A DNA stretch of 64,000 bases, taken from contig JAFUGE010000008.1 of NCBI GenBank assembly GCA_017469545.1, positions 127,268 to 191,267 of the forward strand. The letters are read 5' to 3'. The notes under the pieces are model-generated. The model was not told where the DNA came from. It ran no database searches and saw only the letters and a list, made by a program, of their open reading frames with translations. Shown one piece after another: positions 1-64,000 of the stretch. Positions within the stretch are counted from its first letter, which is position 1; every line of letters starts with the position of its first letter. Source of the DNA: Clostridia bacterium. GTDB taxonomy: Bacteria; Bacillota; Clostridia; TANB77; UBA1234. The translations under genes and the position numbers were made by a program.

Positions 1-853
1 TGTTTAAAAATTCCATTTCTTCTGGGCATTTTTCTAGTACATCTTTGACGATATATTTTAGCATATCTTCTTCGATATCCATTAGCTCGTCCAAGTCACA
101 GAAAGCAATTTCTGGCTCAATCATCCAGAATTCAGAAGCGTGTGTTTTCGTGTTAGAATTTTCTGCTCTAAAGGATGGGCCAAACGTATAGATTTTGCCA
201 TATGCCATTGCGAAAGCTTCGCCCTCTAATTGGCCTGTTACCGTAAGGCCAACGTGCTTGCCGAAGAAATCTCTGTCATATTCTACTTTGCCGCTTTGTG
301 CGACTCTATCTAAATCCAAAGTTGTTACTTGGAACATTTCGCCAGCGCCCTCGCCGTCATTCGCGGTAATGAGTGGTGTATGCACATAGACATAGCCCTT
401 TGACTGGAAGTAGTTGTGAATGGCAAAAGCCGCTGCATTTCTAACTCTAAAAACAGCATTGAATAAGTTTGTTCTAGGGCGCAAATAGGCTTGTTCTCTT
501 AAAAATTCAACCGTATGACCTTTCTTTTGAAGCGGATAGTCACTAGGAGATAGGCACTCAATGACTACATTAGTAGCCTTAATCTCAAAAGGTTGTTTTG
601 CCTCTGGCGTTTCTACTAAAACGCCTGTTACTCTAAGAGAAGAGCTAACAGAAAGTTTCGTAAGTTCCTCAAAATTATTTAATGTATTATCATATACGAT
701 TTGCACATTCTTGAAAAATGAGCCATCGTTTAATTCAATAAATCCAAATGTTTTCGAATCTCTACAAGTTCTAACCCAACCAGCTAAATTTACTTCATTA
801 TTTGCATAAGCCCCCGGGTTCTTAAATAAATCTTTTACTGTTGTCTTAGTCAT
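1..853 (-). CDS. asnS: asparagine--tRNA ligase, N-terminal ~284 codons (gene continues past the left window edge)
   Basis: Absent from the ORF track because it is open at the window edge. Minus-strand translation from ATG (complement of 851-853) with AGGAGG (complement of 861-866) reads [47 protein letters not shown]...[12 protein letters not shown]. This is an OB-fold anticodon-binding N-terminus plus class IIb aaRS motif; the N-terminal wording is typical of AsnRS. Confidence 0.7.
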
Positions 854-911
854 AAGACCACCTCCTAAATAAAATATGTCCAATTATACACCAAAAATGT
901 GGTAAATTCAA

Positions 912-940
912 TTGAAATTATGATATTTTTGTTATATAAT
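912..940 (+). promoter_or_regulatory. sigma-A type promoter for gatCAB (TTGAAA-17 bp-TATAAT)
   Basis: TTGAAA at 912-917 and TATAAT at 935-940 with a 17-nt spacer, about 30 nt upstream of gatC. Confidence 0.55.
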
Positions 941-969
941 TGCACTGTTAACGATGGGAGGTACTTGAA

Positions 970-1254
970 ATGGAGATTAGAAGAGAGGATATTGAGCATA
1001 TTGCGGATTTGAGTATGCTTAATTTGTCAGAAGAAGAGATTGAGACGTATACGAAGAATATGCAGGAGATTGTAGAGTTTGCAAATCAAATCAATGAGCT
1101 TGATACGGAAAATACGCTGGTTTCTGCGTTTGCTTCGGATGCATATAATGTGTTTCGTAAGGATGAAGTGAGGGAGTCTTTGAGTAGAGATTTGCTACTA
1201 AAGAATGCACCGAGCAGTAATGGGGAGGCGTATGCACTTCCTAGTATGGAATAG
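970..1254 (+). CDS. gatC: Asp-tRNA(Asn)/Glu-tRNA(Gln) amidotransferase subunit C
   Basis: 94-aa ORF MEIRREDIEHIADLSMLNLSEEEIETY... is a typical GatC; it directly precedes gatA-gatB; RBS GGGAGG upstream. Confidence 0.85.
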   Translation: MEIRREDIEHIADLSMLNLSEEEIETYTKNMQEIVEFANQINELDTENTLVSAFASDAYNVFRKDEVRESLSRDLLLKNAPSSNGEAYALPSME

Positions 1255-1272
1255 GATTTGTTGAAAAATATT

Positions 1273-1349
1273 TGTAGGGGCGGCGTATCACGCCGCCCGT
1301 GGGGAGCCTGATGCGCGCCCGAGGGCAGCGTAATACGCTGCCCCTACAG
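1273..1349. repeat. REP-like palindromic element, inverted doublet (GTAGGGGCGGCGTATCACGCCGCCCG ... GGGCAGCGTAATACGCTGCCCCTACAG)
   Basis: Two copies of the GC-rich palindrome family in opposite orientation separated by a GC-rich spacer, lying in the gatC-gatA intergenic region. Confidence 0.85.
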
Positions 1350-1386
1350 TGTGGTATAATAGTAAATGGAAGGGCTGATTAGGATA

Positions 1387-2820
1387 ATGAATAATATAAT
1401 TGAGCTTACTGCGAGTGAGATTCGCGAGTTGTATGATAAAAAGGAAGCGACTGTGCCAGAGGTGACTAAGGCTTTTTTGGCGCATATTAAGGAAAAAGAT
1501 AGTGAGATTAACGCGTATATTACGGTTTGTGAGGAAGAGGCGCTAAAACAGGCGGAAGAAGTGCAAAAGCTTATGGACAATGGCGAGAAGTTGGGGCCTA
1601 TGGCTGGTATTCCAATCGCTGTGAAGGATAATATTTGCACAAAGGATATTAAAACAACTTGTGCTTCGAAAATGCTTGAGAATTTTGTTTCGCCTTATGA
1701 TGCAACAGTTGTTAAAAAGCTTAAGGACGAGCATATGATTATTCTTGGAAAAGTGAATATGGACGAGTTTGCGATGGGTGGTTCTACGGAGAACTCTGCG
1801 TTTTTCAAAACGAAAAATCCAAGGAATTTAAGTAAAGTACCTGGTGGTTCTTCTGGTGGAAGTGCAGCATCGATTGCGGCGGATATGGCGCCAATCGCAC
1901 TAGGAAGTGATACGGGAGGCTCGATTCGTCAGCCTGCTAGTTATTGCGGCATTGTGGGAATGAAGCCTACGTACGGGTTAGTTTCGAGATATGGTTTGGT
2001 TGCATTTGCTTCGTCGCTAGACCAGGTGGGGCCTATGAGTAAGACAGTGGCAGATAATGCTAATTTGCTAAACGTGATTGCTGGTAATGACGAGATGGAT
2101 ACAACGTCGGCGAAGGTAGAGAAGAAAGATTATACGCAAGCGCTAGTAAATGATGTAAAAGGCCTAAGAATTGGTGTGCCAAAGGAGTATTTTGGTGAGG
2201 GATTAGCGATAGAGGTAAAAGAGGCATTAGAAAAAGCAATAGAAAAATATAGGAGTTTGGGGGCAGTGGTAGAGGAGTTTTCGCTTCCTACTACGAAGTA
2301 TGCTTTGCCGACTTATTACATTATTGCCTGTGCAGAGGCTAGCTCAAACTTAGGACGTTTTGACGGAATTAGATATGGATATAGGACAGAAAATTATTCT
2401 TCATTAAAGGATATTTATCGTAATAGCCGTTCGGAGGGATTTGGCAAAGAAGTGAAGAGAAGAATTATTCTTGGAACGTATGTGTTGTCGGCAGGCTATT
2501 ATGATGCGTATTACAAGAAAGCACAGAAAGTAAGGACCTTGATTAAGCAAGGATTTGAAGAAGCATTTGAGAAGTATGATGTGATTTTAACGCCTACGGC
2601 GCCAACGACTGCATTTGACTTGGGTAGCAAGATTGAAGACCCATTGGAAATGTATTTGATGGATTTATACACTGTGCCGATTAATATTGCTGGCGTGCCA
2701 GCCATTTCGATTCCTTGCGGAACAGATAAAGAGGGAATGCCAATTGGAATGCAGCTAATCGCGAAACATTTTAATGAAGAGATGTTATATAGGTTTGCCT
2801 ACACATTCGAACAGAATTAA
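1387..2820 (+). CDS. gatA: Glu-tRNA(Gln) amidotransferase subunit A (amidase family)
   Basis: Amidase signature GGSSGGSAA and KDNI motif; the ORF-track start 1366 lies inside the REP, so the ATG at 1387 ([16 protein letters not shown]) is preferred. Confidence 0.85.
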
Positions 2821-2854
2821 AATATATTATAAAATAAATTAAGGAGACATATCA

Positions 2855-4285
2855 ATGGAATATGAAGTAATCATTGGACTTGAGGTTCACGCAGAGCTTT
2901 CAACGAAAACGAAAATATATTGTGGTTGTACCAATGAATATGGTAGCGACCCGAATACGCATTGTTGCCCGGTTTGTACGGGAATGCCAGGGGCTCTTCC
3001 AGTGCTAAATGAGAAAGTAGTGGAGTATGCTGTACGTGCTGGACTAGCGATGGATTGCGATATTACGCGCGAAAGTAAACAAGATAGAAAAAATTATTTC
3101 TATCCAGATACGCCAAGGGCTTACCAGATTTCGCAATTTGATTTGCCATTATGCGTAGGTGGAAAAGTGGATGTCAATGTAGAAGGCGAAAACAAGACGA
3201 TTGGCATTACGAGAATTCATATTGAGGACGACGCTGGAAAGCTAGTGCACGACGCATATACGGGCGGAACATTGGTAGATTTGAACCGTGCAGGCGTCCC
3301 ATTAATTGAGATTGTATCAGAGCCAGATATGAGAAGCGCGGCAGATGCTGTGGCATATGTAGAAAAATTAAAGGGAATCTTAGAATATATTGGTGTTTCC
3401 GATTGTAAGATGCAGGAGGGCTCTCTTCGTGCGGATGTGAATTTATCACTTCGCCCTGTGGGCCAAAAAGAGTTTGGGACAAGAACGGAAACAAAGAATT
3501 TGAACTCGTTTAGATCGATTGCGAGAAGTATTGAATTTGAAATTGAGAGACAAAAAGCGGTGCTAGAAGCCGGTGGAGTGGTTTATCAGGAGACAAGAAG
3601 ATGGGACGACGAGAAGGGCGAGGGCTTTTCTATGAGAACCAAGGAAAACGCTAACGATTATCGTTATTTCCCAGAGCCTGATTTGTTGCCAATTAATTTG
3701 TCGGAAGAGTATATTGAAAACATTAAAAAATCTTTGCCGGAGTTGCCAGAAAGCAGAAAAGCTAGATATATGAGTGAGCTAAACTTGCCGGAATATGATG
3801 CCGGAATCATTATCTCGTCTAAGGCGTTATCAGATTTCTTTGAGGAAGCGGGAAAAGTATGTGGCAATTACAAGGCCGTGAGCAACTGGATTATGAGCGA
3901 TATTATCAGGGCTTCGAGAGAATACGAATTCGAGTACGACAATATGCCATATACCGCAGAGCAATTTGGTCATTTAATTCAGCTAATTGATAGTGGCAAA
4001 ATCAGTGGTTCCATTGCGAAAACCGTCTTTGAAGAAATGATAAAGACGGGCAATGAACCAGAAAAAATTGTGGAAGAGAAAGGCTTAGCACAAGTTTCTG
4101 ACGAGGGCGCTATCAAAGAAGTTGTGGATAGAGTTGTGGCCGCAAATCCACAATCCATTATCGACTATAAGGCGGGAAAAGACAGAGCCCTAGGCTTTTT
4201 GGTTGGCCAATGTATGAAAGAAATGAAGGGCAAAGGCAATCCACAAATATTAAATAAATTAATTTTGGAGATTTTAAATAAATAA
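2855..4285 (+). CDS. gatB: Asp-tRNA(Asn)/Glu-tRNA(Gln) amidotransferase subunit B
   Basis: 476 aa, MEYEVIIGLEVHAELSTKTKIYC... is a canonical GatB N-terminus; RBS AAGGAG upstream; follows gatA. Confidence 0.9.
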   Translation: MEYEVIIGLEVHAELSTKTKIYCGCTNEYGSDPNTHCCPVCTGMPGALPVLNEKVVEYAVRAGLAMDCDITRESKQDRKNYFYPDTPRAYQISQFDLPLCVGGKVDVNVEGENKTIGITRIHIEDDAGKLVHDAYTGGTLVDLNRAGVPLIEIVSEPDMRSAADAVAYVEKLKGILEYIGVSDCKMQEGSLRADVNLSLRPVGQKEFGTRTETKNLNSFRSIARSIEFEIERQKAVLEAGGVVYQETRRWDDEKGEGFSMRTKENANDYRYFPEPDLLPINLSEEYIENIKKSLPELPESRKARYMSELNLPEYDAGIIISSKALSDFFEEAGKVCGNYKAVSNWIMSDIIRASREYEFEYDNMPYTAEQFGHLIQLIDSGKISGSIAKTVFEEMIKTGNEPEKIVEEKGLAQVSDEGAIKEVVDRVVAANPQSIIDYKAGKDRALGFLVGQCMKEMKGKGNPQILNKLILEILNK

Positions 4286-4294
4286 AAATTTTTG

Positions 4295-4322
4295 TTGCAA
4301 AATAAAAAATATGCGGTATAAT
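4295..4322 (+). promoter_or_regulatory. putative promoter of the tRNA-Thr transcript (TTGCAA-16-TATAAT)
   Basis: TTGCAA at 4295-4300 and TATAAT at 4317-4322, about 24 nt before the tRNA. Confidence 0.4.
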
Positions 4323-4345
4323 ATTATTTGTACCGCATTTATTAT

Positions 4346-4421
<76 letters not shown>

Positions 4422-4425
4422 GAGG

Positions 4426-4452
4426 CTAGGTTTGTCGAACCTAGTCTTTTTT
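4426..4452 (+). terminator. rho-independent terminator after tRNA-Thr
   Basis: CTAGGTT-tgtcg-AACCTAG hairpin followed by TCTTTTTT. Confidence 0.6.
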
Positions 4453-4534
4453 ATTGACAATTAATATCTATCACTATATAATAGCCTTAAGTGATAAACC
4501 TTCTTTGTCTCTTTACGACTGAAAGGAGAAAACG

Positions 4535-4918
4535 ATGTTTAGCATTGATAAGCCGAAAATTCTTGACTTGGTTCCTTGGAATATTAACGCTGAAGTTAAG
4601 ACATCTGGCTTTGCCGACATTATTTACGAGAAAAAGGAAATGGCCAAGCATGCAGACGATGCGTTTGCAGAGGAGACTCCTGTTGAAAAGAGTATTAAGT
4701 GCTTAAATCGCCAGGAGCGCAAGCGTTCTAAACATTGCAGAGATTGCCGTGAAACGCTCAAGGCACAGGCTATGAAGCATATGTTGAAGAGCGCGGTTAG
4801 TAATATTACTGGCCGTCAGCGTCTGGAAGACGAGCGTATCAAGCGGTATATCAATGGTGAATATGAAAATGATATGCCCCTTGAGGACAACATTTTGTTC
4901 TTAAGTGAAGCTTTCTGA
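4535..4918 (+). CDS. hypothetical protein (127 aa, basic, Cys-containing C-terminal half)
   Basis: ORF with RBS AAAGGAGAA 7 nt upstream of the ATG; the overlapping ORF 4491-4706 in another frame is rejected; no recognisable family. Confidence 0.5.
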   Translation: MFSIDKPKILDLVPWNINAEVKTSGFADIIYEKKEMAKHADDAFAEETPVEKSIKCLNRQERKRSKHCRDCRETLKAQAMKHMLKSAVSNITGRQRLEDERIKRYINGEYENDMPLEDNILFLSEAF

Positions 4919-4925
4919 GTTTCAT

Positions 4926-4958
4926 AAATCCCCCTAACTAGATTAGTTGGAGGGATTT
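4926..4958 (+). terminator. putative terminator hairpin
   Basis: AAATCCCCCTAAC/GTTGGAGGGATTT imperfect inverted repeat after the 4535 gene. Confidence 0.45.
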
Positions 4959-5026
4959 CCTTTAAGATAAAAAACTGTGTACTTTTTTCAAAGAATGTGA
5001 TATACTTAGAACATCAAGCGAGATGT

Positions 5027-5100
5027 GCAGATATAGTTCAGTGGTAGAACGTGGGCTTCCCAAGCCTAAGATGCGGGTCCGATTCCCGTTATCTGCTCCA
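5027..5100 (+). tRNA. tRNA-Gly (anticodon CCC)
   Basis: GCAGATA acceptor, D-arm GTTCAGTGGTAGAAC, anticodon stem TGGGC/GCCTA with loop TTCCCAA, CCA end encoded. Confidence 0.8.
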
Positions 5101-5153
5101 GATTTGCTAATCTATATATGGAAAAAAGCTGATTCAAAATATTTATGACAAAC

Positions 5154-5245
5154 GGAGTGGTGCCGAAGCGGTCACAACGGCGTAGATTGGAAGTCTATTG
5201 TGAGATGTATTTCTCCCGTGGGTTCGAATCCCACCTGCTCCGCCA
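5154..5245 (+). tRNA. tRNA-Ser (anticodon GGA), class II with long variable arm
   Basis: GGAGTGG...CCACTCC acceptor (complementary ends), anticodon loop TTGGAAG, long variable arm TGTGAGATGTATTTCTCCCG, T-loop TTCGAAT, CCA encoded. Confidence 0.8.
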
Positions 5246-5259
5246 AACTTTTTCTACTG

Positions 5260-5290
5260 ATTCCTGAAAGTTTTTCAGGAATTTTTGTAT
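5260..5290 (+). terminator. rho-independent terminator after the tRNA cluster
   Basis: ATTCCTGAAA-gtt-TTTCAGGAAT hairpin followed by TTTTGTATTT. Confidence 0.6.
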
Positions 5291-5359
5291 TTCAAAATAA
5301 CGATTTGAGATGGCAGCAAGAAGAATGTTTACATGTTATTCTAATAGGAGGTAATTTAT

Positions 5360-6088
5360 TTGATTAGTGAATATAATATGCATCCGTTATTTGACAGCAA
5401 TGAGCTTGCAATCAATTCAAATTGCGCTTTAGACAAAGATTTTGTACAGCGTATTGTGGAATATTTTAAAGAACGAAAAGAAAATTTGGAAAAATTTTTT
5501 GATAAAAAAGATAGCGAAAAAATAGTGATTAATTTGTTTGATAATCAAAATGATTTAATCGAGTGTGCAAGCAGGTATATGAAAGTTTCTTCCTACTGCA
5601 CGGGGGCGATTTGCAATGGGGAAATATGTACTTATTTAGATGGCCATAAACTTGATAATTACGGAGCAAGCGGATATATGATTGCGACAATGGTGCACGA
5701 GTATGTGCATTGTTATGATAGACGAGTTTTAAGAGGAGATGACGTTGTTTGGCTTAACGAGGGACTAGCGACGTATTTTTCGGGTCAAAAACGAGCGTAT
5801 GAAGTGGACGAGGAAAGATACTTGAATTTTTTGAGGAATATTGATTTATCGGGACTTCCTAAAATAGAATATTTAAAAAAGCGTGGAAGTAAATTTGGTG
5901 AGTTTTGTGATATGGAGACTCATAAATATAACGGATATGATTTGTCGTATGTGATTGTGAGGGCTATCATAGAAAAAAGAGGCGACAAATACTTGAAAGA
6001 ATTGATTCGCGATAAAAATGTACTAGATAAGTTCGAAGACGAGGCTATCGAATGGGTAAGTGGGTACATTAAAAATAAAACTTTTTAA
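5360..6088 (+). CDS. putative zinc metallopeptidase-like protein (HExxH motif), hypothetical
   Basis: 242 aa with MVHEYVHCYD (HExxH) and a downstream NEGLATYF glutamate-containing segment resembling a zincin third ligand; TTG start 9 nt after AGGAGG; family not recognised with confidence. Confidence 0.45.
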   Translation: MISEYNMHPLFDSNELAINSNCALDKDFVQRIVEYFKERKENLEKFFDKKDSEKIVINLFDNQNDLIECASRYMKVSSYCTGAICNGEICTYLDGHKLDNYGASGYMIATMVHEYVHCYDRRVLRGDDVVWLNEGLATYFSGQKRAYEVDEERYLNFLRNIDLSGLPKIEYLKKRGSKFGEFCDMETHKYNGYDLSYVIVRAIIEKRGDKYLKELIRDKNVLDKFEDEAIEWVSGYIKNKTF

Positions 6089-6141
6089 TTTTTTCGATTT
6101 ATGGTATAATAATAATATCTTAAACCGAAGGAGGATTTAAA

Positions 6142-6825
6142 ATGGAGTACAAAATTATTGGGCAAACGGTTCCAGTGGTTGAAATGGAGCTAAAGCAAGG
6201 AGAAAAAGTGTATACCCAATCTGGTGGTATGGCGTATCAATCGGAAGGGATTGAGATGTCTACAAATGCGCGAGGCGGATTAATGAAAAGTTTAGGCAGA
6301 ATGTTTGCTGGCGAGTCTATGTTTATGGCTAACTATACTGCTCAAAGAGACGGTGCCATGGTTGCTTTTGCGACGACAGTACCTGGAAGTGTTATTCCAA
6401 TGAATTTGAGCGAAATGCCTGGAGGTGTAATTATGCAAAAAGGAGCTTTCCTTTGCGCAGAAGATAGTGTTAATCTATCGATTACTCTTACGAAAAAATT
6501 TGGTGCAGGCCTATTTGGTGGAGAAGGTTTTATTCTTCAAAAAGCAGAGGGGACTGGGCATGTATTCTTAGAGGTTGACGGAGACCCAATTGAGAAAGTA
6601 TTAAAGTCAGGCGAAGTACTAAAAGTAGATACAGGAAATGTGGTGGCATTCGAGCCGACAGTGTCTTACGAAATTGAGACAGTAAAAGGCCTTGGTAACA
6701 TCTTCCTAGGCGGAGAGGGACTATTTTTAACAAAGCTAGTAGGCCCTGGTAGAGTGATTATTCAATCACAAAACTTTAATGATTTTGCGGGAAGAGTTAT
6801 TAATATGATGCCTCGTGGTAATTAG
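6142..6825 (+). CDS. TIGR00266 / AIM24-like family protein
   Basis: 227 aa MEYKIIGQTVPVVEMELKQGEKVYTQSGGMAYQSEG... with Gly-rich beta repeats characteristic of the AIM24/DUF124 fold; strong RBS GAAGGAGG. Confidence 0.6.
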   Translation: MEYKIIGQTVPVVEMELKQGEKVYTQSGGMAYQSEGIEMSTNARGGLMKSLGRMFAGESMFMANYTAQRDGAMVAFATTVPGSVIPMNLSEMPGGVIMQKGAFLCAEDSVNLSITLTKKFGAGLFGGEGFILQKAEGTGHVFLEVDGDPIEKVLKSGEVLKVDTGNVVAFEPTVSYEIETVKGLGNIFLGGEGLFLTKLVGPGRVIIQSQNFNDFAGRVINMMPRGN

Positions 6826-6886
6826 GTAATTCACCAATTTTGACGCGAATTACAGAGTCAAAAATAAAGAAGAAACTGTTAAAAAA

Positions 6887-6918
6887 GGCTGTCACAATTT
6901 TGTGACAGCCTCTGGTTT
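6887..6918 (+). terminator. putative terminator
   Basis: GGCTGTCACAA-tt-TTGTGACAGCC perfect hairpin with a weak T tract. Confidence 0.5.
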
Positions 6919-6992
6919 ATTATGTAAAACAAAATATTGATATTATGAAGAAAAATGGTATAATAAAGGAAGAATGTAACGAGGAGGAATGG

Positions 6993-7589
6993 ATGTTGCA
7001 TTACGAGTACTTGGAGACGATAAAAAAATATGGGCGAGAGAATAAAATTCCTATTTTGCTGGACGATAGTTTGGAATATATTTCGAATATCTTGAGAGAG
7101 GTGAAGCCAAGAAGAATTTTGGAAGTTGGCACGGCAATTGGGTATTCGGCGCTTTGCTTTTCACAGTATTTAGCGGAAAATGGCAGGATTGATACAATCG
7201 AAATTGAGAGTTTAAGGGTAGAACAGGCCTTAGAAAATATTGAGAAAGTAGGCGCTACGGATAGGATTAGAGTGCTAGAGGGCGATGCATTAGATATTTT
7301 GCCATATTTGACAGAGGAATATGACGTTGTGTTTATTGATGCGGCGAAAGGCAAGTATAACGAGTTTTTTGAGCACGCCTTGAGGCTTGGCAAAAAGGGT
7401 GGCTATATTATCGCGGATAATGTCTTGTATAAAGGAATGGTTATGAGCGATTATAACAAGCATAAGCAAAGAACGGCCGTCAATAAGCTTAGGAGCTTTA
7501 TTGATATGGTTTTGGAAAACAAGAATTTGGAGTCGCAGCTTGTGGATATTGGCGATGGGCTAATGATTTGTAAAATTGTAACAAAATAG
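6993..7589 (+). CDS. class I SAM-dependent O-methyltransferase (caffeoyl-CoA O-methyltransferase / YrrM-like)
   Basis: ILEVGTAIGYSALCF (motif I) and VVFIDAAKGKY (post-I acidic / DAxK) are hallmarks of O-MTase family 3; start moved to the ATG at 6993, which has AGGAGG 6 nt upstream. Confidence 0.7.
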   Translation: MLHYEYLETIKKYGRENKIPILLDDSLEYISNILREVKPRRILEVGTAIGYSALCFSQYLAENGRIDTIEIESLRVEQALENIEKVGATDRIRVLEGDALDILPYLTEEYDVVFIDAAKGKYNEFFEHALRLGKKGGYIIADNVLYKGMVMSDYNKHKQRTAVNKLRSFIDMVLENKNLESQLVDIGDGLMICKIVTK

Positions 7590-7688
7590 AAATTTTCAGG
7601 GATTTGACTTGCAAATTTACATAATTTGGAGTATAATAAAATTGTTGTAGGTTTACTGTATTATGACCAAAATTATGGGAGGTTAAGG

Positions 7689-8330
7689 ATGTTTGGTGAA
7701 GAAAAGCTAAAAGCACGGTTAAGGGAGAAGTCCTATTTGACGGCTGAAGAGATGTTTTATCTGGGAATTCGCTCGGAAGAGCAGATCTTCGAAAATTTAC
7801 CGGAGGAAAAGCGCGGACTGATTAAGTATCCTAGGGATGTAAAAGAAGTTCGTGATATGGTAGAGAGTAAACGGTTTTCTATCATGGAAGTTGCAAGTTC
7901 CTTTTCGATTACCTGGAGGACGGTCTATGACATTATGGGATGGGAAATTCCCAAAAAGTGTCGGGCACCTCAGGTAGCTCCCAAGGCTGTGACGACGGAT
8001 AAGAGAAGGTATGCTAAGCGGTTCAATCCTTCGGCGGAAGAACGGGTCCAGATGGTAGTGGACTATGAGAACGGTGTGTCGACGAGAGAGTTGGCTGCCA
8101 AGTATGGTGCCTCAAGGCAGGCTGTGAAGCACGTCTTAATAGTCGAAGGGGCAACCGTTCGTGACGAACGGAAGGATGGGCTTAGTCGTGCACCAAAACT
8201 TATGCGAGAGGATAAGGAGGCAATTGACGGTTGCTGGGTAATGCGCCAGAGTCCGAAGGAAATTGCCCAAAATTTGGGAATGACGGAAGTGCAAGTTCGT
8301 TATTACCTGAGGAAAAACAGGATGCTGTAG
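7689..8330 (+). CDS. hypothetical DNA-binding protein with three HTH-like segments
   Basis: ATG at 7689 preceded by GGGAGG; contains three helix-turn-helix-like stretches (SIMEVASSFSITWRTVYDIM, STRELAAKYGASRQAVKHVL, SPKEIAQNLGMTEVQVRYYLRK). Confidence 0.45.
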   Translation: MFGEEKLKARLREKSYLTAEEMFYLGIRSEEQIFENLPEEKRGLIKYPRDVKEVRDMVESKRFSIMEVASSFSITWRTVYDIMGWEIPKKCRAPQVAPKAVTTDKRRYAKRFNPSAEERVQMVVDYENGVSTRELAAKYGASRQAVKHVLIVEGATVRDERKDGLSRAPKLMREDKEAIDGCWVMRQSPKEIAQNLGMTEVQVRYYLRKNRML

Positions 8331-8341
8331 CCAAAAAGATA

Positions 8342-8371
8342 GGTCGCTTTGAATAAGCGACCCGTTTTTTT
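8342..8371 (+). terminator. rho-independent terminator
   Basis: GGTCGCTT-tgaat-AAGCGACC hairpin followed by a TTTTTTT tract. Confidence 0.75.
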
Positions 8372-8446
8372 ATGTTGTTTTTAGGAAGATTATGTAGTAT
8401 AATTAACTAGGATTATTATCATTATTTTATTTTAGGAGGAAGAGTA

Positions 8447-9679
8447 ATGAAAAAACCAGAATTATTAGCTCCAGCAGGGTCTTTTGAGAAAGCAAAAGTG
8501 GCTTTTATGTATGGTGCGGATGCTGTTTATGCGGGGACTTCGAAGTTGTCGCTAAGAACGCGTACTAGTATGGAGTTTGACGATTTGGTAAATACGATAA
8601 AATTAGCACATTCGCTAGATAAGAAAGTGTATGTTGCACTTAATGTTTATGCACGTGACGACGAATACGAACTAATTAAAAAAGAAGTGATGTATTTGGA
8701 CGAGATTGGCGCAGATGGTATTATTGTGGCTGATGGCGGAATTGTGGAAATGGTAAAGGAATATGCGCCAAATACAGAGATTCACATTAGCACACAAGCC
8801 AATGTGGTAAGTCTTCATACCTGCAATTTCTGGTATAAGAATGGTGCCAATAGAATTATTTTGGCGAGAGAATTAAATAAAGACGAAATTAAACACATCA
8901 CGCAGAATAAGCCAAATGGCCTTGATATTGAGATGTTTATTCACGGCGCCATTTGTTATAGCTATTCGGGAAGATGCTATATGAGTGATTATATGGCGGG
9001 CAGAAGTGCTAATCACGGCGACTGCGCGCAGCCTTGTAGATGGGCATACAATTTGTATGTGGAAGAGAAAAACAAACCTGGCGAAATGATGCCTGTGGAG
9101 CACGACGAGAAAGGCACGTATATTTTTTCTTCGAAAGATTTGTGCTTAATGAATGAGATGCCTACGGTGTTTGATTTGGGCGTGGATAGTTTGAAAATTG
9201 AGGGAAGATTAAAGACGGAGTATTATTTAGCTACAGTAGTGAGCGCTTATCGAAATGCGATTGACGATTATGCGGCAAATCCATCTAGTTGGAATCCTGA
9301 TAAGTATATGAAAGAGCTTGACAAGGCACGTACGAGAGGGCTTACGACTTTCTATTTCAACGAAAAGTACAATCCGGATATTCAAGATTATGATGGAAAG
9401 CAAATTAATCCAGATTATGAATTTGGCGGAGTAGTAGTGTCTACGGATTTGAATGGTATGACAACGATTGAAATTAGAAATAAATTGTCTATTGGTGATA
9501 CGCTTGAGATAATGATTCCAAATCAATTAGAGCCACATCAATTTGTGATTGACAAGTTATATGATGTGGAGACTGACGAAGAGATTAGCGTGGTAAATCC
9601 TGGCGTGAAAGAGCAGAAAGTGAAAATGAAATTGCCGATTGAAGCGGCGAATGGATATATTATCAGAAGGGTTAAATAG
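8447..9679 (+). CDS. peptidase U32 family protein (collagenase-like, YhbU/PrtC type)
   Basis: 410 aa, N-terminus MKKPELLAPAGSFEKAKVAFMYGADAVYAG is the conserved U32 opening; C-terminal beta-barrel extension present. Confidence 0.8.
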   Translation: MKKPELLAPAGSFEKAKVAFMYGADAVYAGTSKLSLRTRTSMEFDDLVNTIKLAHSLDKKVYVALNVYARDDEYELIKKEVMYLDEIGADGIIVADGGIVEMVKEYAPNTEIHISTQANVVSLHTCNFWYKNGANRIILARELNKDEIKHITQNKPNGLDIEMFIHGAICYSYSGRCYMSDYMAGRSANHGDCAQPCRWAYNLYVEEKNKPGEMMPVEHDEKGTYIFSSKDLCLMNEMPTVFDLGVDSLKIEGRLKTEYYLATVVSAYRNAIDDYAANPSSWNPDKYMKELDKARTRGLTTFYFNEKYNPDIQDYDGKQINPDYEFGGVVVSTDLNGMTTIEIRNKLSIGDTLEIMIPNQLEPHQFVIDKLYDVETDEEISVVNPGVKEQKVKMKLPIEAANGYIIRRVK

Positions 9680-9680
9680 A

Positions 9681-11507
9681 ATGAAAAATATTTTGAAACT
9701 GGTTGAAAAACCAATTCGATACACGGGCGAAGAAATTAATATGTGTAAAAAAGATCCGAGCAAAGTCAAAATTCGTTATGCATTTTGTTTTCCGGACGTT
9801 TATGAGATTGGTATGTCACATTTGGGATTGCGCATTTTGTACGATTTGTATAACAGACGCGAAGATACATATTGCGAGAGAGTTTTTGCGCCTTGGGTTG
9901 ATATGGAAAAGTTGATGCGTGAAAATGATATCAAGCTATTTGCTTTGGAGACGAAAGACGAAATTCGCAATTTTGATTTGATTGGTTTTACGCTTCAATA
10001 TGAAATGAGTTATACCAATGTGTTGAATATGCTTGATTTAGCCGGTATTCCGCTATATGCGAAAGACCGTACAGAGGGGATGCCTTTTGTGATGGGAGGC
10101 GGACCTTGTACGTATAATCCAGAGCCACTTGCGCCGTTTTTTGATTTCTTCATTATGGGCGAGGGCGAAGAAGTGAATATGGAAATCAATGATGTATATA
10201 TAGAGTGGAAAGAAAAGCATGGCACCAGGCAAGAATTTTTAGAGATGGTAGCCCAAATTGAGGGAGTGTATGTGCCTTCGTTTTACGAGCCAGTTTATCG
10301 AGAAGACGGGAAGATAAAGGAATATCAAATTTTAAATCCGAATGCGAAAGAGAAAGTGACGAAGAGGATTATTAAGGACTTAGATACGCTTACCTATCCA
10401 GACAAATGGTTAGTGCCCTACTTAAATGTTGTGCACGACCGCGCAATGCTTGAAATTTTTCGCGGATGCATTCGTGGATGCAGGTTTTGTCAGGCGGGAT
10501 ATATTTATCGTCCTGTGAGAGAAAAGAGCAAAGAACGACTAGAAGAAATTGCGAGTAATTTAATTGACAATACAGGCTATGAAGAGATTTCGCTTACGTC
10601 GCTTAGTACGAGTGATTATACGGAATTTCACGATTTGGCAAATGATTTGATTAGTAAAATGAAGCCGAAGAATGTCAATTTATCGTTGCCATCGCTTCGT
10701 ATTGATTCGGTTAGTTTGAAGTTAATGGACGAAATGAATCAAGTAAGAAAAAGCGGCATTACGTTTGCGCCGGAGGCTGGCACGCAAAGGCTTCGTGATG
10801 TGATTAATAAAGGAATTACAGAAGAGAATATTTTAAAGGGATGCGATTTGGCGTTTAGAAGCGGATGGAATACCATCAAGCTATACTTTATGATTGGGCT
10901 TCCGACAGAGACATACGACGACTTACAGGGCATTGTTGATTTGGCAAATAAGATTGTGGATGTATATTATGCTATTCCAAAGGCAGAAAGAACAAAAGGA
11001 TTATCCGTAACAGTAAGTGCTTCGACATTTGTGCCAAAGCCGTTTACACCGTTCCAATGGTTCGGACAAAACGATATAGAAACCATCAAGGAGAAACAAG
11101 AATTTTTAAGAAAGAATTTAACGAATCGAGCTGTGAAGTTTAATTGGCACGAGCCAGAGATTAGCGTGATTGAGGCCGCACTTGCCAAAGGAGATAGGAG
11201 GCAAAGCGCTGTTCTTCAAAAGGTTTTTGAAAAGGGCTGTAAGTTTGATAGCTGGGGAGAATTCTTTGATTATCAAAAATGGCTTGAGGCTTTTGAAGAA
11301 GCGGGAATCGATATCAAATATTATACGGAGAGAAACATAGATTTAGAAGAAGTTTTGCCTTGGGATTTGATTAACATTATGGTTTCCAAAGAATTTTTTA
11401 AGAGAGAATATCAAAATGCCTTAGACGGAAAAGTTACTCCAAATTGTAGAGCGAATTGTGCAGGCTGTGGAGCAGCGAAATTCAATGTGGGAGTGTGTTT
11501 TGAGTAA
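9681..11507 (+). CDS. radical SAM protein, TIGR03960 family (B12-binding-like N-terminal domain plus radical SAM core)
   Basis: FRGCIRGCRFCQAG is the canonical CxxxCxxC; N-terminal YAFCFPDVYEIGMSHLGLRILY B12-binding-like domain; the ATG at 9681 right after the U32 stop is preferred to the overlapping track start 9639; partner gene TIGR03936 follows. Confidence 0.7.
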   Translation: MKNILKLVEKPIRYTGEEINMCKKDPSKVKIRYAFCFPDVYEIGMSHLGLRILYDLYNRREDTYCERVFAPWVDMEKLMRENDIKLFALETKDEIRNFDLIGFTLQYEMSYTNVLNMLDLAGIPLYAKDRTEGMPFVMGGGPCTYNPEPLAPFFDFFIMGEGEEVNMEINDVYIEWKEKHGTRQEFLEMVAQIEGVYVPSFYEPVYREDGKIKEYQILNPNAKEKVTKRIIKDLDTLTYPDKWLVPYLNVVHDRAMLEIFRGCIRGCRFCQAGYIYRPVREKSKERLEEIASNLIDNTGYEEISLTSLSTSDYTEFHDLANDLISKMKPKNVNLSLPSLRIDSVSLKLMDEMNQVRKSGITFAPEAGTQRLRDVINKGITEENILKGCDLAFRSGWNTIKLYFMIGLPTETYDDLQGIVDLANKIVDVYYAIPKAERTKGLSVTVSASTFVPKPFTPFQWFGQNDIETIKEKQEFLRKNLTNRAVKFNWHEPEISVIEAALAKGDRRQSAVLQKVFEKGCKFDSWGEFFDYQKWLEAFEEAGIDIKYYTERNIDLEEVLPWDLINIMVSKEFFKREYQNALDGKVTPNCRANCAGCGAAKFNVGVCFE

Positions 11508-11513
11508 ACTACT

Positions 11514-11540
11514 GTAGGGGCAGCGTACCACGCTGCCCGC
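11514..11540. repeat. REP-like palindromic element (TGTAGGGGCAGCGTACCACGCTGCCCG)
   Basis: Family member starting 6 nt after the stop of the 9681 gene. Confidence 0.85.
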
Positions 11541-11580
11541 AGAAAGCATAATTGAAATAAATTTAGATGGGAGTTTTATA

Positions 11581-12237
11581 ATGATTTATCGTTTAAAATA
11601 CGAAAAAAGAGACGAAGTAAAATATATTGGACACTTGGATACAATGAGAACTTTTACGAGATGTATCAAAAGGACGAATTTGCCAATCAAATTTTCGGGT
11701 GGATTTAATCCAAGAGTTCAGCTTTCATTTGCTTTGCCACTTGGTGTGGGCGTGACAAGTGAATGTGAGTATGTAGATTTAGAATTGCAAGACGAGATAG
11801 CGCTTGAAGAAAAGGAAATTATCAAGGAATTAAATAGAACTTTGCCAGAGGGATTTAGAGTGACGAATGTGCAAAAAATTGAAAAGAGTAAAAGCTTGAT
11901 GTCACTGGTAAAAGAGGCTGTCTATGAAATCACACTTCTTTTGGGAGATGCTGATACAGAGGAAAGCTGTAAAATACTAGACGATTTATTTGCGAGGGAC
12001 GAGTTGCTGATAGAAAAGCAAACGAAGAATAAAAAGTTAGAGCAAATTAATTTAAAAGAAATGATATTAGATGTGAAAACGGAAGTCATTAGTTATGCGG
12101 CAATTAGGACAACGATTCATTGTTTAGCAGGAAGCGAAAAAAACTTAAACCCTAATCTAGTGGTAGAACTAATGAAGAATGAATTAGGCGAAGCAGTAGA
12201 AGATTTCGAAATTCACAGAAAAGAATTGATTCTGTAA
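11581..12237 (+). CDS. TIGR03936 / DUF2344 family protein
   Basis: 218 aa MIYRLKYEKRDEVKYIGHLDTMRTFTRCIKRTNLPIKFSGGFNPRVQLSFALPLGVG; this family characteristically neighbours the TIGR03960 radical SAM gene. Confidence 0.65.
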   Translation: MIYRLKYEKRDEVKYIGHLDTMRTFTRCIKRTNLPIKFSGGFNPRVQLSFALPLGVGVTSECEYVDLELQDEIALEEKEIIKELNRTLPEGFRVTNVQKIEKSKSLMSLVKEAVYEITLLLGDADTEESCKILDDLFARDELLIEKQTKNKKLEQINLKEMILDVKTEVISYAAIRTTIHCLAGSEKNLNPNLVVELMKNELGEAVEDFEIHRKELIL

Positions 12238-12264
12238 AATGTTGATTGTGGGTGGTGACATAAT

Positions 12265-13647
12265 ATGATTAATACGGTTCCGAAAGAGGAAATCGAGAAG
12301 CAATATGAATATATGAAAAAAATCAAAGACTTAGGGCTTGAGAAAACGTATTTTATTTATACAATGGGCTGTAAATTGAACGAAAATGATTCTGAGAAAA
12401 TAGCAGGAATGCTTACTGAAATGGGATTTACAGAAGCCTCTACAGTAAGTGATGCCGATATTGTAGTGTATAATACTTGTAGCATTCGTGAAAATGCGGA
12501 AGAAAAAGTATTTGGAAAATTGGGCGAGCTAAAAAAACAAAAAGAGGAAAGAGGCACGATTATTTGTTTTGCAGGATGCATGAGTCAAGAGCCACACGTG
12601 ATTGAGAAAATAAAGAAGAGCTATTCGCAAGTGGATATCTTATTTGGTACGCACAATATTTACAAATTCCCTGAAATGTTGTATAAAAAAATCACAGAAG
12701 AGGGAAAGTGGTTTGACGTTTGGAATATTGATGGAGAAATCTGGGAAGGCGTTCCAATTAAGCGTGCAGACAAAAAGAGTGCGTCGGTTACGATTATGAA
12801 TGGCTGTAATAACTTTTGCACGTATTGTATAGTACCTTATACGAGGGGAAGAGAAAGAAGTAGAAAGCCGGAAGACATTATCGAGGAAGTGAAAGGTCTG
12901 GCAGAGGAAGGTTATCGCGAAGTAATGCTACTGGGGCAGAATGTAAATTCTTACAAGGGTAGAGAAGATTACAATTTTGCCAATTTACTAAGTGATATTG
13001 ATCAAATTCCCGGCATAGATATTATTAGGTTTATGTCTCCACATCCAAAAGATTTTAAAGACGATGTGATTGACGTAATTGCTTCTTCGAAACATATTTG
13101 CAAGGTGATTCATTTGCCACTACAATCGGGAAGCAGCAAGGTTTTAAAGAGTATGAATAGAGGATACACGAAAGAGCAGTATTTGGAATTGGTAGATAAA
13201 ATTAGAGCAAAAGTTCCAGATGTGGCTTTTACAACAGATATTATCGTTGGCTTCCCGGGCGAGACAGAAGAGGACTTTGAAGACACGCTAGATGTCGTAA
13301 GAAGAGTTGACTTTGAACAAGTATTTATGTTTATATACTCTGTCAGAAAAGGCACGAGAGCGGAGAAGATGGAGGGCCATATCCCAGAAGAAATCAAATC
13401 GGAAAGATTTAGCAGACTAAAAGAATTGGCCGATGGAATGGTTGACGAGGGAAATAAAAAATACATAGGAACGATTCAGAAAATTTTAGTAGAGGGCGAG
13501 AGCAAGACAAACAGTGAAGTGTTAACAGGCCGCACCACGACGAATAAAATTGTGAATTTCGTGGGAGATAAGAGTTTGATTGGAAAAGAAATTGAAGTTA
13601 GGATTGTGTCACAGCATGTTTGGTATTTAAAAGGTGAAACAATTTAA
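12265..13647 (+). CDS. miaB: tRNA-i6A37 methylthiotransferase MiaB
   Basis: N-terminal MTTase domain (YFIYTMGCKLNENDSE, VVYNTCSIRENAE), radical SAM motif CNNFCTYC, C-terminal TRAM domain. Confidence 0.85.
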   Translation: MINTVPKEEIEKQYEYMKKIKDLGLEKTYFIYTMGCKLNENDSEKIAGMLTEMGFTEASTVSDADIVVYNTCSIRENAEEKVFGKLGELKKQKEERGTIICFAGCMSQEPHVIEKIKKSYSQVDILFGTHNIYKFPEMLYKKITEEGKWFDVWNIDGEIWEGVPIKRADKKSASVTIMNGCNNFCTYCIVPYTRGRERSRKPEDIIEEVKGLAEEGYREVMLLGQNVNSYKGREDYNFANLLSDIDQIPGIDIIRFMSPHPKDFKDDVIDVIASSKHICKVIHLPLQSGSSKVLKSMNRGYTKEQYLELVDKIRAKVPDVAFTTDIIVGFPGETEEDFEDTLDVVRRVDFEQVFMFIYSVRKGTRAEKMEGHIPEEIKSERFSRLKELADGMVDEGNKKYIGTIQKILVEGESKTNSEVLTGRTTTNKIVNFVGDKSLIGKEIEVRIVSQHVWYLKGETI

Positions 13648-13664
13648 AATATCAGCACATGCTC

Positions 13665-13690
13665 TGTAGGGGCAGCGTAGCACGCTGCCC
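13665..13690. repeat. REP-like palindromic element (TGTAGGGGCAGCGTAGCACGCTGCCC)
   Basis: Family member in the miaB-downstream intergenic region. Confidence 0.85.
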
Positions 13691-13715
13691 AGGGATATAA
13701 TAAAGGAGGAAAAAT

Positions 13716-15359
13716 ATGGTTAATGTTACATATAAGGGAAATTCTTATGAGGTTGAAGACCATACAAAAGTAAAAGACTTTTTAGCAAGTCAAAATGTGG
13801 ATTTGAATGGGGTGCTTGCTTGTAAAGTATTTAATGAAGTCAAGTCTTTGGATTTTGAATTATTTAAGGATTGCAATATTGAATTAATTGACTATACTTC
13901 GTCAGATGGCAATCGTATTTATATTCGAGGCATTACGTTTATTTTGTTAATGGCTTTTGAAGAGTTGTATCCGGAAATCAAAATGACGGTTAATTATTCA
14001 TTGGGGCATTCTATCTATTGCGAGCCACATGATCGTGAAAAGTTGACACAGGAAATGATTGATAAGCTTGTTGCTAGAATGAAAGAAATCGTAGAAGCGG
14101 ATATGCCTTTTGAGAAAAAGATTTTTAATATTGAAGAAGCAAAAGCACTTTACAAAGAAAAAAATCGTGAAGACAGAGTAGGACTTCTTGATAGCAGAAT
14201 GAAGTCGTATGTTTCTATGTACTATTGTGGTGATTATTGGAATTACTTTTATGGAGTGATGCCGATTTCTACAAAGTATTTAAAGTATTTTGATGTGAAA
14301 CTTTATGAAAATGGCTTGCTATTAGTATATCCAAGACGTTCGAATCCAACACAAGTAGAAGAGATTATCAATACGAAAAAGTTGTATGCTACTTTTGACG
14401 AATACGATAAGTTACATAGAATTTTAGGCGTGGAAAATGTTGCAGGACTAAATAAATGTATTCAAGAGGGAAAAATAGGGGAATTAATAAGAGTCTCGGA
14501 AGCTTTGCACGAGAAGAAAATTGCGCAGATTGCAGATAACATTGCGGCAGATAGAAGAAAGAAAATTATTTTAATTGCAGGGCCATCTTCTTCGGGAAAG
14601 ACTACGTTTGCGCAAAGACTAGGCGTGCAATTAAAGACGAATGGCATAAAAGGCGTAACGTTATCGATGGATAATTATTTTGTCAATAGAGAAGATAATC
14701 CTAGAGACGAAGATGGTAATTATGATTTTGAATGTTTAGAGGCAATTGATGTAAAATTATTTAACGAACAGCTTACTGCTCTTTTGAATGGAGAAGAAGT
14801 AGAGCTTCCTACATTTGATTTTACGACTGGTACGAGAAAATTCTTGGGAAACAAAGCAAAATTGCATGACGACGAAGTGCTTGTCATTGAAGGAATTCAC
14901 GGACTAAATGAAAAACTAACAGCATCTATTCCAAGACAATTCAAATATAAAATTTATATTAGTGCTTTGACGGCATTAAACATTGACGACTATAACAGAA
15001 TTTCGACGACGGACTCAAGATTGCTTAGAAGAATTCTTAGAGATAGCAAATATCGTTCCCATCCTGCAGACGCCACGATTAGAATGTGGCCATCTGTCAG
15101 AAGAGGCGAAGAAAAATATATTTTCCCATATCAAGAAGAAGCGGATGTTATTTTTAACTCTTCTCTTGTTTATGAAATTTCAGCATTAAAGTCATACGTA
15201 GAACCACTTTTAGTATCGGTGCCACACGATGCGCCAGAGTTTTCAGAGGCAAAGAGACTTTACGAATTTTTGGGATACTTCTTGCCAATTGAAACGGACG
15301 ATATTCCACTTAACTCGCTACTACGTGAGTTTGTGGGTGGTGGATGTTTTTATAGATAA
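13716..15359 (+). CDS. multidomain nucleoside kinase: TGS / ThrRS-like N-terminal domains fused to a uridine kinase (PRK family) P-loop domain
   Basis: 547 aa; the N-terminus resembles the threonyl-tRNA synthetase TGS/second additional domain; C-terminal half carries AGPSSSGKTTFAQRL (Walker A) and a uridine-kinase-like fold. Confidence 0.65.
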   Translation: MVNVTYKGNSYEVEDHTKVKDFLASQNVDLNGVLACKVFNEVKSLDFELFKDCNIELIDYTSSDGNRIYIRGITFILLMAFEELYPEIKMTVNYSLGHSIYCEPHDREKLTQEMIDKLVARMKEIVEADMPFEKKIFNIEEAKALYKEKNREDRVGLLDSRMKSYVSMYYCGDYWNYFYGVMPISTKYLKYFDVKLYENGLLLVYPRRSNPTQVEEIINTKKLYATFDEYDKLHRILGVENVAGLNKCIQEGKIGELIRVSEALHEKKIAQIADNIAADRRKKIILIAGPSSSGKTTFAQRLGVQLKTNGIKGVTLSMDNYFVNREDNPRDEDGNYDFECLEAIDVKLFNEQLTALLNGEEVELPTFDFTTGTRKFLGNKAKLHDDEVLVIEGIHGLNEKLTASIPRQFKYKIYISALTALNIDDYNRISTTDSRLLRRILRDSKYRSHPADATIRMWPSVRRGEEKYIFPYQEEADVIFNSSLVYEISALKSYVEPLLVSVPHDAPEFSEAKRLYEFLGYFLPIETDDIPLNSLLREFVGGGCFYR

Positions 15360-15366
15360 ATGTATG

Positions 15367-15392
15367 GTAGGGGCAGCGTATCACGCTGCCCG
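15367..15392. repeat. REP-like palindromic element (GTAGGGGCAGCGTATCACGCTGCCCG)
   Basis: Family member between the kinase gene and the RNHCP gene. Confidence 0.85.
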
Positions 15393-15408
15393 CACAAAGA
15401 GGGATTAT

Positions 15409-15717
15409 ATGAGAAATTTTACAGAAATAGACGAGGAATTTGTATGTGAAAATTGTGGCAAGAATGTACCCAAATTAATTTACTCTTGTCGAGACCATTG
15501 TCCGTATTGTTTGTATGCAAAGCACGTAGATATTTTTCCTGGAGATAGAATGGAAGAATGCCACGGAATGCTAGAGCCAATTGGGATAGAGAATAATCCT
15601 AAAAAAGGTTATGTGATTGTCTACAAGTGCAAGAAATGTGGAAAGATTAGAAAAAATATTGCGGCGAAAGACGATAATATGGCACTTATCATAAAGTTAA
15701 GTGCAAATCCAATTTAA
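15409..15717 (+). CDS. RNHCP domain zinc-ribbon protein
   Basis: MRNFTEIDEEFVCENCGKNVPKLIYSCRDHCPYCLYAKHVD...CKKCGK: a CxxC...CxxC pair plus the RNHCP signature; ATG at 15409 with AAGAGGG RBS is preferred to the upstream track start inside the REP. Confidence 0.6.
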   Translation: MRNFTEIDEEFVCENCGKNVPKLIYSCRDHCPYCLYAKHVDIFPGDRMEECHGMLEPIGIENNPKKGYVIVYKCKKCGKIRKNIAAKDDNMALIIKLSANPI

Positions 15718-15772
15718 CATGAATAAATTGTTGCTCCTCCTAATACTTATGGTATAAAGGAGGAGTATTGTT

Positions 15773-16609
15773 ATGAATAAAAAGTGGATTTGGATTATTG
15801 TGATTCTTTTAATTGCCGTCATTATTTTTGCAAAGTGTTTTTCGAACAATAAAAATGAGGAGGAATTTAAGCCTATTGATAAAAATATTGGTGACGAATT
15901 TACAGAGCTTTCATATCCTAACAAAATGTTTATTGTGAATTATGAAATAGCGGACGTTACTGGCGATGGAGAGAAAGATATGATACTACTGATTGGCGAA
16001 GCTGAGAGCGGAGAAGGGCTAAGTGATGCTACCATAAGCAATATGGATGTGGTTGTCTATGATACGTCAAATAGTCAGTTTATTAAGGCGGATGCAAGCA
16101 AATTATCTGGCAAGAACAATAGAATGACTGTAGCGGATTTTACTGGTGATCAGATATTGGATATTATGATAACAAGTGATAATGGCAAGAATAGTGCAAG
16201 AATTTATACATATGAAAATGGAAAGTTAAAAGAAATTTGGAAAGAGAGAAATAATAAAGGATTAGTTTTTATCGGTGAATTTAAGGATGGTTTTAAAGTA
16301 GAAATCAATAATAAGAAATTGAATTTGAGTAAGGTATTAGATTTGCCAAGTGAGAATTATGTGGAAGCTTCTTTTTATAATAATTCGGGAAAGTTATTGA
16401 GTGATAAAAAATCAATTAGTACTTCTGGATTTACTTCCATTGAGGTAATAAAACTGAATGATAGAAATGGACTACGAACATTGCAAAGAATTTATGGAAT
16501 GAATGATAATGATATCTTAGACGAAATTGGGACCGTGTGGAAATATAGTGAAGGCAAATGGCAAATGGTTGAAGTAAAAGGACTAAAACTCGGGAATTTG
16601 TTATATTAG
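15773..16609 (+). CDS. membrane-anchored/secreted protein with FG-GAP/VCBS-like repeats
   Basis: N-terminal TM/signal segment WIWIIVILLIAVIIF; repeated DxTGDGxxD(I/M) motifs (VTGDGEKDMILL, FTGDQILDIMI) typical of FG-GAP/VCBS beta-propeller repeats. Confidence 0.5.
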   Translation: MNKKWIWIIVILLIAVIIFAKCFSNNKNEEEFKPIDKNIGDEFTELSYPNKMFIVNYEIADVTGDGEKDMILLIGEAESGEGLSDATISNMDVVVYDTSNSQFIKADASKLSGKNNRMTVADFTGDQILDIMITSDNGKNSARIYTYENGKLKEIWKERNNKGLVFIGEFKDGFKVEINNKKLNLSKVLDLPSENYVEASFYNNSGKLLSDKKSISTSGFTSIEVIKLNDRNGLRTLQRIYGMNDNDILDEIGTVWKYSEGKWQMVEVKGLKLGNLLY

Positions 16610-16673
16610 ATTCACACTTTTTTATCTTCTTGCATAATATAAATTAGAATTCAGAAAGGAAGGAGAAGATAAA

Positions 16674-16799
16674 ATGGGTGACGAATTAAGAAGTTGCAAT
16701 AACAATGATGTAGGAGGAGTTACAGACAATCGTAACTGCTGCTGCAGTAGTAGATTTCTTTTCTTTATACTAATATTTATCTTATTATTTATAGACTAG
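16674..16799 (+). CDS. tiny Cys-rich membrane peptide (41 aa), paralog of the pair at 34316-34597
   Basis: Not in the ORF track (<60 aa). ATG at 16674 with AAGGAGAAG RBS encodes MGDELRSCNNNDVGGVTDNRNCCCSSRFLFFILIFILLFID; a terminator hairpin follows at 16822. Confidence 0.5.
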   Translation: MGDELRSCNNNDVGGVTDNRNCCCSSRFLFFILIFILLFID

Positions 16800-16821
16800 G
16801 AATACTTAATTTGATGAAAAT

Positions 16822-16859
16822 GCCAGAAAATATAACGAAATATTTTCTGGCATTTTTTG
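16822..16859 (+). terminator. rho-independent terminator
   Basis: GCCAGAAAATA...TATTTTCTGGC hairpin followed by ATTTTTTG. Confidence 0.7.
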
Positions 16860-16944
16860 TGCGCGAAAAAATACTTTATGTGCTATGAAAGATAAAATGT
16901 GGAAAAGAAGTTATAAAATTTGCTCATATGAAAGAGGTGAGCAT

Positions 16945-17574
16945 ATGGTAGATAAAGTTTGTGAGACGTTATTGGATAAGATTAGAAAGAGTGATACGAC
17001 GATTGACGACGAGAAGGCAGAGATTATCTACTATGGCTTGCAGAATATGATTGGGGAATTGCCGAAGTTAATTATAGTGTTTGGACTTGCTGCATTACTT
17101 GGGATATTTAAATTAGTGGTGTTGGGTACAATAGTTTTAATGATATATAGAGGCTTTGCTGGTGGAGTACATTTGAAAACCCATATTTCTTGTTTGTTGA
17201 CTAGCACTTTTTTAATGATTGGAAGTACATATTTGGCAAAAGAGGTAATATATGAAAATGTGCTTTTAGTATATACAATCTTGCTAGCATTTAACCTTAT
17301 AATAGCTTTATTATATGCGCCAGCAGATACAGAAAATAAGCCAATTATGAAAGAGTCTCAGAGAAAAAAGCAAAAAATTGAAAGCATTTTAATGGTATTT
17401 TTAATTTATTTTTTATCAATAGTTGTTATAAAAGAGAGAGCAATTACAAATTTGTTTATGTATATGATAACAATAGAATCGCTAATGATTACGCCACTTG
17501 CTTATAAAATTTTTGACAATAAAACGGGAGACGAGAGGAGAAAAGCAATACTAGAAGGAAGAGAGGGTATGTAA
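16945..17574 (+). CDS. agrB: accessory gene regulator B (AgrD-processing membrane peptidase)
   Basis: Polytopic membrane protein with the AgrB signature RGFAGGVHLKTHISC (compare consensus R.FAGG.HA.T...C); ATG at 16945 preceded by AGAGGTGA. Confidence 0.75.
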   Translation: MVDKVCETLLDKIRKSDTTIDDEKAEIIYYGLQNMIGELPKLIIVFGLAALLGIFKLVVLGTIVLMIYRGFAGGVHLKTHISCLLTSTFLMIGSTYLAKEVIYENVLLVYTILLAFNLIIALLYAPADTENKPIMKESQRKKQKIESILMVFLIYFLSIVVIKERAITNLFMYMITIESLMITPLAYKIFDNKTGDERRKAILEGREGM

Positions 17575-17623
17575 AAAGGGCCGGCCTTTTCACATAGATA
17601 AAAAATACGAAGGAGGAATTAAA

Positions 17624-17734
17624 ATGTTAAAATTATTAGCTAAACTAGCTGAGAAATATGCTAAGGCAAGCACAAGCACTTGCCCAGGTTGGTATTGGCA
17701 TGAAGCTAAAATGCCTACTTCTTTATTAAAATAA
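17624..17734 (+). CDS. agrD: candidate AgrD autoinducing-peptide precursor (36 aa)
   Basis: Not in the ORF track. ATG 8 nt after GAAGGAGGAA, immediately downstream of agrB, encodes MLKLLAKLAEKYAKASTSTCPGWYWHEAKMPTSLLK: an amphipathic leader, a Ser/Thr-Cys core (STCPGWY; the Cys could form a thiolactone) and a charged tail; a bidirectional terminator follows. Confidence 0.55.
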   Translation: MLKLLAKLAEKYAKASTSTCPGWYWHEAKMPTSLLK

Positions 17735-17742
17735 TGATTTAA

Positions 17743-17779
17743 TAAAAGGCATGCACTTAGGCACGCCTTTTATTTTTTT
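17743..17779. terminator. bidirectional terminator between agrD and the convergent kinase gene
   Basis: AAAAGGCATGC...GCACGCCTTTT hairpin flanked by an A tract and a T tract. Confidence 0.65.
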
Positions 17780-17782
17780 GTT

Positions 17783-19138
17783 TTAAGATGTTGTGAGAGT
17801 TTCCCTTTGCTTTTTATCTTTCTCTGGCTTTTCTCTAATTTGAATGTATAATTCTTGTCTAAAGTATTTATCGTCTTTGTCAGTGTTAAGAATGACGTTG
17901 TCATTTCTTTCTACGATTTTTCTTACTTCCCATAATCCAATTCCAGAATTTCTATTTTTCGTAGAATAATCTTTTTCATATATTTTCTCGGTATCAATAT
18001 CTTTTAGCAAGTAGGTATTTTCAATCGAAAATAATTGTATTTTTGTCTTGTTACTTTGACGTACCACAATATTAATTTCTTTTTCTTCCGTTTCTTCGGC
18101 AGCTTCAATTGCATTATCTAACAACACTCCAAGGATTTTACAAAAGTCATAGATTGGCATATCTAAGTTTTGATAATTAAATATGGACTCGATGTTAAAG
18201 CTAATATTTTTCTCGTATGCTTCTTGGCATTTGGTAGAAATTAGTGCAAGTACAGATGGTTCATTAATCTTTTCGGCAGTGATGTTTTCTAACGTATTGA
18301 CTTTATCTACATCTTTCTTCAAGCCTAAATAATATTTTTCTAATCCGCCAATATCATTCATTCTAATATATCCACCGATGGCATGAACAACATTGTTATA
18401 ATCATGCTTGAATGTTCTAATGTTATCATTTAAGTTTTGTAATTTTGCATTTTCTGCATTTGAATTTTTCAAATCTATTTCTGTTTTCTCTAATTTTATT
18501 TGCTTATGAGTATTGTAAATAGCTAAAATAACTAAAACGATATTCGATATCACATTGTAGATTAACAGCCACATTGGATAGTTATATTTGTTTAGCGTAT
18601 AAAAGATAATGTTTGGTCCAACCATAAGAAAAACTAGAGCGATATTGATTCCTATGAAACGATTGTTGAATTGCAAATTGATATTTCTCTTCTTTTTGAA
18701 TACGTAAAGTAGAGATGCAATAATCATGTAACAAATAATTATCATAATAAGCACAGGTATTGAAGCTATAACATTTTCATTGCTATTTGATAATTTTAAT
18801 ATTTGAAAAGCTACAGTTCCACTGATCATTTCGACAGGTACAGCTACTATCATTAAAAATATGCTGTAAAGTATATCTTTTATAAAGGAATTCTTCTTGA
18901 AGGAAAATAGAATCAAGGCACCTAACAAAACAAAAATTATTGGATTAATAGCATATAAAGAATCTGGTGCTAGAAATCTAAATAGTGTTGTGTATATTCC
19001 TAATATTATTGAATAAATTAGTTTGGATTTTAAATTGAGTTCTAAATTAAATGCTATATTTAAAATTATGGACTGAACAAATATTTGTAAAACTGCGAAG
19101 ATAAATGTTATTCCTCCATTAATAAGTAATTCCTTCAT
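17783..19138 (-). CDS. AgrC/HPK10-family sensor histidine kinase (GHKL ATPase, polytopic N-terminal sensor)
   Basis: 451 aa; six or more N-terminal TM helices; C-terminal half has HDYNNVVHAIGGY (H-box of LytTR-associated kinases) and GIGLWEVRKIVE (G-box). Confidence 0.75.
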   Translation of the reverse strand: MKELLINGGITFIFAVLQIFVQSIILNIAFNLELNLKSKLIYSIILGIYTTLFRFLAPDSLYAINPIIFVLLGALILFSFKKNSFIKDILYSIFLMIVAVPVEMISGTVAFQILKLSNSNENVIASIPVLIMIIICYMIIASLLYVFKKKRNINLQFNNRFIGINIALVFLMVGPNIIFYTLNKYNYPMWLLIYNVISNIVLVILAIYNTHKQIKLEKTEIDLKNSNAENAKLQNLNDNIRTFKHDYNNVVHAIGGYIRMNDIGGLEKYYLGLKKDVDKVNTLENITAEKINEPSVLALISTKCQEAYEKNISFNIESIFNYQNLDMPIYDFCKILGVLLDNAIEAAEETEEKEINIVVRQSNKTKIQLFSIENTYLLKDIDTEKIYEKDYSTKNRNSGIGLWEVRKIVERNDNVILNTDKDDKYFRQELYIQIREKPEKDKKQRETLTTS

Positions 19139-19829
19139 TAAAAATCAACTTCCTTTCATCAGTGATATAACGATCACTGTAATTTATTGCATTTTCTTCT
19201 ATATATAAAGTGTGTCTTTTGTTATCTATATTGGTTATCTTTTGACTATTTACAATAAAGGATTTGCTGCATCTCACAAAATATCCTGGGAGACAACTTC
19301 TAATTTCTTCTACTGTACCATAAATTTGAAAGTCTGATGTAGTAGTATGCACAGTGGCTTTAGCGCCTTCTTTTTCAATATATGAAATATCACTTACTCT
19401 GAATAAACGTTTACTACTTCCAAGTTTTACAAACATGTTTTTGTTATCATAGATATCGTCGCATAATCTAAGTACGGTTTCTTCTAGTTTAGAGTAGGTA
19501 ATAGGTTTCATTAAAAAATCAAATGTTTTCACTTTATAGGCTAGCATCGAATATTCGAAGTGAGCAGTTAAGAATACGATGTATACATATTTGTCAACGG
19601 TTCTAATTTGCCTTGCTAAATCAATTCCTGTCACTTGATTTGACAAATCAATGTCTAAGAATATGACATCCACTTTATTACTGCTTAAATAATCAATAAG
19701 CTTGGTAGAGTTCGTTGCAGCAAAAGAGACTTCAGCATCAATATCATGATTCACAAAAATGGATTTTAATGTTGAAGTTATTTTATTTAGTGTAGTTTTA
19801 TTATCGTCACATAATACAAATCGCAACAT
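19119..19829 (-). CDS. LytTR-family response regulator (AgrA-like)
   Basis: 236 aa; receiver domain (VIFLDIDL aspartate pocket) plus C-terminal LytTR DNA-binding domain (RVSDISYIEKEGAKATVHT); overlaps the kinase gene by 20 nt. Confidence 0.75.
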   Translation of the reverse strand: MLRFVLCDDNKTTLNKITSTLKSIFVNHDIDAEVSFAATNSTKLIDYLSSNKVDVIFLDIDLSNQVTGIDLARQIRTVDKYVYIVFLTAHFEYSMLAYKVKTFDFLMKPITYSKLEETVLRLCDDIYDNKNMFVKLGSSKRLFRVSDISYIEKEGAKATVHTTTSDFQIYGTVEEIRSCLPGYFVRCSKSFIVNSQKITNIDNKRHTLYIEENAINYSDRYITDERKLIFNEGITY

Positions 19830-20003
19830 AGTAATTTCAGCCTATTTCATATATACACAAAACCGAGTTTATCATATAACGCATTACGAATTATGTCAAG
19901 AATAAAAAACGTAAAAATGTCGATAAATATAAAAAATAATTTTATATAATTATAACAAATCGTTGAAATTAAGCTATTTTTAAGCAATGACAAGAATGGA
20001 TAC

Positions 20004-20038
20004 TTGTCGAATTTTGTCGACGAGTTTTTGTTGACGAA
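20004..20038. promoter_or_regulatory. three imperfect direct repeats TTGTCGAA / TTGTCGAC / TTGTTGAC in the regulator-upstream region
   Basis: Repeats start at 20004, 20014 and 20030; a direct-repeat arrangement is expected for LytTR regulator binding sites; purely sequence-pattern based. Confidence 0.25.
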
Positions 20039-20247
20039 CGTAGATTTTTTATTTATATTGTATATGAAGTAACGCGCTTTTCTCTATATGGTGCGTTAAA
20101 ATTGGTAAAATATGGTTTTTAAAAGCTATATTGATACTTATTTTTCTTTTTTGTAGCATCCGCTACAAAAATTTTCCAAACAAGAAATAAAAAAAGAAAG
20201 GAGGAAAAACGATACGTTTACGCAATTTCTGTATGGCGCTGTTGACC

Positions 20248-20303
20248 CTGTAGGGGCGGCGTATTACGCCGCCCGATGCACGCTGCCCGATGTACGCCAC
20301 CCG
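20248..20303. repeat. REP-like element with two extra degenerate right half-sites
   Basis: CTGTAGGGGCGGCGTATTACGCCGCCCG followed by ATGCACGCTGCCCG and ATGTACGCCACCCG. Confidence 0.75.
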
Positions 20304-20377
20304 CAAAACAATAAGCAAAATTCACAAATGACAAAAAGATATAAAAAGACTAGCAAATTTGAAAGGAATGATGTATA

Positions 20378-21247
20378 ATGAATTTAGAACAAGCAAAAGA
20401 AGAACTAACGCCTAAAAGTGATATTATCTTTAAAAGACTGTTCGGTAGAGCTGAAAAAGCGAAAAAATAATAGAGTTTTTAGAAGCAATTTTAAACCTCA
20501 AGATCAAATCTATCAAATTAGAAAAAGAAACGCAAATACTGCCTGAAAACATAGACGAAAAGGCTCGGTATACTTGATATCAGGGCAACACTTGACGATA
20601 GCACTCTTATCGATATTGAAATGCAAAATATTAATCATGGAAATATAGAAAAAAGAGTGACATACTATCTTAGTCAACTCTATGCAAGTGATTTAAAAAG
20701 AGGGAAGTCATATAAAAAGCTCCATAAAGCAATTGCAATTGGAATTCTTAATTTTGACTATTTTAGTGATATCAAAGAGTATCACACCATTTGGAAAATG
20801 ACAGAGCAGCATAACAAGGATAAAACGTTGGAAGAGCAAGAAATACACTTTATTGAATTACCTAAATTTTTAAGAGGCAAAATAGATATGGAAAGAAAAC
20901 TGGATCAATGGCTAGCGTTCATTGATTATTCAAGGAGGGAGTTGGTAAAAATGGCTGAAGAAAAAAATAATATGATTAGAGAAACTGTGGCCGAATATGA
21001 ATACCTAACTGGCGATGCCGCTATACAGAGGCTTGCTTTTTTAAGAAGAAAAGGCGAATTGGACTACAATAGTGGAATGGAATATGCGAAAGATAAAGGA
21101 AAAGAAGAAGGAATTGCGATTGGCGAAAAACGCGGTGAGAAGAAAAAGCAAATTGAAATTGCCAAAAGAATGAAATCGAAGGGTATCGACTTGGAAAGTA
21201 TTGCAGAAATTACAGATTTGACGAGAGAAGAAGTTGAAAAGCTATAG
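20378..21247 (+). pseudogene. Rpn-family (YhgA-like, PD-(D/E)XK) recombination-promoting nuclease/putative transposase, disrupted
   Basis: N-terminal segment MNLEQAKEELTPKSDIIFKRLFGRAEKAKK runs into TAA TAG stops at about 20469. Rpn-like sequence continues out of frame (LDIRATLDDSTLIDIEMQ) and an intact C-terminal 208-aa ORF (20621-21247) carries the Rpn C-terminal helical region. Several frameshifts/nonsense codons are visible. Confidence 0.7.
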
Positions 21248-21250
21248 TCT

Positions 21251-21284
21251 AAAAAAGGATGCCAATTTTTGTGGCATCCTTTTT
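21251..21284. terminator. bidirectional terminator
   Basis: AAAAAA-GGATGCCA-atttttg-TGGCATCC-TTTTT between convergent genes. Confidence 0.75.
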
Positions 21285-21287
21285 AGT

Positions 21288-22733
21288 TTATGTATTATGG
21301 TAGATTCTTGCAAGGTGTACTCCAGAACAGGAGGCCATCATTAATCCTCTTGTTAGGCCACCGCCATCGCCGATGGAGTATAAGTTTTTAATACTTGTTT
21401 CAAAGTTGTTATCTATAACTACTTGATTACTATAAAACTTGATTTCAGGCGAGTATAGCAAGTTGTCTGGATGGGCAAAGCCTGGAACGACTTTGTCAAG
21501 CATTTTGATAAATTCTATAATGTTTGTCATTGTTCGATAGCCAAGCGCATAGGTAATATCGCCTGCAACTGCTGCTTTTAAAGTAGGGACAACGCTATTT
21601 TCTTGTAACTCTTTTTCCCAAGTTCTTTTTCCCTTTAGAATATCGCCAAATCTTTGGACTAAGATATTGCCGTTCCCAAGCTGATTTGAGTTTTCTGCAA
21701 CATTTCTTCCATACTTAATTGGCTCGTGGAATGGATAACTAAATTTGTGAGAGCATAGAAGCGCCAAGTTTGTATTGGTACTTTTTCTGTCTTTATAGGA
21801 ATGGCCGTTTGCAAGGGTAATGTTTTTGTCATAAACCTCCGAAGAAACAAAACCGCTAGGATTTTGGCAGAATGTTCTTACTTTGTCATAGTATGGGGCA
21901 GGGCGGGCAATAAATTTTGCTTCATACATATATTTGTTAATATCGGCCATAAACTTGTCTGGTAGTTCGTAGCGAACACCAATATCAACAATTCCCGCGC
22001 GACTATCAATGTTATGGCGAGCACACATATCCGAAAGCCATTTGGCGCCTTTCCTGCCAACGCCTATCACTACTGTATCTGCGTAAATTTTTTCAAATTG
22101 TGTGTATTCGTCGTCTTCAACATATTTTGAAGGTTTTGTTTTCACGCCTTTTACAACATTATTTGTGACGATCAAATCGGCAACAACCGTATTAAACTGA
22201 ATTTCCACTCCGTTATCGATTAAGTGCTTTTCTAGTTTTGCGTAAAGTTCGTGCGCTTTTTCTGTGCCTAAGTGTCTGATAGGGACGTCGTATAAAGTGA
22301 TATTTTCTTTTTTCGCCTTATCTTTGATTTTTTTAACTTCTTCTTTATATTCCAAACCTTCTATTTTTTTATCGGCGCCAAAATCTAAATAAATTTGGTC
22401 TGTGTAATCAATTAGTTTTTTCGTTGCCTCTATTCCTAAATATTCATGCAAATTTCCACCAACGTGAATTTCTGTGTCTTCTTCATTGTATAGACTAAGC
22501 TTTCCGTCAGAGAATGCGCCAGCGCCAGAAAAACCATTTGTGATATGGCACAAAGGCTTACATTTAATGCATTTCCCTGTTTTTTCAATCGGACAAAATC
22601 TTTCTTCTACTTTTTTTCCTTGTTCAATCATTAGAATTTTTTTCTTGCTGCCAAGCTTGATTAATTCATAGGCCATAAAAATTCCACTAGGGCCGGCACC
22701 AATAATGATTAAATCATACTTTCGCTCATCCAT
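21288..22733 (-). CDS. FAD-dependent oxidoreductase (COG2509-type NAD(P)/FAD-binding protein)
   Basis: 481 aa; N-terminal dinucleotide-binding motif DLIIIGAGPSGIFMAYEL; ATG preceded by AAGGAG. Confidence 0.7.
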   Translation of the reverse strand: MDERKYDLIIIGAGPSGIFMAYELIKLGSKKKILMIEQGKKVEERFCPIEKTGKCIKCKPLCHITNGFSGAGAFSDGKLSLYNEEDTEIHVGGNLHEYLGIEATKKLIDYTDQIYLDFGADKKIEGLEYKEEVKKIKDKAKKENITLYDVPIRHLGTEKAHELYAKLEKHLIDNGVEIQFNTVVADLIVTNNVVKGVKTKPSKYVEDDEYTQFEKIYADTVVIGVGRKGAKWLSDMCARHNIDSRAGIVDIGVRYELPDKFMADINKYMYEAKFIARPAPYYDKVRTFCQNPSGFVSSEVYDKNITLANGHSYKDRKSTNTNLALLCSHKFSYPFHEPIKYGRNVAENSNQLGNGNILVQRFGDILKGKRTWEKELQENSVVPTLKAAVAGDITYALGYRTMTNIIEFIKMLDKVVPGFAHPDNLLYSPEIKFYSNQVVIDNNFETSIKNLYSIGDGGGLTRGLMMASCSGVHLARIYHNT

Positions 22734-22808
22734 AACATCAACTCCTTATGGCAACATTATATCTGTTTACTTGAGAGATAACAAGAGAAATTTATTTATC
22801 CAAGGGGG

Positions 22809-22872
22809 CTATCCAAGGGGGACGGAGGAAAATGGATAAATTTTTATCCATTTTCCTCCGTCCCCCTTGGAT
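22809..22872. repeat. perfect 64-bp palindrome (31-bp arms, 2-nt loop) in the divergent promoter region
   Basis: TATCCAAGGGGGACGGAGGAAAATGGATAAA-tt-TTTATCCATTTTCCTCCGTCCCCCTTGGATA; preceded by a direct repeat of TATCCAAGGGGG; abuts an extended -10 (TGATATAAT, 22877-22885) for mutY. Confidence 0.9.
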
Positions 22873-22920
22873 ATTGTGATATAATTGATAAAAGGCGATA
22901 TGAGGAAGGAGTTTAGCAAA

Positions 22921-23949
22921 ATGCAAGAGATTGTAGAACCACTTTTGCAGTGGTATCAGATAAATAGAAGAGCACTTCCGTGGAGAGAAGACACGAATCC
23001 ATATCATGTATGGATTTCTGAAATTATGTTGCAGCAAACAAGAATTGAGGCAGTGAAGGAATATTATGTGCGTTTTATGAAAGAACTTCCCAACGTAGAA
23101 AGTTTAGCGAATGTTTCAGAAGAAAAATTACTCAAATTATGGGAAGGATTAGGCTATTATAGCCGTGCGCGCAATCTGAAAAAAGCGGCAGAAATCATTA
23201 TGGAAAAGTACAATGGAAAGATGCCTACTTGTTATGCAGAGCTAATACAATTACCTGGAATAGGGGAATACACGGCAGGGGCGATTGCCTCTATTTGTTA
23301 TCAAGAAAAAGTAACGGCAGTGGATGGAAATGTACTTCGCGTTATCTCAAGAGTAATAGGAAGTAAGAAAGATGTTTTACTTCCAGAAACAAAGAAAGAA
23401 ATCGAAGGGAAACTAAAAAAAGTAATGCCAAAGCAATCCGGAAATTTCAATGAAGCGTTGATGGAGTTAGGGGAAATAGTATGTCTGCCAAATGGGGCAC
23501 CAGACTGCGAAAATTGCCCGCTTGAAAATTGCTGTGTTGCATTCCAGAAAAATTTAACAGACGAGATTCCAGTTAGAGTAAAAAAAGTCAAAAGAAAGCA
23601 GGAAGAAAAAACAGTTTTCATTTTGGTTACACACGATCATAAAATTGCACTGGAAAAAAGAGAAGGAAAAGGATTACTATCAGGTATGTATCAATTTCCA
23701 AACGTAGAAGGGTTTTGTCAGGAAGGGGCAATCAAAGAGTTGCTTTTGAAGTGGAGTTTAGAGGCAAAAGAAGTTCGTTTTTTGAAAGAGGCAAAACATG
23801 TTTTTACGCATATTGACTGGTTTATGAAAGGATATTTAGTAAGAGTAGAAAAAGAAAATAAAGATTTTTTGTGGATTTCTCCGGAAGAGCTTGAAAAAGA
23901 ATATCCACTTCCGACAGCATTTCAAAAATTTAAGAACTTTGTAAAATAA
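22921..23949 (+). CDS. mutY: A/G-specific adenine DNA glycosylase
   Basis: HhH-GPD N-terminal domain (LQQTRIEAVKEYY, LPGIGEYTAGAI), 4Fe-4S cysteines CLPNGAPDCENCPLENCC, and a C-terminal NUDIX-like domain; ATG at 22921 has AGGAAGGAG RBS. Confidence 0.85.
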   Translation: MQEIVEPLLQWYQINRRALPWREDTNPYHVWISEIMLQQTRIEAVKEYYVRFMKELPNVESLANVSEEKLLKLWEGLGYYSRARNLKKAAEIIMEKYNGKMPTCYAELIQLPGIGEYTAGAIASICYQEKVTAVDGNVLRVISRVIGSKKDVLLPETKKEIEGKLKKVMPKQSGNFNEALMELGEIVCLPNGAPDCENCPLENCCVAFQKNLTDEIPVRVKKVKRKQEEKTVFILVTHDHKIALEKREGKGLLSGMYQFPNVEGFCQEGAIKELLLKWSLEAKEVRFLKEAKHVFTHIDWFMKGYLVRVEKENKDFLWISPEELEKEYPLPTAFQKFKNFVK

Positions 23950-23954
23950 CAATG

Positions 23955-23987
23955 AAGCTGCTACCGTTTGGTTAGCAGCTTATTTTG
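23955..23987 (+). terminator. rho-independent terminator after mutY
   Basis: AAGCTGCTA-ccgtttggt-TAGCAGCTT hairpin followed by ATTTTG. Confidence 0.6.
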
Positions 23988-24003
23988 CTATATCATAGGA
24001 AAG

Positions 24004-24465
24004 TTATCCTTTTACAATCTTGCCGCAAGCAATTTTTGTGCCGGAATTGCCGCTAGGCTGTGTTTTAAAGTCGTCTGGCATATCGTGAATGATTATTACT
24101 TTGCCGAGGATATCTTTGAGTTTGAATTTGTTCACTAAAACGCTCATATAGGCATAGCCGTTGTTTTCCAAAAGTGGTGGCAAGTCGCCGGCATGGAATG
24201 GATGGGGGCAGTTTGTTGGGTTATAGTGCGTTTTCGCATTTGCAAATTCGTCCTCTGGATTTCCTGTGCAAGAAGTACCCTCATGTATATGAAAACCGAA
24301 AAATCTGCCTTTGCAGTGGTCTTTTGCTTGTGGCAGTCCTTTAATTTTAGCTGTTACCATTACACCGTCTTTCACTTCTTTAAAAGTTACCGTTCCGTTA
24401 ATTCTTGGATAATCTTTTCCACCTCTTATATGTGCGGTAGCTTCATTAAAAATATTCAAAAACAT
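24004..24465 (-). CDS. sodC: Cu,Zn superoxide dismutase family protein
   Basis: GFHIHEGTSCTGNPEDEFANAKTHYNP...HAGDLPPL...GNSGTKIACGKI match Cu/Zn-SOD metal-binding His cluster and C-terminal G(N)xGxRxACG motif; no signal peptide apparent. Confidence 0.75.
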   Translation of the reverse strand: MFLNIFNEATAHIRGGKDYPRINGTVTFKEVKDGVMVTAKIKGLPQAKDHCKGRFFGFHIHEGTSCTGNPEDEFANAKTHYNPTNCPHPFHAGDLPPLLENNGYAYMSVLVNKFKLKDILGKVIIIHDMPDDFKTQPSGNSGTKIACGKIVKG

Positions 24466-24590
24466 AAATCAACACTCCTTATACCATATTATATGTGGAA
24501 AATGTGGAAAACGGCACGAAAATAGCGAAATTTGATGGATATTGGATATTTTCAAAAGCAGTTTTCTGTGATATAATGTCATGAAAGGAC

Positions 24591-24664
24591 GGGCGGCGTT
24601 TTTGCGCCGCACCCTACATACAAAATGCAAAATAAATTGTAGGGGCAGCGTAGCACGCTGCCCG
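24591..24664. repeat. REP-like inverted doublet (GGGCGGCGTTTTTGCGCCGCACCCTACA ... TGTAGGGGCAGCGTAGCACGCTGCCCG)
   Basis: Two family members with their GTAG ends facing inward, upstream of uvrB. Confidence 0.85.
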
Positions 24665-24678
24665 CAAAGGAGAAATTG

Positions 24679-26637
24679 ATGTTTAAGCTACATTCAAAAT
24701 TTGAGCCGACTGGTGACCAGCCACAGGCGATTGAAAGTTTAGTGAATGGAATAAAAAGTGGAGATAAGTATCAGACATTGCTTGGTGTTACTGGCTCGGG
24801 TAAGACTTTTACGATGGCGAATATTATTCAGCAGGTGCAAAAGCCGACGCTTATCTTGGCTCATAATAAAACGTTAGCAGGCCAGCTATATAGCGAGTTT
24901 AAGGAATTTTTTCCAGAAAATTCGGTTGAGTATTTTGTATCGTACTACGATTATTACCAGCCGGAAGCGTATGTGCCGCAGACGGATACGTATATTGAGA
25001 AAGATTCGGCAGTGAATGAAGAGATTGATAAGTTACGCCATTCTGCAACGGCGGCGCTATTTGAGAGAAAAGATGTTATTATTGTGGCGAGTGTTTCTTG
25101 TATTTATGGCTTGGGAGACCCGGAGGATTATAGTGGCCTTACGATTTCGCTAAGGCCTGGAATGGAAGTGAAGCGAGACGATTTGCTTCGAAAGTTAATT
25201 GATAGACAGTATGATAGAAATGAGATGGAGTTTAAGAGAGGCAAGTTTCGCGTAAAGGGCGATATTGTGGATATTTATCCGTCGAATGAGTCGGAAAAGG
25301 CGATTCGTGTGGAGTTCTTTGGCGACGAGATTGAGAAGATAGCAGAAATCAATCCACTTACGGGGCACAAAATTGCGACGAGAAATCACGTTTTGATTTT
25401 CCCGAATTCGCATTATGCAACGTCAAAAGCAAAAATGGAAAGGGCTATTGGCACGATTGAGGTGGAGCTGGAACAGCGTATTGAGGAGTTTAAGCAGCAG
25501 AATAAATTATTGGAAGCGCAAAGAATTGAACAGAGGACGAATTTTGATATTGAAATGATGCGTGAAACTGGCTTTTGCCAAGGAATTGAGAATTATTCAA
25601 GGCATATTAGCGGACGCGCCCCAGGAAGTGCGCCTTATACCTTAATGGATTATTTTCCAAAGGATTTCTTGCTGATTATCGACGAGTCGCACGTTACGAT
25701 TCCGCAAGTGAGGGCAATGTATAATGGCGATAGAGCGAGAAAAGAAACACTTGTGGATTATGGATTTCGTTTGCCGTCTGCATTTGATAATAGGCCATTA
25801 AAATTTGAAGAGTGGGAAGATAGAATTAATCAAGTAGTGTTTGTGAGTGCCACGCCTGCCGATTATGAAGAGAAGCATACGCAAAATGTGGTAGAGCAAA
25901 TCATTAGACCAACAGGACTTTTAGACCCGAAAATTGAAGTAAAGCCGCTGGAAAATCAAGTAGACGATTTGATAGCAGAAATTGGAAAGACTGTGGAAAA
26001 GGGCGAAAGAGTGCTTGTTACGACGCTGACTAAAAAGATGGCGGAAGATTTGACGGCATATTTGAAAGAACTGAATATTAAAGTGACATATATGCATTCG
26101 GATGTGGACACACTAGATAGGCTTAAAATTTTGAAAGAGTTAAGGCAAGGCGAGTATGATGTTTTGGTTGGTATTAATCTTTTGAGAGAGGGCCTTGACT
26201 TGCCGGAAGTGTCGCTGGTTGCGATTTTGGATGCGGACAAGGAAGGTTTCCTACGTTCGGAGCGCTCACTGATTCAGACGATTGGACGTGCTGCGAGAAA
26301 TGTAAATGGCAGGGTAATTATGTATGCGGACGAGCTAACGGATTCCATGCATAAGGCGATTTCAGAGACAAATCGTAGAAGAAAAATTCAGATGGAATAC
26401 AACGAGGAACATGGCATTATTCCACAGACGATTAAGAAAGATATTCGTGAAGAGATTAAGGCTAGCATTGTGGAAGAGACAAAAGAAGAGTACCACGTAG
26501 AGAATGTGGAGAATAAGAGTGTGAAAGAAATTATTGACGAACTTACGACGCAGATGTTAGAATATGCACAAAAGATGGAATTTGAGAAGGCTGCAGAAAT
26601 ACGTGACAAAATTAAAGAATGGGAAAAATTACTGTAG
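24679..26637 (+). CDS. uvrB: excinuclease ABC subunit B
   Basis: [25 protein letters not shown]...GVTGSGKTF Walker A, helicase motifs, C-terminal UVR domain; the stop TAG at 26635-26637 is the TAG of the downstream REP GTAG. Confidence 0.9.
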
Positions 26638-26659
26638 GGGCAGCGTAGCACGCTGCCCG
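26633..26659. repeat. REP-like palindromic element overlapping the uvrB stop codon
   Basis: TGTAGGGGCAGCGTAGCACGCTGCCCG. Confidence 0.85.
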
Positions 26660-26676
26660 TCAAAAGAGAGGTGATT

Positions 26677-27717
26677 ATGATGGGATATATGGAGGAGAGA
26701 AGTGAAGAGTTACTTAGCTTGCAAAATGTATATAATGCGAGTCCTAGTGAAATTGCAATTGGCTTAATAGAGGTTCCAGAGGTGTTACGATTAAACAGTA
26801 TTAGTCAAACGTCTGGCGTTTCTCTTAGCAAATTTGGCCTATGCAATTATAAGTATACAAAGCTAGATCATAGTGTTGGCATTGCTTTGATACTTGATAA
26901 GTTTGTAAAGGACAATAGAGAAATCATTACTGGATTTTTGCATCATATTGCATCGCCAGCTTTTCCAGAGGCCGTAAAGCTTATGCGCCAAGAGATAGAA
27001 AAGCTTAGCAATTACGATCAAGTGGTTGGCTCTGACGGGCTATTTGAGTTTGTTTTGAACAACAAAATTTCTATTAATGATGTGTGTGACGCTTCCATTT
27101 ATCCACTGATTACCAATGCCAATCCTAAATTATCTGTGGTGACTTTGGAAAGATTGTTGCATACAGCATACTACGAAAAATTGTGCAGCATAGACGAGAT
27201 TAAGGAATTATATGACGATATTGTGATTGTGCCAAATGAAGAAAGCCAGCCGGAGTTTGCGTTTGAAACACCTAAAAATGGAGTTCGTTTTTCCAAGATT
27301 AGTATGGAGATAGGAAAGAAGTTTAGGTCGTATGAAGCAAAGATAACATTGCAGATTATTGCGGATTTGCTGGATATGATGTTAAGAAGAGGAGAGCTTT
27401 CTAGTAGCGATTTGTATCAATTTGGGGATAGAGCGATTCAAGAGATTGGTGTTAGTAGTAGTGATAAGCAGATTTCAGATGGATGGAAAGAGCTTTTGAA
27501 ACTGGATAAAGTGTATACAAGATTTACTGAAATTCAGGGAGAGTATTGTAAAAAGATTATTACGGAAAATGGATATGTTGATCCACTGGTAAGAATAAGG
27601 GGCGGATATATGAGAGCCTCTAAGTATGACCCGATACTTGCAAGAGAGATTGAGGCGTATATGAATTCGGATACGGACTTGTATGCGTATACTTTAAATC
27701 TAGAATATTTAAAATAA
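26677..27717 (+). CDS. hypothetical protein (346 aa)
   Basis: Long ORF with no family recognised by eye; weak resemblance of DHSVGIALIL...GFLHHIASPAF to HD-type metal-binding helices, not asserted. Confidence 0.45.
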   Translation: MMGYMEERSEELLSLQNVYNASPSEIAIGLIEVPEVLRLNSISQTSGVSLSKFGLCNYKYTKLDHSVGIALILDKFVKDNREIITGFLHHIASPAFPEAVKLMRQEIEKLSNYDQVVGSDGLFEFVLNNKISINDVCDASIYPLITNANPKLSVVTLERLLHTAYYEKLCSIDEIKELYDDIVIVPNEESQPEFAFETPKNGVRFSKISMEIGKKFRSYEAKITLQIIADLLDMMLRRGELSSSDLYQFGDRAIQEIGVSSSDKQISDGWKELLKLDKVYTRFTEIQGEYCKKIITENGYVDPLVRIRGGYMRASKYDPILAREIEAYMNSDTDLYAYTLNLEYLK

Positions 27718-27730
27718 ATATTATTTTTTC

Positions 27731-27766
27731 TGTCGAAATGTTTCCACGTTTCGGCAGTTTTTTTAT
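27731..27766 (+). terminator. putative terminator
   Basis: TGTCGAAA...TTTCGGCA imperfect hairpin followed by GTTTTTTTATTTTT. Confidence 0.5.
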
Positions 27767-27820
27767 TTTTAAAATTATATAATTCTATGTATAAAATTTT
27801 AAGAAGGAGGGAATACTATT

Positions 27821-28141
27821 ATGATATGCGAATATACGAAAGACAATCGAGAACTCACGATTAAGTTTTCGGGAGAGATTGACCATCATACCTGCGATGT
27901 GATTAAGGTCAAATCTGATTATGAGATTCAAAAGTATATGCCTAAAAAAGTTGTGTTTGATTTTAAAGATGTTAAGTTTATGGATAGTTCGGGAATTGGA
28001 ATGTTAATAGGGAGGTATAAACAAATTTTGAGAATTGGTGGACAAGCTGAAATGGTTCATACTTCTAAAGATATTAAGAGGATTTTCGAGATGTCGGGTA
28101 TCTTTAAAATCATTCCATTAAGAGAGGAGGCTAGTTTATGA
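27821..28141 (+). CDS. spoIIAA: anti-sigma F factor antagonist (STAS domain)
   Basis: 106 aa with phosphorylatable serine motif [12 protein letters not shown]; first gene of the spoIIAA-spoIIAB-sigF operon; RBS AAGGAGG. Confidence 0.85.
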
Positions 28142-28566
28142 GTGATAATGAAATGAAATTAGAAATAAAAAGTAAGTCTAGCAATGAGGCCTTTGCAAGA
28201 GTAGTTGTGGCAGCTTTTGCTTCGCAACTAGATCCAACGATTGAGGAGCTTGCTGATATTAAAACTGCAGTTTCGGAAGCGGTTACGAATTGTATTATTC
28301 ACGGTTATGACGGGAAAGAAGGAACGATACATATTCATTGCAGATTGGAGGGAAGAGAGCTTGAAATTGAAATCATTGACTACGGCAAGGGGATTGAAAA
28401 CATAGAGATTGCGAAGCAACCTCTATATACTTCTAAGCCGGATTTAGATCGTAGTGGTATGGGATTTACTATCATGGAGAGTTTTATGGACGAAATGAAA
28501 GTAGAGTCTATCGTTGGAGTTGGAACGAAAATAAAAATGAGAAAGGAAATTGGGGAGGCTGTATGA
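28138..28566 (+). CDS. spoIIAB: anti-sigma F factor (serine protein kinase, GHKL)
   Basis: 142 aa; N-box [11 protein letters not shown] and G-box GMGFTIM; ATGA overlap with spoIIAA. Confidence 0.85.
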
Positions 28567-29255
28567 ATGAATTGATATGGCAAGCGCAAAGCGGAAACAA
28601 AGAGGCCATGTCAAGATTAATAGACGAGAATATAGGGTTAGTTTGGAATATTGTAAAGAGATTTAATAATAGAGGTTATGAGTTGGAGGATTTGTTTCAA
28701 ATCGGTTGTATGGGTTTTGTAAAAGCAATCCAGAGATTTAATACGGAATATGAGACTCAGCTTTCTACCTACGCTGTACCAATGATTATTGGAGAGATAA
28801 AACGATTTTTGAGAGATAATGGACCAATTAAAGTAAGTCGTTCACTTAAAGAACTAGCAATGAAAGTGAGACAATTGCAAGAAGAAAATACGGCAAAGTT
28901 AGGGGACGAACTAAGTATTCATGAATTAGCAAATAAGCTTGGAGTCAGTAAAGAAGAAGTGGTAGCAGCGCTGGATGCGACTTCGTATATCGAGTCGCTG
29001 GATAGGCAGGCATATGAAGACGACGAGACCACGATAGGAGAGAGAATTGTTTGCGAAGATAAGGAGTATCACAATTTACTTGATAAGATTACAATTGAGT
29101 CTATGATTAGTCGACTAACTGATAAGGAAAAAAGAGTAATCATTTATCGATATTATAAAGAAAAAACACAGACTGAAATTTCTCATTTACTTGGCATTTC
29201 GCAGGTTCAAGTTTCGAGAATAGAGAAAAGAGCTTTAGAGAAAATGAGGGCATGA
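28563..29255 (+). CDS. sigF: RNA polymerase sporulation sigma factor F
   Basis: 230 aa sigma-70 family with regions 2 ([18 protein letters not shown]), 3 and 4 ([18 protein letters not shown]); operon position after spoIIAB. Confidence 0.8.
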
Positions 29256-29349
29256 TAAAGTTTGTTTACTTTGAATATCTGCTAATGTCAGAAATAGTTC
29301 TTGCAAAAATTTTTTTGATATTATAAGATATACCAAAAGAGGTGTTGAT

Positions 29350-30063
29350 ATGGATTATAAAGTGGAGAGACATGATCGAACTGCGAGAATTATTGGAACA
29401 TTTGTGTTAGTGAGTTTTATTCTACCAATAGGATATTTGATTTATCGAATTGTTGTTTCGCCGGCAGAATTACCAGAAGAAGCTACCATTAGAACGAAGC
29501 CAGATTATGTATTGATGCTTGTTCAGTGCATATTAGGGATTTTTGCCTTAATGATGCCTTCTTTTGTTTCGAAAAGATATAAAGTGCAAATACCGACACT
29601 GATGTATATTTTATATGTTGTGTTTTTGTATGGCGCAATTTTCTTGGGAGAAGTGAGAAGTTTTTATTATAATGTGCCTCACTGGGATACCATTCTGCAT
29701 ACGTTTAGTGGAGCAATGATAGGAGCCTTAGGTTTTTCATTCGTATCATTGCTGAATAGAGAAGAAAATGTGCATTTAAAATTAACGCCGTTTTTTATTG
29801 CTTTCTTTGCATTTTGCTTTGCGGTAACACTTGGCGTTGTTTGGGAGATTTATGAATACACGTTTGATGGTGTCTTGGGACTTAATATGCAGAAGTTTGC
29901 TTTGGAGGATGGAACGTTGCTTTCTGGAAGATTGGCACTTGCTGATACCATGAAAGACTTAATAGTAGATGCAGTTGGAGCTTTTGTCATGTCTCTTATT
30001 GGTTATATTTCGCTTAAGAATAACAAAGGCTGGGTAGAGAAAATGTTAATTAAAAAGGAATAG
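29350..30063 (+). CDS. polytopic membrane protein, hypothetical
   Basis: 237 aa with about six predicted TM helices; no family assignment made. Confidence 0.5.
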   Translation: MDYKVERHDRTARIIGTFVLVSFILPIGYLIYRIVVSPAELPEEATIRTKPDYVLMLVQCILGIFALMMPSFVSKRYKVQIPTLMYILYVVFLYGAIFLGEVRSFYYNVPHWDTILHTFSGAMIGALGFSFVSLLNREENVHLKLTPFFIAFFAFCFAVTLGVVWEIYEYTFDGVLGLNMQKFALEDGTLLSGRLALADTMKDLIVDAVGAFVMSLIGYISLKNNKGWVEKMLIKKE

Positions 30064-30082
30064 GCCTTGAATAAAAAAGGAA

Positions 30083-30126
30083 TGCAAAAGAGTAGCGCGT
30101 ATTGTGCTACTCTTTTTGCATTTTCT
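30083..30126 (+). terminator. rho-independent terminator
   Basis: TGCAAAAGAGTAGC-gcgtattgt-GCTACTCTTTTTGCA hairpin followed by TTTTCTGG. Confidence 0.7.
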
Positions 30127-30189
30127 GGTTCTAAATGAAAATGGACGTGCATATATAATACTAATAAACAAAAGAAAGGGGATTGTTGT

Positions 30190-30480
30190 ATGGTTGTGGA
30201 AGAAAAGAAAATGACGAAAATGCAAAATATTATTTTGGAGAACCGTAGTAAGTTAACGGTGTCTGGTGTTCTTGATGTTTTGAATTTTGACGAGCAGGTA
30301 ATTACGATTGATACGGAGCTTGGAATTTTAATTATTAAGGGCGGTAATTTACATTTAAATAAATTTAATCTTGATAGTACAGAGTTGAATGTGGAGGGCG
30401 ATATTGCTTCGCTTGTTTATAATGATAAAACGTTTAATAAAAAGAATGGCGAAAGTCTTTTGACGAAGATTTTTAAATAG
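30190..30480 (+). CDS. yabP: sporulation protein YabP
   Basis: 96 aa; LTVSGVLDVLNFDEQVITIDTELGILIIKGGNLHLNKFNLD matches the YabP family; followed by yabQ and divIC as in Bacillus. Confidence 0.8.
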   Translation: MVVEEKKMTKMQNIILENRSKLTVSGVLDVLNFDEQVITIDTELGILIIKGGNLHLNKFNLDSTELNVEGDIASLVYNDKTFNKKNGESLLTKIFK

Positions 30481-30499
30481 AAACTTTTAGGAGGAAAAA

Positions 30500-30895
30500 A
30501 TGCTAGAGAACCAAGTGTATGTTTTTTTGTGGACTGTTTTGATTGGCGCAGTAATGGGCCTGATATTTGATTTTTTTAGGATTATGAGAAGAAAAGGGAA
30601 TACGAAGGATGTTTTAGTATATCTTCAAGATATTGTATTTTGGCTTATCGTTACAGTTATTATTATTGTTAGTACATTTCTGATCAATAATGGTGAGCTA
30701 AGAGGATATATGATTTTAGGATATATTCTGGGGGGCATTTTCTATATTTTATTATTGAGCGGAATGATTCGAAAAGTGCTATCTGCTATCCTGGATTTTA
30801 TTGAAAATATTTTTAAAAAGATGGGGAATATTTTGACAAAGTTCGTTAAAAATTTTAAATTTTTAGGCAAAAAGAATAAAAAAATAGAAAATTAG
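30500..30895 (+). CDS. yabQ: spore cortex biosynthesis membrane protein YabQ
   Basis: 131 aa small membrane protein with the YabQ N-terminus (VFLWTVLIGAVMGLIFDFFRIMRRK); conserved synteny. Confidence 0.7.
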   Translation: MLENQVYVFLWTVLIGAVMGLIFDFFRIMRRKGNTKDVLVYLQDIVFWLIVTVIIIVSTFLINNGELRGYMILGYILGGIFYILLLSGMIRKVLSAILDFIENIFKKMGNILTKFVKNFKFLGKKNKKIEN

Positions 30896-30983
30896 GCAGG
30901 ATTTTATGATTTTTTGCGGAAATAGATATTAGTATGGTTTTTTGTCCATATTATTAACATATGATAATTATAGGAGACTACTA

Positions 30984-31262
30984 ATGAAAAAAGTGTTTAT
31001 AAAGCTTGGAAAGACACTGGCTTTCACTGCTCTTAGTATGTATATTGTAATCACTTTGGTCAATCAGCAAATCACATTAATGGATTTGAAGGATAGTCGT
31101 GATCAGTATGCAAAGCAGATACAAGAAGAAAAGCTGCGCTCGGAGCAATTGGCTAAGATTAAAGGAGAGATTTCTACTCCGGAATATATAGAAGATGTTG
31201 CGCGCGAAAAGCTTGGGCTTGTTATGCCGTATGAGATAGTTTTCGTTGATGCGAATTTGTAG
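30984..31262 (+). CDS. divIC: septum formation initiator family protein (DivIC/FtsB-like)
   Basis: Single TM segment followed by a coiled coil (LKDSRDQYAKQIQEEKLRSEQLAKIKGEI) and a conserved C-terminal beta segment; synteny yabP-yabQ-divIC. Confidence 0.7.
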   Translation: MKKVFIKLGKTLAFTALSMYIVITLVNQQITLMDLKDSRDQYAKQIQEEKLRSEQLAKIKGEISTPEYIEDVAREKLGLVMPYEIVFVDANL

Positions 31263-31316
31263 TGAATAATTCTTATGAAAATATGGAATAATGTATACCA
31301 AAGGAGAGATTGAAAA

Positions 31317-31646
31317 ATGAGAACAAAAAAAGAGAAAAAACAAAGCTTGCAATTAAAATACACAGGATGCCTTGATGGAGCAAATTCTATTTATTTACAT
31401 TATGGTATTGGAGAGAACTGGGAAGATGTTTCAGAGTGCAAAATGAGAAAATTAAAGACTTGTTACAAGACGGAGGTTACTATTCCTGCTGGTGCAGAGT
31501 TAAAATTCTGCTTTAGAGATACAGAGGGGAACTGGGATAACAATTATGGCAAGGATTATTCTTATAATACTACTACAGAAGATACACCAATGAATATTTA
31601 TTCAGCTGTAGAGGTTAATCCATACACACCAAAGACATTGTCATAG
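31317..31646 (+). CDS. hypothetical protein (109 aa, possible beta-sandwich carbohydrate-binding-like domain)
   Basis: ORF with RBS AAAGGAGAGA; aromatic/Gly-rich segments (NWDNNYGKDYSY) weakly reminiscent of CBM25/26 starch-binding modules; low confidence. Confidence 0.4.
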   Translation: MRTKKEKKQSLQLKYTGCLDGANSIYLHYGIGENWEDVSECKMRKLKTCYKTEVTIPAGAELKFCFRDTEGNWDNNYGKDYSYNTTTEDTPMNIYSAVEVNPYTPKTLS

Positions 31647-31671
31647 GATAGTTTTATAAAATTGAACTCGT

Positions 31672-31694
31672 ATGAGCAGCGTATCACGCTGCTC
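31672..31694. repeat. REP-like variant (TGAGCAGCGTATCACGCTGCTCA)
   Basis: Same palindrome core with GAGCAGC in place of GGGCAGC and no flanking GTAG. Confidence 0.6.
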
Positions 31695-31780
31695 ATTTTT
31701 CTTATATCAAATTTAAACTTGAAATCTCCTTCAAATTGTGGTAAAATATAAAAATGTTAATATTTTAAGGAGGTTCCCCA

Positions 31781-32121
31781 TGTCGTATTCTCATACGAAA
31801 ATCGTTTCTCGTTGGAGCAAGCATCAAATGGTGTTTAACGAAAAAGTGGAAGAACAGGATCGGACAGTCTACAAGAAGGAGTACCGAAAGAACAAAGAAG
31901 AGGAGCGGATACAATTTAAGCGTGAGATGGATGTCATTTTGAGGCTTTTTCGCGAGCTATACACTGCAGAGCTTTCGGAAAAGACGATGGAAAAGATTAT
32001 GGCAAAGTTTTCTATTCCGACTGCCAAGATTTGCGTAATAACGCGGCTTGGCAATGAACTGGAGGCAAGGGACATTGACAAGAGCTACTGGATTGCAGTA
32101 GCGAAGAAAGAATTTCCGTGA
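31781..32121 (+). CDS. hypothetical protein
   Basis: ATG at 31781 with AAGGAGG 7 nt upstream (MSYSHTKIVSRWSKHQ...); the track start 31738 lacks an RBS. Confidence 0.5.
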
Positions 32122-32230
32122 GGGAACCTATGGGCTGCTTGTTTAAGCGGCCCAATTTTTGTGTAGAGGCAACATTCGGACGCCATAGGCAGCACTGGAG
32201 TTAAGGAAGACAAAATTGTTTTAAACACAA

Positions 32231-32268
32231 AAAAAGCACCAAGACAATGATACCTCAAAGCCTTGGTA
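32231..32268 (-). terminator. putative terminator downstream of tRNA-Leu (minus strand)
   Basis: On the minus strand ACCAAG...CTTGGT hairpin followed by a TTTTTTT tract. Confidence 0.45.
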
Positions 32269-32272
32269 CTTA

Positions 32273-32360
32273 TGGTGCGCGAAACCGGAATCGAACCGGT
32301 ACGGGTTATTAGCCCGCAGGATTTTAAGTCCTGTGCGTCTGCCTGTTCCGCCACTCGCGC
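32273..32360 (-). tRNA. tRNA-Leu (anticodon TAA), class II
   Basis: Reverse complement GCGCGAGTGGCGGAACAGGCAGACGCACAGGACTTAAAATCCTG...CGGGCTAATAACCCG (long variable arm)...ACCGGTTCGATTCCGGTTTCGCGCACCA; all stems pair; CCA encoded. Confidence 0.8.
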
Positions 32361-32502
32361 GCTTTTTATGTACAAAAGATATAATAACATTGTTAAAATA
32401 TTTTGTCAATAAAAATTTTAAAAATATTATCAAATTTTTGTTGCAATATTATGTAAATTGTGGTATGATAATAACGTAAATAAATTTTATAAGGAGGTAT
32501 CA

Positions 32503-32832
32503 GTTTTGGTACGTCGCGTCAGTAAAGAAGCACGAGATTCTAGTCAGGCTCGATTACGGAAGGCGGTGGAGCTCTTTGACTATCAACAAGGCCGAAAGGA
32601 GATTCAAAAAGTAAAACAAAGGGACATTGCAAAAATGCGCGAAGTGATAGACTTTTTTTATGAAGTTTATCCGTATCCCGTTCATGACAGTGTGAAGGAA
32701 ACTCTTAACGAGTTACTTCTTGCCAAGAAAGGCACCAAAAGCGTTATTGGTATGATTAATGTCATTGATAACCTTGTTGGCTGGAAGGATTGGAGGCAGA
32801 AGGCGTATGTTAGATTCCATATTTCTCTATAA
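32503..32832 (+). CDS. hypothetical protein
   Basis: ORF with AAGGAGG RBS followed by TTG at 32503 (LVRRVSKEARDSSQ...); the upstream ATG at 32458 has no RBS; start uncertain. Confidence 0.4.
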   Translation, partial: VLVRRVSKEARDSSQARLRKAVELFDYQQGRKEIQKVKQRDIAKMREVIDFFYEVYPYPVHDSVKETLNELLLAKKGTKSVIGMINVIDNLVGWKDWRQKAYVRFHISL

Positions 32833-32891
32833 TCCCGTTAGAAAGCGTATTAACCTCAAACTGCTAAAGACCAAAAGGGGGAAAAAATTCA

Positions 32892-33106
32892 TGAGAATTG
32901 AAGTGCCGAAAGGTATCGCGGAAAAAAACGAGGAGCGGCTCGTGTTAAATACTTTCGCGAAATTTCGCCAAAGTGAATGGTATGCGAAGCTGCCGACTGC
33001 GGATAAAGTAAGGCTGGAGGAGGCATATTACACTTCTAGGAGTAATAAGGATTTTATCCGCCGTGCAGAAGCAATCCTACGAGGAAAAATTGAAGCTGGT
33101 TTATAA
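32892..33106 (+). CDS. hypothetical small protein (71 aa)
   Basis: ATG at 32892 after GGGGGAAAA; the track ORF start 32759 overlaps the previous gene and is less likely. Confidence 0.4.
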
Positions 33107-33243
33107 CCAGCTTCTTTTTTGTAGAGAATCATGCAAAGTACAAATTTAATATAGTCTTTGACCATAAATTTCTTATTGACACGAAAGAGAAAAAATGTTG
33201 TAATATAGATAGGAGATTTTTTGAATAGGGGGAGTGTTTGCTA

Positions 33244-33339
33244 TGAAACCAAAAACAAAGAAAATATATCAAGTTGCTTGCTTAGTATTAGCATTGTTAT
33301 TCGTAGTTCCAACATTATTAGCAGTTATTTTTAGATAAG
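33244..33339 (+). CDS. small hydrophobic peptide (31 aa) upstream of cdaA
   Basis: Not in the ORF track. MKPKTKKIYQVACLVLALLFVVPTLLAVIFR has a basic N-terminus plus one TM helix; preceded by TAGGGGGAG; 14 nt before cdaA. Confidence 0.35.
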
Positions 33340-33353
33340 GTGTTGATATAGAT

Positions 33354-34232
33354 ATGAATTCTATCTTAAATTCATTCAAAATATTTTATGAAACAAAAGT
33401 ACTAGCTTATATTAATACACTATTAGAATATCCTATCAAAATTGTTGTTCTGCTGGTCGATTTGGCTATTGTTGGCTATATTGTTTATAAAGTGATTAAG
33501 CTTCTAAAGGGAACCAGAGCAATGCAGCTTGTTAAGGGCATTATCATATTGGTAATTGGAACAGCACTTAGCGAATTTTTATCATTAAATGTATTACATT
33601 ATTTATTAAGTTCTATTATGACGTATGGCGTTTTGGTTGCCATTGTGGTATTTCAACCCGAGCTTAGAAAGGCCTTAGAACAAGTAGGAAATGCTAATTT
33701 TAAGAAGATATTGGATTTCGAAGAGACGGACGAGGAGCCGTCTTGTATTGATGCGGTTGTTGACGCGGTAACGGATATGGCAAGTCATAAGGTTGGGGCT
33801 TTGATTGTTTTTGAAAGGGAAGTTAACTTAGAGGAATTGGTTAAGACGGGTGTTGCTATGGATTCTAAGACATCGAAGGAGCTTCTCATTAATATTTTTG
33901 TGCCAGATACACCACTTCATGATGGGGCTGTTATCATTAGAGATAATAAGATTGTGGCTGCATCATGTATTTTGCCGTTAACTAGCAATATTTCTTTGGA
34001 CAGAATTTTTGGAACAAGGCATAGGGCGGCAATTGGTGTAACAGAGTCTTCGGACTGTATTGCTGTGGTAGCCTCGGAAGAGACTGGCGCACTTTCACTT
34101 GCGATTGAAGGAAAAATTATCAGAGATATTTCCAGTGAACAGTTAAGGAAAGAACTTAAGAGGAGACTTGTTAAGCCAAAAAAGAACGTAAATCATTTGA
34201 GTTTAAAAAGAAGAATGACAGATGTAAAATAA
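33354..34232 (+). CDS. cdaA: diadenylate cyclase CdaA (DisA_N/DAC domain, membrane-anchored)
   Basis: Three N-terminal TM helices then DAC domain with DGA (LHDGAVII) and RHRAA (GTRHRAAIGVTE) motifs. Confidence 0.85.
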   Translation: MNSILNSFKIFYETKVLAYINTLLEYPIKIVVLLVDLAIVGYIVYKVIKLLKGTRAMQLVKGIIILVIGTALSEFLSLNVLHYLLSSIMTYGVLVAIVVFQPELRKALEQVGNANFKKILDFEETDEEPSCIDAVVDAVTDMASHKVGALIVFEREVNLEELVKTGVAMDSKTSKELLINIFVPDTPLHDGAVIIRDNKIVAASCILPLTSNISLDRIFGTRHRAAIGVTESSDCIAVVASEETGALSLAIEGKIIRDISSEQLRKELKRRLVKPKKNVNHLSLKRRMTDVK

Positions 34233-34240
34233 AAATTTGT

Positions 34241-34272
34241 ATGGGTCGCTAAGTATAAGCGACCCATTATTT
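34241..34272 (+). terminator. rho-independent terminator after cdaA
   Basis: ATGGGTCGCT-aagtata-AGCGACCCAT hairpin followed by TATTTGTG; the stem GGTCGCT/AGCGACC is shared with the terminator at 8342. Confidence 0.65.
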
Positions 34273-34283
34273 GTGAATAGAAA

Positions 34284-34311
34284 CGGGCAGCGTATTACGC
34301 TGCCCCTACAG
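34284..34311. repeat. REP-like palindromic element (CGGGCAGCGTATTACGCTGCCCCTACAG)
   Basis: Reverse-orientation family member downstream of cdaA. Confidence 0.85.
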
Positions 34312-34315
34312 TTTG

Positions 34316-34438
34316 TTAGCAACATCCGTTGCCGATACCTCTGTTGTCGCCATTGTTACAGCAACAAGAGATAATGAAGAATAAAAGGATGATCCAGATA
34401 AATTCGTCACATCCACAGCCATTATTTCTACCGAACAT
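34316..34438 (-). CDS. tiny Cys-rich membrane peptide (40 aa)
   Basis: Not in the ORF track. Minus-strand ATG (34438) after GAAAGGGGGG encodes MFGRNNGCGCDEFIWIILLFFIISCCCNNGDNRGIGNGCC. Confidence 0.5.
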   Translation of the reverse strand: MFGRNNGCGCDEFIWIILLFFIISCCCNNGDNRGIGNGCC

Positions 34439-34474
34439 TTCAAATTCCCCCCTTTCGAAAGATACTTCTATAAA

Positions 34475-34597
34475 CTAGTTAGAGCGGTTGTTACATCCAC
34501 ATCCATTCCAGAATAATAATAGGAATAGGATTAAAAACCATAGGATAGTGTCGTCGTCGTTATTACAACAGGAAAGATTTCTAAAAAATGGTCCCAT
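34475..34597 (-). CDS. tiny Cys-rich membrane peptide (40 aa), tandem paralog
   Basis: Not in the ORF track. Minus-strand ATG (34597) 6 nt after AAGGAGG encodes MGPFFRNLSCCNNDDDTILWFLILFLLLFWNGCGCNNRSN. Confidence 0.5.
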   Translation of the reverse strand: MGPFFRNLSCCNNDDDTILWFLILFLLLFWNGCGCNNRSN

Positions 34598-34728
34598 ATG
34601 CATCCTCCTTAAATATGTTTAAAGTTATAAGACGAGAAAGAGCGTGACGTTCTTGTTTTCAATGTCTTATGGTATATAGTATTCGAATTTGGGAAATGTG
34701 TTACAGAATAAAATGAACTTGACAAAAA

Positions 34729-34760
34729 TGTAGGGGCAGCGTAGTACGCTGCCCCTACAG
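34729..34760. repeat. REP-like element, fully symmetric copy (TGTAGGGGCAGCGTAGTACGCTGCCCCTACAG)
   Basis: GTAG/CTAC on both flanks; abuts the 3' end of the tRNA at 34769. Confidence 0.85.
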
Positions 34761-34768
34761 TAAATGAT

Positions 34769-34843
34769 TGGTGACCCATACGGGAATCGAACCCATGATT
34801 CGGCCTTGAGAGGGCCGCGTCTTAACCGCTTGACCAATGGGCC
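34769..34843 (-). tRNA. tRNA, probably tRNA-Glu (anticodon CTC)
   Basis: Reverse complement GGCCCATTGGTCAAGCGGTTAAGACGCGGCCCTCTCAAGGCCGAATCATGGGTTCGATTCCCGTATGGGTCACCA; acceptor and T-arm pair well; anticodon stem CGGCC/GGCCG with loop CTCTCAA; isotype assignment by hand is tentative. Confidence 0.65.
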
Positions 34844-35059
34844 ACATTACTTTGATAGTATAGCACGAGAAAATAAAATTGACAAGAGTTTTTTTGAAAA
34901 AAGTGTTGAAAAATTGTGTATACCGTGTTATAATAAGCAAGTGCTTAAAGCACAATTCACATATCATTGTAGTATTTAAGCCGTGTGCGGCGAAAAAAGT
35001 CGTGGTTGGATGCTTAGCAATGGTAGAGGAAAATAACAAAAAACAAGGAGGAAATGAAA

Positions 35060-35794
35060 ATGTCAGTAGTTGCAATGAAACAATTATTGGAAGCTGGTGT
35101 TCATTTTGGACATCAAACAAGAAGATGGGACCCTAGAATGGCTCCATACATTTTTACGGCAAGAAATGGAATCTATATTATCGATTTACAGAAGACTGCC
35201 AAGAAAATCGACGAGGCTTATGCAGAGCTTAAGAAAATCGTTGAGGAAGGAAAGACAGTTATCTTTGTTGGTACAAAGAAACAAGCTCAAGAATGCGTGA
35301 AAGAAGAAGCTGAGAGATGTGGAATGTACTATGTCAATGAAAGATGGCTTGGCGGAATGCTAACAAACTTTAATACAATTCGTAGAAGAGTTGCTAGACT
35401 TAAAGAATTAGAGGCTATGGAAACAGACGGTACTTTTGAAGTACTTCCTAAGAAAGAAGTAGCGAAATTAAAACAAGAAAGAGAAAAGCTTGAAAAGAAT
35501 TTAGGCGGAATTAAAGATATGACAGAGATTCCTGGTGCTATGTTTGTCGTTGACCCTAAGAAAGAGAGAATTGCTATTCTAGAAGCTAGAAAATTAGGCA
35601 TTCCTGTTTTCGGTTTAGTTGATACAAACTGCAATCCAGAGGATGTTGACTATGTTATTCCTGGAAATGACGATGCAATTAGAGCTATTAAATTAATTAT
35701 TGAAGCTATGGCTAATGCTGTTATCGAGGCTAAGCAAGGCGAATCTAATGCTCCTTCACAAGAAGCTGAAGAAGAAGAGGCTGTTCAAGAATAA
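35060..35794 (+). CDS. rpsB: 30S ribosomal protein S2
   Basis: [32 protein letters not shown] is a canonical S2 N-terminus; ATG at 35060 is 8 nt after AAGGAGG. Confidence 0.9.
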
Positions 35795-35823
35795 TAATTT
35801 GATAATACAAGGAGGAAATGATA

Positions 35824-36471
35824 ATGATATCTGCAGAACAAGTAAAAGAACTTAGAGAAATGACTGGCGCTGGAATGATGGAGTGCAAGAAAGTTCTTGA
35901 AGAAACAGAAGGAAATATGGAAAAAGCAACGGAACTTTTGAGAGAAAGAGGCGTTGTAAAGGCTGCGAAAAAGGCTGGCAGAATTGCTGCTGAAGGCCTA
36001 GTAGATAGCTATATTCATGGCGATGGTAGAATTGGTGTATTAGTAGAAGTTAACATTGAAACAGACTTTGCTGCTAAGAACCCTGAGTTTAGAGAGTTTG
36101 TTAAAGATGTTGCAATGCAAATTGCTGCTAGCAAGCCAGAATACGTTAAGAGGGAAGATGTTCCAGCTGATGTTGTTGAGAAGGAAAAAGAAGTTATCAA
36201 AGCACAAGCTATGAACGAAGGCAAGCCTGCTGAAATTGCTGAGAAAATGGTTGCTGGTAGAATTGATAAATTCTTTAAAGAAGTATGCTTATTAGAGCAA
36301 GATTTCGTTAAGAATCCTGATATGACAGTGCAACAATTATTAACAGAAAAAATTGCTAATATTGGTGAAAATATCACAATTAGAAGATTTGTAAGATTTG
36401 AGAGAGGCGAAGGAATTCAAAAGAAAGAAGAGAATTTCGCTGAAGAAGTAATGAAACAAATCAATGGATAA
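35824..36471 (+). CDS. tsf: translation elongation factor Ts
   Basis: [25 protein letters not shown] is a canonical EF-Ts UBA-like N-terminus; ATG at 35824 is 8 nt after GGAGG. Confidence 0.9.
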
Positions 36472-36480
36472 AATTGATAG

Positions 36481-36510
36481 GGGCTGCTTTTTAAAGCAGC
36501 CCGATTTTTT
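36481..36510 (+). terminator. rho-independent terminator after tsf
   Basis: GGGCTGCTTT-tt-AAAGCAGCCC hairpin followed by GATTTTTTG. Confidence 0.8.
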
Positions 36511-36584
36511 GTCTTTTCTTGTATAGTTTTGCTGAAATTTACACACGATAGTAATGTGAAAACTTTTAACAAGGAGGAAAAAAG

Positions 36585-36785
36585 ATGAAGGTTATAAATG
36601 CGATAGTTCTTACATTAGTGATTATAGGCGGTATTAATTGGGGACTAATTGGATTGTTTAATTATAATTTAGTTGAGGCTTTGTTTGGCTCTGCTACTTG
36701 GTTTACAAGACTGGTGTATATATTAGTTGGTGTATCGGGGCTATGGGCAATTGCTTTTTATAGTAGAAGCAAGAATAGAAGCTAG
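36585..36785 (+). CDS. DUF378 family small membrane protein
   Basis: 66 aa, two TM helices, GGINWGLIGLF motif typical of DUF378; RBS AAGGAGGAAAAAAG. Confidence 0.65.
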   Translation: MKVINAIVLTLVIIGGINWGLIGLFNYNLVEALFGSATWFTRLVYILVGVSGLWAIAFYSRSKNRS

Positions 36786-36796
36786 TACAAGAATGT

Positions 36797-36820
36797 GGCC
36801 GCTTTGTTAAGCGGCTTATT
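36797..36820 (+). terminator. putative terminator
   Basis: GGCCGCTT-tgtt-AAGCGGCT hairpin with a weak T tract. Confidence 0.4.
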
Positions 36821-37016
36821 TCATGAGGTGTTGACATGCTAAAATGGCTCTGATACAACAATATTTCGTGAAATAATTATTGCTATATTAAAGTTCAAAT
36901 GATATACTATTCCTAATGGAGGGATGGTATGAGTAGATATGCTGTAGCCAACCGGAAAAAGCTATACAGAATATGTTGATAGGCCCAAATCTTCTAAACT
37001 CAAGAAGATAGCAATT

Positions 37017-37880
37017 GTGGGTGTGGCTGTCATTATCGGGTTTGAGGCTGGAAAAGCTGTGATTAGAACTGCATATAACAATATTTCAAAAAATATTATG
37101 GAGGCACAGCAGACAAAATATAAAAATGAAAGAATATCCCATGATTTAGCACTGAAGAAAGCGAGAGGACAAGCAAAACTTTCGGATACGGTTGAGGTCA
37201 TGAGTAGAATTAATCCATATTCTATCAATGTTTTGGCCGATGCATTGCGAGATTGCGGTGTTAAAACTAATTCTGATAGTATGGACGATAAAACGTTTTT
37301 AACAAGCTTTTTTAACCAAATGGAGCTAAATTATAAGGATGTAACTGAGAGTGCGACTGCAGAAGAAAAGCTTACTTCATTAACTTATTGTACTGTGCTT
37401 AAGATGGCTGCTAGTAAGTATGTGCAAAAAGTGGCAACATATACAGCAATGAATGTTGGTCAAAAGACGCCAGCCAATACGGCAGATATTCAATTTGAAT
37501 ATGATGCAGGCGGAAAATTAATGGAAATTTATTATAGAAATGAAAATAATATAAAAATTTCTTTAGCAAATAATTATTATGTCGATTATAAGGGCATTCC
37601 AGACACGATAGAAAATGTAATGAGAAATGCAAGAACTGATACAAAGCCTTTTGACCACAGGGAGGATTTGAATTCTTTTTGCGAATTTTTGGAGTATGCT
37701 TGTTGTGATAGTTTTGAGGTAGGCGATAAACCTGGAACGTTAAAAACAAAAAATTGGTATATTCCGATAAGAGAAAAATGTTTAGAGGAACACGAAAATA
37801 TAGCGAAAAGCAGGGCTGAAGCTGCGTTAGCGGCAGACCAGGCTGCTGGCATACAGGCGAAAGGATGGATGGATAGGTGA
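37017..37880 (+). CDS. hypothetical protein (287 aa)
   Basis: ORF with GTG start per track; an in-frame stop lies immediately upstream; no recognisable family. Confidence 0.4.
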   Translation: MGVAVIIGFEAGKAVIRTAYNNISKNIMEAQQTKYKNERISHDLALKKARGQAKLSDTVEVMSRINPYSINVLADALRDCGVKTNSDSMDDKTFLTSFFNQMELNYKDVTESATAEEKLTSLTYCTVLKMAASKYVQKVATYTAMNVGQKTPANTADIQFEYDAGGKLMEIYYRNENNIKISLANNYYVDYKGIPDTIENVMRNARTDTKPFDHREDLNSFCEFLEYACCDSFEVGDKPGTLKTKNWYIPIREKCLEEHENIAKSRAEAALAADQAAGIQAKGWMDR

Positions 37881-38836
37881 AAATTTTAGTTTTTGAAGCT
37901 ACGGAGTATGAAAAGCAAAGAATGGAAGATGCCTTGAGAGAGAATGAAGTAATATTCTTTGAAGAACCAATTCACGAAGTTAAGTTAGAGGGGTATGCGG
38001 ATTGTGAAGCGATTTCTGTGTTTGTTCATTCGAAGGTAACGAAAGAAGTTTTAGAGAAATTGCCTCATTTGAAAGTAATAGCTACGCGCTCGACGGGAGT
38101 AGACCATATTGATAGCGATTATTGTAATGAGCATGACGTAGCTGTGAAGAATGTTCCTCTATATGGTGAAAATACTGTTGCGGAGCATACTTTTGCACTT
38201 ATCTTATCACTTTCGAGAAAAATTCATAAATCATATGTAAGATCAATTCGAGGCAATTTTTCTTCGGAAGGATTACAAGGTTTTGATCTGCAAGATAAGA
38301 CGATAGGTATTATCGGGGGAGGACGTATTGGTCTTCATGTAGCCAGAATGGCGAAGAGTTTTGGAATGCACGTAAGAGTGTATGATATTAAAGAAGACGC
38401 TTTTCTTGCGGAACTAATTAATTTTAAATATGTTTCATTAGACGAATTATATAAACAGTCAGATATTATTTCGCTTCACGTTCCGCTTAATAAATATACG
38501 GAGCATATGATTAATCGTGAGAGCCTGAAAAAGGTGAAAACAGGAGCACTGCTTATTAATACGGCACGTGGCGGATTGGTTGATACAGATGCTTTGCTTG
38601 CTGCTTTGGAAGAAGGAATTCTTTCTGGAGCTGGCTTAGATGTAATTGAAGGCGAAGAGTATTTGATGGAGGAAAATTTGGTAAATTCTCCGATTGAAGA
38701 GGCAAGTAAAATTATTGCTTCTAGTAAGAAATTGTTGGAAAATGAAAATGTTGTTATGACGCCACACAATGCATTTAATAGTATTGAGGCGGTAAATAGG
38801 ATTATTGATAAAACGATTGAAAATTTAAGCATGTAG
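37877..38836 (+). CDS. D-isomer-specific 2-hydroxyacid dehydrogenase family protein
   Basis: NAD-binding GIIGGGRIG and catalytic-domain layout (VIATRSTGVDHID ... TPHNAF); stop TAG at 38834-38836 is the TAG of the following REP. Confidence 0.75.
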   Translation: MKILVFEATEYEKQRMEDALRENEVIFFEEPIHEVKLEGYADCEAISVFVHSKVTKEVLEKLPHLKVIATRSTGVDHIDSDYCNEHDVAVKNVPLYGENTVAEHTFALILSLSRKIHKSYVRSIRGNFSSEGLQGFDLQDKTIGIIGGGRIGLHVARMAKSFGMHVRVYDIKEDAFLAELINFKYVSLDELYKQSDIISLHVPLNKYTEHMINRESLKKVKTGALLINTARGGLVDTDALLAALEEGILSGAGLDVIEGEEYLMEENLVNSPIEEASKIIASSKKLLENENVVMTPHNAFNSIEAVNRIIDKTIENLSM

Positions 38837-38858
38837 GGGCAGCGTATTACGCTGCCCG
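38832..38858. repeat. REP-like palindromic element overlapping the upstream stop codon
   Basis: TGTAGGGGCAGCGTATTACGCTGCCCG. Confidence 0.85.
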
Positions 38859-38893
38859 GGAAACACCAAATACATATATAAGGAGGGTAAAAT

Positions 38894-39601
38894 ATGCCGA
38901 AGCCAAAGTATAAAAGAATTTTACTAAAATTAAGTGGTGAAGTTTTAGCAGGAGAAAGAGGATTTGGAATTGACACGGCAACACTTGGCAAAGTATGTGA
39001 TAGCATCAAACGAATTGCTGATATGGGAGTAGAAATTGCGATTGTGATTGGTGGCGGTAACTTTTGGCGTGGAAGGAAAGCCGTTGATATGGAGAGAACA
39101 ACGGCGGACTATATGGGAATGCTTGCAACGATAATGAATGGACAAGCACTTCAAGATGCTCTAGAATACAGAGGCTTAGATACAAGGCTTCAAACATCGA
39201 TTGAAATGCATCAAATCGCAGAACCATATATTAGAAGAAAAGCAGTAAGACATTTAGAGAAGGGCAGAATTGTTATTTTTTCTGGCGGAACTGGCAATCC
39301 GTTTTTCTCAACAGATACGTGTGCAGCGCTTAGAGCAACAGAAATCAATGCTGAAATTATTTTGTTTGGGAAAACGATTGATGGTGTTTATGATTCAGAC
39401 CCAAAAGAAAATCCAAATGCAAAAAAATACGACGAAATATCATATACGGAGATTTTGAATAATAATCTTAAAGTAATAGATTCGACGGCAGCGTCACTTT
39501 GTAGAGATAATAATGTGGAGACAATGATTTTTGATTTGTCAGACCCTGAAAATATCATAAAAGCAGTATGTGGCGAGACAATTGGTACATACGTCAAATA
39601 G
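38894..39601 (+). CDS. pyrH: UMP kinase
   Basis: [14 protein letters not shown]...[11 protein letters not shown] canonical PyrH motifs; operon pyrH-frr-uppS-cdsA. Confidence 0.9.
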
Positions 39602-39604
39602 AAA

Positions 39605-39631
39605 TGTAGGGGCAGCGTAGCACGCTGCCCG
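39605..39631. repeat. REP-like palindromic element
   Basis: TGTAGGGGCAGCGTAGCACGCTGCCCG directly after the pyrH stop. Confidence 0.85.
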
Positions 39632-39666
39632 CACACAAAAAATAAAAAATGAAGGGAAGAAAAAAT

Positions 39667-40212
39667 ATGTATAGTGAAATTGAAGAAAAAATGAAGAAAA
39701 CTTTAGCAGTTCTTGACGAGCAATTGGCAGGCGTGAGAGCAGGCCGTGCTAATCCAAAGATTTTGGATAAGATTTTAGTAGATTATTACGGCGCGCCAAC
39801 GCCAATCAATCAATTGGCAAATATTATGGTTCCAGAGGCTAGAATGATTACGATTCAACCTTGGGATGCTAGCGTACTAAAAGAGATTGAAAAAGAAATT
39901 CAAAAATCGGATATTGGTATTAATCCAAATAATGACGGAAAGCTAATCAGACTTGTATTTCCAGAGCTTACGGAGGAAAGAAGAAAAGAGCTTGTCAAGG
40001 ATATTAAGAAAATGGCTGAGGATAGCAAGATTGCAATAAGAAGCATTCGTCGTGATGGCATTGAGTCTTTTAAGGCAAAGCAAAAGGCTAGTGAAATTAC
40101 AGAAGACGAATTGCATAACGCGGAAGACCAAATTCAAAAATTAACAGACAAATATACAGATATGATTGATAAGGCGTATGCAGAGAAAGAAAAGGAAATC
40201 ATGTCGATATAA
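39667..40212 (+). CDS. frr: ribosome recycling factor
   Basis: [36 protein letters not shown] canonical RRF; ATG 39667 preferred over track start 39649. Confidence 0.85.
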
Positions 40213-40215
40213 ACT

Positions 40216-40244
40216 TGTAGGGATTGCGTAGCACGCAACCTGCA
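40216..40244. repeat. REP-like variant (TGTAGGGATTGCGTAGCACGCAACCTGCA)
   Basis: Same architecture with TTGCGT/ACGCAA stem. Confidence 0.6.
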
Positions 40245-40278
40245 ATTCACGTAACACAATGTTACAGAAAGGAAGACA

Positions 40279-40989
40279 ATGATGGAATCTAGCTTAGTGA
40301 TACCGAATCATATTGCTATGATTATGGATGGAAACAGAAGATGGGCCAGAAAAAGAGGGCTGCCAACGCAGATAGGGCACAGTGAAGGCGCAAAGACGAT
40401 GCAAAATATTGCAGAGTACTTAGAAGAGCTTGGCGTGAAGTACATGACGGTGTACGCTTTTTCTACGGAGAATTGGAAACGTAGCAAAGAAGAAGTCGAC
40501 TATTTGATGCAACTTTTGGAAAAATACATAAGAGAGTTTGATAAAAAAATCAAAGGAAGAAATATTAGGCTAAAGCTAGTGGGGGATATTGAGCCACTTC
40601 CAAAGGGACTTCAAGAGGGCATTAGAGAAATTGAAGAAAGAACCAAAAATAATACGGGCCTTACTGTGAATGTGGCGATTAATTATGGCGGCAGAGCCGA
40701 GATTGTAAATGCTACGAAAAAAATTGCGGAAGAGGTAAGCGTAGGCGCATTAGAGCCGAAAGACATTACAGAAGAACTATTTAGTACTTATGTGTATACT
40801 GCGGGAATGCCAGACCCTGACTTAGTCATAAGAACTGGAGGAGAGATACGCTCAAGCGGTTTTTTAACGTGGCAATCTGTTTATTCAGAATTTTATTACA
40901 CAGAATGTTTGTGGCCAGATTTTGGCAAAAAAGAATTAGACAAAGCGATAGCAGAATACAATAATAGAAAGAGAAATTTTGGGAAATAG
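40279..40989 (+). CDS. uppS: isoprenyl transferase (undecaprenyl diphosphate synthase)
   Basis: PNHIAMIMDGNRRWA and YAFSTENWKR cis-prenyltransferase motifs. Confidence 0.9.
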   Translation: MMESSLVIPNHIAMIMDGNRRWARKRGLPTQIGHSEGAKTMQNIAEYLEELGVKYMTVYAFSTENWKRSKEEVDYLMQLLEKYIREFDKKIKGRNIRLKLVGDIEPLPKGLQEGIREIEERTKNNTGLTVNVAINYGGRAEIVNATKKIAEEVSVGALEPKDITEELFSTYVYTAGMPDPDLVIRTGGEIRSSGFLTWQSVYSEFYYTECLWPDFGKKELDKAIAEYNNRKRNFGK

Positions 40990-41002
40990 TTGGAGGCAAA
41001 AA

Positions 41003-41802
41003 TGCTAAAGAGATTCATATCAATGATTGTAGGTATTTTGATACTTGCAGGAGTGATGTTACTAAATAGTACACTGGTGTTTAGTATAGCGGTAACGGTT
41101 GTGGCTATGATTGGACTGTATGAATTCTATCACACGCTAAAGCAGAGAGATGTTCATCCTATCGAGTGGCTGGGATATATCGTTACGTTTGGACTAATTT
41201 TTATACCATATATTCCTGTCGCGACATTAAGAGTAATTTTGGTAATGATATTGCCGGCAGCCTTGCTTGTGCTTTTTTCTGCATCGATATTTAGTAATTT
41301 AAAAAGAAATATTTTAGATATTTCGGTTACCGTTCTGGGAATGATATACGTTACTTATTTATTTTCTTTCTTGATATTTACAAGGCAATTGGAAAATGGC
41401 ACTTATTATTTATGGTTTATCTTAGCTGGAGCTTGGATAACAGATATTTTTGCTTATCTTGTTGGGATGGCAATTGGAAAACACCACTTTTCAGAGATAA
41501 GCCCTAAGAAGTCTATTGAAGGATGCATTGGTGGAATTGTTGGATGTGCGTTGTTCTTCATTGGATATTCGTATTATTTAAATAGTATTGGATTTGAATT
41601 AAACTATATTGTAATGGGAATAATAGGAATTGTAGTTAGTATCATATCTCAAATTGGCGATTTTGCAGCTTCTTCTATTAAGAGGTATTGCAAGGTAAAA
41701 GACTTTGGCAATATTATGCCAGGGCACGGCGGCGTCTTAGATAGATTTGATAGCATTTTGTTTGTGGCACCATTTGTGTATTTATTGTTTAGTATGATGT
41801 AA
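41003..41802 (+). CDS. cdsA: phosphatidate cytidylyltransferase
   Basis: Polytopic membrane protein with C-terminal CTP-transferase signature SxxKRxxxxKDxGxxxPGHGGxxDRxD (SIKRYCKVKDFGNIMPGHGGVLDRFDS). Confidence 0.85.
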
Positions 41803-41805
41803 ATT

Positions 41806-41833
41806 GTAGGGGGCAGCATAGAACGCTGTCCGC
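41806..41833. repeat. degenerate REP-like element (TGTAGGGGGCAGCATAGAACGCTGTCCG)
   Basis: Recognisable GTAG plus imperfect palindrome. Confidence 0.55.
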
Positions 41834-41851
41834 ATTTATCATGGAGGAAAT

Positions 41852-43099
41852 ATGACCGTTATTTGGGGAATTTTGAAAATAATTATTTTATTAGGTACGT
41901 TAGTCACAATACACGAATTGGGACATTTTTTAGTTGCGAAAGCTTGCAATGTGAAAGTGCTTAAATTTGCAATTGGTTTTGGACCTAAAATATTTTCTAA
42001 AGTAAAGGGAGAAACAGAATATGCGCTTCGCGCGATTCCTTTTGGAGGCTTTGTGCAGATGGAGGGGGAAGATACGCAGTCGGAAGACGAGAGGGCTTTT
42101 CATAGAAAGCCGATATGGCAGAGAATGCTAATCATTGTCGCGGGCGCGACAGTAAATATTTTGTTTGCCCTTGTTTTGTATTTTGGTATTTGTGCGAGTA
42201 CGAATGTATATATGAGTACGATTATAGAAAATGTAGATGTTACCAGTGCGGCTTATGAGGCGGGATTAAGAAGCGGAGATAAAATTATTTCTGTTAATGG
42301 AAAGAACGTGGTAAACAAAACAGACGTAACCAACGCCATTGGTAATAGCAAAACAGACGATGTTGTTTTTGAAATTGAAAGAGATGGAGAAAGAAAAAAG
42401 ATTGTTATCACGATTCCCGAAGAGCAAATTGGAATGGTTGGTGTTGGATTTAGCACTGACGCGGAAATTGTATATATTCAAGCGGGAGGGGCGGCCCAAA
42501 ATGCGGGATTGCTTGTTGGCGATAAAGTTGTTTCAGTGAATGGCGAAAGAGGGCTTTCGGCAGCGGAATATACGGATAGGATTAAGGCTTCTGCAAATAC
42601 TGCGATGGATTTTGTCATAGAGCGTGAGGGAGAAGAGAAAGTATTTAGTGTGATTCCAGAGGCCAGAAGTGTGAAGATATTTGATGTGGATTATAAAATT
42701 TTGAGAGGACTTAGTTTTGGAGAGAACTCATATTATGCCATTAATGAGACGAAGTATTATTTTAGAGAGACGATAAAGGCCTTTGTCTCGCTACTTGGTG
42801 GCAAAGCAGAGAATGCAGAAGTAATGGGGCCTGTTGGTATTGCGGGAGAAATTACGAAGACGGAAGATTTTGTAGATTTCTTCTACATGATGTCGGCCAT
42901 TAGTTTTAGTTTGGGAATCTTTAATTTACTACCAATTCCAGGACTAGACGGCGGAAAATTTTTATTCTTGCTAATTGAGTGGATTCGCAAAAAGCCAATG
43001 AAGGAAAAGACAGAAGTCTCGTGGCAATTAGCAGGATTTGCATTAATAATTATGATGGCAATAATGGTTACAGTGAAAGACGTTGTAAATTTATTTTAA
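41852..43099 (+). CDS. rseP: RIP metalloprotease RseP (site-2 protease, M50 with PDZ domains)
   Basis: HELGHFLVAKACNV (HExxH in TM1), PDZ segments, C-terminal LDGG motif. Confidence 0.85.
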   Translation: MTVIWGILKIIILLGTLVTIHELGHFLVAKACNVKVLKFAIGFGPKIFSKVKGETEYALRAIPFGGFVQMEGEDTQSEDERAFHRKPIWQRMLIIVAGATVNILFALVLYFGICASTNVYMSTIIENVDVTSAAYEAGLRSGDKIISVNGKNVVNKTDVTNAIGNSKTDDVVFEIERDGERKKIVITIPEEQIGMVGVGFSTDAEIVYIQAGGAAQNAGLLVGDKVVSVNGERGLSAAEYTDRIKASANTAMDFVIEREGEEKVFSVIPEARSVKIFDVDYKILRGLSFGENSYYAINETKYYFRETIKAFVSLLGGKAENAEVMGPVGIAGEITKTEDFVDFFYMMSAISFSLGIFNLLPIPGLDGGKFLFLLIEWIRKKPMKEKTEVSWQLAGFALIIMMAIMVTVKDVVNLF

Positions 43100-43147
43100 T
43101 GTTTTGCAATGTTGACGTTTGTTTGGAAGAATGATACAATTATTTTA

Positions 43148-43174
43148 CGGGCAGCGTAGTACGCTGCCCCTACA
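43148..43174. repeat. REP-like palindromic element (reverse orientation)
   Basis: CGGGCAGCGTAGTACGCTGCCCCTACA. Confidence 0.85.
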
Positions 43175-43201
43175 ATTATAAAATACCAAAGGATGGATTA
43201 A

Positions 43202-44836
43202 ATGAAGAAGAATAAATTTGTTGAGGGAACGATTTTTGCCTATGCCATGATTTTAATTACGAAAGTGATAGGCGCGCTATATGTAATTCCTTTTTATAAG
43301 ATTATAGGTACATCGGGTGGTGTACTTTATTCTTATGCCTATAGCGTATACAATTTCTTTTTGGATATTTCTACTAGCGGTGTGCCTACGGCGGTTAGCA
43401 TTATTATTGCGGAATACAATAGCCTGAAAATGTTTAATGAGCGAGAGTATGCTTTTAAAGTGGCCAATAAGCTAGTGACAGTGATTTCGTTTATTGCATT
43501 TTTAGTGATGTTCTTGTTTGCGGAACCTCTTGCTAGATTTTTCATTAAAGATATACAAGCAGATGTTTCAATTGCAAGTATTGTTTTGGTAATAAGAGTA
43601 ATTTCTTTCTGTTTGCTTATCATTCCTTTTCTTAGTGTACTTAGAGGATATTTGCAAGGAAATAAGTTTGTGTCGGCTTCTTCGTCAAGCCAGTTAATCG
43701 AGCAATTAGTAAGAGTTTTTATTGCACTTGTGGGTTCTTATGTGGCAATCAATGTTTTGCAGTTAAACATTCCTACGGGCGTTTCCATCGCACTTTCTGG
43801 CACAGTGTTGGGTGGCTTGGCAGCTTATTTGTTCCTTAGAGGAAAGATACGAAGAAATAAAGAACAGTTTGAAGAAGGCGTGACAAGCCCAGAAGATTCA
43901 ACAGTAACAGCAAAAGAAATTATGAAAAAAATTATTTCTCGTGCTGTGCCTGTTATTATTATTGCAGCAACCCAAAATATTTATGGAATGATTGATTTAA
44001 AGCTTATTATAAAGGGCTTACATATGATTGGCTATGATGCGGATACGTGCCAACTTTTAGGAAGTATTGTTGTTACTTGGGCACCGAAAATTTGTATGAT
44101 TATTAATTCCATTGCGATTAGCATGTGCTTAAGCATTATTCCGTTTATTGTGAATAGTTATGTGCAAAATGAGAAAAAAGAATTGAACAAAAAGTTTAAT
44201 CAGGCAGTCAATACTATATTGTATATTTCTATTCCGCTTGCTTTTTTCATTTATGCTTTTGGCAAACAGATTTATTTTATCTTCTATGGAAGCAGCCCAT
44301 ATGGTGGAAATGTGCTAGCGCTAAATGCTTTAGTTAGTGTGTTCTTCTGCTTGCAAATGGTAATGGATATGATACTTCAGGGTATGAAGAATTACGATAT
44401 TGTTTATATGAATACGGTAGTGGGACTTGCGATTAATGCTGTTTTAGATGTGCCAATGATTTTATTGCTAAATCATTGGGGCCTAAATCCATATTTGGGT
44501 TCTATGGTGGCAACGCTAATTGGATTAATCGTTTCCATAGGAATTATTATGATTGGTATTAAAAAGAGATTTGGCTTTAATTATAATTCTATTGTTAGAA
44601 ATTTGATCAAAATTTTATTTGCTGTGATCATTATGACGGTGCTAATCGTTGTGCTTAAACTTGTGATGCCGGCGACAACTACTTTCATGTCAACATTTAT
44701 GATTTTGGCACTATTCGGTGTATTAGCAATAGGATTGTATGTTTTTATTACTTACAAAATGGGAACTATGAATGATATTTTAGGGGAGGATTTTATTGAG
44801 AAAATAGTTAGCAAATTTAAACCAAAGAAAATATAG
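43202..44836 (+). CDS. MOP-superfamily polysaccharide/peptidoglycan precursor flippase (SpoVB/MurJ-like)
   Basis: 544 aa, about 14 TM helices, N-terminus typical of stage V sporulation protein B-like flippases. Confidence 0.6.
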   Translation: MKKNKFVEGTIFAYAMILITKVIGALYVIPFYKIIGTSGGVLYSYAYSVYNFFLDISTSGVPTAVSIIIAEYNSLKMFNEREYAFKVANKLVTVISFIAFLVMFLFAEPLARFFIKDIQADVSIASIVLVIRVISFCLLIIPFLSVLRGYLQGNKFVSASSSSQLIEQLVRVFIALVGSYVAINVLQLNIPTGVSIALSGTVLGGLAAYLFLRGKIRRNKEQFEEGVTSPEDSTVTAKEIMKKIISRAVPVIIIAATQNIYGMIDLKLIIKGLHMIGYDADTCQLLGSIVVTWAPKICMIINSIAISMCLSIIPFIVNSYVQNEKKELNKKFNQAVNTILYISIPLAFFIYAFGKQIYFIFYGSSPYGGNVLALNALVSVFFCLQMVMDMILQGMKNYDIVYMNTVVGLAINAVLDVPMILLLNHWGLNPYLGSMVATLIGLIVSIGIIMIGIKKRFGFNYNSIVRNLIKILFAVIIMTVLIVVLKLVMPATTTFMSTFMILALFGVLAIGLYVFITYKMGTMNDILGEDFIEKIVSKFKPKKI

Positions 44837-44875
44837 AAATGAATTTGGCGAATGTTTAAAGGGGGAACTTAAAAC

Positions 44876-45889
44876 ATGGGGCTTCTTAGTTATATGCTAA
44901 AAAGAGTAAGTGGCTTTGATAAGAAGAGATTTGAGAAGCATGTAGACATTATTTCTAAAAATACAGGGAAATCGAAAATTGATATTAAGCTTGATTTCTT
45001 AAGAAATTTTGTGAAGTACGGATGTGGCTATACGGATTATTTTAGAGGGGACTACATCAATTTAACGGACGAGCAAAAGAAAACTTTTGTCACGGCAAAA
45101 TCATTTTATAAAATTTTGCATTATTTGAATGATAGTGAGCGCGCCCAAATACTAAGTGACAAGATTGCTTTTAACCATTTTTTCAAAGAATTTTTGAAAA
45201 GAGATTTTATTGATTTAAGGACGACGAACCTAGAAGAATTTGAGAAATTTTTAGAGGGAAAAGAAGTGGTTTTTGCCAAGGTGATTGACAGCTTCGGTGG
45301 GCATGGGGTTAGTAAGATTTTGCTATCTGAATATCCTGATAAGGAAGTGTTGTTAAAGGAATTAATAGAGAAGAAGCAATTCCTTTGTGAAGAGGCGCTT
45401 GTGCAAAGTGACGAACTAAATGAGATTAACCCGAATGCAATTAATTCCTTTAGAGTTGTTACCTTGTACAAAGAGGGCAAAGCGTATGTTTTGAATAATG
45501 CTCTTAGAGTGAATCAGGACGCGAGCGAAGTAATCGGCAGCACGAATGATTTGTATTTTAGTTTAGGGGAAGATGGAAAAATTGATAGTAATGTGGTAGA
45601 CGATTATGGAAATATTTACGAGGCGCATCCTTTGACAGGAAAAAGATTTAGTGAAGTACAAATTCATGGCGTGAAAGAGGCTTTCGAGATGTGTAAGGAG
45701 GCTGCACTTAAATTGCCCGAGGTAAGATATATTGGATGGGACGTAGCCTTTACTAATCAAGGGCCAGCAATTATTGAGGGCAACGAGTATCCCGGTTACG
45801 GCATTATTCAGTTTTATAGGCTAAAAAATAGCAAGACGGGGCATAGAAAAGAGATTGAGGATGTTCTTGGTGAGAAGCTAAAAATTTAA
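44876..45889 (+). CDS. ATP-grasp domain protein (TupA-like, sugar-transfer associated), putative
   Basis: 337 aa; central VFAKVIDSFGGHGVSKI Gly-rich loop and C-terminal acidic motifs resemble ATP-grasp ligases; assignment tentative. Confidence 0.4.
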   Translation: MGLLSYMLKRVSGFDKKRFEKHVDIISKNTGKSKIDIKLDFLRNFVKYGCGYTDYFRGDYINLTDEQKKTFVTAKSFYKILHYLNDSERAQILSDKIAFNHFFKEFLKRDFIDLRTTNLEEFEKFLEGKEVVFAKVIDSFGGHGVSKILLSEYPDKEVLLKELIEKKQFLCEEALVQSDELNEINPNAINSFRVVTLYKEGKAYVLNNALRVNQDASEVIGSTNDLYFSLGEDGKIDSNVVDDYGNIYEAHPLTGKRFSEVQIHGVKEAFEMCKEAALKLPEVRYIGWDVAFTNQGPAIIEGNEYPGYGIIQFYRLKNSKTGHRKEIEDVLGEKLKI

Positions 45890-45909
45890 TGTGAATTTGT
45901 TGTAAAAAA

Positions 45910-45936
45910 TTAGCACTTGGTATTGACAAGTGCTAA
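45910..45936. promoter_or_regulatory. CIRCE operator (TTAGCACTT-N9-AAGTGCTAA), HrcA binding site
   Basis: Near-consensus CIRCE inverted repeat upstream of hrcA. Confidence 0.8.
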
Positions 45937-45962
45937 TTTTTTTGATATTTTTATGGTTGTGA

Positions 45963-45989
45963 TTAGCAATGAATTTGAAAGAGTGCTAA
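45963..45989. promoter_or_regulatory. second CIRCE-like operator (TTAGCAATG-N9-GAGTGCTAA)
   Basis: Second copy 27 nt downstream; the right half is consensus, the left half has one mismatch. Confidence 0.65.
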
Positions 45990-45994
45990 TTTTT

Positions 45995-46068
45995 CGGGCA
46001 GCGTACTACGCTGCCCCTACAGAGAAAATGATATGTTGAATTGTAGGGGCGACGTATCACGCCGCCCG
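45995..46068. repeat. REP-like inverted doublet between CIRCE and hrcA
   Basis: CGGGCAGCGTACTACGCTGCCCCTACAG ... TGTAGGGGCGACGTATCACGCCGCCCG. Confidence 0.85.
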
Positions 46069-46097
46069 GAGACGAACCATATAAGGTGGTGATTGAT

Positions 46098-47150
46098 TTG
46101 CTGGATGACAGAAAGAGGAAGATTTTGGAGGCTGTCATTGAAGAGTATAATAAAACGGCGGAGCCAGTGTCTTCTAGTAAGATAGTGAGCGACTACAATT
46201 TAGATTTTAGTAGTGCTACGATTAGAAATGAAATGGCAGAGCTAGAAGAGCTTGGCTATTTGGAGCAGCCACATACGTCAAGCGGCAGAATTCCTTCAAG
46301 CAAGGGGTATAGGCTTTATATCGATACAATTATGAAAGAGAAGAACCTTACGGTAAGGGAAAAAGAGAACATTGACGCGATTTTGCAAAGTGATATTGCA
46401 AAGTTTGAAAATATTATTAAAGAGGCTTCTAATATTTTATCAAGGCTGACGAATTATGCTTCTATTGCGATTGGGCCTGGAATGGAGTCTTGCACAGTTG
46501 ACGAGATTAAGCTTGTAAAGCTTGGCAAAGATAGATTAATGATTGTTGTTTTGGCGGATAATGGCATTGTGAAAGAATCTATTATCAATTGCAATGAAGA
46601 GATTCCAGAACAGAACATTGAGATTTTTAATAATTATCTAAATTACAAACTTAGGGGTATGAATTTTAGGGATATTTATGACAATATCAATGAATATGTG
46701 GAAGAAGAGCTGAATAATATTAGCAACAATATTGTGCCACTGATTGTAGAGCTAAATCATTTGCTAAAAGATGGCGATTCGAATGTGTATGTGGATGGAA
46801 CGAAGAATTTACTTGCGCTTCCAGAACTTAAAAAATCAGATGCGTTGGAGCGATTTATCAATATTATTGAGACAAAAGACGTGATTAAGGAATTAGTCAA
46901 ATCAGGGTATGACGGAAATATTAATGTATATATTGGCCAAGAAACTTCATTTGAAGATTTGAAAGATTTTACGATTATTACGTATAGGCAGTCTATTAAT
47001 GATAAAGAAGTGGGAACAATAGGAATTATAGGGCCGAAGCGAATGGACTACAAGAAAGTAATTCCTACCATCAAGTACTTAGGAGATGCAATACAACAAA
47101 AAATAAATCGAGGAGGAGAAGAGGATGGCAGAAGCAAAGGGAAAGAATGA
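46098..47150 (+). CDS. hrcA: heat-inducible transcription repressor HrcA
   Basis: LDDRKRKILEAVIEEYNKTAEPVSSSKI winged-helix N-terminus typical of HrcA; TTG at 46098 is 8 nt after AAGGTGG (the track gives GTG 46086 overlapping the RBS). Confidence 0.8.
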   Translation: MLDDRKRKILEAVIEEYNKTAEPVSSSKIVSDYNLDFSSATIRNEMAELEELGYLEQPHTSSGRIPSSKGYRLYIDTIMKEKNLTVREKENIDAILQSDIAKFENIIKEASNILSRLTNYASIAIGPGMESCTVDEIKLVKLGKDRLMIVVLADNGIVKESIINCNEEIPEQNIEIFNNYLNYKLRGMNFRDIYDNINEYVEEELNNISNNIVPLIVELNHLLKDGDSNVYVDGTKNLLALPELKKSDALERFINIIETKDVIKELVKSGYDGNINVYIGQETSFEDLKDFTIITYRQSINDKEVGTIGIIGPKRMDYKKVIPTIKYLGDAIQQKINRGGEEDGRSKGKE

Positions 47151-47652
47151 AGAACTTGAAGTGGAAAATGAGGAATTGGCAGAAGAGGTAGAAAAAACTG
47201 CTGAAGAGTTGGAAGACGAGGTTGCTAAGCTTAAGAAAGAAAATGGCAAGTATTATGAACATTTACAAAGGACAGCGGCCGAGTTTGACAATTACAAGAA
47301 GAGGATTAGCAAAGAAAAAGATAGTATTTATAAACTTGCTGTTGGCGATGTCGTTTTGAAGTATATTCCGATTGTGGATAACTTGGAAAAGGCGATTCAA
47401 GCAGAAACGCAAGACGAGAAAATGAAAGAAGGTGTAGAGTTAATATATAAGCAGCTTTTAGAGATTATGACATCTCTAGGAGTGGAGCAAGTGGAAGCGG
47501 TAAATCAGCCGTTTAATCCAGAATTCCACGAGGCAGTGATGCATATCGAGGACGAAAATTATGGAGAAAAAATAGTAGTGGAAGATTTTAGAAAAGGCTA
47601 TAAAATGGGTGACCGAGTTTTGAGGCACTCTATGGTTAAGGTAGCAAATTAA
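47125..47652 (+). CDS. grpE: nucleotide exchange factor GrpE
   Basis: Acidic coiled-coil N-terminus, RTAAEFDNYKKR and C-terminal beta domain; overlaps the hrcA end. Confidence 0.85.
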   Translation: MAEAKGKNEELEVENEELAEEVEKTAEELEDEVAKLKKENGKYYEHLQRTAAEFDNYKKRISKEKDSIYKLAVGDVVLKYIPIVDNLEKAIQAETQDEKMKEGVELIYKQLLEIMTSLGVEQVEAVNQPFNPEFHEAVMHIEDENYGEKIVVEDFRKGYKMGDRVLRHSMVKVAN

Positions 47653-47653
47653 T

Positions 47654-47708
47654 TGTAGAGGGTACGTATTATGCAACCCACGGGTAGCGTAATACGCTGC
47701 CCCTACAG
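47654..47708. repeat. REP-like inverted doublet (first copy degenerate)
   Basis: TGTAGAGGGTACGTATTATGCAACCCACG ... CGGGTAGCGTAATACGCTGCCCCTACAG. Confidence 0.7.
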
Positions 47709-47740
47709 AAATATTTAAGAGGTAATAAAGAAAGGAATGA

Positions 47741-49591
<1,851 letters not shown>

Positions 49592-49596
49592 AACAA

Positions 49597-49685
49597 TTGT
49601 AGGGGCGGCGTAGCACGCCGCCCATGAGATGATGAATACATAAATGTATTGTAATATTCGGGCAGCGTGCTACGCTGCCCCTACA
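49597..49685. repeat. REP-like inverted doublet between dnaK and dnaJ
   Basis: TGTAGGGGCGGCGTAGCACGCCGCCC ... CGGGCAGCGTGCTACGCTGCCCCTACAG separated by an AT-rich spacer. Confidence 0.85.
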
Positions 49686-49730
49686 GATTACCACAAATTA
49701 ATACATTTATAAAAGAAAGGGTGCCAAAAA

Positions 49731-60502: not shown

Positions 60503-61275
60503 TGGATAAAGAAAGATTTAAAAGAATAATTGAAATCTGTGCAGAACCAAAGGATGTTATAGATGAAGTTGCCAAAAATCATGATAATAATCTATGGTGG
60601 CCAAAGAATGTTGAGGATTATAGAAAAAGATTACTAATAGCCGGACTTTCGACAAGAATTTCATATAATATGATTGATACATATAAATCAGTAATATCTA
60701 AATTGGATAAATATAGTTATAGTGAATTATCAAATATGGAAAAGGAAAAAATTATTACCATAATAAAGCCATTAGGACTGTCTAACGCAAGGTATAATTA
60801 TATTAAATCAATGATAAATTTTGTCGATGAGTACCAAGATGAATTATTAAATTTTTCAAACGAAGAATTAATTACTCTTATTGCTCAAAAAGTAAAAGGA
60901 GCCTCATATAAAGTTGCTCAATGTTGTACGTTATATATGAAAGGATATTACTGCGGGATAATGCCAGTTGATAGTGGAATGAAAGATATAGAATTGCCTT
61001 GTATGGGATTTAACTATTATAAAAATGATAAGGGGCATGAAATTTTAAGAAAAGAACTTGAAGATTTAGTTGAATCTGTTGATTTTAATGAAATGATTAA
61101 GAAATCAAAATTCGATAAGTTTAATATAGAAAATAAACATCATCCTACATGGTTAATTCATTTGATATTGATATATTATAAACGATTATATTGTAATAAA
61201 CACAAAACAAAAGATTGCCCTCTTCACAGAGAAAAACTTACTAAAGATATGTGCTATAAAGAAGTAATAAAGTAA
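60503..61275 (+). CDS. HhH-GPD superfamily (endonuclease III/AlkA-like) base-excision glycosylase-like protein
   Basis: LIAQKVKGASYKVAQCCTLYMKGYYCGIMPVDSGM aligns to the helix-hairpin-helix plus Gly/Pro-rich loop plus catalytic Asp (L..LPGVG.KTA......F.....VDTH) of Nth/AlkA; ATG at 60503 overlaps the upstream stop. Confidence 0.5.
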
Positions 61276-61294
61276 GTAAGAAAGAGTGGTAGTT

Positions 61295-61810
61295 ATGATT
61301 ATTTTAGAAGGTATTGATGGCAGCGGAAAAACGACTTTAGCTTTGGAATTAAAAAAGCATGGTTTTAAAATGCATCATTTTGGATATGATGATTCAAGCA
61401 AAAGTATAGAGCAAAAATATTTAGATGTATTAAAACAAAATACAGACAGAATGGTAATGGATAGATGTTTTATTAGTGAATTAGTATATGGTCCTGTTTT
61501 ACGTGGAAACTGCAGATTAGACAAAACTCAAACTATCAATTTGTTGGAACAATATAAGAAAGTAGGTACAAGTATTATATACTTAAAGGCAGATAAGGAT
61601 GATATACTTTCTAGAAGAACAGAAGATAAAAAAGACTCAGAAATGTTAAGTAAATTTTATGAGGAATTAAATGATAAATATGATACCGCTATGTGGATTG
61701 CATCAAAATTTCTTGATGTTGAAGAAATAAATACTTCTAATTTATCAAAAAAAGAAACTATAAAACGTTTGGAGAGATATGTTGATGTGGGATTTGATTT
61801 TTGTAGGTAA
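61295..61810 (+). CDS. thymidylate kinase-like dNMP kinase
   Basis: MIILEGIDGSGKTT is the Tmk P-loop signature; 171 aa; DRC (DRCFISELVY) in the position of the Tmk DR(Y/H) motif. Confidence 0.6.
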   Translation: MIILEGIDGSGKTTLALELKKHGFKMHHFGYDDSSKSIEQKYLDVLKQNTDRMVMDRCFISELVYGPVLRGNCRLDKTQTINLLEQYKKVGTSIIYLKADKDDILSRRTEDKKDSEMLSKFYEELNDKYDTAMWIASKFLDVEEINTSNLSKKETIKRLERYVDVGFDFCR

Positions 61811-62552
61811 CATTTCAGAAGATAATATTATTATCAATGCAAGCAATAAAAGCAATAAGTGTATAGGCGGTAGTGCTGTGTATTCTTCGTTCGCTAGTAG
61901 AATTTCAAATGAATTTTTAAAAATAGGAATTATAGGAAAATGCAATGGTAAGTATAAAAATATTATTGAACAGAATAAAATAGACTTTTTGGGAAAAATA
62001 GTAGTTGATAACACTATATTTTATATAGACGAGATAAAGAATACATGTGAAGGGGAAAATTATAATAATGTTTGTTATGAAAATAGCAAAAAGGTTAAAA
62101 CAAGACATCTGCATATATCTTTCAGGAAAGGAATAAGTGTTGAACAGATTATAGAAAATGAATTAATTGAGTACGATTCACTATCAGTTGATGTTATGAT
62201 ATATAGCGTTAATTTTTTTATTCCTGTATTGAAAAAATATTCCAACAAAATTGATATCTTATTTTGTAATATGGATGAGTATATAATGATTAAAGAATAC
62301 ATAGATAGCAAAACAATAGTAGTTATAACTAATAATTCAAAACCTGTTACAGCATTAGCTTTTAATAAAATATATATGGCAGAAGTAGATTATATCTATA
62401 ATGTTCTTTCGACTACAGGTGCAGGAGATTCTTTTATTGGTGGCTTTTTAGGAAGATATTTGCAAGAAAAGAATTTGGAAGAATCCATAAAAAGCGGAAT
62501 AATGATATCGCAAAAATCGATATTGAATATTCGGACCTTTAATGAGCAATGA
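61785..62552 (+). CDS. PfkB-family carbohydrate/nucleoside kinase (ribokinase-like)
   Basis: C-terminal TTGAGDSFIGGFLG is the PfkB anion-hole/catalytic GAGD motif; ATG at 61785 is 8 nt after GGAGAG and overlaps the previous gene by 26 nt. Confidence 0.6.
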   Translation: MWDLIFVGNISEDNIIINASNKSNKCIGGSAVYSSFASRISNEFLKIGIIGKCNGKYKNIIEQNKIDFLGKIVVDNTIFYIDEIKNTCEGENYNNVCYENSKKVKTRHLHISFRKGISVEQIIENELIEYDSLSVDVMIYSVNFFIPVLKKYSNKIDILFCNMDEYIMIKEYIDSKTIVVITNNSKPVTALAFNKIYMAEVDYIYNVLSTTGAGDSFIGGFLGRYLQEKNLEESIKSGIMISQKSILNIRTFNEQ

Positions 62553-63381
62553 AGGAGTAAAAACGATTTCTTCATTAAAAGTATATGAAATGCCAAAAAA
62601 GGTTATTGTAATAGGAAATTCATGTGCAGGTAAAACAACTTTTGTGAATATGTATAGAAGTATCTTTGATATTTATGATGAAATAGATGATATTAAACCA
62701 CTAACAGAAGTGTTTATGCTAGATGACTTGATAAGAAAAAATGATATGAATTTAGAAAATATAGATGTTAAATATTGTAAAGATATACTTAAAGAATATG
62801 TATTAGAAAAAAATAATATTAATTTTTATACTAAACTATCTGAAAAAGGACAGGGACACGTTATATTAAGACCCGTTTTATGGGAAAAGATTGTTGAATA
62901 TTCTTTGAATGCATGTAATTCAGATAAATTTATTATTCAGCTTGCAAGAGGAAAAGATGAATCCTATGATGATATGGAAAAAACTAATGCGTATGAAAAA
63001 GCTTTTCAAATAATGGATGACAAGAAGAAATTAGGCAAAGATACAATTATAGTGAATTTAAAAGCTGATTTAAAAAGGAGAATTGATAGAAACGAACAAA
63101 GGAAACGAAATGGAGGTCATTATGTTGATTTTAATACTATGAATACTGTATATGCTCATGATATTTTTCAATATGATACGGATAAAGGAAGAGATTTTTA
63201 TGATATGAATGGTAGAAAACTTTTGGTTTACAATATTGAAAATAATAATATTTTGGACGAAAATGATTTGAAAGTTTTTATGAGTAATAATATAATCAAT
63301 ATGATTAAATATTATAACAAATTTAAGGAGGATGTATCAGATGGATATGAAAAAATTACAAAAAGAAGTTTATCAAAATAA
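62542..63381 (+). CDS. P-loop NTPase, putative (deoxy)nucleoside/nucleotide kinase (AAA_18/AAA_33-like)
   Basis: VIVIGNSCAGKTTFV Walker A near the N-terminus; start uncertain (ATG 62542 overlapping the PfkB stop, or in-frame ATG 62590). Confidence 0.5.
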   Translation: MSNEGVKTISSLKVYEMPKKVIVIGNSCAGKTTFVNMYRSIFDIYDEIDDIKPLTEVFMLDDLIRKNDMNLENIDVKYCKDILKEYVLEKNNINFYTKLSEKGQGHVILRPVLWEKIVEYSLNACNSDKFIIQLARGKDESYDDMEKTNAYEKAFQIMDDKKKLGKDTIIVNLKADLKRRIDRNEQRKRNGGHYVDFNTMNTVYAHDIFQYDTDKGRDFYDMNGRKLLVYNIENNNILDENDLKVFMSNNIINMIKYYNKFKEDVSDGYEKITKRSLSK

Positions 63382-63640
63382 ATTAAATAAAGGTTTTAAC
63401 GTTACAGATGTTAATAAAGAATTCTGCTTTTTGTATGGTGAAGTAGCAGAAGCATATGATGCATATAGAAAAGGAAAAGATGACTTAGGTGAAGAATTGG
63501 CAGATGTTGCAATATATTTATTGGGCCTTTCAGAAATTTTAGGTAAAGATTTGGAAGATGAAATATTAGCTAAATTTGAGAAAAATAAAAGTAGAGTATA
63601 TAAGAACATTGATGGCAGAAATGTTAGAATCGGTGATTAG
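63341..63640 (+). CDS. MazG-like nucleoside triphosphate pyrophosphohydrolase (all-alpha NTP-PPase)
   Basis: EFCFLYGEVAEAYDAY ... EELADVAIYLLGLSEILG is the EExxE...EExAD metal-binding signature of MazG/dCTPase-type NTP-PPases; ATG 63341 is 9 nt after AAGGAGG; overlaps the previous gene. Confidence 0.65.
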   Translation: MDMKKLQKEVYQNKLNKGFNVTDVNKEFCFLYGEVAEAYDAYRKGKDDLGEELADVAIYLLGLSEILGKDLEDEILAKFEKNKSRVYKNIDGRNVRIGD

Positions 63641-63641
63641 G

Positions 63642-64000
63642 ATGAAAATAAAAATGATTGAATATGAGGAAAATTACTTAAATGATGTTAGAGATTTGCT
63701 AACGGAATTAGAAGAATATATTGTCTCTATTGATCAGGACAAACTAGATAGAATTCATCCAGAGTATCATGAAAAAATGGCACTACTTGATTTAAAAAAG
63801 GTAAAAGAGAATCATGGAAAATGCTATCTTGCAATTAGAGACAATGATAAAGTTCTTGGCCTAATTATGGGAATCATTCCGGAATATGAAGAATCTGATT
63901 ATTTAGATTACAAATGTCCAAAAAGAGGAATCATTACAGAACTGGTTATTACAGAAAAAGCAAGGAGTATTGGTATCGGACATATGTTAATGGAAAAGAT
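63642..64000 (+). CDS. GNAT family N-acetyltransferase (5' part; truncated by the window end)
   Basis: MKIKMIEYEENYLNDVRDLL...GIITELVITEKARSIGIGHMLMEK is the GNAT motif A region; begins 2 nt after the MazG stop. Confidence 0.55.
   Translation, partial: MKIKMIEYEENYLNDVRDLLTELEEYIVSIDQDKLDRIHPEYHEKMALLDLKKVKENHGKCYLAIRDNDKVLGLIMGIIPEYEESDYLDYKCPKRGIITELVITEKARSIGIGHMLMEK

Follow-up and report, generated by a model that had tools for sequence, protein, structure and literature searches.

Two small genes, here called A and B, lie in tandem on the reverse strand of the window (the whole stretch of 64,000 nucleotides that was analysed), and a third one, gene C, is found at a distance on the forward strand (Table 1). 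They had been read from the sequence as three unannotated ORFs with good ribosome-binding sites, and all three were recovered as described, with a Shine-Dalgarno (SD) sequence placed 6 to 8 nt before each ATG: AAGGAGG at 6 nt for A, AAGGGGGG at 8 nt for B, and AAGGAG at 8 nt for C. The start of A was set at 34597 (MGPFF...) because its orthologues begin with MG; a further ATG, at 34603, directly adjoins the SD sequence on the upstream side, and its use is unlikely. Only 36 nt separate the stop codon of A from B, and since this gap holds nothing but the SD sequence of B, both genes are expected to be co-transcribed.

The pair is flanked by a convergent cdaA gene (33354-34232) on one side and by tRNA-Glu(CTC) (34769-34843, reverse strand) on the other. 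The palindrome GGGCAGCGTAnnACGCTGCCC, which occurs in 20 copies within the window, is present on both sides of A/B (34285-34305 and 34734-34754), in agreement with the earlier placement of the pair between a REP and a tRNA. Of the two hairpins that follow gene B, the distal one is terminator-like in both directions and would be common to the A-B operon and the convergent cdaA. The REP hairpin after the tRNA insulates the A-B operon from tRNA read-through. An Rfam scan of positions 34100-34900 returned nothing beyond the tRNA.

Table 1. Coordinates of the A-B operon, gene C and their associated signals in the window.
Feature	Position	Strand	Basis
Gene A, 40-aa A-type peptide MGPFFRNLSCCNNDDDTILWFLILFLLLFWNGCGCNNRSN, first cistron of the operon	34475..34597	-	ORF, family HMM, synteny, dN/dS
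Gene B, 40-aa B-type peptide MFGRNNGCGCDEFIWIILLFFIISCCCNNGDNRGIGNGCC, second cistron	34316..34438	-	ORF, homologues, dN/dS, AF2
Predicted sigma-K-type promoter of A-B, -35 GTAACA (34704-34699), -10 AATACTAT (34683-34676)	34676..34704	-	sequence comparison
Two hairpins after gene B: REP-like palindrome (34285-34305) and terminator-like hairpin (34241-34267)	34241..34305	-	
Terminator-like REP hairpin after tRNA-Glu, 14-pair stem followed by TTTTT	34729..34759	-	
Gene C, 41-aa peptide MGDELRSCNNNDVGGVTDNRNCCCSSRFLFFILIFILLFID	16674..16799	+	ORF, syntenic homologues, dN/dS
Predicted sigma-K-type promoter of gene C, -35 TCACAC, -10 CATAATAT	16612..16640	+	fits AC-N17-CATAnnnTA
Intrinsic terminator of gene C (hairpin and T-run), separating C from agrB	16818..16858	+	sequence reading

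The window contains 760 ORFs of 20 to 150 codons, so the mere existence of a 40-codon ORF proves nothing and conservation has to decide. The exact sequences of A, B, and C were absent from the protein collection searched. A word-based search with B returned three close homologues, all on contigs that carry an A-like and then a B-like ORF by cdaA, and relatives were also found by scanning GTDB species genomes with CdaA. The A+B pair adjoins cdaA again in 6 related contigs, and the DAC domain is present in the orthologues of this neighbor. The closest relative, a Hadza-gut Clostridia MAG with 83% CdaA identity, has kept both the A/B pair and the tRNA, and two relatives at 60% CdaA identity likewise carry the pair. 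The homologues of B comprise P0001-P0011.

As seen at the codon level, the 11 differences in B between two of these loci (L002 and L003) are distributed over the first, second, and third codon positions as 0/0/11, and those in A between two others (L005 and L006) as 1/0/10, with 58/58 residues identical. The dN/dS ratio was 0.02 to 0.19 for A and 0 to 0.23 for B wherever dS could be estimated, and 0.14 for gene C. A, B, and C are real protein-coding genes under strong purifying selection. A lack of reading-frame conservation in related genomes had been named beforehand as the finding that would speak against them; instead, the substitutions gather at third positions and dN/dS lies far below 1.

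A and B are clearly related paralogues, as judged by the family HMM, which gave E values of 4e-14 for A and 1e-11 for B and had these as its sole two matches among the 760 small ORFs of the window. A profile search of 5.8 billion proteins yielded 106 family matches, and HMMER, run exhaustively on 1.84 billion cluster representatives (50% identity representatives, threshold E <= 1e-3), yielded 137, nearly all of 30 to 60 residues; the longer ones look like mis-called ORFs or fusions. The named sources of these matches are all Clostridia (Acetivibrio straminisolvens, A. mesophilus, Petroclostridium, and many MAGs), and the product name found in databases is 'hypothetical protein'. In addition, 120 metagenome stretches were retrieved with a degenerate DNA pattern for ILWFIILFLLLF, and they gave 87 distinct family peptides. 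Searches of Pfam and NCBIfam with A, B, C, and 57 relatives gave no model above noise, the YjcZ models included; weak matches to Pfam DltX (13.6 bits against a cutoff of 25) and, for gene C, to TIGR00743 (16.5 bits against 71) were dismissed as reflecting helix composition. A profile search of the PDB gave nothing meaningful for the family, and PHROGs gave a single weak match, to a family of unknown function. The family core sequence did not occur in the collection of papers searched. The A/B family is widespread in Clostridia, probably in the spore formers among them, and absent from Pfam and NCBIfam.

The layout common to A and B consists of a short Gly/Cys/Asn-rich head, an acidic patch, a very hydrophobic I/L/F helix that starts with an invariant Trp, and a Cys-rich, low-complexity tail. 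This tail is Cys/Asn/Gly-rich here and Gly/Tyr-rich in other genera, and in many relatives the Gly/Tyr-rich version replaces the Cys-rich one. The view of A and B as small proteins built around one hydrophobic helix agrees with the AF2 model made with the family alignment, which predicts a single helix spanning residues 10 to 27 of B with a pLDDT of about 83 within the helix. The hydrophobic stretch is 13 to 15 residues long, or 18 counting the flanking Cys, and being so short, it leaves full membrane spanning of A/B not certain.

A family-HMM scan of the loci distinguished three subtypes: the A-type, with the motif ...(D/S)(E/T)ILWFIILFLLLF(W/C)..., the B-type, exemplified by MPENRGCGCGFGFGDDCCWIIILILLICCCCGGNRGCC, and the rarer T-type, with the motif ...SEILFFILVFLILF.... 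Two or more family genes were present in 84/123 loci. Among the 107 A-type genes with enough downstream sequence to be counted, at least 65 are followed within 300 nt by a B-type gene on the same strand, and these A-to-B pairs represent 54 distinct peptide pairs with a median gap of 54 nt. For 39% of A-type genes no B-type gene was detected, a fraction to which the HMM threshold and ATG-only ORF calling may contribute. The A-then-B pairing holds in Acetivibrio genomes too (L087-L090), and natural fusions with two helices occur among the relatives (e.g., P0017, P0022, and P0172). Two diverged paralogues that keep their order and occur together usually point to a hetero-oligomer, and since the A-then-B order is kept across Clostridia, we infer that A and B may form one. 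By these comparisons, the A/B pair is an ancient two-subfamily operon and not a recent duplication. The number of paralogues and their tandem arrangement had previously been taken to suggest selection; selection is borne out by the dN/dS ratios, and the tandem arrangement is that of the ancient operon and no evidence of a recent duplication.

Next, the region upstream of A was compared among 6 orthologous loci, and an invariant GTAACAC, 13 variable nt, and GAATAnnATATA(c/g)CATA were observed. The element extends to the family: GTAACA was found in 57/80 non-identical family upstream regions against 4.5 expected, and the family operon motif reads TGTAACAC-N14-(G/T)(A/C)ATAnTATA. The pattern GT[AC]ACA-N14-16-[CA]ATAnnAT matched 57/80 (71%) of the family upstream regions and 0/434 controls, the latter being regions upstream of ordinary ORFs on the same contigs. 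In most family promoters the -10 opens with AATA instead of the consensus CATA, and the minority -10 variants TCATATTATA fit the strict pattern AC-N16-CATAnnnTA exactly.

An AATA at the start of the -10 occurs in C. difficile sigma-K promoters and is common in sigma-E ones too. The sigma-K promoters of cotE, cotA, and CD1891, mapped by transcription start site (C. difficile study, Table S7), have the architecture TGTAACAC...AATAnTAT. In the same table, the cotE promoter reads AGTAACAC...AATAGAAT, that of cotA TGTAACA..., and that of CD1891 TGTAACAC-N14-TAATACTATATACTA, which is nearly the A/B family motif. By analogy with CD1891, the transcription start of A-B is predicted near 34670; between this position and the SD sequence, hairpins were no better than in shuffled sequences (z of +0.2 to -2.2). 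The -35 GTAAC is found in 8/25 sigma-K promoters of C. difficile and in 0/47 of its sigma-E promoters. Sigma-E, sigma-G, and sigma-A patterns were not enriched in the family promoters relative to the controls, and readings of the promoter as sigma-G, sigma-F, sigma-E, or sigma-A were rejected for their poor fit, at 0 to 8% of family promoters and no more than in the controls. An ECF reading (sigma-X-like TGTAAC) was also rejected, since no CGxC-type -10 is conserved. Overall, the A-B promoter is conserved and, by its sequence, of sigma-K type. The sequence-only reading had called for a look at sigma-G and sigma-K promoters upstream, and this look revealed the sigma-K type family-wide with no enrichment of sigma-G.

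The peptides had also been likened to the tiny YjcZ-type membrane proteins of spore formers, a likeness that stands for the layout and for the sigma-K-type promoter and falls for membership. The YjcZ models (TIGR01732 and Pfam YjcZ-like) gave no match at E <= 10 for A, B, and C and 0 matches among 57 relatives, where HMMER filters may hide E values above about 0.1. Like the YjcZ family ('tiny_TM_bacill'), A/B have about 30 to 50 residues, a Gly-rich variable head, and one strongly conserved, very hydrophobic helix, and both families occur as paralogues within the genomes of endospore formers. The helix motif is a different one, FALLVVLFILLIIV in the TIGR01732 description of YjcZ and ILWFIILFLLLF or CWIIILILLI in A/B. 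A/B also differ from YjcZ in their acidic patch, their invariant Trp, their Cys-rich or Gly/Tyr-rich C-terminal tail, and the A-then-B arrangement of two genes, which looks obligate. The yjcZ gene of B. subtilis has been assigned to the sigma-K regulon (PMC517825), and A/B carry sigma-K-type promoters. By the HMM search of its members, the A/B family is an analogue of YjcZ and not a member. What is new here is the obligate-looking two-gene architecture combined with a predicted promoter of the canonical clostridial sigma-K type.

In Bacillus, the tiny proteins SpoVM, CmpA, and SscA, the last of them small and Cys-containing, are made in the mother cell and act at the forespore surface or coat. 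A/B have no sequence similarity to these proteins, and there was no library match. SpoVM is an amphipathic surface helix, whereas the helix of A/B is hydrophobic, and unlike A/B, these Bacillus proteins are sigma-E-dependent or otherwise regulated and are not paired paralogues. The Cys richness of clostridial spore surface proteins, a trait that they share with A/B, is thought to allow disulfide cross-linking of the outer layers. Like A/B, the CdeC/CdeM and CD1067 proteins of C. difficile have late mother-cell sigma-K promoters of the GTAACA...(C/A)ATAnTAT type, but these proteins are much larger and soluble, lack a hydrophobic helix, and have no detected homology to A/B. The eukaryotic CYSTM proteins are small and have a Cys cluster abutting a single hydrophobic helix, as do A/B and C, and gene C is tail-anchored in layout as they are; CYSTM is, however, a eukaryotic family with no Pfam match to our peptides, and the resemblance is one of architecture only.

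The window also encodes a SpoIIAB-like kinase and a sigma factor (spoIIAB-sigF), yabP, yabQ, and a DivIC-like protein. Given the presence of spoIIAB with the sigma factor, yabP, and yabQ, the host is an endospore former. We propose, with a probability of roughly 60%, that A and B are a pair of membrane micro-proteins of the mother cell in late sporulation, heteromeric and with cross-linkable Cys or Gly/Tyr tails. The pair is probably an overlooked component of the spore envelope. Under this proposal, A and B would be transcribed from the sigma-K-type promoter in the mother cell, late in endospore formation. The two proteins would enter a membrane, either that of the mother cell or the outer one of the forespore, and would act there as a hetero-oligomer, with tails that become cross-linked to the proteinaceous outer layers of the spore or nucleate them. 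The chemistry of the tails would involve disulfides through Cys and dityrosine links through Tyr. Cys-rich and Gly/Tyr-rich compositions are associated with disulfide and dityrosine cross-linking in spore coats, and the variation of the tails between Cys/Asn/Gly-rich and Gly/Tyr-rich across genera suggests that they are cross-linkable. The pair could then fill, in clostridia, the role that the tiny YjcZ-type membrane proteins have in the sporulation of Bacillus. As for the link to spores made in the first reading, it gained a family-wide sigma-K-type promoter resembling the mapped ones of C. difficile and does not extend to membership of the YjcZ family.

A/B are tiny, hydrophobic, and nearly without Lys and Arg, which may explain why annotation and tryptic proteomics would have missed them systematically. 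Little is understood of the outer layers of clostridial spores, in which few of the coat proteins of Bacillus are conserved; the A/B pair offers a testable candidate for a conserved component of the clostridial spore envelope. The family is abundant in human-gut and cellulolytic Clostridia and mostly unannotated, and it provides an example of functional micro-proteins that are still missed. Moreover, with the shared promoter as a sharp sequence signature, the sigma-K regulon can be predicted in uncultured Clostridia. More tentatively, and with the odds against it, the two peptides might define an unrecognised and widespread membrane module of the clostridial sigma-K regulon, a heterodimer whose juxtamembrane clusters of Cys or Tyr link the coat or exosporium covalently to the outer forespore membrane or else accommodate a metal or Fe-S center. 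If true, the A/B module would be a structural element so far overlooked in the spores of gut and cellulolytic Clostridia.

Other functions were weighed against the cross-linkable pair. Membrane-anchored, metallothionein-like metal binders, whose role in the sporangium or the spore would be to load or buffer metal and not to form structural cross-links, are an unlikely alternative. The CxC, CC, and GCGC runs by the helix would be ligands of Zn, Cu, or Fe or of an Fe-S cluster, and the gut-lineage members are dense in CxC and CC motifs; furthermore, a few distant members have metal-related neighbors that would fit a metal role: an Acetivibrio member adjoins an HMA (CopZ-like) gene, and an array in Petroclostridium has a Csp (copper-storage family) gene on one side and an ArsR-type HTH_5 gene on the other. 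Nevertheless, these metal-gene neighborhoods are two anecdotes among varied contexts, and the conserved element upstream is a sporulation-type promoter, with no metal-responsive operator seen. Many members have tails with one Cys or none and a GYGYGY-type sequence instead, so Cys-based metal binding cannot be the family-wide function; the Gly/Tyr-rich tails of many relatives favor a cross-linkable tail over a metal site as the common property.

Somewhat less probable still is membrane damage, either by type I toxin-like peptides or by a holin-like pair that would help the mother cell to lyse as sporulation ends. In their size and in having one hydrophobic helix, A/B are like type I toxins, two paralogues per operon could recall the logic of holin and antiholin, and sigma-K timing would fit lysis of the mother cell. 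However, phage holin families had no match to the A/B family (the weak PHROG match mentioned above was the only one), neither an antisense RNA gene nor a conserved element on the opposite strand was noticed in the orthologue alignments, and the tails of A/B lack the Lys/Arg-rich ends typical of such toxins. Membrane damage would also leave the conserved Cys or Gly/Tyr tails unexplained.

It is very improbable that the peptides are precursors of secreted or modified products, such as RiPPs, bacteriocins, or SCIFF-like peptides, or, for gene C, an agr-type signal. They are short, Cys-rich, and clostridial, and gene C lies directly upstream of agrB, but a gene for a maturase, a radical-SAM enzyme, or a transporter is not a consistent neighbor; the neighbors of A/B-type genes are cdaA, a tRNA, and elsewhere varied housekeeping genes. 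No Pfam or NCBIfam model matched, those for SCIFF included, and the SCIFF/ranthipeptide hallmarks sought, a family HMM match and a radical-SAM gene by the pair, were not found. In addition, the most conserved part of the peptides is the hydrophobic helix and not a core peptide, and next to gene C, which has its own promoter and terminator, the true AgrD is encoded separately at 17624-17734. Least of all can the ORFs be chance frames in AT-rich intergenic DNA: small ORFs are plentiful, with 760 in the window, but this reading is refuted by codon-level selection (conserved frames, dN/dS far below 1), by the family search (HMM E values of 1e-11 to 1e-14, hundreds of relatives), and by the conserved pairing, and each ORF has an SD sequence, a promoter, and a terminator.

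Gene C has a layout opposite to that of A/B, with a long Cys/Asn-rich head and the hydrophobic helix at the very C terminus. Its two homologues, P0107 and P0108, have FLFFILIFILLFID invariant. The A/B seed HMM gave no match to gene C at E <= 1, and hhalign of C against the A/B family reached 78.6% probability over 14 helix columns only. With the T-type HMM (EILFFILVFLILF), gene C ranked second of the 760 small ORFs (E = 0.014), and its helix RFLFFILIFILLF resembles the T-type SEILFFILIFLILF, though in a low-complexity segment of an AT-rich genome. The homology of C to A/B is marginal and, on these comparisons, comes down to the hydrophobic helix. From the three related peptides proposed initially, A and B emerge as relatives of each other, and C as no more than a possible third paralog, its match being confined to the helix. 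Gene C encodes a real tiny protein of a like style, transcribed separately from a predicted sigma-K-type promoter, and may be a divergent relative of A/B.

The hallmarks of AgrD are a position directly downstream of agrB, an amphipathic N terminus, a central Cys, and an acidic C-terminal tail. In the window, agrB spans 16885-17574, and the AgrD candidate is the separate ORF that follows it. Gene C was rejected as AgrD because it lies upstream of agrB, because a typical AgrD exists apart from it, and because it has a sigma-K-type promoter and a terminator of its own. YybI is a spore-coat protein, and the slot of gene C between a YybI_C-domain gene and agrB is kept in 3 contigs, those of both homologues included. 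The putative promoter of gene C reads TCACAC-N15-CATAATATA, and the strict sigma-K pattern is also found upstream of both syntenic homologues (L084 and L085).

Several relatives of the Cys-rich membrane peptides carry two family units, and thus two helices, within single ORFs of 65 to 78 amino acids (protein matches P0017, P0022, P0025, P0172, P0173, P0177, and P0184). These proteins resemble naturally fused neighboring paralogues, and such two-unit ORFs are consistent with the idea that the family units act together. In some genomes, same-strand arrays of three to five family genes combine members of all three subtypes (ILFFIL, WIWIII, and ILWFII). In many family leaders, the stretch from the predicted start of transcription to the Shine-Dalgarno (SD) sequence also contains an inverted repeat, such as AAAGAAC...GTTCTTT; in the window leader (34598-34670, minus strand), the repeat reads ATAAGAC...GTCTTAT. 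The folds of the window leader and its homologues had no clear advantage over shuffled sequences (z, -0.8 to -2.2).

Distant family members adjoin metal-related genes. The Acetivibrio member neighbors an HMA/CopZ-like gene (contig L087, 3379-3591), and the Petroclostridium members neighbor a gene of the Csp copper-storage family and an ArsR-type HTH_5 regulator (contig L091, 288-728 and 3371-3781). With n = 2 cases, this proximity may be a coincidence. Separately, the window holds a Sod_Cu (Cu/Zn superoxide dismutase) gene at 24004-24465 (minus strand), in an apparently anaerobic Clostridia genome.

The gene directly upstream of ORF C, the 41-residue reading frame preceding agrB, lies at 15773-16609, and its sole Pfam match is FG-GAP_3. 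For its syntenic orthologues in contigs L084 to L086, PF27120 (YybI_C) is recorded; YybI is a Bacillus spore-coat protein. The adjacency of this gene and ORF C is kept in three contigs. On the other side of ORF C, a complete agr-type quorum-sensing locus occupies 16885-19829, with MLKLLAKLAEKYAKASTSTCPGWYWHEAKMPTSLLK as the AgrD candidate.

A sporulation gene cluster spans 28138-31262, in which the sigma-70-family factor is likely sigF. Another strict sigma-K pattern match, ACACACCAAAGACATTGTCATAGGATA, was observed at 31624-31650 (plus strand). Approximately 115 nt downstream of it come an SD sequence and an ATG, within an ORF (31738-32121) whose Lys/Glu-rich product had no match in a Pfam search. 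This site could mark another late-sporulation gene, or it could be a chance match.

Coordinates of array, agr, sporulation, and palindrome features (palindrome entries are examples from the 20 copies)
Feature	Sequence	Coordinates	Strand
Family gene array	L091	2536-3141	
Family gene array	L181	1838-2500	
Family gene array	L189	2968-3779	
AgrB	Window	16885-17574	+
AgrD candidate	Window	17624-17734	+
AgrC-like histidine kinase	Window	17783-19138	-
LytTR response regulator	Window	19119-19829	-
SpoIIAB-like anti-sigma kinase	Window	28138-28566	
Sigma-70-family factor	Window	28563-29255	
YabP	Window	30190-30480	
YabQ	Window	30500-30895	
DivIC/FtsB-like protein	Window	30942-31262	
Palindrome	Window	1323-1343, 11518-11538, 13670-13690, 26638-26658	
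Palindrome	Window	34285-34305, 34734-34754, 38837-38857, 54242-54262	

The perfect 21-nt palindrome GGGCAGCGTAnnACGCTGCCC is a REP-like element, present in 20 copies in the 64-kb window versus 0 expected. Nearly all copies are immediately preceded by stop codons, and variant copies carry compensatory changes, e.g., GGGCGGCG...CGCCGCCC. The element appears to serve also as a terminator hairpin.

Follow-up and report, generated by a model that had tools for sequence, protein, structure and literature searches.

A nucleotide operon found across phyla has at its constant core the founding member of a new HhH-GPD family

Gene content of the locus

The window analyzed herein, a stretch of 64,000 nucleotides from a Clostridia bacterium, carries a conserved operon of seven to eight genes (A to H; Table 1) encoding NT5C-like, MiaB-like, and maleate-isomerase-like proteins, the HhH-GPD-like protein D that is the subject of this work, a Tmk-like kinase, a PfkB kinase, a second P-loop kinase, and a MazG-like protein. 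An earlier note, made from the sequence alone, had proposed that D lies inside a nucleotide kinase/phosphatase operon, and the kinase, nucleotidase, and pyrophosphatase neighbors bear this out, as do the racemase-fold gene directly upstream of D and the Tmk-like kinase downstream, both of which we confirmed. The start then given for D, 60503, has to be moved, being one base out of frame, with a translation that runs into 26 stops. We place it at an ATG (60502) that has AGGAG just upstream, a GTG at 60496 being the alternative, with the last base of the stop codon at 61275.

Table 1. Features of the operon and its surroundings, in window coordinates (for A to H, the end includes the stop codon)
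Feature	Start	End	Strand	Basis or remark
Tyrosine recombinase (integrase), C-terminal remnant	57567	57758	+	Pfam Phage_integrase, E 5.5e-7, profile positions 131-170 of 172
Candidate promoter, TTGAAA-17-TACAAT with TG	57791	57819	+	Consensus scan; directly upstream of A
A, NT5C-like (HAD) 5'-deoxynucleotidase	57839	58336	+	Pfam NT5C, E 1.1e-6
B, MiaB/RimO-like radical SAM, CX5CX2C	58346	59755	+	Pfam Radical_SAM; TIGR00089
Displaced C-terminal beta-barrel (TRAM-like) part of B	59676	59855	+	Other frame; matches C-terminus of full-length orthologues
C, maleate cis-trans isomerase-like, Asp/Glu racemase superfamily	59852	60499	+	
D, HhH-GPD-like protein	60502	61275	+	257 aa
HhH hairpin, K137, C141/C142, Gly/Pro-rich loop, and D157 of D	60892	60978	+	VKGASYKVAQCC...MPVDSG; conservation counts and in-register Ogg/EndoIII alignment
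E, Tmk/dNK-like P-loop kinase	61295	61810	+	Pfam dNK, Thymidylate_kin; always follows D, with D-E fusions in many lineages
F, PfkB/ribokinase-family kinase	61785	62552	+	Pfam PfkB, E 4.8e-11
G, P-loop kinase-like, Arg-rich LID	62542	63381	+	Without family assignment
H, MazG-like NTP pyrophosphohydrolase	63341	63640	+	Pfam MazG-like/MazG; PHROG pyrophosphatase, E 3.5e-13
I, GNAT acetyltransferase	63612	64000	+	Acetyltransf_1, identical contig L005; runs off the window

The neighbors of D were characterized by profile and structure comparison. Of the 66 well-flanked loci, 29 have A, the most upstream gene. B is cut short in the window by a frameshift (a +1-nt insertion near 59713 relative to its orthologues), and the AlphaFold model of an orthologue (pLDDT 91) has MiaB, MtaB, and RimO as its top Foldseek matches (E about 1e-17). 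The profile of C matches maleate isomerase in the PDB (4fq7, E 3.2e-19), and the protein has both catalytic cysteines, with C80, C177, N12, and P116-Y117 invariant. E, whose profile matches YorR (2axp, E 6.6e-13) and thymidylate kinases in the PDB, is a small kinase of the Tmk/dNK type without the helical domain of the DNA-base kinases, while the best full-length NCBIfam match of F, a ribose-1-phosphate kinase, falls far under the cut-off. I is only loosely tied to the operon and occurs near it in only a few other loci. Two features had escaped the earlier note, namely that a radical SAM enzyme of the MiaB type is part of the unit and that these seven to eight genes are conserved together across phyla. 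A known defense system was rejected, as none of D, B, C, F, and H had a PADLOC match.

The integrase remnant marks the upstream edge of a low-GC island (operon GC 0.27, flanks 0.365). Neither the remnant and the island alongside the operon, nor the maleate-isomerase-like nature of the "racemase", had been recognized before. Promoter-like sites in this region are no more numerous than in shuffled sequence, and a search of the 800-bp upstream gap against Rfam gave no credible riboswitch or leader.

Fold and conserved residues of D

The proposal that D is a divergent HhH-GPD protein is supported both by the fold of its predicted structure and by the Pfam matches of its family. Specifically, the AlphaFold2 model (mean pLDDT 86.9, pTM 0.82) is all-helical, without strands, and has the two-lobe HhH-GPD architecture with an uninterrupted helix-hairpin-helix at its center. 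In a Foldseek search against the PDB, the best 50 of 106 matches (E <= 10) were all HhH-GPD glycosylases, among them EndoIII, MagIII, Ogg, MutY, ROS1, AlkA, and MBD4, and the top 30 had a probability of 1.00, with TM up to 0.6-0.69 and a best E of 1.1e-3. Further, the 18 diverse family members tested all matched Pfam PF00730 (HhH-GPD) at E <= 0.1 (best E 4.5e-6); the window copy scores 16.7 bits, below the gathering score of 26.2. The single protein gave no significant match in Pfam, NCBIfam, PADLOC, PHROGs, or the PDB sequences, and assignment to a known family by sequence was rejected. The resemblance to HhH-GPD glycosylases is not due to chance; as modeled, D belongs to this superfamily by fold while lying outside the curated PF00730 model, and it is the founding member of a new family.

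Residue conservation was counted across 144 family sequences, including the segment that had been put forward as the glycosylase hallmark (VKGASYKVAQCCTLYMKGYYCGIMPVDSG; residues 131-159, nt 60892-60978). D157 (in PVDSG), C141 (in KVAQC), P155, and G159 are each found in 144/144, in keeping with the Gly/Pro-rich loop and catalytic Asp that HhH-GPD proteins have about 20 residues past the hairpin, and G133 is kept in 139/144. The earlier note had asked whether the catalytic Asp and a lyase-type Lys are conserved. The Asp is invariant in all 144 homologues; the Lys, K137, which aligns with EndoIII Lys120, is present in 124/144 and is Asn or His in the other 20 (one high-GC subclade), and the lyase-type lysine is therefore common, not universal. 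Outside this segment, the N-terminal extension carries an invariant WWP motif, and R52, G92-L93, and K227/R228, the latter beside an FCL-like Cys loop, are likewise invariant. These positions correspond to DNA contacts of endonuclease III and MutY: on the basis of weak alignments and the structural literature, we take R52 to occupy the Gln41 "plug" position of endonuclease III/MutY and G92-L93 presumably to occupy the Leu81 "wedge" position. Isoelectric point was rejected as an indicator of DNA binding, as family values span 4.9 to 9.6 and the catalytic domain of the window MutY has 6.1.

The best overall structural matches of D lie in the EndoIII/MagIII/MIG branch (D. radiodurans EndoIII-1, H. 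pylori MagIII, 1kea, and 1orn), with TM up to 0.69, normalized to the target. EndoIII is in register with D through helix B "LS(T/A)(R/Q)", "IK..GL", the HhH hairpin, the Asp, and a C-terminal "W..H....(K)R.YC" that leads into the Cys loop. However, D has no significant sequence match to EndoIII (PDB profile E 0.4; no NCBIfam match), with hhalign against single EndoIII or MutY sequences in register but without significance, and it differs from EndoIII in about 45 extra residues, including the N-terminal extension, in its nucleotide-enzyme operon, and in its fusion to a kinase. The cysteines also differ, being spaced C-X6-C-X2-C-X5-C in EndoIII and C167...C231-X7-C239-X11-C251 in D; these re-spaced cysteines, which some deep branches lack, are probably ligands of a metal or of an Fe-S cluster.

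By sequence, the family profile best matches the active-site motif G-x-x-x-K-V-A-(D/Q)-C-x-x-L-(Y/F)...P-V-D of the Ogg1 family (human OGG1, Clostridium acetobutylicum Ogg, MBOgg1). Clostridium Ogg (3f0z) is in register with the broad profile over G-x-x-x-K-V-A-x-C ... P-V-D, the KVAQC...PVD of D, at a marginal E of 0.028 (4ejy, also marginal, E 0.12), and Ogg structures are among the top fold matches. Unlike Ogg1, D lacks the Ogg1 N-terminal domain (no Pfam OGG_N match), has an EndoIII-like Cys loop, and shows replacement of the Lys in 14% of its members. The active-site motif of D most resembles that of Ogg1, and its scaffold and C-terminus, with the cysteines re-spaced, resemble those of endonuclease III. 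D is also distinct from the bona fide MutY of the window (22885-23949; HhH-GPD E 1.4e-24, plus NUDIX_4), which the earlier note had rightly listed and which has the C-terminal NUDIX-like 8-oxoG domain that D lacks.

Distribution, fusions, and losses of the operon

The D family is small, isolated, and unnamed, with 118 representatives among 1.84 billion proteins, and its carriers are mostly uncultured, mainly gut-associated bacteria. D occurs with the same neighbors across Bacilli (including RF39-like Bacilli), Clostridia, Patescibacteria (Dojkabacteria and others), Alphaproteobacteria (gut lineages), the Cyanobacteria-related Gastranaerophilales, Chloroflexi, and Bacteroidetes, and is the constant core of a conserved nucleotide operon found across phyla. 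The operon is horizontally mobile and appears to move between phyla. No relative of D was found in phage by tblastn against 50,697 phage records or in an IMG/VR scan, and with both searches empty, a phage origin was rejected. Full-text searching found no literature description of this gene combination.

In every arrangement, D and E form the tightest pair; they stay side by side where the other operon genes have been reshuffled, and D-E fusions occur in 10 of the 66 well-flanked loci and in many of the top-scoring full-length representatives at 50% identity. Other fusions join E to a HAD protein, F to G (in most Bacilli), and F to G and H. Variants of the operon carry nucleoside 2-deoxyribosyltransferase-like proteins, HAM1, and sometimes a ThyA-like protein; one variant has a QueC-like gene, and one locus adjoins Qat genes. 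The main version has no hydroxymethylase, and the operon has no conserved neighbor of the AP endonuclease, ligase, helicase, or nuclease type. An ordinary housekeeping repair glycosylase, standing in for Nth or Ogg in a neighborhood without functional meaning, would account for the HhH-GPD fold, the catalytic Asp, and a gene that can stand alone, but we regard it as highly improbable in view of neighbors kept across phyla despite rearrangements, the physical fusion of D to a kinase, and the tiny size of the family relative to housekeeping glycosylases.

Eleven of the 66 well-flanked loci hold D only, two hold D with a remnant of C, and in each case the nearest relative has the full operon. The operon has been lost repeatedly and independently, with D retained, and D without the operon is still under purifying selection (dN/dS about 0.12-0.2). 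An alternative thymidylate synthase and an RNR-independent route to deoxyribonucleotides were also considered, but the operon is dispensable in close relatives, and this speaks against an essential role.

Candidate roles of D

The operon points to an unknown nucleotide pathway, not to routine DNA repair. The other operon enzymes of recognizable family all act on free nucleotides or nucleosides, the exceptions being the radical SAM protein and the isomerase. We tentatively favor for D the action of an N-glycosidase or transglycosylase in the manner of Qng1, with a non-canonical (deoxy)nucleoside monophosphate as substrate; a role on DNA, as a glycosylase or in base exchange, is nearly as likely. 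Fusions and operon content favor the nucleotide level, whereas the kept EndoIII-like DNA-contact positions and repeated solo survival favor the DNA level.

One possible but less favored role on DNA is that of a genome guard, in which D would excise from DNA the non-canonical base that the operon makes or handles, in the manner of the self-resistance glycosylases of genotoxin clusters or by the logic of MutT/MutM/MutY, and genomes that lost the operon would keep D as protection. The retention of D, under purifying selection, after the repeated operon losses described above is in line with this, as are the EndoIII/MutY-like contact positions with their invariant FCL-like loop, the Ogg1-like K-V-A-x-C...P-V-D motif with its frequent lyase-type Lys, and the presence of MazG/HAM1 and NT5C, classical pool-sanitizing enzymes. 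A repair glycosylase fused to a Tmk-like kinase is, however, hard to explain, AP endonuclease and other repair genes are not conserved in the vicinity, the Lys is Asn or His in 20/144, and the invariant C141 is not needed for simple base excision.

A second role, on DNA or RNA, is suggested by phage thymidine hypermodification clusters (AADT/aGPT-Pplase, 5-HMUDK, radical SAM, and nucleotidase), which act on DNA and in which a P-loop kinase, a radical SAM protein, and a 5'-deoxynucleotidase accompany the HhH-fold enzyme (PMC8989533). The cast is similar to that of the D operon: the HhH-fold enzyme adjoins or is fused with the kinase, the radical SAM protein has about 480-500 aa, and a ThyA-like protein and an acetyltransferase are sometimes present. 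By analogy, D could swap an operon-made modified base or nucleotide into DNA or RNA, as a functional analogue of TGT/DpdA on an HhH-GPD fold, with the MiaB-like enzyme finishing on the polymer. We know of no base-exchange activity for any HhH-GPD enzyme, which counts against this. The MiaB-like partner with its TRAM-like barrel, the QueC-like gene of one variant, and the Qat genes beside one locus would fit, and the retaining chemistry of MutY-type enzymes makes transglycosylation chemically plausible (PMC9881137). We nonetheless consider base exchange unlikely. D was rejected as an AADT/aGPT-Pplase, with no Pfam match and an hhalign probability of 0.4% against gp51 of phage M6 (a BFVD match to Pplase1 has E 0.76). 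When M6 gp51 and gp53 were identified by Pfam and compared by hhalign, neither D with gp51 nor B with gp53 showed homology. E lacks the HMUDK helical domain, and the D family is cellular, without relatives in the phage collections. Further, no restriction or nuclease partner is linked, and D persists without the other operon genes.

The precedent for the mononucleotide reading is Qng1 (DUF2419), the queuosine-5'-monophosphate N-glycosylase, an HhH-fold enzyme that keeps the Lys and Asp in an Ogg1-like pocket and is specific for a free mononucleotide in salvage (PMC9881137). No relationship of D to Qng1 was detected by sequence or Pfam (Q_salvage). In Qng1, beta-hairpins are inserted within and next to the HhH motif, where the D model is all-helical with an unbroken hairpin, and Qng1 has none of the kinase and radical SAM associations of the D operon. 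The D-E pairing and fusions, the E-HAD, F-G, and F-G-H fusions that link nucleotide enzymes, and the absence from E of the DNA-base kinase helical domain all speak for action on a mononucleotide. So do partners from small-molecule families (NT5C, PfkB, MazG, HAM1, and the deoxyribosyltransferase-like variants), the lack of conserved DNA-processing neighbors, and a dN/dS of solo D that fits a stand-alone sanitizing hydrolase. Against it stand the invariant EndoIII/MutY-like contact positions (taken from weak alignments and the structural literature) with the unbroken hairpin, the action on DNA of phage clusters with a similar cast, and the characterized three-domain relatives of B, all of which act on macromolecules (tRNA, protein S12). 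A deoxyribosyltransferase-like enzyme in the variants would also make a second nucleotide-level glycosidase partly redundant.

On this mononucleotide reading, D would be catalytically competent, an enzyme of the N-glycosyl bond from a new, isolated HhH-GPD family, and would act, like Qng1, on a free non-canonical (deoxy)nucleoside 5'-monophosphate, with the invariant Asp157 cutting the base-sugar bond or moving the sugar phosphate onto another base. The product or co-substrate would go to the adjacent or fused kinase E. The MazG-like protein (or HAM1) and the NT5C/HAD proteins may supply or deplete the pools of mono-, di-, and triphosphates, the PfkB and second P-loop kinases may phosphorylate a nucleoside or sugar, and the MiaB-like enzyme and the two-Cys isomerase could remodel the base.

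If so, D would be the second HhH-glycosylase lineage, after Qng1, to be taken from DNA repair into nucleotide metabolism, and the operon a complete, uncharacterized pathway of seven to eight enzymes common in uncultured organisms, in which B would be a methylthiotransferase-type protein with a new kind of substrate. Knowing what the pathway acts on could lead to a modified nucleotide, a route of salvage or sanitation, or a DNA modification, each of them new. More speculatively, and in our view improbably, the operon would be a cellular pathway in which the MiaB-like radical SAM enzyme and the Cys-dependent isomerase help to build a non-canonical deoxynucleotide, and D would be the first HhH transglycosylase, exchanging the new base onto a deoxynucleotide or straight into DNA. 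In that case an undescribed DNA base would be present in many uncultured gut Bacilli, Patescibacteria, and gut Alphaproteobacteria. Even under the conservative outcome, a new and clearly delimited family would be defined, with motifs that could serve as its diagnostic signature in annotating genomes (WWP, LSTR, GL...R, KVAQC, PVDSG, and W..H...YYKR).

A divergent HhH-GPD family

Our results place the 257-aa product of gene D in the HhH-GPD superfamily by its fold and its catalytic Asp. The gene lies where the earlier note had placed it, with a likely start at the ATG at 60502, 5-6 bases 3' of an AGGAG, while the start proposed there, 60503, was out of frame by one base. As a single sequence, D matched the Pfam HhH-GPD family weakly (E 0.0095, 16.7 bits; gathering score 26.2), and a sequence search of the PDB with D alone returned no match. 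The fold was nonetheless confirmed in three independent ways. First, an AlphaFold2 model with 18 homologues as input was all-helical (pLDDT 86.9, pTM 0.82), and the best 50 of its 106 Foldseek matches in the PDB (E <= 10) were all HhH-GPD glycosylases (EndoIII, MagIII, Ogg, MutY, ROS1, NTHL1, AlkA, and MBD4), with probability 1.00 for the top 30 and TM up to 0.69. Second, PF00730 was matched by 18 of the 18 diverse family members tested (best E 4.5e-6). Third, a broadened family profile aligned in register with Clostridium Ogg (3f0z, E 0.028) and MBOgg1 via G-x-x-x-K-V-A-x-C ... P-V-D, and the alignment to endonuclease III spanned helices B-F. The earlier view of D as an HhH-GPD-type protein, second and divergent beside a true MutY in the window, is thereby borne out.

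A search of 5.8 billion proteins recovered 394 relatives, all unnamed or "hypothetical", the best 120 being 57-81% identical. The family is sharply isolated, as among 1.84 billion 50%-identity representatives an exhaustive profile search returned 118 matches and no canonical glycosylase, abundant though these are. Across 144 sequences from genomes and metagenomes, R52, G92, R97, C141, P155, D157, G159, W217, H220, K227, and R228 were invariant, W32 and W33 were kept in 143, and P34 and L93 in 142. The catalytic Asp singled out previously (D157) therefore holds throughout, while the corresponding Lys (K137) is kept in 124 and is Asn or His in one high-GC subclade. In weak alignments, R52 and G92-L93 fall opposite EndoIII Gln41 and Leu81, the "plug" and "wedge" residues of EndoIII-DNA structures. 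Further, a by-eye alignment pairs the C-terminal "W..H...YYKR.YC" with "WLILHGRYTC" of E. coli EndoIII at the entry to the Fe-S loop, but the cysteine spacing differs, D having C231-X7-C239-X11-C251 and a distant C167 (C167, C231, and C239 in 124-141 of 144; C251 in 100, the other 44 being alignment gaps), which may reflect a remodelled metal or Fe-S site.

D lacks defining features of Nth (the Cys spacing, any match to curated models), MutY (the NUDIX domain), and Ogg1 (the Ogg1 N-terminal domain, a significant match), and likewise of Qng1 and AADT; it therefore represents a new family within the superfamily. Nor is it homologous to the phage thymidine-hypermodification enzymes. It was absent from the phage collections searched (50,697 phage genomes and IMG/VR).

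A variable operon of nucleotide enzymes

In the window, D is the fourth gene of a tightly packed, co-directional operon (A-H) followed by a GNAT gene. Scans of GTDB species genomes and JGI metagenomes yielded 66 and a further 80 D loci, respectively, and partner counts come from 66 loci where D is flanked by at least 4.5 kb on each side: the Asp/Glu-racemase-fold protein C (52), the Tmk/dNK-like kinase E (51), the radical SAM enzyme B (50), the PfkB kinase F (50), G, a P-loop kinase-like protein with no family assignment (44), the MazG-like pyrophosphatase H (35), and the NT5C-like nucleotidase A (29). Carriers span RF39-like "Bacilli/Tenericutes" MAGs, Erysipelotrichaceae, Clostridia, Dojkabacteria and other Patescibacteria, gut Alphaproteobacteria, Gastranaerophilales, Chloroflexi, Bacteroidetes, and high-GC soil contigs. 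The sequences derive from MAGs, uncultured isolates, and a single-cell genome, the sole named isolate being a Ktedonobacter genome with D only. No counterpart of the operon is described in Pfam, NCBIfam, PADLOC, or PHROGs, and full-text literature searches found no description.

Gene order is variable (for instance, F-G-B-D-E-C in Alphaproteobacteria), E directly follows D in most arrangements, and D-E fusion is frequent, with additional fusions E-HAD, F-G, and F-G-H. F and G, separate ORFs with an 11-nt overlap in the window, form a single protein of ~530 aa in most Bacilli-type loci. Gene content also varies: the alphaproteobacterial variant carries HAM1/ITPase and a 112-aa protein; in a Chloroflexi locus a thymidylate-synthase-like protein (Pfam E 5.8e-16) replaces G, with VPSTIMAQFY where the catalytic Cys motif (PCH) is expected, so that the nucleophile is missing; high-GC environmental operons without G, H, and A encode, between F and E, a ~300-340-aa protein of tandem nucleoside 2-deoxyribosyltransferase-like domains (PF05014, E 1e-16 to 1e-19); and in one metagenomic locus a PP-loop protein resembling QueC (PF06508, E 8e-10) lies between C and a D-E fusion.

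Among the partners, C matches maleate cis-trans-isomerase (4fq7, E 3.2e-19) and retains the two catalytic cysteines along with the Asn and Pro-Tyr positions. B has the full methylthiotransferase architecture (N-terminal flavodoxin-like domain, radical SAM core with CX5CX2C or CX4CX2C, C-terminal beta-barrel), keeps two of three auxiliary-cluster cysteines, and matched MiaB, MtaB, and RimO in Foldseek (E ~1e-17), then MgmA, AprD4, and OxsB. E is nearest to SPbeta YorR and thymidylate kinases and, unlike the phage 5-hmdU DNA kinases, lacks their helical domain.

Candidate substrates

An Asp that is both invariant and canonically placed speaks for chemistry at an N-glycosidic bond, and we tentatively favor a mononucleotide N-glycosidase or transglycosylase. 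In favor of a mononucleotide substrate are the adjacency and fusion of D and E, the further fusions that link nucleotide enzymes in a chain, the lack of any conserved DNA-processing partner, and the precedent of Qng1, an HhH-fold enzyme that keeps Lys and Asp and is specific for queuosine-5'-monophosphate (PMC9881137). Other evidence favors DNA: D has kept contact positions of the EndoIII/MutY type, an FCL-like basic loop, and an Ogg1-like motif of the lyase type; it survives alone; all characterized MiaB/RimO-type enzymes act on macromolecules; and phage thymidine hypermodification offers a parallel, in that its HhH-fold transferase works around DNA together with a nucleotidase, a radical SAM enzyme, and a P-loop kinase (PMC8989533). 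A genome-guarding DNA glycosylase is a somewhat less probable reading, a polynucleotide base-exchange enzyme is unlikely, and an unrelated housekeeping repair enzyme highly improbable, with a small remainder left for some other function. The original observation stands, while its interpretation, which offered excision or exchange of a base in DNA or N-glycosidase action on a mononucleotide, is supported in part only. The presence of NT5C, Tmk/dNK, deoxyribosyltransferase-like, and ThyA-like partners is indicative of 2'-deoxynucleotides, whereas the Ogg1/Qng1-like pocket motif of D hints at a purine or deazapurine; the two sets of hints disagree.

Mobility and decay

Operon GC falls below flank GC wherever host GC is higher (mean difference -0.03 over 45 loci). 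In the window, the fall from 0.365 to 0.27, together with the hairpins, palindrome, and integrase remnant at 57100-57830, suggests arrival on an integrative element. A second low-GC stretch (0.28-0.31) shows a local GC-skew reversal. On a contig identical to the window region, genes beyond position 64000 encode a GNAT, an HD_4 (RelA/SpoT-type HD) protein, a second MazG-like protein, a 184-aa protein, and a 527-aa Y-family polymerase, further nucleotide and translesion functions that may belong to the same island. Elsewhere, one operon copy adjoins KAP NTPase, QatB, and TatD, and another adjoins phage nozzle and head-fiber genes, consistent with residence in mobile or defense islands.

Locations of features in the window and at other loci
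Feature	Location	Position or context
D ORF	window 60496-61275 (+)	
Segment quoted in the earlier note	window 60892-60978	D residues 131-159
True MutY	window 22885-23949	
Second low-GC stretch	window 16000-20000	
Terminator-like hairpin	window 57100-57134	between secA and operon
Near-perfect palindrome, ~45 bp	window about 57160-57205	between secA and operon
Second hairpin	window about 57258-57300	between secA and operon
Tyrosine-recombinase (integrase) C-terminal remnant	window 57567-57758	between secA and operon
+1 nt insertion in B	window 59700-59720	
ORF of displaced B beta-barrel	window 59676-59855	
F and G	window 61779-63381	
ThyA-like protein	L062 12058-12801	
2-Deoxyribosyltransferase-like protein	L136 9602-10558; L143 1642-2655; L153 4872-5756; also L135, L147	between F and E
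QueC-like protein	L105 1862-2668	
GNAT to Y-family polymerase	L005 13100-17700	
Qat-type defense neighborhood; phage nozzle and head-fiber genes	L077 12681-17521; L076 12685-17521	adjoins operon copy

Relative to its orthologues, the window's B carries a 1-nt insertion that displaces its last ~47 residues, the beta-barrel, now read in another frame. Common to three independent metagenome assemblies, this frameshift may be a real inactivating mutation; a recoding site is the less likely alternative. Repeated losses of the operon have spared D: 11 loci retain D only and 2 a C remnant (98 aa in some) plus D, each closest to a full-operon relative and some at the same chromosomal position. In D-only loci (e.g., L001-L004, L015, L026, and L031), D is intact, for example after secA or pheT. 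Purifying selection persists in reduced loci (D dN/dS ~0.12-0.2 versus 0.04-0.1 in full operons). A conserved, mobile multi-enzyme nucleotide pathway is now clearly defined and experimentally approachable.
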